64,000 nt of DNA from the NCBI GenBank assembly GCA_964016885.1, contig OZ024740.1:89900001-89964000 (forward strand), read 5' to 3'. Below are positions 1 to 64,000 of the stretch, piece after piece. Origin of the DNA: Eledone cirrhosa (lineage: Eukaryota). Position 1 is the stretch's first letter; each line of letters begins with the position of its first letter. The position numbers and the translations under genes are program-made. The notes below the pieces were generated by a model, which was not told where the DNA came from, did no database searches, and was given only the letters and a program-made list of their open reading frames with translations.

Positions 1-2439
1 ATAAGTTAACAAATCATTGATAGATATGAGAGATATATAACAGTTGAACACATATCACATGAGTTGATAATACAAGCACTGTATACTTCCATTTGATGTA
101 TCAACTCTATGTAGAATTGTACAATAATTTTAAAAGCTATAATTATGAATATATATGTAAAACACCTGGGATTACTGATATTATTCTACATTATATTAGC
201 AAGTAAATAAATATGAAATTTAAGTGATAGATGGAACGCTCTCTATTCGGTGAAATTGACATCACGTTCACTAAGTGTTTAGCAAGTAATTAAGGAAAAC
301 TAACATTAATTTTAGTAGCAGCTACGCATCATCAAAGCCAGAGTATTAAGACAAGTCGCAGCAAAGAGACAAAGATATAAAGAGAGATAAGAGTGGGGAA
401 AAAATGAGAGATAGAAAATCAGAGTCAGAATGGGCCATGTGAATGGAATATCACACAGAAGCATCTATTGATATCAAATGCACTTTAATCTAACTGAAAT
501 GTAGATTAAAGTTTATTTTTATTAGAGGTGGTGCAATTAAAATTAAATTAGTTTTCACTGGTTGGAATTCACTGTAGATAACCTGTCAAACCGTAAAAGT
601 TTTATAGGCAATGAATCTACAGAGAAATGCTATGTAAAGAAACTATACAACCCTACCTTTCATGTTTGTAACGTACTTACATCAAATATCAATCAAAAGC
701 TAAATTGATATTACCTCCTTAAAGTATCGATTTCTGCTGGTTTCTGCAGGCATTAATGCGTTAAACAAGTCCAGGGAAGTTCAACTGAAATCGAATTTCA
801 TGATTTCCGAGGCGGCATCGACAGATTTCCTTTTCAGATATTTGAAAATGTATACGTGAATGAATTGTAAGCTAGACTGCCCAATTACGATTAACCACGC
901 AATTAATCAGTTAAGTTATTAACTTTCAAGAACTAATCGGATTTCGGTTTGCGAAAGCCAAACCATTCGAGTATCAAAATCTAATATATGAATATAAATC
1001 ATGTATGTAGTAAGAGATATAATGAGTGGTAATCAGATTTGAAATAAAATGTAACAACAGTATATGTGATAAGAAAAAAAAATATATTTCAGAAAACGAT
1101 GATATTTAGGGATTATATTGATATCTATAATATGCAGATGTGCATATTTATGTATACCTGTATATTTAGTTAATTTATCAGGTTATTAATATGGAATGAA
1201 AACAATGATTATGACCTACGTATTTACTTCATGTAGAAAGAAAAAATTCGCTCTGTTTAATAATACTATTCCATGGAGATAAAGGACATTGTCGATAATT
1301 AATTTCAAGGAATAAAATAAAACACATTGCGAAATACATTAAGAGAATTGTGTATGTGCTATAATTATTTACTGCAGACAGAACAATACTAAAATAAGAT
1401 TAAACTAGTGGAACCTTCGCTTCAAGTATTAGTGTCTGATTAAATGTGCTTAAACAAATGTACATTAATGTTATTGCACATTAAACCCGATTTATCGCAT
1501 TGATCAAAATATTTCTACTCGGTTCTCATCTTTTTTGGGGGGTGGAGAGAAAAAGAAGCTTTAATTATATGGAGTAAGAATAATCTACAATCAATGTGAA
1601 CTATAGTTTAAAACATTGACAATTTCATTGGCTGGTAAATAATTTACGCCACAAAAGGATTCAGTAAACTGCTATGTTGATTACAAATATAATGAAGACA
1701 CATTTTATTGGTTATATATAAAAGGAAAGTTATAAGTTTCACGAAATACACTGACGACAAGACAGAGATTGATTACCACATTATTATATACTAACTCAAT
1801 AGATGTAGTGTTTTATAGCGATATAATTGCACAGAGCAAGATAGTTACGGTCATACACGGACAGTCAGTGTATCTTTTTCAGTTTACAATTCGGTCGCCA
1901 TATCTCTAGCAGTGTGCATACACACAGACACACATACCTATATACGTTTATGTTTTACTAAGTATAAGTGATGATATAATTAAGGTTAAATCTGACGAAA
2001 TAACTAGACATATTCAAGAAGGATATATGTCACATCATATTTGTAGTTTCAAGTTGGTTCCGTGTAGATGAAACCTTAGTCTTCCTCTGTACTAAAATAC
2101 AAAGAGAAAATCTCGATATTCCTCTACTAAACTCTAATATAATCTCCTTCTTTCTCTCCTTCTCTATGCATCTATTTATTTATTTATCTATCACTCCTTG
2201 TGTAATTATATTCGCTAATACTCTTATGTCTTCCATCCATCGCTACATAGTTTCGGCCCGTTCCGCATTTCGATACTCGCCTTGACCTTCATCTCACCTA
2301 TTCTTATCTATCATTTTGTTTCCAGACGCTTCTCATGGACTAAGGAATGCGACCAATATGTTCTTCGTATAGCATCTGGCAAATGGGATTCAATACGAAT
2401 TTCAAATGAGATCTTCTACACCACCAAAATACAAATAAT

Positions 2440-2630
2440 ATTTGTTTCTAATATTGGCACAAGGCCAGCAATAATTCCAGTGTATTACTGGTACTTTATT
2501 TGATCGACCCCGTAAGGATGAAAGGCAAAGTTAACCTCGGCGGGATTTGAACTAAGAACAATTAGGGCCGTAACTCTTTGCGCAAAGAATGGCGTCCGCC
2601 CTTATAACGATACTGCCAATCCACCGCCCT
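2440..2630 (-). mobile_element. tRNA-derived SINE copy
   Basis: Minus strand begins GGCGGTGGATTGGCAGTATCG (A-box-like) and has a GTTCAAATCC B box. The body (ACTTTGCCTTTCATCCTTACGGGGTCGAT) is shared with copies at 22568-22760 and 34768-34952. Confidence 0.85.
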
Positions 2631-2651
2631 AATAAAAAAGGCAAATAATAA

Positions 2652-2745
2652 TTGTTTCTACTTTTTGGCACAAGGCCAGCAATTATCCCAGCGCATTAGT
2701 GGTACTTTATTTTATCGTCCCCGTAACGATGAAAGGCAAAGTTAA
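2652..2745 (-). mobile_element. Partial SINE copy (3' part only)
   Basis: Repeats GGCACAAGGCCAGCAAT...GATGAAAGGCAAAGTTAA of the adjacent SINE and lacks the head. Confidence 0.75.
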
Positions 2746-2756
2746 AAATAATGAAG

Positions 2757-3811
2757 CACAACAGGCAGAGAAACCCCCAAAGCAAGTGCTTCCTTAAAAT
2801 CCCGCACGTGGGCGAGAAAACTAGCAACGCTATCAGCAGCGCCATACGGAGGAAGAGCCTCGACATCCACTTGGCCCACTCGAGGCCCTCCCCTCCCTAC
2901 GGAGATGCATCTCTAGGAAACCCGAAAAATTGGCTGACACGTGTTCCCTCAGAATCTGTCCGATGCGTCAAACGAACTGTTGCTTACGCACGTACGTCGT
3001 ATACCAGGTAGAATGTGTCAAGAAGTGTAACGACTTCTACATCGGTAGCAGCATCCGGCAACTACATGTTCGTATCAAGGAGCACATGAACGTTAGGGCC
3101 TCGTCTTCCCGGAAGCACATAATAAAATACGGAAACAAAGACGGAAGGCCCATTGTCACAGTGTTAGCGACGGCACTTTAAGAATCAAGGAAGCATTTTG
3201 GATCAAACGCCTCGGACCACAAATAAATAACCGATCCGCTAGAAGTGAGACGAGATGGCTGGTGTAAACAAATGAAACAACAACAACAACACACACACAC
3301 ACACGGTAGCATTCGAGCGATTGTTATTGTGTATATATCGGGTCCAACACCGACCTACCGACAGACAGCAAGCAGGCGGACCACCTATAACAACATCACA
3401 ACTGCCAGTATCAAATATAAAAAAGACTTACGGGGAAAATGTGTACGCATTGATACATCACCGCCCCATTACTCTAGTATGGAAGACTGCCGCAAACTTT
3501 GTCGGACCGCAGCTATTCCACGCGCACACTATAAACAACAGAGGCCACGTATTGTGCCTCTCGGACAAAAAACATTTCCCCCTCAGAAAAGTCCCAGTTG
3601 ATGGATGCGAAATCCAAAATATAGGGACAATTAAATCATTTCCAAGGTAAATTTAATTTATGTTATTAATTTTACACTCTTTCCTACCTTCTTCTACCTC
3701 CTCTACGTCTCATTCTACAATTCCTCTTACATCTCTCTCTCTCTCATCACCACTTGATTCTGTTACCTGCAGATTTACCCATCTGCATTGTTGAGGCTTA
3801 CAAAACCACCA

Positions 3812-3814
<3 letters not shown>
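2757..3814 (+). mobile_element. Degenerate 5'-truncated Penelope-like element (GIY-YIG end plus 3' terminal region)
   Basis: Frameshifted peptides CFLKIPHVGEKTSNAI and CLRTYVVYQVECVKKCNDFYIGSSIRQLHVRIKEH are homologous to the C-terminus of ORF 27771-30410. An HHR-like motif follows and the element ends at (TA)n 3815. Confidence 0.85.
3591..3628 (+). ncRNA. Degenerate variant hammerhead ribozyme
   Basis: GTCCC-AGTTGA-T-GGAT[GCGAA]ATCC-AAAA-TATA-GGGAC, the same layout as 27568-27603 with co-varying stems. Confidence 0.55.
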
Positions 3815-3847
<33 letters not shown>

Positions 3848-3939
3848 TTAAAATAATAGAGGTGTAACACACGAGTTATGATATATTGGTAAACAAATTG
3901 TTCCCAGTGAAAAATAGTATAATTAGGAATAAGTAAACA

Positions 3940-4393
3940 TTAGTAATAGTATTGGTTAGTATTCAGTTTTGGTTTTAAGTTTTACCGGTTGTGCATTGCT
4001 AATGCTTTTCAAAAATAATTTTGAGATAGAGCGCCCGTGATGCTTGCTCTAATCTGATTAGTTTTGGAAATTCTACCTGTTTTATGTGAAAAAAGTGTCT
4101 CCAGATATATTAAAATAAGTTTCGCGCCAATTCGTGTTGAACAAATTCTTGTGGTCAAAACAATTTTGATTGGTCCGTAGAGGTCATGCGAATGATAACA
4201 ATTGATTTTGCGCCAAATGTAGGTTTGTCTCGGCTGATTGAGAAGTCACTGAAAAATAAGTCTTTCAAAACAAATATGTGTGTGTGTGTGTAGTAGTAGT
4301 AAAGATGTTGGTTATTGTGATAATGGTCAGCAGGGATGTGTATGCGACCGTAGCCTGTTGACAGTTCAGATGCCTATTAAGACAAGTGTGTGT

Positions 4394-4445
<52 letters not shown>

Positions 4446-4450
4446 ATATG

Positions 4451-4512
<62 letters not shown>

Positions 4513-4590
4513 TGTTACGTAAGTCGGATATTTGATTACGGCTTCACAGAAACACTTTAAACGTATATCGTATAATTTGTCCAGGTGTAC
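3940..4590 (+). repeat. Dispersed repeat, unclassified (inverted copy at ~37320-38150)
   Basis: 3940-4210 matches the reverse complement of ~37750-38150 (e.g. GCTTTTCAAAAATAATTTTGAGATAGAG). Both copies abut (TG)n/(CA)n tracts. Confidence 0.65.
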
Positions 4591-4644
4591 CATTTTTAGA
4601 CTGTTAGTTTTTTCATTGTTCTGCTATTGTGTGTTAGGTTTTGC

Positions 4645-4789
4645 CTACCACAATGTTCAATTTGTCAAGCTATTTAAACGTAGGTTGTTACTCTCAGGAC
4701 CTTCCCTTATTGAGTGCTTTGCTAACTCATTCATATTGTAGGTCGACTTTGCTTGCCCACAGCCAAAGCTTCGATTTTACGAAACATCC

Positions 4790-4835
<46 letters not shown>

Positions 4836-5548
4836 GTAAATAAATCGTTTTTTTTTTTGTTGAAATCGTATTCCGAAATATATTTTTATACTTTAGTAGC
4901 GGCATGCTGCGAATAAAAAATAAACATCTACCAATTGATTTTCATTCCGACTTATTATTTGAAAACTTAATCCGCACATCAGTTAGTTTATTAACCGAAT
5001 TTGTTTGTTTTTGTTTTATTATTAATAGACAAATCATTATGGTGACAATTCTCACTGATTATTGTTGCTCATCTGTTCCTCCTGTTTTAAACAGATCGCG
5101 TCCTATCTAGTTTATCGTTTCTTTTAAAGATGTTTCTCTGATCAGCTTCTATGAATGTGCTAGTGTCTATGTGCGGGTGTATATCTCTGTGGTGATAAAT
5201 CTACTTGACTCAGTACTTTACTTATAGATATCCTATCAATGAAGTAGCCTGATGAAATAGGAGAAGAATATTAACACATGGTAAGCGACGATTGGATGCA
5301 ATTTCCATTTAAGAATATAAACAACTTTGTAATTTCAAGGATCACATAATGACATTTGCTTAAATGCAAAATATCTGAGGGTGAAATGGCTACGTACATT
5401 GCAATAACGTGATACATTGAGACAACATAACTTTAAAGTCTATAACGTAAATAATCATATCGTGAATGTTATTTAACTTGTTCCGAGACACGTGACTGCT
5501 ACATAGAGAAAACCAATAGGCCACCAAAAATGAATTTTATATATATAT
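4645..5548 (+). repeat. Left copy of ~0.9-kb inverted duplication (partner ~8050-8940)
   Basis: Colinear reverse-complement match across a PLE tail (4645-4790), a TA tract and ~710 bp of non-repeat DNA, with scattered substitutions. Confidence 0.85.
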
Positions 5549-5584
5549 ATATATATAAATTCATTTTTGATGGCCTATTGGTTT

Positions 5585-5674
<90 letters not shown>

Positions 5675-5751
5675 CCCCCCCTATATCTCTATCTCTCCCT
5701 CTCTCTCTCTCTCTATCTCTCTATGTATCTCTCTCTCTCTCTCTCTCTCGC

Positions 5752-5780
<29 letters not shown>
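5585..5780. repeat. (CT)n + (TA)n microsatellite
   Basis: Seen directly. Confidence 0.95.
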
Positions 5781-6915
<1,135 letters not shown>

Positions 6916-6935
6916 GCTAAACTAATTCATCGCCG

Positions 6936-7018
<83 letters not shown>

Positions 7019-7081
7019 AATATATATATATATAGTTGTTATATAGTAAGATGCATTATCGGTTGTGTAAAAAGGTCCAAT

Positions 7082-7152
<71 letters not shown>

Positions 7153-7158
<6 letters not shown>

Positions 7159-7425
7159 ATACTTTGGGAGGCTCATGTTGCCAATAAGTAACACACGCAC
7201 CAGTCGTTTCACTTCAATTTATTATAATAATAATAAATTTATAAACTTAGGAATTTATAAATTTCCGGTTGGTTGGTTGGTTCCACAACCAGATGGTTGT
7301 TCATATATTGTCAAGGTTCTTTCGTCTCACATTATGTGACCTCTTCAGTGATTGGGGATTCTTTTATTTGCTTTTTTGTGCCTCTCCTTTGCTCTGTCCT
7401 ACGCCATCTTGCTAATTTGGCAACG
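7153..7425 (-). mobile_element. PLE terminal fragment with HHR (7309-7353), same family as 41832-43400
   Basis: Colinear with 41832-42080. Carries CTGAAGA...GAAA on the minus strand and is TA-flanked. Confidence 0.8.
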
Positions 7426-7438
7426 CTCATTTGGTAAC

Positions 7439-7543
<105 letters not shown>

Positions 7544-7697
7544 TATAGTTGTTATATAGTAAAGTGCATTATTGGTTGTGTAAAAACGTCCAATAACTTT
7601 ATGTTACCAAATTAAGTTCTACACGCTTTTGTATATCTCCAATTCCATTCAAGAGAAAACCAATAGTCCACCAAAAATGAGTTTATATATATATATA

Positions 7698-7937
7698 TCA
7701 AAATGAAAATCCGAAGGCAAGGTAAATTCCAATCATTTAATCACGACACACGTTTCAATAAGAGATAGATCGATTGTGAAGCCATGATCGATAATTACTG
7801 AACTTATCAGGTGAAAATAAATAATCTTCAGATTATTGATATGAGGGAGGAAAAATAACGAGGATTTTCTCTTATTGAAACATGTGTCGTGATTAAATGA
7901 TTGGAATTTAACTTTGCCTTCGGATTTTCACTTTGAT
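7698..7937. mobile_element. Inverted PLE-end insertion with HHR-like motif (7741-7814, -)
   Basis: Arms 7698-7765 and 7868-7937 are reverse complements. Minus strand reads TCAC-CTGATAA-~45 nt-GAAAC-GTGT-GTC-GTGA. Confidence 0.7.
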
Positions 7938-7979
7938 ATATATATACATATATATATATATATCTACATACATACATAT

Positions 7980-8040
<61 letters not shown>

Positions 8041-8049
8041 TATTTACAA

Positions 8050-8753
8050 ATATATAAATTCATTTTTGGTGGCCTAATGGTTTTCTCTATGTAACAGTCA
8101 GATGTCTCGGAACAAGTTAAATAACATTCACGATATGATTAATTACGTTATAGACTTTAAAGTTGTGTCTCAATATATTACGTTATTGCAATGTACGTAG
8201 TCATTACGCCTTCAGATATTTTGCATTTAAGCAAACGTCACTATGTCATCCTCAAAATTACAAAGTTGTTTATACTCTTAAAATGTAACTTGCATCCAAC
8301 TGTCGCTTACCATGTGTTAATATTCTTCTTCTATTTCATCAGGTTTCTTCATTAAAAGGTCTCTATAATAAAGAACGGAGTCAAATAGATTTATCACTAC
8401 AGAGATATACACGAGCACATAGACAGTAGCACAGTCACATAAGCTAATCAGAGAAACATCTTTAAAAAAAGGATAAACTAGATAGGACGAGATCTGCATA
8501 AAACAAGAGGAGCAGATGAGCAACAATAGTTAGTGAGAAGTGTCGCCATAATGATTTGACTATTAATAATAAAACAGAAACAAACAAATTCGGTTAATAA
8601 ACTAACTGATGTGCGGATTAATTTTTCAAATAATAGGTCGGAATGAAATTCAATTGGTAGATGTTTATTTTTTATTCACAGCATGCCGCTACAAAAGTAT
8701 ACAAATATATTTCGGAATACGATTTCAAACAAAAAACGATTTATTTACGTATT

Positions 8754-8789
<36 letters not shown>

Positions 8790-8940
8790 TCTGGAAGCTT
8801 AGTAAAATCGAAACTTTGGCTGTGGGCAAGCAGAGTCGACCTACAATATGAATGAGTTAGCAAAGCGTTCAATAAGGGAAGGTCCTTAGAGTAACAACCT
8901 GCGTTTAAATAGCTTGACAAATTGAACATTGTGGATGAAC
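8050..8940 (-). repeat. Right copy of ~0.9-kb inverted duplication
   Basis: Reverse complement of 4645-5548. Confidence 0.85.
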
Positions 8941-9745
8941 ACTGATACAAGTATACATGTGTTCACATTGAAAATGACCAAGTTAGCTAGATTGAAAAAT
9001 ACTAATTAAAATAATTCGGTTTGCCTGTCTCGATTTAAAATAATAAATCAATAAAAACAAACATATATTGTCAATAGCCGTGATACCTGGGCAAATTTTA
9101 AATTTTAAATGTCAAATTTGTTTCCCAACAATTAAGTGAAAGTTCCCATTCCTGTGCTCTTCTGCAGGTCTCCAGAAATTGGTAAGTTTCACTTCAAAAT
9201 ACTTAAGAAGACTGAGAGAAATGTCTTGTTGAAAGTACATATGTCACAACGCCTAGCACGTCCAATACTCGTGCCGCCTAAATAGCAGCCGGTTTTATGG
9301 GACTAATAATTAGCTCAACGCATGGAGCCGATAATATTATATATAGAGTTATAAACTCAAATAGTCTTTTACAATTAAATAGCTCACAGAAAGGAATATT
9401 TCTCAGCTATTTTTAGCGGCACGATGATGAGACGACATGCGCTGTGACACATGCGCTTTCAACAACAGATTTTTCTTAGTCTTCTTAAGTATCTTGAATT
9501 GAAACTTACCAATTTCTGGATATCGCACAGGAATGAGAACTTTCACTTAATGTTGCGAAACAAATTTGAAATTTAAAATTTTAAATTTGTCCAGGTATCA
9601 CGGCTATTGCCAATATAGGTTTGTGTTTATTGATTTATTATTTTAAATAGAGACAGGCAAACCGTATTATTTTAATTAGTATTTTTCAATCTAGCTAACT
9701 TGGTCATTTGCAATGCGAACACATGTATACTTGTATCAGTGTTTA
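8785..9745. mobile_element. Inverted-repeat insertion, probable PLE end (HHR not clearly retained)
   Basis: Arms ~8940-9250 and ~9445-9742 are reverse complements. The left arm has an extra ~150-bp tail ending at (TA)n. Confidence 0.6.
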
Positions 9746-9837
9746 TCCCTATCATATATTCATTTGTATTACAGGGCTCAGAAATGATGCTTTCTTTGAG
9801 CTATTTAATTGTAAAACACTATTTGAGTGCATAACTC

Positions 9838-10489
<652 letters not shown>

Positions 10490-10526
10490 CACACACGCAC
10501 GCACACACATTCACACACACACACAA

Positions 10527-11806
10527 ACATCTGAAACTACTTCGCTTATCTTATTCGATATATAGTCCGTCGCTCCCATGTGGAAAGGGTACGTTGAGTG
10601 CTTGAATTGAATTGCATCAATGTTTACCTTAAGAATTTACCTCCAAAGTTGACCTCTCTATGGTGTAACCCATATAGTGGAGAAGAGAGAAACCAACCAT
10701 AAGCTACACCCGGAAATTCCCTCTACCATGGGGATTGATTACACACACTGGAAATCCCTGCTACTGGACGGACATGAAATTATAAACTAACTTTCGACAG
10801 GATAAATATGCGGAACTAAAAACAACGATAAACCCCTTATTTTCCTGCAGCAAATTGCATTTGCACAGAAGCATTGAACGGAAGCCCCCTCACTTCATCC
10901 GATAACCAATTGTTATATGCACTTTACATGGACAAAATTTACAATCATTTTAAACACTCATTTCCATACAGTTTAGCTTCCTCGTATAAGTTTCTCTTAT
11001 ATATCTCTTATCTCATATTGCATTTGTTTTTTGTATTTTTTGTATCTTACAATTTCTATTTTTTGCTTTGATTGATGTGATAGGGATATGAACTATGCAT
11101 TTGCTTAATTACTACGTTTCATACTATAATTTACCCTCCGTTCTACTGTATCGTTCAATATATGGATAATATATCTGTAATATTGATACCCCTTTCAAAA
11201 CTTCTTACTATAATTTAAACATCTCCCTATTTATTAGTTATTATATGTATACATTTTTTTCCTTACTTGAATCAAGATTTTAACTTGTAATTTTTTAAAA
11301 TTTCTAATATCATAATTTCCACTGTGAAACCATAATACCTAGAAATAAGTATATATTCTCTTAGCGGTTGATGGTCAAGTATATTGTCCAAGCGTAATTT
11401 AGGGTAGTATTGAGACCTATTGAAACACATACTCTCCCACCCCACCAGGTGTCGGCCAACTGCCACTGGCAGGGCGACTAGCAGGAAACTATAACCATGT
11501 CATATTACAGACCTTGATGGGGTAGTTGATGGTCAACTTTCTTTGGACTTGCGGCTGCGCAGACATGTGGGGGCGAATCGGTACTCACAAGGGACCGTGC
11601 GAAGGATTCAAGAGCACACGCTTTGTCCGTTCCTTTGTCGTTCCCTTGTCGTTTCCTTTTGGATTGCCTCGTAAACATAACCTTATTATGTAAGAAGCTG
11701 TCTGATGATGTCACGGCACTGGGCGTGTGGCCAATGTCGTCATTGAAATATGTATCACAGCATTCTCATTAGAGGAATTTAACATCTGAAACTACTTCGC
11801 TTTTCT

Positions 11807-11812
<6 letters not shown>
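10527..11812 (+). mobile_element. Degenerate or internally deleted PLE with terminal direct repeat
   Basis: ACATCTGAAACTACTTCGCTT(A/T)TCTTATT occurs at ~10527 and ~11782. A canonical HHR lies just before the second copy and the element ends in (TA)n. Confidence 0.6.
11697..11761 (+). ncRNA. Type I hammerhead ribozyme
   Basis: GCTGT-CTGATGA-stem II-GAAA-TATGTA-TC-ACAGC. Perfect 5-bp stem I and canonical core, with predicted cleavage after 11756. Confidence 0.85.
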
Positions 11813-11884
<72 letters not shown>

Positions 11885-12372
11885 AAAATCAACAATAAAA
11901 TTAAGCAGTAAAACCTAATTTTAACGATGATAAAATCAAAGGATCAAGAAAATTTACCTAATATTGGACGTATGCTCGAACTATTGAAGTTGATTTTACT
12001 ATATTTCTTTTTGCAACATGTGTGTATGCATATTATACGTCAACATAGAATTTCGTTGCATGGTCCTCATTTTAATCACACATTGCTTGTGCGAAGGCTA
12101 CTTAAATTTGTGTAACCAGTACACAAATGATATTCATTTGTGAATCGATTCCAAAATATTTAAAACAAGGTTTCAAAGTATTGCTTATATCACACTTAAT
12201 ATTTATGTATATTACATGTATGCTTTTGGCAATATCAATAATATATTACCTGGTTTATACATAATTTATTCTGAAACCCACAACATTTTTGGTTATTGTA
12301 TTACAGTCAAAAACATTTACTTTTTCATGTAATATCGAAAATATTTTGAGGATTTGAATATACATACATATA

Positions 12373-12424
<52 letters not shown>

Positions 12425-12428
<4 letters not shown>

Positions 12429-12617
12429 AAATGTTTAAGACCCCGACGACAGAGTTCAAGCCGTCTCGGCGGCTATTTCTGGATGTGATAGCCGTCGAAA
12501 CGGCTTGAGCTCTGCCGTCGGGGTCTTGAATATTTTCATATTACCCACTGTACAACCCGAAGCATTGAGTACTCTGGTACATTATGGTCCATCTGGTTCC
12601 TTACCACACTTTATTCG

Positions 12618-12619
<2 letters not shown>
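12425..12619. mobile_element. Fold-back PLE-end insertion (HHR 3' half; MVHLVPYH tail)
   Basis: Hairpin 12432-12530 carries GAAAC-GGC[TTGAGCTCT]GCC-GTC-GGGGTC. Same family as 26515-26711, 39121-39298 and ~18470-18586. TA on both sides. Confidence 0.8.
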
Positions 12620-12659
<40 letters not shown>

Positions 12660-12663
<4 letters not shown>

Positions 12664-14617
12664 ATAATAATAAAATTGAAGACTACTAAAATCCAAAGAG
12701 GGCTCGATAAGGAAAATATATATCAAATATATAAGAACCGTAGAGCAAATATTTATTAAAATAACAGATTAAAGTTTAAGCAAAGAATTACTGCTTTCAC
12801 CCTTAACGGGAACTTCTGAAACTAACAAAGTCAATATGTAAACGCAGAACTGGATATTTCAAAAAACGTTGCAACCGGAGGATGACAGGAGACGATACTT
12901 TGGTTCGTGGTAACGTTCGCTGGCAAAGAACGGGAAAAAACGAATAATACGTCATTAATAGGAGCGGTGAAAAACAATTACGCGCAAAGACAAAACCACG
13001 TTTATGGTATAAATAGGTCGTAGACTAATGTTCTCTTAGGTGGTGCATAGAGACGTTCTCTGGCAATGAACGAAAAAACGAAGATAATAAGTCATATGTG
13101 GAGCGTGGAGAACAATAGCACGCAAAGACAAAACCACGTAAATGGTATAGCAGAAATCGTAGACTAAAATTCTAACTAGGAGACCAAATGAAACTCCGCT
13201 ACAGAGTTAAGAACAAAGTAAATAATACAATACAGAAGTAATAGAAACAAATAAATACATACACGCAAACAGATACGTACATACACAAGCATACGCAAAA
13301 CCTTACCATGGGTATACAAAACCACGCACATATAAATATGTGTGTGTGTGTATGCTTGTGTACAAATAAATAAATAATTATATAAACGTATATAAGTAAA
13401 TAAATACGTATATAACAAGCGCACACGCATACCTCTGCGCCGCTGAGGCCCTGGAAATACTCTACGCTACAGACCACATCTTAAACAAAAAAAAAGAGGC
13501 AATTTCGGCTTGTAAACATAAATTGCACAAAACTTTCCTGTATTACAGCCCCACGTTATACCCTAACGGATAGCACGATCTATACGTGGATATTTTACGT
13601 CTTGATGTGGGAGCTAAGTATATGTTTTGTTTATTCATTTACTTATTTGCATAGGTAAGTATATATTTTACACGTATGTTTTGTGAAGGTATGTATACCT
13701 TCTCGTACGTATATTTGACTGTTATAGCGTATCATTTTTACATATTCTGGTATTTAGTGTTTGGCTATGTGTATTCGGGAGTTTTGCGTCCGCGTGAGTG
13801 TGCAGGTTCGTACGTATGGTGGGTGTGTGTATATGTGTACTTCTTGTTTTAGTTGACTTACGTCTCCGAACATTCGTGTATTTATATGTAGGTTTGCGTG
13901 TGCGCTTGTTATATACGTATTTATTTACTTATATACGTTTATATAATTATTTTTTTATTTGTACACAAGCATACACACACACATATATTTATATGTGCGT
14001 GGTTTCGTATACCCATGGTAAGGTTTTGCGTATGCTTGTGTATGTGCGTGGTTTTGTATACCCATGGTAAGGTTTTGCGTATGCTTGTGTATGTACGCAT
14101 CTGTTTGCGTGTATGTATTTATTGGTTTCTATTACTTCTGTATTGTATTTATTTACTTTGTTCTTAACTCTGTAGCGGAGATTCATTTGGTCTCCTAGTA
14201 AGAATTTTAGTCTACGATTTCTGCTATACCATTTACGTGGTTTTGTCTTTGCGTGCTATTGTTCTCCACGCTCCTCATATGGCTGGATATTTCGTTTTTT
14301 CGTTCATTGCCAGAGAACGTCTCTATGCACCACCTAAGAGAACATTAGTCTACGACCTATTTATACCATAAACGTGGTTTTGTCTTTGCGCGTAATTGTT
14401 TTTCACCGCTTCTATTAATGACGTATTATTCGTTTTTTCCCGTTCTTTGCCAGCGAACGTTACCACGAACCAACGTATCGTCTTCCTGTCTTCCTCCAGT
14501 TGCAACGTTTTTTGAAATATCCAGTTCTGCGTTTACAGATTGACTTTGTTAGTTTCAGAAGATCCCGTTAAGGGTGAAAGCAGCGATTCTTTGCTTAAAC
14601 TTTAATCTGTTATTTTA

Positions 14618-14625
<8 letters not shown>
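12660..14625. mobile_element. Inverted pair of CxCx5C-type PLE 3' regions
   Basis: Left arm 12660-13430 (-) and right arm 13431-14625 (+) are homologous to 25270-26335. HHRs at 12773-12823 (-) and 14551-14601 (+). Contains an internal ~140-bp tandem duplication. Confidence 0.85.
14551..14601 (+). ncRNA. Hammerhead ribozyme, CAGAAGA core variant with true stem III
   Basis: AGTTT-CAGAAGA-TCCC[GTTAA]GGGT-GAAA-GCA[GCGATTCTT]TGC-TT-AAACT. Homologues at 12773-12823 and 26264-26314. Confidence 0.7.
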
Positions 14626-14653
<28 letters not shown>

Positions 14654-15000
14654 CTAGTAACATCTAGCGAAGTATGCGCGACTAAGCAAATATAATCAAT
14701 GGATTTATTGTGCAAGTATGGCCATGTGCCTTAATATTAATTGCAATATATACATCCCGATTAGCAGGACCAAAATATCGGATACTTATTTCATTGAATT
14801 AATGCAGAATATCACGTGGTAGGTATTTTGGCATTCAGTTGGCGGATAGATTCTTTGTTCATGCCTTAATTCACAACAATACAATACGAAACTGTGCCAA
14901 ACAAATTTACGCTACGTATATTTTCTCGTTGAGATAGAAAGGATTTATTCTCCATTCTCTTTCATAGAGACATTCAGATCTAATTTGTAAAATATAGGAG

Positions 15001-15033
<33 letters not shown>

Positions 15034-15143
15034 GTGTGTGTCTGTGTGTGTGTGTGAGAGAGGGAGAATTTTCATGTGCACGCATGCTCTCATACACACA
15101 CACGTATGCATATATATATATATATATACGTTATTCCGATATA

Positions 15144-15196
<53 letters not shown>

Positions 15197-16713
15197 CTAA
15201 GGCAAATTCCTATAAAGAATTTCATGCAATTAATACATTTGAAGTATTTTCTTTATGCCAACATGTTTAAAGACATTTTAAAAATATCGTTTAACTAGCT
15301 TCATTTCATAATCCTCTCTATTCTTATGTTTCTCGCATAACTATATATGTAATATAATATGCTTAGAATGAATTGCATATTTGCATTACATTTCCTCATG
15401 GAAACTGAGCTAAATAATAGGCAATTCATGTATAAGATTGTTTGTAGTTATGTAGGCGTGGAGAAAATAATATCGTGGATCTCATTGATATGGAAACCTC
15501 TTCTTAGAAGTTTATCATTAAATGCTATTACATTGGTGGCTTTATTCTGTTCAATATGATCATAGTCATATACTTGAATTTGCACCATTCAGATTTTCCT
15601 GCTGCAGGCATGTTTCATTTCATAGAGAACGGTTTATATTTCAAACAAATCATTCTTTTATCTAAAACATCGTCTTCGTAATTTCCTTTTATCATTTGCC
15701 ATTACATCATCATATTAATATATGGTGATTTAATTGGGGCAATATATGATTATTGTAGTAATATATTTTCATCATGCATCGAACTTCTCCGTATCGTTCT
15801 ATTTCCCTCTGACACCATTGATATAATTATTAACTTACTTCTTCAGATTTGGGTTCACTGCATGAATCTATTTTCACTGTACGGAAGAGTAAATGTGTCC
15901 CCATTGCGATTTCAGCAGGGAATAACGTGCCAGGAGACAATATACTTTGAAAGATCAATTGAAGTTACACTTTGGGATTTATTCACTAAGAAAAGGGAAA
16001 AGTAATTTATTGATACAGTTCAAAATATACATATTTAAGCTCCTAGTGAGATGGAGCCACTTTACTAATCGCCTGCCCCTACTTTCATTTTTCAAAAGGG
16101 AAAATGTTTTGAGAATCATCCACGAAATGATATCTATTATCATGAAGGTATTGAACAATGATGCTTCGAATATATTGCACCTGACCTAATTCTGCTCACT
16201 AAGTTTGTTACCGAATGAATGTATTTCCTTTTATTGAAGACATCTCTGGTATCATTATACATGAGCAACCGGGCACAATTTGTGAATAAAGATGAAATCG
16301 GGGAATAGAATGGAAAACGTGAGAATGTATTTGTATATTTCAATATTAAGTTGCGCAAATTCAGTTCATTTTAATAAAAGTATAACACAGGAAGCGTAAT
16401 GTACATTTCTAACGGATATAGCATAGTTATTGCTGCGTATTAATTGACAGGGTTAGAATATTCACCTACTTTTCTAAGATTTAATGTTGGCAAATTGATT
16501 TTAAGTATTTGATATTTAAAATCATTTGATATTCAATATTTGATATAATTATATATTTCATTGCGGGGTATGCATTGTCATAATGACAGAGGGATTAGGT
16601 CAAAGGTGGTGCATAAACCTTTTTTCCACATTGCAACATTGGTTTAACTGAAACATTAAACGTCTTTTACAAATCCAAAATACAGTGGTTTACTTTTATT
16701 ATATAAATAGATG

Positions 16714-17116
<403 letters not shown>

Positions 17117-17129
17117 TATATATATATAT

Positions 17130-17233
17130 ATTTACTAAAATAACACATTAAATTTTAAGCAAAGAATCGCTGCTTTCACCCTTAACGGGATCTTGAGCCC
17201 TCTTTGGATTTTAGTCTTCAAATTTATTATTAT

Positions 17234-17238
<5 letters not shown>
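17130..17238. mobile_element. Minimal two-tailed insertion of the 12660-14625 family
   Basis: The inverted short tail plus HHR fragment is fused directly to the last ~45 nt of the long tail (GAGCCCTCTTTGGATTTTAGTCTTCAAATTTATTATTATTAC). Confidence 0.8.
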
Positions 17239-17296
<58 letters not shown>

Positions 17297-17301
<5 letters not shown>

Positions 17302-18250
17302 AGTTATATGGTTTGTTGATTATTATTCAACAGAGTCAATTTTATAACAGTGTTGAAGCCTCCTACAGAGGTGTCTGGAGTATTATTAACATTAACAATA
17401 TCAATAAATGGATAATATCTGTATAATACCATATATATTTTATTATACGTATTTCAAGGCGTTGGGAGAGACATTTTACAACTATCTTTCATTTATTGAG
17501 AGGGTAACCTACAATTCAAAGAGGTAAGGAAGCATCAAGGAAGGTAGTTAGTGGATGGAAATAAAGTAGGTCAAATCAAACAGTTAAATAAAGAGTAAAT
17601 CATTTAGAGGTTAATATTAATCCAGTTCCTAATAAATAAATTTAGTATCAAATACTGTAATGCACAGGAAAGGAACCTCGATGCACTAATTTACTAGTAT
17701 TTTCTTTTATAATGATACACACAAAGGAATCAACCCTAGTCTAGTCAGGTGTCTTAGTTATGTGTTCGGCGAGTTCTATGAATATATAACAAGAGTGAAA
17801 ATATTCCGGGTTAACCTAAGGAAGATTAGAAACTTTTCCTAATAGTGTAGATATGTAACGATCTACCTAAGTGTAATTAAAGTGTGTAACTAACGTAGAA
17901 AAAATATTTTTCTACCTAAGTATGCTTGGGGTTCATCATATTTGTTTAACAATTGGTCCTTTGCAGAAGACTGCATCTGGTTTGTTTCCACCGAGTATAC
18001 ATTGCACGGACGGCGTCCTTACGAGTAAGATTTTGTCTTGTAAATTATGCTCCAACTTAGATGGTAGTTAGTATTGTTGACTTGGAGGTCCTAATATGGC
18101 CAGAAAGTGCTGACGCGTGTCGGCGAGTTCGGTTTCTAAGTAAATCTTGGTATAGGTAATACCGGGTCTTAAACACGCAGGTGGTTAATCCGATGTAACA
18201 TACCGTCTCTATAAGCGGAAGATAGTTGTAAAGATTTTACTTTTAAAACA
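17297..18250 (-). mobile_element. Old degenerate CxCx5C-type PLE fragment
   Basis: Minus-strand remnants YIGLTT, FKTRY, SALSGHI, YHLSWSII, PCNV..VE and LLNK match the GIY-YIG C-terminus of 61306-61700. HHR 3'-half remnant GAAA-TACGTA-TA near 17445. Confidence 0.6.
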
Positions 18251-18579
18251 TGACTGATTTGGCACCCACAATTCAGACCTTCATCATACACCCTCCTCTT
18301 TGTTCTTCAGGCCAGTTCAGCGCCCCGTCACTATGAAGGAATTAGACCATGTATGTAACACCCCAGATCATTGACCACTCCCCGTGTCAGACAAGAAAAA
18401 CAACATTTTTTTAGGGATATTTGCTTTGATATATCTGCTTTGTTGTTTTGACTGCATGCCCATATATGGAACGTAGCCCTTGATAGGTTCAGCTAGATTC
18501 CCGCCGTTCAAATACTGGTGGCTTAGTTCGGATCTAGCTGTCAATATGGCCAGAGCTCAGCCGTCGGGTTCCTGAATCT

Positions 18580-18634
<55 letters not shown>

Positions 18635-18639
<5 letters not shown>

Positions 18640-18830
18640 TATGAGAATAAAGGAACAAAGAGTCAGCGTTGGAGCATAATTCATAACATATTTAATGATA
18701 TGTTACATATGTTTCACTGTGGATCAGCTCGATAAACGATCTATTATTGATCGATCCTGACTCCGGAATCGAAAGATCCTCAGATACGCCTATACACACA
18801 GCACCCGCGGACGCGCGTGCAGTCATACAT
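18635..18830 (-). mobile_element. PLE-end fragment with long-stem-II HHR (~18699-18788)
   Basis: Minus strand reads CTGAGGA-~60 nt structured-GAAAC-ATAT-GTA. The tail is homologous to 19545-19775. Confidence 0.65.
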
Positions 18831-18849
18831 ATATATAAATATATACCTT

Positions 18850-19067
18850 AAAACCCTACAACTATATGGGTTAGACTATATATATGTGTTTGTGTCTATA
18901 TTATATCTGTATTTTTGACCGTTGGTCAGTCAATGGTAACATTGAGGACTGAATAAATTAAATTAACTGATATAAAAGATACATAAGCGAAAAACAACCA
19001 AACAGTGAGTGTGTTCTGTTATTAATTCTGGCAATATTATTACACAAATATGACCCTCCCTAAGTAT

Positions 19068-19075
<8 letters not shown>
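18850..19075 (+). mobile_element. PLE long tail (MTLPKYNN family)
   Basis: Reverse complement of 6601-6800; ends at (TA)n. Confidence 0.75.
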
Positions 19076-19775
<700 letters not shown>

Positions 19776-19842
19776 ATATATATATATATTTATATATATA
19801 CGATATTAATAAATGGAAACTATATTTATAAAACCATATTTA

Positions 19843-19903
19843 TTTCATTATACATATTTCAGGGATACCACATTAAATTATGGTATGCCTTCATCAGACA
19901 AAA
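19843..19903 (-). ncRNA. Type I hammerhead ribozyme
   Basis: TTTTGT-CTGATGA-AGGCATACCATA[ATTTAA]TGTGGTATCCCT-GAAA-TATGTA-TA-ATGAAA, within a TA-flanked fragment ~19800-20060. Confidence 0.8.
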
Positions 19904-20129
19904 TACAATATATAACAGTTTTACAAATAGGTTTGACGTACCCTTTAAAATACAACCATTACTTTTGGAGGCCCTCTGGATGGTGATTTGTTCATATAAT
20001 AAGTCATAGTGTTAAGCACAATTAGAAAAAGACGGAGAGAAAGAAAGAGAAAAGAACAAAGTATATATATATGTGTCAGAACAAAATTTGCTTTCACTCT
20101 TAACATGTTTGATAACTAAATGTAATCAT

Positions 20130-20440
20130 GAGTGAATAATATTAATATTATAATAATATCATGATATTACTAATATTCGGTTTCTTTGCGAGTAAACAGT
20201 CTCATAAACACCATTTCTTTCAAAGATCAACGTCATTCCATTGTTCCCGTGCAGCTGAGAGAAAACAATTGTCAATTGCGACGAGAATACACAACTCCAT
20301 GAGAAAAAAAATCGCCGAAAGAATTATCAATTGTTTTCTCTCAGTTACCGCTAGAAGAAAATGATGACGTTAGTCATCTGATACATGGTGCAAACAAACA
20401 GAATATTAGTAATACTATGATATTAGTATTTTTCACTCCC
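20130..20440. repeat. Imperfect inverted repeat (MITE-like or old PLE-end inversion)
   Basis: CTGAGAGAAAACAATTG / CAATTGTTTTCTCTCAG core with degenerate outer arms. Confidence 0.55.
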
Positions 20441-21339
20441 GAATAAATACATATATATATATATATATATACAGTATATATATAGAGAGAAGCCTTGTTA
20501 AAATGTTCTTCTTGCAATGGGCTCTCTATTATGACCACTTCCTTCCCGCTCAGAGAAATCTATATATATATACATTGTATAAGGTGCTTAGGGACAGATA
20601 TCAATAATTCATTTTATTATTGTTTCTTATCAATTCGATTCTGTCCAAGAGGTTTGTGTTACATACAACTTAGCTGTCAACTGGTTACTATCTACTCATC
20701 TGGTACTTGAGACTACTTAAAGACAAAGAAGTCCTCAAAAGTTCTCTTGTTCAAGTCGATACATTGGAGAAAGTCTGATCCGTTGGGGAATAAAGAAGTT
20801 AGGAAACTATATGTGAATACTATTGCATTTAAATATCCCCAGAGGAGGTGAAAATAGATTGGAGACTATTTTAATCGACAGATTCTGCTTCAACTCTTAA
20901 ATGTTTCGGGTGAAAATGTCTTTGTGTGTCATTCGGGTCAATCGAAGGAGCCTTGGTCAATCCAGTGATCAAGGATGACGACCGAAAAAATTAAAGAAGG
21001 CTTACAATTTTAGCTAGGAAATAATTCTCCTTTCTTACACATTCACTACATGCAGGCTCGAAATGTCACGGCAGAGTAAAGGTGTCTAAATTTAAGACGT
21101 GACGCATTTTGTATGTTGGTTGGAATCCGACTTAGGATCAGTAAATTTAGTGTTCTATCAGCCCATCTGCCGAATTCATAATTAGCAATCCTCCTCATAG
21201 TTGCTCTTAGGAACGCGTTTGTGGTTTGTCTCGCTTTGGATTATTGCATCCTCGCAATTGGGAGTGAATCATTTCCTTTTCCCCTAAACACGATCACAAC
21301 ATCATTGTCTGATGCACACAAGATGCAAATGGGATTAAA

Positions 21340-22504
21340 AACTAAAGTCGCAGCGGTTGAGGTCACAAGAGCAAGTATATATCTCAACATTGGCAAAGCT
21401 ACTGGAGAGGATGAAGTTTGGCTTGAGATGTTAAAAAGAATTTAATAGAGAACGTATTCTTTGGCAGTCTCTTGTGTGCTGTGTCATCTGGATCTCTGAT
21501 AAGACACCAATGCAATGGTAGTTGGAAGTGGCAATACCAATTTTAAAAGTTATAGATAATAATGATTGCTCCGTCTATAGAGGTATCTTATTTTAAGCAG
21601 CCTATACTTTGTGTCTGGCAAAGATATGTGGGGTGATTGTCGAGTCCAACGTAACTGGTGTAGAAGCACAGTTGATTCAACATTCACACTGCGTCAGGTC
21701 TTTGTACACCTAGAAAAAGCATACGACCGTGTTCCACGAGAACTGATGTGTAAGGTTCTGCAGGAGTAGTTAATTGATGACCGGTTGCATGTTGCCTTGA
21801 TGACTCTAGTAATTGTGTTAGGATAATTGGTTTTAAATCGAAACATTTCAATGTGGTGATCGCAGTCCACAACGGGTGCGTACTGTCACCTCTCCTGTTT
21901 ATAATCTGCATTAACAGGATATATTCGCAGCCGGGTTGGAAGTGGTATCACATGAAAACGACATGAACATACAAAACTCGTTAGAAGTTGATCTCCAACA
22001 TGCACCTGATATACCTGACATCAAGTGCTGCGTAATTGGAACGGAAAATACGTGTTACTATGGCTGGGATCAATGGCTCGATACAGGTAGAAACCACTAA
22101 TTATCTAAATTTAGAGACCACAGCTCCAATACTACGGCAATTAAGTTTGAATGTCTCAGCATAGAATCTCAAGAGTGATTTTAAGGGTAAAACCAACCTG
22201 GAGGAGACCAGGGTGTACTTTCCAAGCAAGATGTTTCGATAATCCATGAGCCCGACGAGTCTCACTTAGGGATCCACGCTGATCTATTGCACAGAGTTGC
22301 TTCTGACAGGACCCGCTAGAAAGGGATGTCGAGGATTATGCCCCCAAACACATCTCCGGAATAACTGTGTGAAGAAAGAGAAGGAGAGGAGGAGGAGGCA
22401 GAAGAAGAAGAAGAAGAAGAAGAAGAAGAAGAAGAAGAAGAAGAAGAAGAAGAAGAAGAAGAAGAAGAAGAAGAAGAAGAAGAAGAAGAAGAAGAAGAAG
22501 AAGA
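21340..22504 (+). pseudogene. Degenerate RTE-like LINE RT with (GAA)n tail
   Basis: Remnants GKATGEDEVWLEMLK, YRGI, LEKAYDRVPR and GCVLSPLLFII with many stops and frameshifts; (AAG)n at 22400-22504. Confidence 0.75.
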
Positions 22505-22567
22505 ATCAGGTGGATGAGTAGTAGGTTCGTATTTGCTTCAAATGCTTAGTAATCTTTAGTTTAATAT

Positions 22568-22760
22568 AATTGTTTCCACTGTTGGCACAAGGCCAGCAAT
22601 TACCCAGTACATTACTGGTACTTTATTTTATCGACCCCGTAAGGATGAAAGGCAAAGTTAACCACGGCGGCATTTGAACACAGAATGCCAACGGCCGTAA
22701 CTCTATGCGTCAAAAATTGGCGTCCGACCTTCTACCGACACTGCCATTCCACCGCCTCCA
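22568..22760 (-). mobile_element. tRNA-derived SINE with 13-bp TSD
   Basis: SINE body flanked by TTTAGTTTAATAT at 22555-22567 and 22763-22775. Confidence 0.85.
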
Positions 22761-24132
22761 TATTTAGTTTAATATCATAATTGCTGTTTGTGTGTTTCTT
22801 AGCACATGATTGTGTGCTATCTAGTCTATAGTTTTTCTTTGTTTTGTTTGAGGCCAACAGATTTATTCCTGGTGATGGGTGGCAGTAAACAACATTTCCA
22901 CTTCAAATGAAAAAGACAATATATTTCTAAATATATTGATCATTTTATCATTTAATAAAAATAATTCTATTGATATTCGATTGTGATTCATGGGATTTAT
23001 TCATCTGTGTATGTGATCAAGAAGTACATTGTGTGAAGTACATGTGTTCAAGAAGTACATTGTCTGAAGTATAAATTTGATTTCCACTTATGAAATTATA
23101 ATATTAAAATAACACATTAAGGGACTTATATACATATGAATATTCTTCGAAAAACATGTAACTAGACGGCTACATTTTATCGCAGAAAAATGGACATATA
23201 TGTTAGATGGATAATGGTGCATTGAATGGGTGTTTAAAAAGAGTGTAGTCTACTTTAGGTCTCTGGGAATGTGGTCTTCCTTTCACAGCGGTACATGATA
23301 GCCCAATTTAATTTATTTTCATGAAACAATAAGGCATTGATATGGAAAGTATTCAAATGATTATCTAATAATTAAAAATGAAATTTCATTGAACATGAAA
23401 ATGGCTTCACAAGGACGTGTGAAATACGTATATGTTTACAAGTGAAAATGATTCGCCCATAATATTTGAAAAAATATTTGTAGATTTATTAACATTTATC
23501 ATTGTTAAGCAGTATGAACATTTATACTCGAGAGAAAGATAAATTACTACTATTATGCATTAAATCATACGATAATCGATATATGATCTTCGGTTTCCCA
23601 TTTCAGATAGCTTTTATTTTGAATTACACAGTGGCAAAAATGTTCACATGCTATCACGGTTTCAAGGGCATCAATACCATCTCACCTCAACGGGGTATAC
23701 GACAGAAACAACTAAGGTATTTAGTTTTGTAAATTATTCTGCGAATATAGAAGATCTAGTGAATTATTCATGAATTGGGCCGCCTAGCATTTTGCAGTAT
23801 CAGATTAAGATAACGGAACATTATTTAAAAATTCTTTAATTAGAAGTACTTTTGATTTAAACAGCTGATTTGCAAATCATTTGAGACATGAATAAGGCAG
23901 CTAATAAAACTAAATATAATTCGGAGAATTCAGCTATATTTTACCTACACTTCTATCCAAATACATACGTATTTCTCTATATTTCTCACCTGATTCTTTT
24001 CTCAGCCAAGCAATATCTCTCTCTACACAAACACACCCAAGCACATACACACGCGTTCGCGTGCGCACAAATATATATCAACACTTACAGCTGTCTGGCG
24101 TTGTATCAATTAACAATGCAATTGTTTGCCTG

Positions 24133-24163
<31 letters not shown>

Positions 24164-24164
24164 A

Positions 24165-26711
<2,547 letters not shown>

Positions 26712-27567
26712 TATATATATATATAGGTAGCACCATCCGACCCCTACATGTTCGTATCAAGGAACATATCAACACCAACGCATCTTCCTTCCGTAAACAT
26801 ATCCTCAAATGCGGAAACCCACAGGGTAGACCCTTGGTCACAGTCCTAGCGACTGAACGCAGCATCGGATCCTTAAGGATAAAGGAAGCACTTGTTATTA
26901 AGAACCTCAGACCCCCACTTAACAACCGGGCTGAGAGAAATGAGCTGACATGGCTAACTTAACCATAATGACCATTCACAGCCTACGGCCTGCTATCTTC
27001 ACACACACGCACGTATATGCATACCCATACGCATGCACACACACTTCTATATTTTACACGCACACATGTTTTTACAACCTACCACCTTTCACACCCTTTG
27101 ATTTCCAGCTTCTACAGCCCACTATCTTTCACACACAAACGCACTCACACATATACATACACAGTTACACACACACACGTATACCCATACGCTTACACAC
27201 ACATCTATATTTATACACGCACACATATTTTACAACCTACCACCTTTCACACCCTTTGATTTCCAACTTCTACAGCCCACTATCTTTCACACACACACAC
27301 ACTCACACATATACACACTTACACTTATACACACACAGTCACACACACATATATATTTACATACACATATCTTACGGCTTTCACACGCTAACGCACCCTC
27401 TTGATTTAACCCATTTGGTCAGTAGCTTTTGCCACAGCTTATCACGCGCACGCGCATTCTCTCCCTCGTTTAAATTTTAAATATTTTTCTCCCCATAACG
27501 GCATTCCTGTCTTAACGACATCACCACTTTCTCCGCTTGGCCTGTTTTTCCCCCCTTTTGGAACTTT

Positions 27568-27603
27568 TCCCCCGTTGATGGGCGTGAGCCCGAAATATTG
27601 GGA
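27568..27603 (+). ncRNA. Minimal hammerhead-like ribozyme, CCGTTGA core (identical copy 31020-31055)
   Basis: TCCC-CCGTTGA-T-GGGC[GTGA]GCCC-GAAA-TA-TT-GGGA with a GNRA-capped stem II and palindromic AATATT, at the position typical of PLE HHRs. Confidence 0.7.
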
Positions 27604-27620
27604 TTAAAATCTCTACTACG

Positions 27621-27715
27621 GTAACCCTTCTACCTTTGTTTTGTTTTCATCTGTGTCTCTCTCAACTTTCACTTTCACCTGTTTTTCCTATCTATATTTC
27701 ACTTCCTACCTCGAG
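27621..27715 (+). other. Putative retained 5'-UTR intron of the PLE
   Basis: GTAACC...polypyrimidine...CCTCGAG|ATTT. The equivalent GTAAAT...CCTGCAG|ATTT lies at 3647-3772 in the related element. Confidence 0.5.
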
Positions 27716-27770
27716 ATTTCCCTTTGCATTGTTGTGGCTTTCTTAAATACGTATTTTTACACATTTCACA

Positions 27771-30410
27771 ATGCTTCAAGCAAACTTTAACACCCTCTTA
27801 TCATTACACCTGAGCCAGGACTTGTTTGCACCCATAAGGGACCTATTCAGACTATCGGAGAATCGTGCCAAACTCGGTTGCCAAATTACCTTCTTAAAAC
27901 GCTGCCTAAAGAACAACATCATTCCAACCACCATCAGGAATATACATCTACCCGAATGTTTACGATCACCATCCTTCGAAAACACCATCCGCCACATTCA
28001 ACGCACTTTTATCAAGAAAATACTACGACACAACCACCACCAACTGCGACTCCATATACAAACGCTTTCTGAGCACTTAGATCGTATAGCTCCAATCCTC
28101 ACCCCTGACCACCAGGTCCAGGATATACGCAAAGCTATAGATCAGTGTTACCACACCAGAGTCAAATTTGATAAACAGCGCCTTGTACGGAAATACGAAT
28201 GGACTGTAAACAAATACTACATTGACAACATCCGCTCCCACAGACGGACCGACTACAACCACACCAGGGGCAATAGCTGTACAACACCCTCCGCTACACC
28301 CCCCAACATCGATCTACCTACCAACGATGCTTCACACCTCGTTACCGACTTAACCGGTACCCTCACCAACGACGAACTCGAACTTCTGCGCCTCGGACCC
28401 AAGTTCATCATTACACAGCGTCTCGATGATAGACTGAAACTCGACATCGAAACCAACTTCTGTCAGACAGCTTATCAACTGAAATGGCTAACCGCCATCC
28501 AAAACAACACCGAGATCGATTACAACCCCACAACCCACCCCACACTCCCCACGTATCACCTCGACAACCCACTCCACCCCCCACCCACCAACCACGAACT
28601 TGACACTAAACTACTCAGGTTGAAACATTCTATCTCTAACATCCTTTCCCAACACACACACACACACAATAAACGCAACCTCACCAATGCACAATTTAAT
28701 ACTCTCACCAACCTAAGATCCAGGAACCTTGTGTACCTTCCCTGTGACAAGGGGAAAGAATTCTGTGTCATCTCGAGAGAGACCTACAACAACTTAGCTC
28801 TCCAACATCTTAATGACCACAGCCTCTACTCGAAAGTCACAGGGACCTCCTCGACTCTAATCGAGGAAGGCATTAACACCATATGGACCAACATCTGTGT
28901 CCAACGAAAACTGCCAAAGAAGGTAAAAAACAACATAATGACTCGAAACAGCAAATTACCCACCTTCTACCACCTGGTCAAAACACATAAACAAGGACCC
29001 GATTTGAAAATCAGGCCCATTGTCTCTAGCGTGGAGGGCCCACTCTATAAAATATCGTGGCTGCTCTCCACACTACTGAAACCTATTCTACACACACTAC
29101 CAGCCCACGTCTGCAGCTCAAAGGAAGTCTTGGAGCGACTACACCATCTGGCGCCCAACACCAGAAAGGACAACGGTTATGCCTTCAGTCTTGATGTGGT
29201 CGCCCTTTATACCTCCGTACCAGCATCCCCAGCTGTCGACCTGTTGACCGAACGAGTCCGAGCATCTAACTTACACTGCTTCGGACTCACACACACGGAC
29301 ATCCACCAACTCCTCTCCTTCGTTGTGGATAATGCACTCTTCAATTTCCTCGGCCACACGTACAAACAAATCTCTGGGCTACCTATGGGCTCTAGTCTGT
29401 CCGGCATACTTGCGATCTCGTACATGGACCACCTGGAACGCAAGGCACTCAATACCTGCCAACCCAACGCCGTCGCCTTCTACTCCAGATACGTTGATGA
29501 TATCCTGATACTTACTTCTTCCCGGGAGATGGCGAATGAAATTCACCAAATCTTCAACGATACTGACCAACACATCGATTTCACCATCGAACACCCGGGA
29601 GAAGACGGGTCACTCGCCCTCCTCGACTTCCGTATCAACATCTCGGAAGAAGGAGACATAAACACCACTTTCTACCGCAAAGCAGCGTGCAAGGACTTAT
29701 TTGTGCATTATAACTCAGCCCTCCCCAACAACGCTAAGAGAGGCTATGTCCTAAATGAACTGACACGGATCACTAACAGATGCAGCGACCCGATGGGTGG
29801 TCTCACCCATACCACGCAATTCCGTAATCTACTCAGATCTAATGGTTATCCCAAGCGACTGATTAACGGAATTAGAGACCCCAGACCCAGTAGACTGACA
29901 CCCACTAGAAAACTTAATATTAGCAGGTGCTTCTTTAAAATCCCCCACCTGAGTGAATATACCACGAACGCCATCCGCAGGGCCATACGTACGGAGGGAC
30001 TTGACATACATTTGGCCCACACAGGACCTTCGCTGCGAAGATGCCTCTCCAACAAACCCTACGAGGCAGATGGGACGTGTTCCCTCAGCAACTGCCCGAT
30101 ACGGGGGGCAGATTGCCTACGCACCTATGTCGTATATAAGATTCAATGCGATAAATGTAACAAGTTTTACATAGGTAGCACCATCCGACCCCTACATGTT
30201 CGTATCAAGGAACATATCAACACCAACGCATCTTCCTTCCGTAAACATATCCTCAAATGCGGAAACCCACAGGGTAGACCCTTGGTCACAGTCCTAGCGA
30301 CTGAACGCAGCATCGGATCCTTAAGGATAAAGGAAGCACTTGTTATTAAGAACCTCAGACCCCCACTTAACAACCGGGCTGAGAGAAATGAGCTGACATG
30401 GCTAACTTAA
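27771..30410 (+). CDS. PLE polyprotein: reverse transcriptase plus C-terminal GIY-YIG endonuclease (879 aa)
   Basis: N-terminal FLKRC..NNIIP and a DKG box. RT motifs IRPIVS, FSLDVVALYT, QISGLPMGS and RYVDD; thumb FYRK. Cys linker CSLSNC..C, then VVY-CDKC-YIG, RIKEH, KH, E and LN. Confidence 0.96.
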   Translation: MLQANFNTLLSLHLSQDLFAPIRDLFRLSENRAKLGCQITFLKRCLKNNIIPTTIRNIHLPECLRSPSFENTIRHIQRTFIKKILRHNHHQLRLHIQTLSEHLDRIAPILTPDHQVQDIRKAIDQCYHTRVKFDKQRLVRKYEWTVNKYYIDNIRSHRRTDYNHTRGNSCTTPSATPPNIDLPTNDASHLVTDLTGTLTNDELELLRLGPKFIITQRLDDRLKLDIETNFCQTAYQLKWLTAIQNNTEIDYNPTTHPTLPTYHLDNPLHPPPTNHELDTKLLRLKHSISNILSQHTHTHNKRNLTNAQFNTLTNLRSRNLVYLPCDKGKEFCVISRETYNNLALQHLNDHSLYSKVTGTSSTLIEEGINTIWTNICVQRKLPKKVKNNIMTRNSKLPTFYHLVKTHKQGPDLKIRPIVSSVEGPLYKISWLLSTLLKPILHTLPAHVCSSKEVLERLHHLAPNTRKDNGYAFSLDVVALYTSVPASPAVDLLTERVRASNLHCFGLTHTDIHQLLSFVVDNALFNFLGHTYKQISGLPMGSSLSGILAISYMDHLERKALNTCQPNAVAFYSRYVDDILILTSSREMANEIHQIFNDTDQHIDFTIEHPGEDGSLALLDFRINISEEGDINTTFYRKAACKDLFVHYNSALPNNAKRGYVLNELTRITNRCSDPMGGLTHTTQFRNLLRSNGYPKRLINGIRDPRPSRLTPTRKLNISRCFFKIPHLSEYTTNAIRRAIRTEGLDIHLAHTGPSLRRCLSNKPYEADGTCSLSNCPIRGADCLRTYVVYKIQCDKCNKFYIGSTIRPLHVRIKEHINTNASSFRKHILKCGNPQGRPLVTVLATERSIGSLRIKEALVIKNLRPPLNNRAERNELTWLT

Positions 30411-31250
30411 CCATAATGACCATTCACAGCCTACGGCCTGCTATCTTCACACACACGCACGTATATGCATACCCATACGCATGCACACACACTTCTATAT
30501 TTTACACGCACACATGTTTTTACAACCTACCACCTTTCACACCCTTTGATTTCCAGCTTCTACAGCCCACTATCTTTCACACACAAACGCACTCACACAT
30601 ATACATACACAGTTACACACACACATGTATACCCATACGCTTACACACACACACATCTATATTTATACACGCACACATATTTTACAACCTACCACCTTTC
30701 ACACCCTTTGATTTCCAACTTCTACAGCCCACTATCTTTCACACACACACACACTCACACATATACACACTTACACTTATACACACACAGTCACACACAC
30801 ATATATATTTACATACACATATCTTACGGCTTTCACACGCTAACGCACCCTCTTGATTTAACCCATTTGGTCAGTAGCTTTTGCCACAGCTTATCACGCG
30901 CACGCGCATTCTCTCCCTCGTTTAAATTTTAAATATTTTTCTCCCCATAACGGCATTCCTGTCTTAACGACATCACCACTTTCTCCGCTTGGCCTGTTTT
31001 TCCCCCCTTTTGGAACTTTTCCCCCGTTGATGGGCGTGAGCCCGAAATATTGGGATTAAAATCTCTACTACGGTAACCCTTCTACCTTTGTTTTGTTTTC
31101 ATCTTTGTCTCTCTCAACTTTCACTTTCACCTGTTTTTCCTATCTATATTTCACTTCCTACCTCGAGATTTCCCTTTGCATTGTTGTGGCTTTCTTAAAT
31201 ACGTATTTTTACACATTTCACAATGCTTCAAGCAAACTTTAACACCCTCT

Positions 31251-31253
<3 letters not shown>
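30171..31253 (+). repeat. 3' pseudo-LTR including first 10 codons of the ORF
   Basis: Ends ATGCTTCAAGCAAACTTTAACACCCTCTTAT then (TA)n. Confidence 0.93.
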
Positions 31254-31289
<36 letters not shown>

Positions 31290-31421
31290 ATGTGTGTGTG
31301 TGTGTCTGTACATTTAATCTATCATCTTCTTTCTATCTAGTTGGAATATATATTGTTATGCTTTGGGAGGGTTATGTTGCCAAAAAATTCAGAAACGATA
31401 TATATATATATATATATATTT

Positions 31422-31555
<134 letters not shown>

Positions 31556-34500
31556 GTGTGTGTATACATATTAATCTGTCACCTTCTATCTATCTAACTA
31601 GCTTCTAATAACGATGGGTTTTCATATCATCAGGAGCGTTATCGCCCGAATAGCTAAGATTCACATGTGCAATCAGCTTTACAGTGTTAAAATGAATGTA
31701 TGAGTGTCATGGCTCATGTACAAGAGCAAACAGAGGCGGCATATAGAAGCGGCTTAATGGTAGCGATAGTCGTTAACATAATGACAAAGCTAAATTTTCT
31801 GGAGACGCATATATAGAGAACAATGGGATTATGTATCATATATAGATATAGTATTTATACAATTTTAATTTTAATCTAATTAAATGAACGATATTGTTTT
31901 ACCTTGTCTCTGCAAATCTTCCCAATGGGTGATATGATTTAACGTCTAGTGTCACGAACGTCTGTTCGCTAAAATTGTGCAAAAAACATTTTTCCACGCC
32001 GCAAAATACATTCTTATACGTTATATTGCCTAATATTTTCCGAGGCTTCTGCCGAATAATCTGGGCTTCTAGATAATTTCTAGATAAGAATCTTCAACAT
32101 TATCGGCCTAACTTAACATGTCCGTAATCACTATTACGCCGTCGAATAGTTTCTTCTCTTTTCTTTTACTTTAAATATTTTTATGGAAATTGTTTTGATT
32201 AGTATTTGTTCTTGTTGCCTCATATACAAAGATTTAAACATTTAGCTAGTTTGATGTCAAGGTGTAATCAATTTGCAGTTGAAATAATTCATAAATGCAA
32301 TGGCAAAATCTATTAAGTTAGTTTCATTCTATGCATACCCCATCTATGGAATTCTCTACCAGCTTCTTGCTTTTATTATAACTACAATTTATGAAAACTC
32401 AACAGCAACATTAACTGTCACTACTCTATTTAAATTTTGTTCACTTTTTCTTGCATTTTAGTCGCTATTTAGTCGCTGTATTTGTAAACAAATTTAGTCA
32501 ATCGCATAATGACTCTTATAAAAGAAACACATTATGTTTATACACGGTACACGTTATATGTAAGTTAAAACTTGTGTGTAATGGAAAAAATATTTCGCCT
32601 CTCTGCCCACGTCTTTCTTTCAAACATTCGTCACTTATCATAACTTTTCCAGCTTTCATCCCTCTTCAAAGTGATCGTTTAGAGACAATTATTATATTGA
32701 TTTTGGGGTGGGTAAAATATAGATTAATGGTGTCTATATTGTAGTTGAAAACATAAACATTCCCAAAACATGACAAAGTATCGATCAAAATGAACTCGGT
32801 ACTCACATTCTGACCGCTGATACCATGATCATATGTTGTCTACTTGAGACGTCGAAGTGTGTAGGTTGTTGTTAAAAGAAAAACTTGACACTAATTCATA
32901 GAATCTCCTTATCTATAAAGTATCGAGGCAGCCGAGTCATTTTAAAGTATCAAATTTGTATATTTTGCAGTTACCACGAACAGTATGACATAGTAAATAT
33001 AAATAAACAAATAATGCAAATTGGACATCACATGTCAAATCGTAAATTCGAAATAAATAAAAAATATCAAGCGTAAAAACAAATCAATAATACAGTTTCT
33101 CTTAGACATAATCCAATTCATTGCTTATTTATTCAATAAACCAATTCGCCTACAGAAAAAGCCACAGGACTTTGCTTTTAATAAGAATATTTCTAAATAT
33201 GAAATCAGCCATTCCATTGTAATCATGTTGGTTTATCAAATTGGAGGTAAGGAAAGCGGATATTTTAAGAGCAACATCCATTTTTTGATGACTTCTGTTG
33301 AACCTGGTGATGGACAGGTTGCATGGTCTTTTAGAAAATACACACTGAAATAAATTACGATCCGCAGTGTCATATGAACATCTGATTTCTAATATATACA
33401 AGCACGCTAAATAATTACAGATGATTATGTTGCGTGCAGTTAAAAGCTAATTCAAGTACGCGAATTAAGTAGTTGGGGTTAGTGAGATTAAAACCTGTCG
33501 TTGTCAACTCAAAATATTGCAAGTGAAGGAATGGGACCTCATGACCTCGCAGTTCTGTGTATCACTTTAGTTACTTGAATATCTAAAAATATTGAAAGCA
33601 ATAAATCGGATACGTTTAAAATAAACAATTTAAAGTTTGGCCTTGTATTCTACGCACATCTTAGGTTAATATACTGAATACAATTTACGGTTTCACTTCA
33701 GGTTTAGCAATCTGCATTCTAAATAAATTTTAGACATCATTTTTACTGTTTAGTCAACAAATGAAGACAATTAACATTAATGTTTCATGGCTTTGGAGAT
33801 TGGAGGAAAAAATGTACGAATATTAATCGACACATCAGTTCTGCCGGCAAATGTGCTACATATTGGACTCAGTTAAGACAACTAATAAGCAAATTCTGGT
33901 TTTAAACCGATTGTCGAATTCAGTGTATTCATCGTTATATCTACCAAGTATTCCGCACAACGTATTAGAGACATATAATGAATACACCATTTTCGCTCAA
34001 CAATAAAACTTTCATAATTTCAGGGGATGATACTAACTACAATAATTTCTTCAAAGCCTTTTGTGCTTAATAATCTAAATACTTTCAGATGATACATATA
34101 TTTAATATTTCAGGCAATACCTTTAAAGTCGAAGCTTTTATTACTCCCACTCTAAGTATATTCTAGATTAGAATTCCAAAGATTGCAATATCCATCACCT
34201 GTCTAAATAGAACATATTAAGCTGGCATGTAAATAAACCGTCTTCTGGTGACATTAAAAATATCACATATAAATTTGAAATTAGGAATGCATTCTATGCT
34301 AGCTCTTTATATAATGCTAGTTATATTAGCTTTTAAAATACATTTCGGTTTAGCATTCTAAACACAATTAAGTTTACAACTAAATTATTCAGTGATTTGT
34401 CTAGCAAACATCGTTTTAACGTAGCATTATAAATAAAACATTCATAGCTAATATTACAATATATTATTCTATAATTACGTTAGTCAAGTATTCTAAATAT

Positions 34501-34767
34501 AACAATTTAGATTACCATTTAAACTTTATGATGTAAGCTCCCACACTAAATGCATTTATTTTTTGTTATTTTATGTTAAAATACCAGCATTATAAAACAT
34601 TATGTTAAGCTAATATTGGGAATAGATTTTAGGAGAGCATTCCAATTCCAGGAATTTGGTTTAGTTTTCGATATTAGAATGTCACTATTTATGAAAGAAA
34701 TGGTCTAACATTCAAAATAAAAGAATATATATAAACACTCTTAATATCGGGCTGTATAGAAAATAAT

Positions 34768-34952
34768 TGTTTCAACTTTTGGCACAAGGCCAGCAATTAC
34801 CCAGTACATTACTGGTTCTTTATTTTATCGACCCCGTAAGGATGAAAGGCAAAGTTGAACTCGGAGGGATTTGAATTCAGAATGGAAAGGGCCGTAACTC
34901 TATACGCCAAAGCATGACGTCCTACCCTCTCCCGATACGGCCAATCCACCGC
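34768..34952 (-). mobile_element. tRNA-derived SINE with ~15-17-bp TSD
   Basis: (GC)TGTATAGAAAATAAT at 34751-34767 and 34951-34967 flanks the SINE body. Confidence 0.88.
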
Positions 34953-35688
34953 TGTATAGAAAATAATGAATGTTTAAGGCGACCTTTAAATTTGGATATT
35001 ACGCTAGCATCATCAATATATAATCCAGTATAGTACGATAAACGAGATTAAATGCAGCATTAAAATGCAACGTTATAATTGTATTTCATTGACAATGTTT
35101 AATCTGCTTTTCTGAACATTTGGCGAATAGCAGATTTACTAGAAACAGTCTGGTCCAGGCTATTTTTCCTCGAAGATAAGGTAGTTAGGTTAAATTAATA
35201 AGACACATGTAGATATAGTTCCATAAATGTAAAAGAAAATATGTTGTGCCCTCCTTTACCAGTTTTGTTCGATGAATATATTAAATAAATAATCAATTAA
35301 TCAGACCTGTATAGCAATTATGATTCTGAAGAGCAAATAGACAAAGATTCACCGAATTTTTCTTCAATATACAGACTGCAGAGATTCAATGATTGGTATG
35401 CACAGTTCAACTAAAGAACACTCTGGCCATTCAAGAGACTTCCTCCATGAAAGGAATCATTTCCCGAACTGAATGCTCCCACGGGAATGTTCGAGAAGAA
35501 GGATTATCACGTGGTATAACGGTCAACAGGAGGATAGTATAGGATGGACGGATGTAATCTAATATATTTTCAAGAGGCAGTCTCTTTCAGCCTAATTATT
35601 ACTCCACAATATATATAGTCTTATACATATATATATATAGAGAGAGAGACACATATACACATACACCACCCCTCTCCACACACACACA

Positions 35689-35760
<72 letters not shown>

Positions 35761-36192
35761 GTATAATAATTAAACACCTGCACATTTGAATGTTACAGAA
35801 ACAATTATCACACTACATCCAACATAAACTCATAATGTTAATACACAAACACCTTTGCCTGCTAGTTATGCTAGTAAACCTATGTTATTTTATGTGATAC
35901 CTTTGCCATGCAGTAATTATATATGCCTAGTACCATTGTTGTTTACTACATAACTGTCCTGTATATGCCTAACGCATTTGCACTCTCTATACTTCTTTAA
36001 TTATTATACTGTTCTCTTGTAATCTCTGTCACATGTATTCCATTCTGTGCCTCTTTAATTATTATAAAATTCTCTTGTAATCTCTGTCACATCCATTCCA
36101 CTCTACAAATATATTAACATCCATTAATATCCATGTATCTATATGATTGTTCAGTTGAATAGGAAGTTAAGTATATGTCCAAACATTGCTAG

Positions 36193-36238
36193 TGCCTCGA
36201 TGATTCCAAACGAAATTTGGAAGAAACGATTGTCAGCA
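36193..36238 (+). ncRNA. Hammerhead ribozyme motif at end of a PLE 3' fragment (~35790-36280)
   Basis: TGC-CTCGATGA-TTCCAAA[CGAAA]TTTGGAA-GAAAC-GATT-GTC-AGCA followed by a short tail and (TA)n. Confidence 0.7.
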
Positions 36239-36424
36239 ATAAAATGATTAGAATATAGTTTTGATTATTGTGTAATTTATTATATACATATATATATATA
36301 TATAATAAATCATGTCTATAGAATCAATCAGATATTAAAATATATACTATTTCTTCCTCTAATTAGCATAATTAACCATATACAAAATCAAATCTAGCAA
36401 GCTTTAAAAATAAATTTTATATAT

Positions 36425-36504
36425 ATTTATTAAAATAACAGATTAATGTTTAAGCAAAGAATCGCTGCTTTCACCCTTAACGGGAACTTCAAATTTATTA
36501 TTAT

Positions 36505-36508
<4 letters not shown>
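36425..36508. mobile_element. Minimal two-tailed insertion of the 12660-14625 family
   Basis: The inverted short tail plus HHR fragment is joined via shared CTTC to the terminal AAATTTATTATTATTAC of the long tail. Confidence 0.8.
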
Positions 36509-36547
<39 letters not shown>

Positions 36548-36549
<2 letters not shown>

Positions 36550-37268
36550 TTAAAACAGAAAACGAAAACAATAACAAAAGTGTGAGTACTGGCTGGGGGA
36601 CGACGTGTCGTGCATAAACCGTCATCAGAAGAAAAGTGGGAAGGAAGAGAGGTCCGAGGATGTGAGCAGTGGTGGAAATACATTAAAAGGCGGAGATGAA
36701 GGGAAAGAAAAAAATTATAAAGAGAATAACAAAATTTAAATGAAACAAGTGGTGAAAGGGTATGACGCGTGTGGGGTGGGGTGGAGGGAGGGAGAGAGGG
36801 AGAGGAAGATAGGGCGTACGCGCGGGGAGGGAGGAAGGTGGTGTGTGTGTATGTGTATGTGTGTGTGTATATGTGTGGATGTGAGTGTGTGAGTTTGGGG
36901 AGGCACGAGGTTCTATGTTCGGGTAATAGGAACAATAGTGTGTACATGGGGTGGGGTGTAAGTCAGAGTGTGTGTGTATGTGTGCGTGTGGAGGGGGAGG
37001 GGTCAGAGGGGTTTGGGAGAGGGTCGTGCGGATTCCGGAGGCCGAGTATGTGTATGTGAGGATACCCACGTGTGTGTGTGTTTAGTGTGGTGTAGATGTA
37101 TGCTTGCGCATGTGCGAAAATATTGTAAGTCTTTATGTGTGTTTGTTCCTGAATGTTGTCCCGCGGAGTATAGGAAGGGATGGTGAAAAATCCGAGCATA
37201 ACAGGGGGGATGTCTAGAGCGTGTGAGCAGTGGTGGAGAATCCGTAGATTATTGTGGAGGAAGTAGAG
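36548..37268 (-). mobile_element. PLE 3' region (CA/C-rich) with degenerate HHR near 36595-36630
   Basis: Composition resembles the pLTR of 26723-31253. Minus strand has CTGATGA-CGG...GACAC-GTC-GTC. TA-flanked. Confidence 0.5.
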
Positions 37269-37270
37269 AG

Positions 37271-37301
<31 letters not shown>

Positions 37302-37319
37302 ATATATATATATAATCGA

Positions 37320-38150
37320 ATAATGTACACCATTTTACCAGGGAGAAAAATACTGATACACCCCCACACACACACACACACATTCTCTCACACACACACA
37401 CATATATACACACACACACACACATACGCACGCGTACATTAACATACAAAGGGACTTATACACACACACACACGCACTTCTCCGTATAAGACAAAAGCTG
37501 AAAAATATCATTTGACATGCTAAAATACCCACCACCCCACTACTTACAGACACATTTCTACTGACCATCCCTGCTACCACGAAATACTCTGCTATATACA
37601 CACACACACACACACACACTTATCTTAATAGCCATTTGACACACATCCCTGCTAACCATTATCACAACACCGAACACCTTACTACTACTACTCACATACA
37701 CACACACACACAAACACACACATATTTGTTGTGAAAGAGTCATTTCTCAGTCTTGGCGCAAAATCAATTTTTTATTCACATTACCTCTACCGACCAATCA
37801 ACATTTTTTGACCACAATAATTTTTGCAAACACCAAGTAGCGCTGGAGCCACTTTTTTAACATAAAACCAGTCTGGCGCAAAATCAATGTTTTACATTCA
37901 CATGACCTCTACCGACAAATCAAAATTGTTTTGACCACAAGAATTTTTGCAACACCAAAGTAGCACTGAAGCCACTTTTTTAACATAAAAACAGGTAGCA
38001 TTCCCAAAACTAATCAGATCAGAGCAAACAACACGGACACTCTATCTCAAAATTATTTTTGAAAAGCATTTATAAATGCGCAACCGGTAAAAACTTAAAA
38101 ACTTAAAACCACAACTGAATACTAACCCATACAATTACTAATACTCTTTT
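37320..38150 (-). repeat. Dispersed repeat, unclassified (partner 3940-4590), with ~125-bp internal duplication
   Basis: GGCGCAAAATCAAT...CACTTTTTTAACATAAAA occurs twice (37755, 37876). Confidence 0.65.
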
Positions 38151-38210
38151 ATTCCTAATTAAAACATTTTTCAACTGTGAACAATTTGTCAGCATTTTCT
38201 ATTCCGTTTA

Positions 38211-38336
<126 letters not shown>

Positions 38337-38347
38337 GTATACATATA

Positions 38348-38426
<79 letters not shown>

Positions 38427-38484
38427 TATTAAGATAAATATGTATGTATTTATATATGTATGTATGTGTGTATGTATGTATATA

Positions 38485-38588
<104 letters not shown>

Positions 38589-38644
38589 CATACATATATA
38601 AATACATACATATACACACACAAGCATACATATATACATACATC

Positions 38645-39090
38645 TTCCTCATCATCATAATCATCATCATTATCATCATCATTATCATCATTCGGTTCGC
38701 TCCGCTGAAATAGACTCAACATTTGATCTCCACGTGGGTCTGTCGTTCATTGCCGTTGCCAAGTGCTGGATTTTAATACCAGAATCTCTGGAGTTGACAT
38801 CGGGATAGGAGAGCTTGCGCCCCCTGTTATTAGTGACTAATGGGGACACAGCCTCATAGGTGGCACGATGACATTGGCCAGCAAATCTTACTCTCCTTTT
38901 AGGTAAACGACAGATATGGTGGCGAGGCCGGCATATGCCTCGCTCAAAGTCAGATGTCAGCAGCTTATGTTCTGATTTGGATGAAAGCGTCAATATTTCG
39001 CTTTCATATAGCAACATTGGTTGAATTGTTACTTGGAAGAGTCTGATCTTAGTGTAGTTGGACAGATTTTAGCGCCAAACACGATCCCTC
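38645..39090 (-). pseudogene. RTE-like LINE 3' remnant with (GAT)n tail
   Basis: Remnants LLYESEILTL, RRVRFAGQCHR and AMNDRPTWR; (ATG)n at 38645-38690. Confidence 0.7.
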
Positions 39091-39120
39091 TTGTTGCAAG
39101 CTAACCATATATATATATAT

Positions 39121-39294
39121 AGAAGGAAATGTGGTAAGGAACCAGATGGACCATAACGCACCAATGTACTCAATACTTAGCGTAGTAGAGTGGGTAATAG
39201 GAACAAGTATGACCCCGACGGCAGAGCTCAAGCCGTTTCGACGCAATTAGCCGTCGAGACGGCTTGAGCTCTGCCGTCGGGGGTCATACTTGTT

Positions 39295-39298
<4 letters not shown>
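39121..39298. mobile_element. Fold-back PLE-end insertion (MVHLVPYH family), reverse orientation
   Basis: Hairpin 39197-39298 plus a long tail on the left; TA on both sides. Confidence 0.82.
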
Positions 39299-40463
<1,165 letters not shown>

Positions 40464-41636
40464 CATATATATATAAGTGTAGATGAATTCATTTAATATG
40501 AAACATTATTGCTTCTGCTACTTCAACTCATATGAATTCATTACTTATCTATAAACAATCAAACATATTTTACACCACACTAACAGACACATACATACAC
40601 TTAAACATTTTGTTTACTCACTGGTAATGTGAATAGCTATCCTACCGAGGTGGAATTGGCTTTAAATCCATATGTATCATTGGAAAATGCAAACCAGTTG
40701 TGTGAGTTTAGTGTAATCTTTACTTAGTGTGCCGGCATCTGATTTGTCCTAGTAAATCCTAATATAAAATTCCACATAGTCCTGCCGGGAGAAGTGCTCA
40801 AACAATAGTGAGAATATTAAAGTCTAACGGTTTTATTTTTTAATTAGTCCAATATGACATTTAGCTCCTATATTGGTATAGAATATCATACATTACTCAT
40901 TTTGTCGAGCCTCACATCTTTTAGCCGACAATAACTGCCCATGTTCACGAGCGATTAACGTATTTTTTATCAAAGGTTATATGAATGCATGTTCCCTTTT
41001 TGAGAAATAAATATAAATTATTACTAGTAGCATTGCCTTTAAATCTCAATAATATTATTATGAATTATTAGCATACAGGTAAGTTTCAAACAAATTCGAA
41101 AATTATGTATTTCGAATCTATTGAATTTTGGCGCGGTTCATGAGGTTTTATGATGAAAGTTTTTATAATTGGATCAGAATATCGAATTATTATAACATTA
41201 AATAAAACTCATAACATTTAAAACACTGTTTAATGAGATTATACGCGTAAAAAAAGATAATCAAAACAGCACACTTTTACTGATTTGGGTCGCACCTTGT
41301 CATATATCTGGTGGAATGCTTTGAAATTGATGTAGCCGGAGATATCAAATAGTATTTCTGGTGCCTAACTGGTGAACCAGCCACCCATATATCATTCATA
41401 CTCAGACGGTGGTTTTCAAAATAGACATATATAAACATATTTAATCTGCGAGACGTTGACAATTATAACTTACATGGACAAAAGTGTTTAAAAGGCAACA
41501 TCATTTTTACACAATTCTTGCAGTGCATTTCAGGCGAGATTTATGTCTCAATCATTTCACCGCATTTACCAATTAATAAATATTTGACGTCATCAATTTA
41601 TTGAAAGGAAATTTTGGAATAAATCAATACGTCCGA

Positions 41637-41816
<180 letters not shown>

Positions 41817-41831
41817 TATATATATATATAT

Positions 41832-43400
41832 ATTGTTATACTTTGGGAGTGTCATGTTGTCAATAAGAAACACACGCACCAGCTGCTTTCACTTCAATTT
41901 ATTATAATACATTTATAAATTTAGGAATTTATAAATTTCCGGTTGGTTGGTTCCACAACCAGATGATTGTTTATATATAGTCAAAGTTCCTTCGTCACAC
42001 ATTCTGTGACCTCTTCAGAGACTGGGGATTCTTTTCTTTGTTTTTGTGCCTCTCCTTTCTTCTGTCCTACGTCATCTTGTTTTTGTGTGTGTGTTGTGTG
42101 CTTAGTTTGCGCATGTGTTACATCCAGGTGTCTGTGTGTGTTTATATTCGTTTATTTATTTGTTTATTTACATGTTACTGGTTGGTTGTTTGTTATATGT
42201 GCGTGTGTGTTTTCATTTTGTCCATAATTGTAAGTTGTGATGTTGCTGTTCCACTCATGTTTTCTATTTAATTTGGTTGGAGTTCATTCATGTTTATTGC
42301 CTCTGTGATTCGTCTAAACATTGCGTCTTTTCTGTGTGTAGATTCTATTTTTATTTCTATGTTCTCTAATGTACCCTTATGTTCTATTTTAGCATGTTGG
42401 TAGAGTACAGATGATTCTTTAATATCTTGAAGGCCTCGTCAGTGTTCATTTATCCGTTCCTCTATACTACGAGCTGTCTCACCTATGTACACTATATTTT
42501 TATCTCTACATTGTCCTTCAGTACATCATATGCTATATACTACATTTCTAGTTTTACAGTTAATATGGTGGCTTACTTTACAGATTATACATGTCTTATC
42601 TATACAGGGAGGTCTTTGAAAAGGGTATGTATTGCTAATACGTGTTTTTATGGAGGTACCTGGTCTTTCTACTATCTTAATATTGAGTTTATGTTTATCT
42701 AGGGCCCTTCTAAACGTGTAAGCTAATTCACCTCTAGGGGTTGTATCGATGAACATTACAGTCTGGTATTTATTGCTATAATACCATGAGTTTATTCTAT
42801 TATTCTTATTCCTAGTTCTTTCTATTCTATTCCAAAATTTGCTCATATACAAGGGGCAGGTCCCATTTGTGTCATTATTTATCATTTTTTTCCCATTTGG
42901 TTATGGCTCCTCTATATACCCTGATTTATCTCTCTGATTGTAACCAGAGAACTGCATACTGTGGATGAAGTGTTGTATATGTCTCTCTAGTACTTCGGGG
43001 TTGCATATGTGGGACACGTTTCTCATCACCCGTACCAAATCCGCAATCAGTATGTTGATTTTGGTATGGTCCGAAACAGCTGAGTTTCGGTGTATCAGAT
43101 ATTTGGAAGTCATGGGTTTGTCATAATGGGAATTGAGGATTGTTTTTTGTTATTAATGGTATCTAACCAGAGCTCTGTGTCTAGTACAGCTAATCGATGG
43201 TTGGGGTGCTTGCTTGGGTAGTCTATAGTAACTCTAATACTCTGCTTGATGGAGTTAGCTATTTGCTGGATGCTTTCCTTGTGTTTTTCTCTAATTCCTG
43301 ACTGTTCTCTAGTGGGAGTGTTTTAACTACGACGTTTATATCATCAACATAGCGGGAGTACATTATCAGGTTTAAGGGGTCTCCTAATTGTTCTTTAAGT
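41832..43400 (-). mobile_element. 5'-truncated PLE (Naiad-like by recalled motifs), pseudogenised
   Basis: RYVDD remnant near 43340, KPMTSKYLIHRNSA, FIDTTPRGELA, KIVERPG, CIDKTCIIC..C, NVVY..CTEGQC..YIGETARS..ERINEH and LNRKHEW. HHR at 41979-42023; tail MTLPKYNN at (TA)n. Confidence 0.88.
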
Positions 43401-43884
43401 TTAAGTTAAGTCTACTGTCCCACCATACCATGAATAAGTTAACTATGACGCCTGAAATGCTAACACTAATGGCTGCTCTTGGGCATGAAAGAAGAAAGAC
43501 GAAGCAGAACACAGATGAATTTTCGATGTCACTGTCAATTATCATCGTAAAGCATGTAGTTCGTTATTAAGCAGCAATCGAGGGGATGAAACATCAATAG
43601 AGTGACTAATGGAAATTAATTCATCTGTTCATTTTGAAAATTATGCCTCGCACCTTTATTTATGTATCTATAATCATGCTCACATACCATTCTACATAGC
43701 TTGTGATTGAATCTGCGTTTGCCAAACACCAAATCTTTGAATATGGTAATGTTAATTAATATTTACATTATTTTTTTATCAATCGTTAACTGAAAATGTT
43801 GTAGAAGCTGAAGATATTATGTTTCTGTAGTCACATTCTTAGAATGATAATATATAACAATATAATATATAATATATAATATAT

Positions 43885-44058
<174 letters not shown>

Positions 44059-44916
44059 ACACATGTTGAAGCACTACCACATGTTATGTATCAATGCATT
44101 GTATTTTGAATAGTATAGAAGGGAAATATATTTTAATGTTGTATAGGAAACCGTAAACCATCGGAGATTATCGTAACATAGAATGATAATCAGATTCTCA
44201 ACAGGTTACTCGTTAACAAAAATAAGGCAATGATTCAAATGAATCGTCAGAGGCAGATGATAAATGCAATTGTGATGTTGAATAGAACTCATTACCTGTA
44301 TCAATAAATACACATGCAATGAATTTGATGGTACTCGTAAACTATTTGCCAAGTAAATTCCACTTCCATGTTATTTTAAGATACATTCGTATGAATTCTA
44401 TTCTACGCAAATAAAAAGGAAAGCAATTGAAACTACAGGCAATATTTGCTTTCGATCTTACGTGCAGTAGTTATTTGGAAAATGAGTCAATAATTAAATA
44501 AAGTTATTACAAGCTTTGCTAATCTTTACGAGACGAAATTAGAGTTGTTTTCAAATGTCTAACATATTAGAATATCCATGGTAATTTCTTTTGTCAATAT
44601 TTTATATATTATTATATTGCCCGCTAACACGTCGGTATGTTGACCTTTTAACAATAAACATACTCGAACATGAAAGCAACATTCTATTTGTTCAAACTGA
44701 TACGATGCACTAAAGCTTACGTTCAGTTAGGTATAGGAGATCCGTATGTGATATGAATTTGTAAATAATTTTCTGGCACTTATTATTTTCTAACAAGTAA
44801 CACATAACTTCCAATTAGTAAGAAACATATAACGCTCATTGAAAAGTATCACTTCCTTATAAGCTACAAATATCCCAGTAGATGATTCGAATATGCATAT
44901 ATATATATATATATAT

Positions 44917-46152
<1,236 letters not shown>

Positions 46153-46221
46153 TATATGCGTATATATATAACGGTATATATACATGTATGTATCTGTGTC
46201 TGTATATATGTATATATATGC

Positions 46222-46269
<48 letters not shown>

Positions 46270-46288
46270 TAGTAGTAGTATATATATA

Positions 46289-47090
46289 TACTAGCAGCAG
46301 TACCCAGCTTTGCCTGGGTAGGTAAAATAATATCTGCTTTGATGAAAAGGTGTTGATCTTAGCGACTGCTTCTCGATGACTCATCTATGGCCATACACAG
46401 GCCATACGGGGAGGGTGGTGATGACTTCTATCACTGAGAAAGGCGGGTGTCTGACGAAGGGGCATGCTGGAGGACCTCTAACACTAAGTCAAATTTCCTC
46501 ACGCTACTTGATTGGAAACCGATGAATTCTCAAATACACAACTAAAAGGTCAGACGACATCAGTGGCCAACGTTTTGCCTTTGACAATCTAGAAGATGTG
46601 CAATGATAGGTTATATTGTAGTATAAAAGTTGAACGAAATCGGTTAAAAAATATGGGAGCTAGAGCCGAAAAGGCGGAAATTTGAGCGTAAAGGTGGTAT
46701 TTTCGAATATATAATCGGCTGCCACGCCGTTCCTGAACAAAGTATTAAGCCATTACACGATGTGCAATGATAAATTCTATTTTGCTTTAAAATTTGAACG
46801 AAATCGGTGGCAAAATGTGGGAGCTAGAGCCAAAAGTTTTATTTATCGATACAAAAAAAAAGGTGACCCTTATCGATTTCTATCTGCAGAATGACCCCTG
46901 AATAAAGAAAATACGCTGATAAATAGAAAACACTACCCGATGACTAATCTATAAGCCTGTAAAGATTCATGAAAATCGGTCGTAAGGTGTAGGCCTCTAT
47001 AGGTAATACACATACCCCCCCCCCTCCCCCCATACACACATACACGCACATACACACACACGCATACTTAATTGTATATATATACAGATA
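46289..47090 (+). mobile_element. Non-autonomous Helentron/Helitron-associated element (DINE-1/HINE-like)
   Basis: 5' ACTAGC..ACCCAG[CTTTGC]CTGGGT hairpin, repeated TTGAACGAAATCGG blocks, and 3' CATGAAAATCGG followed by a (CA)-rich tract and TA. Confidence 0.55.
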
Positions 47091-47179
47091 TATATATATA
47101 TTACGGGCTGAGCATCCGCTAAGGTGAAACTATTGTTCTCGGTATGGTGAACTAACTGTTGTGTAACCACTTCTATATA

Positions 47180-47980
47180 TATAAAGCTAATAAATGAAAC
47201 AAACAAAACACATCAAGCAACATTACAGAGTTACATTAAGTTCACGCTTGAAAAGTTCTATACCTGCCACATCTATCATGTAGTCCAGTAACATTTGTTT
47301 CATCGTAGGAGGACCGGCGACTGAACCGGCGGACCCAGCAAAGCTGGTCTGGTGAGGAGGGAAAGTGGAAACCTAGCAGCGCAAAAACAAGTGTTCTCAA
47401 AAGGCGGTTGAACTCCGCAGCGTCGACAGTCATCCACTACCAATATGGTTTAAACAGCTTCACCAACCTGCGATAGGACAAGTGTGGTGTGTACAGCTCC
47501 ACCCTCTGGAGATTTCAAACATTATTCCAATAACACATGTGTTCCTCGTAACTGTCCTGTTATCTTGATTAGGCCTGTCACTAGAGACATAGCTATGGGA
47601 ATTAATTAGGTGCTATATGTGTAGCACAAGCATGTATCATTATCATGTTTATGAGCAGATATTTCTTCGCAAGTCTCACAGCAGTGGAGGAATGTCTACG
47701 TGTGAAAATTTGACCGGTTCGAAGAACATAGGCACAAATGTATACTTGGGCTGCTCGAGTCTTATTCTGACGCCCTTCAATGCAATTTTAACGGGAATAG
47801 AAACACATCTGAGCAGGTCTTTTTGTGGGGGGTGGGTCGTATTGTTAACACGTACGGTCAGGGTCTATAAATAATGAACTAAACAAATCCTGCTCAGTTA
47901 TCAGCCTGCAGTTGATGTTGGTACATAAGGTCAAGGAATTCGTCGAAGAGAAGCCCGTTATCTTTAAACAAGTAGCAGTT
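47180..47980 (-). pseudogene. Degenerate CR1/L2-like LINE 3' remnant
   Basis: Weak minus-strand motifs (TL.R..LQY, RLLRTL) and a TTTG-type tail near 47200. Confidence 0.4.
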
Positions 47981-48431
47981 ATATATACAAGTAGAAAAAC
48001 ACCCATCGGGTGGTTATCTACTGGCGTGTGTAGTGTGCATATTGATATTATACGCAAGTATATATGCATGTAGATATGAGACATTAAACAAAATCGTAAT
48101 TGACAATATACACAGCAATTGAACACTGTCTTATGTAATCAGTAACGTAATCCATGATACATTAAAGAAGAGGATATTATATATAAACTGCGTTAGGAGA
48201 AAATTAGTTTATTCATGCGATCTGTAACCGTAAGTGTTGGCATTTGAAAATTATACAGAAGTGAATCTTAATATAATCAGCACAATTATTCATATTTAAT
48301 CAAGTATAATGAAACTTAGTAGATAAATTATGTAGTATTCATTCATTATTTATTAAAAGTAATCCAACTTATTTCATAATCAGGATCAAAAAAATATATT
48401 CTGAATGAAGTCCCGCACTCCTTACTATATT

Positions 48432-48487
<56 letters not shown>

Positions 48488-48490
<3 letters not shown>

Positions 48491-49612
48491 GCTTGTAAAC
48501 ATAATTTGCACAAAACTTTCCTGTATGTATTGCAGCCCCACATTATACCCTAACGGATAGTACGATCTATACGCGGATATTTTACGTATTGATGTGGTAG
48601 CTAAGTATATGTTATGTTTATACCGTTACCTATTTGCATAGGTAAGTATATATTACCTGCATGTTTTGTGAAAGTACGTATACTTTCTCGTACGTATATT
48701 TGATTGTATATGTTATGGCATATATTTTATATATTCTGATACATATGCTGTTGGTTATGTCTATACGTGAGTTTTGCGTCTGTGTGAGTATGTGGGTTCG
48801 TACGTATGTAGGGTCTGTGTATATGAGTACTTCGTGTTTTGGCTGACGTACGTTTCCGAACATATTTGTATTTACATGTAGGTATGTGTGTGCGCTTGTT
48901 ATATACGTATTTATTTATTTATATACGTTTATTTACTTATTTGTATACACGCACACACACACATACTTATATGTGCGTGTATTTGTATACCTATGGCGAG
49001 TGTTTTCGCGTATGCTTGTGTACGTACGTATATGGATGCGTGTATGTATTTATTTAATTTCAATTACCTCTGTATTTTATTTACTTTATTCTTAACTCTA
49101 AAGCCGATAAACATTCGGTTTCCTAGTTAGAATTTTAGTTTACGACTTCAGTTATACCATTTACGTGGTTTTGTCTTTGCATGTAAATTGTTCTCCACGC
49201 TACACATATGACGAATTGTCTTCGCTTTTTACGTTCATTGCCAGAGAACGTCTCTGTGAACCACCTAAGAGAATATTAGACTACCACTTCTTCTATACCT
49301 TAAACGTGGTTTTGTCTTTGCGTGTAATTGTTTTCCACCGCTCCAAATAATGACGTATTATATTCGTTTTTTCCCGTTCTTTGCCAGGGAACGTTTCCAC
49401 GAACCAAAGTATCGTCTTCCTGTCTTCCTCCGGTTGCAAATTTTTTTGAAATATTCACTTCTGCGTTCACAGATTGAATTTGTAAGTTTCAGAAGATCAC
49501 GTTATTTGCTTAAAGTTTACTCTGTTATTTTAATAAATATTTGCTCTACGGTTCTTATATATTTGATATATATTTATCCTTATCGAGCCCTCTTTGGATT
49601 TTAGTCTTCAAA
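48488..49612 (+). mobile_element. 3' fragment of the CxCx5C-type PLE family with long tail; HHR internally deleted
   Basis: Colinear with 13505-14625 plus the tail seen at 12660-12760. AGTTTCAGAAGATCACG lacks stem II/GAAA. Confidence 0.85.
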
Positions 49613-49849
49613 TATATATATATATAAAGGAAAAATCCTCAACAGGGGCGAGACGTCCATGGGTCACTCGTGCAGAAAGCCCACAACAAGCCGTGTTGAT
49701 CCTGACAAGGAAGACAACTGCCATCTCCCTGTTACCACTTCTAAACTACAGGCACATACTCAGAGCAGGCCAATTCACTCGGGATATACTCGCCTCTCTT
49801 ATCCATCTTTCAATAAACTACTGGCAAAGGAATCCTTCTCTCTCCACCC

Positions 49850-50500
49850 CGATGTGCCTTTTCAAATTAACTTTGAAAAAGTTAGTCTGTGATTTGCCGC
49901 AGAGATAGTTTTGCCTTATCCACCCTTAAGATAAAAACTACCTGCATTTCCCAGCCATAGGCAGGTGGCAGGGCAATATTCACGATGGTCCCACCTAATA
50001 GCCAGATGCGTTCTACACGCGATAGCATTTGTTCGACAACAACGCACATTTCAGCATTGATCGGACAGGTGTCGAGTGCATGCGGCTTGGTTCCGTCACC
50101 CAGCACGCATCACTGACAGGTACGGCTGGCGGCACTTCTATGCATGTAGCGTTTATCCTGAACTCTCAAAGCTCCTCGGTAACACTGCTAGGTCTGGGAA
50201 TTCTCCATGGGCCTCGACGAGAAGGTTTTCCGGAAGAGATTGGCTAGTTTATTTTCGCCGACGCCCAGGATCTCTCCAAGGACGTCGTCACTCTTACCCG
50301 CCACTAACATTTCATAGAACGCTAAGCTGGAGATTCCATCAATCATGGTACCCGGTTGGCTGAGGGGTATCAGCGTCTGCAGACATACCAGTCTCCAAGC
50401 GCTCACTCTCGGTCTTCTCTTGACCAGGACTAGGTCAAGGAAGTGTTCACCGACAAGGAAGTGCTGGAGATGTCGTAACCCTAGCGCATGTTTGTGCATT
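49850..50500 (+). pseudogene. Degenerate LINE apurinic-like endonuclease remnant
   Basis: GC-richer block with APE-like traces ICRRD, GGRAI, VECM, ACSVYP and TLGLLLT in shifting frames. Confidence 0.45.
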
Positions 50501-51209
50501 ATTAGTTATGATATGCCCACCCTTACGTGGGAGCGTGTGTTGGCAGCTGATGGACCGCCTGACCATTGCAGCGCGTACCTACCGCAAAACGCAAAAGAGC
50601 GTCCGCTAGAGAAACATTTTTTCACAATGATATATATTTCACCGATCATATATCTTCATTGCATATGGTTGGTATCGGGATATTATTACATGCTATTGTA
50701 ATGTTAATTCGAAATTAATATTATTTTGTAACTGAAATTAATTAAAAATAGAAATACTATAATACGAAAAGAGATATCTGAATGCTTTTACAATTACTTT
50801 ATATATTTAAAATATCACAATGCTACATATGTTCAGTTATTAGATTCCCATAACATCATTTGTATCATGTACGATTACATAAAATATATAAATCCATCAA
50901 ATTATCTGAACATCGTGTTTTCCATACATTCTGTTAAAACTGGTGTATGTGAACATGTCTATAGTATGGGAGTGTGTACTTTGTAAAACTAATTCATATT
51001 TATCATATAAAACGACATAGTTATGCATTACTTTGTTTCGCCATATATCAATCCAACCTTCAACAGCATTGTTATGCAACAAGAAACCAGTGACATTAAT
51101 CCTAAATGTAATATTCCACACGGTAGATTTAATCGTATGCAGGGTAAATTGTGTATATCATTTCACATGATTTGAAATCATACCAGAAACGAAACGATAT
51201 ATATATATA

Positions 51210-53040
51210 TTTTTTAAAGTATTAAATATGTTTATTTACAATAGTTTAGAAGTTTGCCTATTAATCCGTACGGTAATAAAATGGGGTCCCACGTGCTGAC
51301 CGCCCCACAGCACCGGCGCATAGGATGGAGAAGATGTTTCCCGGAGGATGGTAAGGGAGATGCGCTGTAAGAGCCATTCCAACTAGCGAGGCTCATACTT
51401 GCGGCTGGTCAGCTCAGCGCCTAATGTGGTGAATAGGGAGGTAGCCCTAGGGCCAAGGACACCAGAAGACTTCACTGCCAAGGGTACGACCGCGAAACTG
51501 TCGGAGAGTCACCGGTACTTAGAGAGTTTGTCCTCCTCAGTCAGACGTGCAGCAGTATCTGAGTTAGTCGCAGACTGCACCAGGTTGCGATTGGAGCCAG
51601 TGTCGCTGCGAGTGGCATCCCAGACGAGGGGTTTCCACCGCGGAACGGGAACATTGTCATACCGTGTGGCCTTTTGAAATCCCGTCGGACCAACCCCACT
51701 GGCTCGAGCTGGGAGGTGAAGCCTGCAGCGTCCAAGCCATGTCTAATGAGATCACGTTGAGGGCAGCATGTCGTGGAAGGCGGCCGGCACTGTGGCGACA
51801 GAAAAGTGGGTGGAAACCGAAAGAGTCCACGATGGATCCACATCGACATTTATCTGGCTCGCAGATCCGGAGTCCAAGCCTCAAAGAAACGCCGATCCGC
51901 AGGCTATCATTATCCAGCTGCGTGCCAGTGAGGAAGGAGGAAAAGGCATGGAGACAGACACAACTGTGGGGTTTGGAGGCCGCCGGAAAACAGGCAAGGT
52001 GGTGCATGTCGAGCTGGCCCGTGAGCCTGTCTGAGGCTAGGCTGCACTGAATGACATCCCATATGCTTTGGGGAGAATTGACGTCAGCAGGGTGAGAAGG
52101 AGGAGGGACGTCTACTGGGCTAAGTCCCAATCTGTCCCACATTTCACAGACGACCTCACGTTCCCTGAACACATAGGATTATATTGTGTCTTGGAGAACC
52201 CTGCTGACGGGGCATGAGTTTACCGATGAAAGAAACGCCGGCAAAGCCAGTGAGATTGAGGACCAGAGGCCAAGGTCACCTTATCTGACAGGTAAAGTGG
52301 CTAGTTCCCATCTAATGTCGTCAAACCTGGCGTTGCATATCTCCTCAGCTGCCGCTTGGATACAAGTATCGAGGTCAGGGAGGAGAGATGCGTGGCTTTA
52401 GCACGGAGCGCTGCGAAGAGTGTAGAGGAGCAACAGAAAGAGAGCTGGATGGCCGACGATCAAGCCCAGTCGGCTCGTGAGGGTCTGGAGTAGATGGAGC
52501 CTAGACCTGAGTGTGGAGAGGATGGCCGGCGGGTGATTCGGTGACCTGAGCATGAGGACATCCAATTTGGGGTCATCTGTATCTAGGGGAGAATAGATCG
52601 CACGTCCGAGACGCAGGCTGCAAAGCTCTTAGCCTTATGGCTTACATTCACCACCTTAGACGTGGACGAGTTGACCTGGAGGCCGATTCCACCAGGGCAG
52701 GAACCACCAATTAAAGGTAATGGCAGACAGTCTCCACGGGTCCGCCCAGCATAACATCATCCAGGTGCCAAACGTTGAGAGGGGCCGTGATACTCCGGGC
52801 AATGTAGTATTTACCAAGGGCAAACAGGAGGAGACCCAAAGGGTGGACACCAGTGGCCGAAAGTATGACCGTATCAGCAGCAAGGAACATGCTCGGGGCT
52901 CCATTTGAAAAGTAGGCCAGCAGGTAGGCGGAGGGCACGGCTGAGGCAGGCAACGAGCAGATTGTCCCGGCGTATGCAGTTAAAGGCATTCCTCATGTCA
53001 AGCTTGACAATTAGGTGCCTGGAGTCCCTGGATTTTTCAA
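51210..53040 (-). mobile_element. 5'-truncated CRE-clade non-LTR retrotransposon (RT + CCHC + restriction-like endonuclease), pseudogenised
   Basis: Motifs VKLDMRNAFN, PLGLLLFAL, WHLDD, LRLGL..CRCG..HPLFC, RHAALN, KRPHGMT and LVWDAT. AATAAA and a short poly(A) run into (TA)n at ~51197-51216. Confidence 0.85.
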
Positions 53041-53642
53041 GCTTCAATTGGAACATGTTAGAGACATCAAATGCATCTATCGCTATGGAAACAAAACATA
53101 ATGCATTAAAACATGAGTTTGGGAGGTATACATAGATATGCATTCATGTATACTCTTACTTTTGACAATATGTTATGCATCTAGTCAAAGTAGAATTAAT
53201 ATCAAACCAGAATTCCGAACCTATTTGTAGAATTTGTTGCAGTCAATTCTATTTCAGGACACATATGTCACACGTTGTAAGAAGTTATTTACGATTCGCC
53301 TGTTTCCGTCATTATATTATGTTTCCTTACATTTTCCTGTACTATATATGTCACATACACATATACATGCACAAATGCATACAAACACACACGCATACAC
53401 GCGCACACATTTACATACACACACACATATGTTCGCGAGGTAAAAAAAGACAAACACTAAAAGAAACTTCAAAGTACACCTACAGATGTTTCATAAATAT
53501 TACAACAAATAATTTGATTTTCGCTTTGGTGTTGACATGAAACCAAATATATAATTTATTAAGTCTTAGTTACATGTGCAGCAAATTATGTGCGGAATTC
53601 CCCCAAATTTATAGGCGCAGACTCATACACACACACACACAT

Positions 53643-53685
<43 letters not shown>

Positions 53686-53687
<2 letters not shown>

Positions 53688-56110
53688 CAAAATGTATGGT
53701 AGGTCGTATGTGAATCGCGATGGTCACGCCTGACCTACCAAATATGCGACGGTAGCTAGTTAAGCTCTATGCGTATAAGCAGACCAGAAATATTAATGAA
53801 AAAGAACAAAGGAACTATTATGACATTATAACAAGTTTATTGCCGACAGTCGTTTCGTCCCACCATATCGTGGGACTTTTCAAGGCATATAACAGGTGAT
53901 TGTAAGTTCATTATTTACATCAACGTTTGACTCAAGATTAGCAGTTTGAAATTGTGGTATACATCAACAGCTCGGCTTGTATATTTGGGGTCTATATTCT
54001 AAGGGGGCTCTTTTATATTAGTTGAAGGAGTTGTAAAAGGGATGGGTTATAGGGAGTGAAGAGAATTTGAAAAGGGCCTAAGAGATTGAAGGTTAAAAAT
54101 GAGAGAATTTATAGTTTACGCATTCACGGTAAAAGACTTGGGATCTCGTAGAAGCACCTTAAAAATCCCTCAATAAGCCTAACAAACCAGGGATATTAAG
54201 AGACTAAAAAAATAAAAAAAATAAAAATATGGAGTTTCCTAAAAAAATATAAAGTTTCCTAAAAAATTCCTTCAAAAGAAAAAATGTTTTTCTAAGAGAT
54301 CACGTTAAAAAAATTCAGAAAATTTACGAAGTTTTGGTAATCCCTACTAAAGTTCTAAACTCAGAAACTAAAAATTAAAAATTAAAAATTAGGGAAAAGA
54401 GCTTTCAATAAGATTTAACAGGTTAATAAAGTTAATGATTTAGGGAGTACATATTATAAATATTAAGATTTAATTTAGGATTTGAATTTTAAGAGTTCCA
54501 AACCCCGAAATTAAAAGATGAAATGAATTTAAGATTAAGCAATCTTATATATCCATGATTAAAAATTAACGATTAAGGGGTTGAACATTAAATTTAATTT
54601 TAAAAATTAAGAAATAAATATTTGAAAGAAACTAATCAATTAAAAGTAAATTCAAAAAGCCTTAAAAAAATCCCTCAGAAAAGGCCCCTTTAATATTTTT
54701 AATAAGAACCTCTTCCGAAAGACCCTTCAAAGAATTAAAATTTTAGAGAGCCTTTAAAGATATATATAAACGAATTGAGGAAAATTACAAATTAAAAGTT
54801 AAAAATTACGGGATTTGAGAGATCCGAGGAATTTTCAAAGGGCTGCTTCAACAGATACAACTTAGGTATAATAGATAAAGTAATTTAAGTAATTTAAGTA
54901 ATCTAAATAGGGAGCAATTCAAAGAGCTTATCAAGTTTGGCAAGATTAAAGAAAATGATAAGTAAGAAAATACCTAAGCAAAAAGACAATAATTATAAAA
55001 TGTATTTTTAAGAAGGTATAAGGTAGCTTCAGTAATCTAATAATGTACTATCAGGGATATCCCTGAGCAAATTTTGCTTGACTGTTAATTGTTTATTGAT
55101 TGTTTGTTAATTAGGCAGGAATATATTATTATGTCTTTGTTAATCCTATATTAATAATTTTATAATAATGTTTTGATAGTACATTATTAGATTTCAGAGG
55201 GATTTTTTTAATGCTTTTTGAATTAACCTTTAATTGATTAGTTTCTTTCAAATATTTCTTTCTTAATTTTTAAAATTAAATTTAATGTTCAACCCCTTAA
55301 TCGTTAATTTTTAATCATGGATATATAAGATTGCTTAATCTTAAATTCATTTAATTTTTTAATTTCGGGGTTTGGAACTCTTAAAATTCAAATCCTAAAT
55401 TAAATCTTAATATTTATAATATGTACTCCCTAAATCATTAACTTTATTAACCTGTTAAATCTTATTGAAAGCTCTTTACCCTAATTTTTAATGTTTAATT
55501 TTTAGTTTCTGAGTTTAGAACTTTAGTAGGGATTACCAAAACTTCGTAAATTTTCTGATATTTTTTAACATGATCTCTTAGAAAATTGTTTTTTCTTTTG
55601 AAGGAATTTTTTAGGAAACTTTATATTTTTTTAGGAAACTTTATGTTTTTATTTTTTTTATTTTTTTAGTCTCTTAATCTCTTCTGGTTTGTAAGGTTTA
55701 TTGGGGCTTATAAGCTTTATGCACTTATTGAGGGATTTTTAAAGTGTTTCTACGAGATCCCAAGTCTTTTACTTTTAATGCGTAAACTATAAATTCTCTA
55801 ATTTTTAACCTTCAATCCCTGACTCTTAGGCCCTTTTCAAATTCTCTTAACTCCCTATAACCCATCTCTTTTACAACTCCTACAACTAATATAAAAGAGC
55901 CCCCTTAGCATATAGACCCCAACTATACAAGCGGAGCTGTTGATCTATACCACAATTTCAAACTGCTAATCTTGAGTGAAAAGTTGATGTAAATAATGAA
56001 CTTACAATCACGTGTTATATGCCTTGAAAAGTTCCACCATATGGTCGGACGAAACGGCTGTCGGCAATAAACTTGTTATAATGTCATAATAGTTCCTTTG
56101 TTCTTTTTCA

Positions 56111-56115
<5 letters not shown>
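53686..56115. mobile_element. Large inverted PLE-end insertion (~0.9-kb arms) with two HHRs
   Basis: Arms 53791-54681 and 55190-56115; HHRs at 53841-53887 (-) and 56020-56066 (+). Extra ~105-bp tail at 53686-53790; TA on both sides. Confidence 0.88.
53841..53887 (-). ncRNA. Hammerhead ribozyme with U3-A8 core variant
   Basis: TGCC-TTGAAAA-GTCCCAC[GATATG]GTGGGAC-GAAAC-GACT-GTC-GGCA. Confidence 0.82.
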
Positions 56116-56192
<77 letters not shown>

Positions 56193-57295
56193 TATGGATA
56201 TGCATGTGGATGTTTGAATAGACATGTCCAAAGTTTTCTTTGAAACTTCTGAGATCTGACTGTGTTTTTATCATCATCTACCAATTTATTATCTTTTAGG
56301 TTTGTTAGTTTCCGCATACAACATGCGTTAGATAATATTCGTTTATAGTTAGCAATATATATCATTTTTATATAAACGTGTGTAATGTTGAATCAATTAA
56401 TTAAGTATCTAAAGTTTATACTTTCTTTATAGTAATCAATATTCTGCTGTTGACCAAACCTGATATATTTTCCATTGAATCTAAACAAGGAAATATATTT
56501 ATACCCTGTGGATTTGGAATTGTCATTTACACATGACTAAGTGAAAAATGATATTCTTTCAAATTGCGTGGGTCTTAGGGTCAGCGGTAATTTCTCGTCT
56601 AATATATCAATCATTAATGAATACTACAGAGGCTCCGTTATTTCACGTACACTTGTCGAATAATTATCTAGAGTAAATTCACATTATATACTACGCAATT
56701 TATATTATATCCTACCTTCATTTAACTTGCAATACTTGAAATATCGTATAATGTGAAAACAACTTTGCAAAAGTATTATTTATGTGGAAATAATGAATGT
56801 CCCGGTATATTTCACAAAATGCTGAGCATACTTCTTGGTACCCAATCTTAGGTGATGCTAATGAGCTTATTGTTTTAATATCTAAAAGTAGGCGGACTTT
56901 ATACCAGACCTGAAAATATACCATTTAGATTTTATATTTATAATACGAAGCACATATATTCGAAATGCATGATTTTGTAATGCTATATAAATGCAAAACA
57001 GTAAGATATTACAATATATCACCTTGGAAATAATACATTTCAGAATGAATTTTACCTCCGGCATAACTACGTTGGATGTCATATCTAGTAAATAAAAAAC
57101 TATATTTGAGTACACTATTGCTTTGTGGGTTATGAAGATATACGCATTAAATACTCATATGACAAACTGAAACTTATACATGAATGAAAGATTCTGATTT
57201 TGCGTGCCCGCCACAAAATTGGAGATAGTGGCAGACACACAAACAATTACACACATACACACACGCACACACAGACACACACACACTTATATATG

Positions 57296-57353
<58 letters not shown>

Positions 57354-57599
57354 CATATATAAGTGATGGGAGAGATGACCCCTTAGTCTTTGTCAAGGCA
57401 GACTTCTAGGAGAAGGAAAACTCTGATATAACACCTGCAACCCTGATGGTATCCAATGATGTTGACTTGTTCTTCTTTTTGGTAAATATCATCTTGGTGA
57501 AGAGAGTGGGACTGGCTTTGTGCAGTGCCTTTGCTCACTATAAAAGCTTCACGGCACAGGCATTGCTTTATATCTGGAGATCTCTCTGCACTTGTCATC

Positions 57600-57763
57600 A
57601 CATGGGCCCAGCACTATGTGTCAATAATTGTCACAAGTGTAGTGTTTGTACCAGAGTTTTCAAGTCGCTGGCTGGACTAAAAAGTCAGTCGTTCAGCGCA
57701 TCGGTAGGGGTTCTCCTACATGGATATAAAGTAGTGGCCGTACTCGAAAACGAGTTGGCAGCC

Positions 57764-57768
<5 letters not shown>
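57600..57768 (+). pseudogene. LINE (RTE-like) C-terminal zinc-finger remnant
   Basis: HKCSVCTRVFKSLAGLKS resembles the C2H2-type motif at RTE ORF ends; followed by (TA)n. Confidence 0.4.
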
Positions 57769-57840
<72 letters not shown>

Positions 57841-57869
57841 GTATATATATATATGTATATATATATATA

Positions 57870-58527
<658 letters not shown>

Positions 58528-59222
58528 GTGTGTATGATTGTGTATACAATATTATATTAATAAAAGGAATTCCAACTTTGTCTGATTTACTCGTTTTATT
58601 TACAATACTTTAAAATGTATAATGGTATTAGAATGAAATATTATGGTAGAATATTAAATGTTAAGTGTTAATTGAACAGGTACTTTCATGCTTTCGGAAT
58701 CTTTAGGTTTATATTCTGTGGTGACAGTCAAGTTTGCAATTTTCAACTGCAATGAGATGGGTAAATTGTGTGCCTTATATATACAGTGAAAAGCGGCTAC
58801 AGCATGCTAATTCTGCAAACTGTATTTCGACCAATCGGTGTGTAGTTTCAGTGGATTACTAAAGCTGATTTGTTTAGGCGTCACGGTTGGTTGAGCATCT
58901 CTACGGTTTGTTGACCCTATCCAAAGCATCAATTATTTTGCTATTTTTAGAAATGATGAAAACGACATTTTCTAGTAATCATCACCATCAACATCACTTT
59001 TATTATTATTATTGCTGTTATTGTTGTTTGTATACATATATATATGTTAGTATACATATCTATATATATATATAAGAATTAAAATACTAGAGTGTGTTGG
59101 AGTTAAACACCCTCTTCATATTATAGAAATGACAGTAAAGGTATAGCTCAATGTAATTAAACAGAGCCGAAGAATTCAGAAATAAACCAAAGAAACCTTC
59201 AATACATCAAAAGTATTTATCA

Positions 59223-59260
59223 GCCAACAATGTTTCGTCCTATTAAGTACTCATCAGGGC
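59223..59260 (-). ncRNA. Type I minimal hammerhead ribozyme
   Basis: GCC-CTGATGA-GTACT[TAAT]AGGAC-GAAAC-ATT-GTT-GGC. Confidence 0.8.
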
Positions 59261-59637
59261 AAGTAAAGCTATAAGAAGCACTATCGGCCAATACAAGTCA
59301 TACACACAGAAGAATATGGAGTATACATACATTAAAGCATAGGAAAATTATCAAGTAAAAATTATCAAGTAAAAATTGCTAAGGAAGTTAATAACATTTT
59401 GAACCATATTACAAATATAGTACAATGCAAAAACTAAAGCTAAACACAAGTGGTGATATAAAGGGAGAATTACGGTGCTAAATATAATATAATATATAAT
59501 ATAATATAATATAATATAATTGATAAAGATAATAATAATAATATTAAAAGGCTCAATAAACATACATATACATATACATATATATATCAATACACATATC
59601 CATCTCTACAAACCCAAACTAACACCTATTCAGAGTT

Positions 59638-60078
59638 TAAATAAAAATAAAAATAAAAATAAAAATAAAAATAAAAATGAAAATAAAAATAAAAATAAAA
59701 ATAAAAATAAAAATAAAAATAAAAATAAAAATAAAAATAAAAATAAAAATAAAAATAAAAATAAAAATAAAAATAAACATAAAAATAAAAATAAAAATAA
59801 AAATAAAAATAAAAATAAAAATAAAAATAAAAATAAAATTACAAATAAAAATAAAAATAAAAATAAAAATAAAAATAAAAATAAAAATAAAAATAAAAAT
59901 AAAAATAAAAATAAAAATAAAAATAAAAATAAAAATAAAAATAAAAATAAAAATAAAAATAAAAATAAAAATAAAAATAAAAATAAAAATAAAAATAAAA
60001 ATAAAAATAAAAATAAAAATAAAATAAAAAATAAAAATAAAAATAAAAATAAAAATAAAAATAAAAATAAAAATAAAA
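59638..60078. repeat. (TAAAAA)n hexamer array, ~440 bp
   Basis: Seen directly; lies inside the PLE 3' UTR. Confidence 0.95.
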
Positions 60079-61305
60079 CATTATTTACAGTATAAAATGA
60101 TAAAGAAATGAATAAAAATAAACATATAAAATATAATATACTATATAAATATATTAATAATCACCGGTCAACTTGCACAAACAGTATAAATATTACAATA
60201 ACACTATAATAACAATATTATAATATATTGGCATATAACATAACAAGTCATATAAAGTTACATACAGAACTAAATTGTGTTGAAAAGATTCTGCTGGAAA
60301 AATATCTATACCGTTGTAAGAAAACAGACGGAGGTCAAGTTTTTATACAATTGGTATAAATAAGTATTATCTAAACATTACAAAAATTATAAAAATATAA
60401 ACATATTACAGAATTTACAAAATTTAACATAATGGTACATCAATATCAAATAATGAACATAGTATAATATACATAATTACATGGTTATTAGACAGACATA
60501 TGTGAATAAGTGAATAAGAACCAGACAGAAAACTACGTACAGTAGTAAAAAAATATATAAATATAAATAAAATAAAATCAACCGGAAATCGAAAAACAAA
60601 AACAAAAATATTTACTTAGGTGTCACTAGCAGTTAAGTAAACACATTTAGGAAACAAACCCAATAAATGACTAGAAAACCCTATTAAATTAATTAATATT
60701 GCAAGTATTTAAAATATATAATAAGTCAATACAAAATTAGTTATGGTTTAATTAATCAAAATCTCCAAAGCTTAAGATATCTCAATAAGAACATCCAGAA
60801 TAGAATGAAATACTTTACTATCAGTTGAATAACGTTATCTAATAAACATACTTTAAATAGAACTATGGTAGGCCAATGGGGACAGAACAAAGAAATGTAT
60901 GTAGGGTACGAAGGAGCATAAAATCATAATCAATATACTGTATTATACAATAGAAAGGGGCATAAAAGGGAATTGAATATAATTATAGTATAATTGAAGG
61001 GGCGAATGACAAGTGTGTGGGGGTGGGGGGAAGAAGGGGTGGGAAGGAGGGGTGGGGTGGGAAGGGGGTTAATTATCTAAATGAGAATCGAAAATAAAAT
61101 AAAATAAAATAAAATATATAATCAGATATAAACTCATAAGGTGTTAATAGTGAAAGTATAATATTTAAGAAGAAAGATATGGTATGGTAGCCAAAAGACT
61201 ATGAAAGCTAGATCGAAAAGCTGTTAAAAACCAATAAAAATAATAATGATAATGATGGAGGTAAACAAAATGAACCTAAACAAAAAAGATAAGGGAATGT
61301 AGCAG

Positions 61306-62812
61306 CTAATGCATACAATTTACAGTACCAGAACTTTTAGGTTTATAATAAAAGTAAGAATTAGAAATGCCGTGGGGGCAAGACGAGAATATCTCAGACT
61401 TTCTATTAAGTAAGAGTTCCCTAGAGAAAATTATAGAGTGGGTCTCAAGGATACAGAGATTTCAGAATTTGGTGTGTGTTGATAGGTTATTAGAGCGTGC
61501 TACTATTCGCCAATTAAGGCTATATGGTATATTAGCCCCCTTAAGATCCCAGATATGGTGTGCTAAAGAAGTAGAATTCTTAAACTTAACATGTTTAAAA
61601 TTAGAGATATGAGAATTAAACCTAGTCTTAAAAGTGTTAGATGTTGAGCCTACATATGTGCTATTAGAGGAATAAGTTTTAACTACACAAGCATAAACGA
61701 TGTTCTTAGAGAGGCAGTTACCGTTTAAAGGGCAGTTAACACTCACTCTACAGTTACACTTCAGGGTGCTATTAATTGGCTGAAGTAGTGATGCATCCCT
61801 CGTAGGGTTACTATGAGATAAGGTCTGCTCAGGTGGTAAGGCATTTATGGATCTATCCAGACTAGTAGTACGCAGAGAGGAGTAGCCATCCCTAATGTGC
61901 CCATCGTTAGTGCTAGCTAAATGAGAACTAATATTAGGGGTGGTAGAGAATGATAGTTTAATTACATTTTTATTAAAAATACCATGGTATTTATTAATAG
62001 GAGCGACATGTTTCTCTAAGATAGAAAAGAAAGACCTAGGGATGTTAGTTAATACTTCCTGATTATATGGCGGGTTAAAATAAGTATTTAGTCTCCTTCT
62101 ATTTCTATCCTTACCAACTCTACCGTTATCTAATATCCCATTATTATTAAGATCTGGGTTACTACGAGGACTAGTTAAAACCACATTGTTATAATCAGCC
62201 GAAACTCCATTGAGTCTCTTTCTGTTTCTACCTTTAGTATATCTACTGCTATCTGGAATCATATCAAAAGGATTAGGGCTGATAATAGGATCAGTAGAAA
62301 CAACACTATTAGAATTAGATTTAGCATAAGCATCACCACTGAGTGCGCGCTCAGAGCGCCCAACTTGATCCCTAGAACTATTAGATTCACTATTAAGAAT
62401 CCGGTGGCTTAACTTATGGATGGGTTCGGATACACCTATCTGATTTCTACGATTCTTATGCATTCTACTCCCATTCATGGTCATATTATGGGATATTATA
62501 TTATTATTATATGTAAGCGGAGACTTTCTAAGGTTACTATTATTATAATGTATTTTACCAGAGTAACCGGAGCTAGCTAGGGCGTTATTATAGTACTCTG
62601 CATGTGCATTAAATATTCATATGTCCTTAGAGAGTGTGGAAATTCTATTAGATACACCATTAATTATAGAGCTTATCATAGATTTGGGGTGGTTAGAATT
62701 GGGACTAACATAAGAGAGTATTTCATTTGGCTTATGGAAGGGTTTAACACTATTAGTGACCAAGTCCAAAGTCACATCTAAAAAGTTGACCGCTCTATCA
62801 TTTCTATCTATC

Positions 62813-62813
<1 letters not shown>
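61306..62813 (-). pseudogene. Truncated PLE ORF (RT thumb, long linker, GIY-YIG)
   Basis: ORFs 62617-62889 and 61462-62484 are in the same frame, and reading continues past TGA 61462 to TAG 61306. Confidence 0.88.
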
Positions 62814-62862
<49 letters not shown>

Positions 62863-62872
62863 ATGTGTGTGT

Positions 62873-63273
62873 GTAGATAAATCTACCAAAATATACGGTA
62901 GTGTCCAATCCGTATGAAAAGCTCAATGTAATCCAAATACCATGAAGAGAGAAGATGTATTCAAAAATGTTTCGATGTAAATCTCAGGAAAACAGAGTCA
63001 AGATAAATTAATAAAAACAATGAATAAAAACAAAGAGACAGTTCCTTATATTAAAAAATGCATCATTTTACGATCGAAATAATTATTTCTGAAGACAGCA
63101 TATATATGTGTAGGTATGTATATTTCCTCTGATAGTTTTTAAAATGTTTACATATATCTATATTATATACATACCAACACACACATATACATCCTGAAAT
63201 GATCGTAAAATGATGTATTTTTTAATATAAGGAATTATTTCTTTGTTTTTATTCATTGTTTTTATTCATTTAT
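62873..63273. mobile_element. Inverted PLE-end insertion with long-stem-II HHR (63083-63213, +)
   Basis: TTATTT-CTGAAGA-100 nt-GAAA-TGATCG-TA-AAATGA. The left arm carries the long tail. Confidence 0.8.
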
Positions 63274-63286
63274 ATATATATATATA

Positions 63287-64000
63287 TAGTATTAAGGATA
63301 CTATTTATGGTTATGTATATACTAAAACCTTTTATAGTTATATATATAGTATACCCTAAATAGTGAAAGACAGCAATTTATTACTATGTTATTAACAGTA
63401 AGATAAATAGCTCAATGTAACAACATCAGTTGTTTTACAGAGGAGTTATATAGAGATTAAATGAAACAAAGTTCTGTTGAAATCATTTATCTGCTTACAA
63501 TTATTTCTTCCAAACCGAGGTTTGGAGTCTTCGGAGCAATTATTCAGTGATTTTTAACACTACTTGACCTCCTTTTCAACACAAGAGACATATAGAAACA
63601 TATGTATATATTGACCCACAGTGGGGTGACATCCATTATAATAAGATAACATGGTCATTTACATACAAAGATTACAGTCATATTAAAGGACAAAATTAAA
63701 ATTAAAATAAAACATTGGCAGTCTACTAAGATAAAGCAAAAGGAAAGTTTGGAGTAGCCAGTGTATGCAACAGTCACACGTGTGGCATGCACGCGTGTGC
63801 TATTTATATAAGATTATAGTGCGGCAGATTGTTACAAGTAAAACAAGCGGTCAAAGCAGGCAATCAAGAGGATCATGGGGGTGAACTGGTTAAGCATTAT
63901 TTACACACACCTGTACGATATAGAAGCCCGTGTGTGGAGAAATACCAAAAATATCAAAACTATTACAAATGAGAAGCAAAACAGCACCACTGTCATCGTA
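63287..64000 (-). mobile_element. PLE 3' region related to 44917-46042, runs off window
   Basis: Colinear but diverged; HHR at 63492-63538 with the same CCGAAGA core and TCCAAAC/GTTTGGA stem II. Confidence 0.82.

Follow-up and report, generated by a model that had tools for sequence, protein, structure and literature searches.

A young, unbroken Penelope-like retrotransposon in partial-tandem form within a (TA)n tract of Eledone cirrhosa

The 64-kb stretch of Eledone cirrhosa DNA analysed here (hereafter, the window) contains a young, unbroken Penelope-like element (PLE) in the standard partial-tandem form, inserted in a TA tract. The best overall explanation, to which we assign a probability of about 0.72, is that of an intact partial-tandem PLE with a C-terminal endonuclease (EN), belonging to a three-Cys group sister to Nematis-type elements, which would have been copied from a multimeric template by means of internal priming. 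The architecture highlighted in a preliminary description of this DNA (the pseudo-LTRs or pLTRs, the tail and the 5' microhomology) is already described for PLEs: the available parts of PMC8557442 and PMC11167929 report pLTRs, a tail running into the start of the open reading frame (ORF), internal initiation of reverse transcription and a (TA)n bias. In turn, the linker group with three Cys and one His and the altered hammerhead may be new features. The annotated features are the following:

26516..26709, plus strand: unrelated repeat of ~195 bp with a ~106-nt hairpin, whose TA-tract flank took the insertion
26710..26725, no strand: 5' half of the target TA tract, its final ATA (26723-26725) common to the element
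26723..27801, plus strand: 5' pLTR, a 5'-truncated upstream unit with the last 79 ORF codons, the UTR and the first 31 nt of the ORF
27021..27337, plus strand: CA-rich tandem duplication of ~158 bp in the UTR, with a second occurrence at 30465-30789
27568..27603, plus strand: minimal type I hammerhead-like motif with the core C3 C4 G5 U6 U7 G8 A9 (U4C, A6U); cut predicted after 27599, if cleaving
27771..30410, plus strand: intact 879-aa ORF with helical N-terminus, GPKF, DKG, TERT-like reverse transcriptase (RT), linker and GIY-YIG endonuclease
30078..30116, plus strand: three-Cys linker C770-x4-C775-x6-C782, with His809 as candidate fourth zinc ligand
30129..30374, plus strand: GIY-YIG endonuclease with the CCHH motif C793, C796, H815, H826 and catalytic R811, E855, N867
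30171..31253, plus strand: 3' pLTR and tail, the tail being the second ORF start (31223-31253)
31020..31055, plus strand: second hammerhead-like motif, twin of 27568-27603 in the other repeat
31251..31273, no strand: 3' half of the target TA tract, its TAT (31251-31253) common to the element; in other samples, too, (AT)n comes after this end point

The ORF runs on the plus strand from the ATG at 27771 through 879 codons to a single stop (30408-30410), with none internal. This RT and GIY-YIG ORF is enclosed by two direct repeats of 1,079 nt (26723-27801) and 1,083 nt (30171-31253), which are 99.4% identical and are separated by two substitutions (C at 27178 against T at 30626, and G at 27653 against T at 31105) and by an indel of 4 nt within a run of CA (30643-30646); a fourth mismatch (T at 26722, C at 30170) lies within the 5' TA tract. 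Given a unit of 3,452 nt, the insert of 4,531 nt amounts to 1.31 units. At 5' it begins within codon 801, which encodes the Ile of YIG, and at 3' it stops (31253) at +31, that is, 10 codons plus 1 nt into a second ORF start with its ATG at 31223. Both ends overlap the TA tract by 3 nt (ATA at 5' and TAT at 3'); as for chance overlap, 3.8% of the unit positions end in at least three alternating A/T letters. A partial tandem forming pLTRs, with the 3' end inside the ORF start, is a hallmark of PLEs, and this form has been published for those with a C-terminal EN (parts of PMC8557442 and PMC3846280). The divergence between repeats is 0.19% (95% range 0.02-0.67%), a value that does not translate directly into years since the pLTRs may have inherited differences from a tandem donor.

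These measurements bear out most of what the preliminary description had read: an uninterrupted 879-aa ORF between repeats of ~1.08 kb, about four events separating those repeats, a 3' junction 10 codons into a second ORF copy, an ATA at the 5' junction overlapping the TA tract with microhomology at both ends, and the identity of a young PLE. Two of its terms have to be abandoned: "compact", as a length of 879 aa is nothing unusual for a PLE (the proteins in the available part of PMC3846280 have 838-842 aa), and "integrase", as the enzyme is an RT with a nicking endonuclease.

At the protein level, Pfam detects RVT_1 with an E value of 3.5e-11 and GIY-YIG with 3.2e-4 (21.4 bits, just below the cut-off of 22.6), the latter at aa 786-830 and beyond, so that the EN is C-terminal to the RT in the same ORF. 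GPKF (aa 209-212), DKG (aa 326-328) and YVDD (aa 574-577) are present, all catalytic motifs are unbroken, and the CCHH residues of the EN are invariant across a 45-sequence alignment. The predicted structure (pLDDT 89) has telomerase RTs (TERTs) as its best three fold matches; a second model, of the C-terminal 341 aa only, was poor (pLDDT 68). The three Cys of the linker, which precedes the EN, and H809 are likewise invariant in the 45-sequence alignment. Among 156 homologs, 100 have a three-Cys linker, 12 a four-Cys linker and 16 some other type, the remaining 28 having no EN, and the His nine residues past the Tyr of YIG (H809 here) occurs in 98 of the 99 scorable three-Cys proteins as opposed to 2 of the 12 four-Cys ones. 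This co-occurrence suggests a candidate CCC+H zinc site, and, the homologs being related to one another, it constitutes a lead and not a proof. No description of a three-Cys/His linker was found in the available parts of the literature on Nematis PLEs, in which the published row PNL2_SM (Nematis-labelled or adjacent; PMC8557442) also shows a reduced linker.

Regarding the placement of the element, its RT motifs agree, when compared by eye, with the Nematis rows in suppl. Fig. S7 of PMC8557442, one of the parts of that paper available. The Nematis representatives shown there and in suppl. Fig. S2 (Nematis_Cr, _C4 and _Pp) have in common with it the C-terminal EN with CCHH, a short Cys linker and the RT motifs DK[G/R]GEF-type, KTHK, RPI..GP...SW and YRK.A.K.L. 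However, in the same figures their linker reads CX2-5CxxC...C and their EN YIGET, whereas the element has C-x4-C-x6-C plus the conserved His, and YIGST, without a long insert after KTHK. The CX2-5CxxC linker being absent, the element is termed Nematis-related and not a member of Nematis. Among the 79 homologs with both DK and RPI, 62 have DKGxE[FL] and 71 have KTHK. The Nematis clade itself was reportedly defined by Arkhipova in 2006. In a 62-row FastTree, 42 of the 44 three-Cys rows fall in a single branch with support of 95, and in a 24-row IQ-TREE of chosen rows nine three-Cys rows group together (99/97), with linker-less homologs branching apart. The preliminary description had proposed placing the RT in a phylogeny against the named clades, and this is answered in part: the three-Cys group is sister (93/94) to six four-Cys rows with Nematis-like motifs, which are unnamed proteins, neither tree holding named reference elements.

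Membership in the other clades can be rejected. The Cys linker before the EN rules out Penelope/Poseidon, which lack it, and the linker-less homologs branch apart. Neptune differs in its RT motifs and in a long CxxC-containing linker, which is missing here; Hydra (no CCHH, DKT/RWK, a CxCX5C linker) is ruled out by the CCHH and the DKG; and Naiad/Chlamys, with an N-terminal EN, by the position of the EN in this ORF (comparisons with the available parts of PMC8557442, including suppl. Fig. S2). No relatives came out of 63 pattern matches among viral contigs, nor out of 133 matches in a metagenome scan with a single protein as the query.

The pLTRs also carry a hammerhead architecture in which two core positions are altered and any cleavage is hypothetical. 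A relaxed descriptor, run on both strands of the window, finds exactly two sites, one per repeat, against none in 1,000 UTR shuffles. The motif shares with the minimal type I hammerheads of metazoan PLEs (available part of PMC4209133) the short stems I and II, the bulge after A9, the G10.1-C11.1 pair, the palindromic 15.2/16.2 and the location in the pLTR, but U4 and A6 are replaced, by C4 and U6 in the element and by A4 and U6 in a sister family (at 3594), which also has G12A and compensatory pairs in stem II. No variants are listed at 27573 or 27575 while neighbouring positions do vary, which makes the core change appear family-wide. By contrast, among 24 related metagenome loci, the eight that match the descriptor all keep U4 and A6, and their positions 3 and 8 covary (C-G, A-U, G-C, U-A). 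Rfam reports no hammerhead in the element, a miss that is uninformative because it recurs in nine related loci, most of them with near-canonical minimal motifs; an MFE fold of the region around the motif (z -0.24) is equally uninformative. PLE hammerhead variants were reportedly the subject of Luense et al. in 2017. Our literature search found no paper reporting PLE hammerheads in which U4 and A6 are both changed. Elsewhere, U4C and A6C each reduce hammerhead activity (part of PMC3088659), and A6C is able to shift the metal preference (part of PMC7151607).

The family was further compared in the sequencing runs X1, X4, X6 and X13 (4 of the 15 listed) over 27400-30450. In at least 19 X1 contigs (agreement 0.65) and at least two of X4 (0.98), a loose end at 27801 leads into (AT)n, these counts being lower bounds obtained after removing two loose ends at repeats; no such case is among the loose ends listed for X6. 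The association of the 3' ends of other copies with TA, on which the preliminary description had made its reading depend, therefore holds in independent runs. Nevertheless, a 91-read stack in the raw reads of X13 stops at 27800 with a flank that is AT-rich but not (TA)n, which turns TA into a preference instead of a strict specificity, and low-coverage contigs retain shared TA flanks and drop unique ones. The family 3' end point is fixed at ORF +31; TA is the commonest visible flank, and others occur. Of the former label "microsatellite-specific", the TA-flanked 3' ends of the family survive, whereas the exclusiveness is contradicted by the X13 stack and weakened by contigs that favour collapsed TA flanks. 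One 5' truncation end in X1 (row 29601) also starts in TA. The summed contig depth in X1, which is not a copy number, is ~61,000-69,000 just upstream of +31 and ~770 just downstream, climbing again to 3,000-9,000 toward the 3' end of the ORF, and such a steep 3' bias agrees with a heavy 5' truncation of the family copies. For the differences within the ORF, 40 of 105 rows were taken, from which eight outside the ORF and five tied to an indel shift (29912-29921) were excluded. Synonymous changes account for 18 of the resulting 27, where 23% would be expected (P 2e-6, in a model that leaves out transition bias), an excess that agrees with a lineage that diverged under purifying selection.

Around the insert, sister copies of the left-flank repeat (12435-12619 and, on the minus strand, 39122-39299) are followed by (TA)n without any PLE, and the tract is therefore probably older than the insertion. 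Perfect (TA)n tracts make up 5-6% of the window, and an older copy of the sister family (2781-3814) abuts (TA)16 at its end. A long terminal TA tract was absent from every related metagenome locus inspected, L007 terminating in an AAT-like repeat.

How could such a copy have been formed? The insert starts ~850 nt upstream of the first hammerhead-like motif and ends ~200 nt past the second, spanning both, and an insert of 1.31 units with two crossed motifs requires an uncut multimer or a circle as template, which excludes a linear monomer cut at both sites. Given that start, the two sites crossed and the U4C/A6U core, cleavage there did not set the template ends. The preliminary description had the template running from the hammerhead to beyond the next ORF start; a length of more than one unit stands, whereas the proposed starting point does not. 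The altered core favours the multimer over the circle, although the sequence is unable to decide. In the mechanism proposed, which follows the work on the Poseidon element of Anolis carolinensis (PAc), a tandem donor would give rise to a multimeric RNA, which the protein would bind near the ORF start. The GIY-YIG domain, probably aided by the zinc site of the linker, would nick AT-rich DNA, mainly (TA)n, and the freed DNA end would pair with the UAU at +29 to +31 (the first TAT in the ORF) and prime reverse transcription internally. Most events would halt early, leaving short copies; in the present one, synthesis would have proceeded for 1.31 units through two uncut hammerhead-like sites, until the 3-nt ATA overlap served to link the product with the remaining half of the TA tract. 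In the available part of PMC11167929, PAc likewise nicks AT-rich DNA and begins reverse transcription internally within the ORF start, ribozyme cleavage being dispensable in vitro, but its start sites show no homology with the DNA that is cut, an observation that speaks against a determining role of pairing.

The template could alternatively have been a unit-length circular RNA, formed when the ribozyme cleaves and the ends are ligated, and reverse-transcribed over more than one turn, as in the model of Cervera and De la Peña; circular templates are proposed for PLEs in the available part of PMC4209133. The 1.31 units with near-identical repeats, the retention of the stems and most of the core, the compensatory changes in stem II of the sister family and the near doubling of the X1 depth (from 32,049 to 68,833) in the bin starting right after the predicted cut would all suit it. 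Still, that step may come from indels in nearby homopolymers, both U4 and A6 are altered at positions where substitutions lower cleavage elsewhere, and PAc does without cleavage, making a circle quite unlikely. Concerning the target, the endonuclease might merely prefer AT-rich DNA, with the 3' (TA)n coming from read-through RNA of the donor or from later slippage and its dominance in contigs from assembly bias. This would account for the non-TA junction in X13, is in line with the cutting of ATT by PAc (available part of PMC11167929) and is helped by the 138 tracts of (TA)4 or longer in the window. We consider it unlikely, given the TA tract on both sides of the insert, the sister copies of the flanking repeat that have the tract and no PLE, and the truncation end in X1 that starts in TA.

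Apart from how it arose, the copy may be intact and yet no longer a working source, having been recently inserted from a donor elsewhere. It bears differences absent from the compared runs (for example, the residue before DKG is C325, as opposed to S in the runs and in the consensus of the homologs), and its second ORF start comprises only 31 nt, PAc having needed 172 nt (part of PMC11167929); but its catalytic motifs are all intact, and in Drosophila such partial tandems show activity (part of PMC3846280), so that this is a serious contender to which we give somewhat less than even odds. On the contrary, that the direct repeat is an assembly artefact is very improbable: the two repeats are distinguished by three differences, contigs of X1 (27775-27937) and X6 (27717-27902) span the UTR-ORF junction, and the metagenome loci L004, L005 and L006 have the same ORF-UTR-ORF order.

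Among published systems, PAc is one with which the element shares the tandem/pLTR layout, a fixed 3' end in the ORF start, AT-rich targets and long N-terminal helices. The differences are that PAc ends at ~+111 to +118 without target homology, while the element ends at +31 on TAT, and that the hammerhead of PAc overlaps the start codon, while the motif here lies 172 nt upstream of the ATG (both according to the available part of PMC11167929). With Hydra, Naiad and Neptune it shares the insertion bias toward (TA)n and other microsatellites, which, in the available parts of PMC8557442, affects nearly all Hydra families and many Naiads, is discussed for Neptune and has the Cys linker as its proposed cause. 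A more ambitious and rather unlikely reading joins all the parts into an undescribed and widespread PLE lineage sister to Nematis, with a CCC+H endonuclease, a hammerhead kept in this host lineage as a non-cleaving or protein-dependent structure without the U4/A6 turn, and a UAU:ATA-primed integration at a fixed internal site. If true, entry into (TA)n would be assisted by homology, in contrast to Poseidon, whose reported start is non-homologous.

Microsatellite bias and tandem formation have been presented as open questions that call for an in vitro system (part of PMC8557442), and PAc, the sole full-length PLE protein studied in vitro, comes from a clade lacking the Cys linker that is presumed to underlie the bias. 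With its linker, its intact ORF and one fixed 3' end on TAT, the present copy allows linker recognition and primer pairing to be tested directly against each other, although other intact copies of Hydra, Naiad or Neptune could serve for that test too, which makes the present one less special. Finally, the spread of a family whose hammerhead core is altered is relevant to the question of whether the ribozymes of PLEs must cleave.

The 64-kb window holds at least three types of Penelope-like element (PLE), and further repeats and reading frames noted in it are:

2781-3847: older, broken PLE copy of a sister family, endonuclease (EN) 67% identical to that of the main element
24253-25190, + strand: PLE remnant with Hydra-clade motifs
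61462-62922, - strand: PLE remnant with Hydra-clade motifs
42295-43131, - strand: PLE remnant with a four-Cys linker
51541-52979, - strand: broken RT and restriction-like endonuclease reading frames
53790-56117: nested long inverted repeats, arms of 490 nt (96%) and 295 nt (95%)
59639-60078: (AAATAA) array, 73 copies
26516-26709, 12435-12619, 39122-39299 and 18523-18573: dispersed ~195-bp repeat containing a long near-perfect hairpin

The Hydra-clade motifs of the two remnants (FLDVTLDL, FNPPY and CNCR-x4-CPLNGNC) were recognized through by-eye comparison with supplementary Fig. S7 of PMC8557442. (TA)28 directly precedes the start of the remnant at 24253, (TA)16 adjoins the end of the sister-family copy, whose hammerhead core (at 3594) is altered as in the main element, and a further TA tract lies at the end of the nested inverted repeats. 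The broken RT/restriction-like endonuclease frames resemble CRE-type non-LTR elements; searching them returned no match backing that label.

Among the related metagenome loci, the order past the EN match in L004, L005 and L006 is ORF end, hammerhead and new ORF start. The element in L007 breaks off ~26 nt inside the ORF start, and an AAT-like repeat comes after it. L008 and L009 belong to one family, and their sequences part directly past a TAT. In X1, a sequencing run of another sample, depth over window positions 27500-27801 is ~80-fold higher than at the ORF start of the main element and, within that interval, doubles directly past the predicted hammerhead cut; a very abundant non-autonomous derivative of ~200 nt may exist.

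The ~195-bp repeat, whose copies in the window are usually bordered by TA tracts, is possibly a non-autonomous foldback element.
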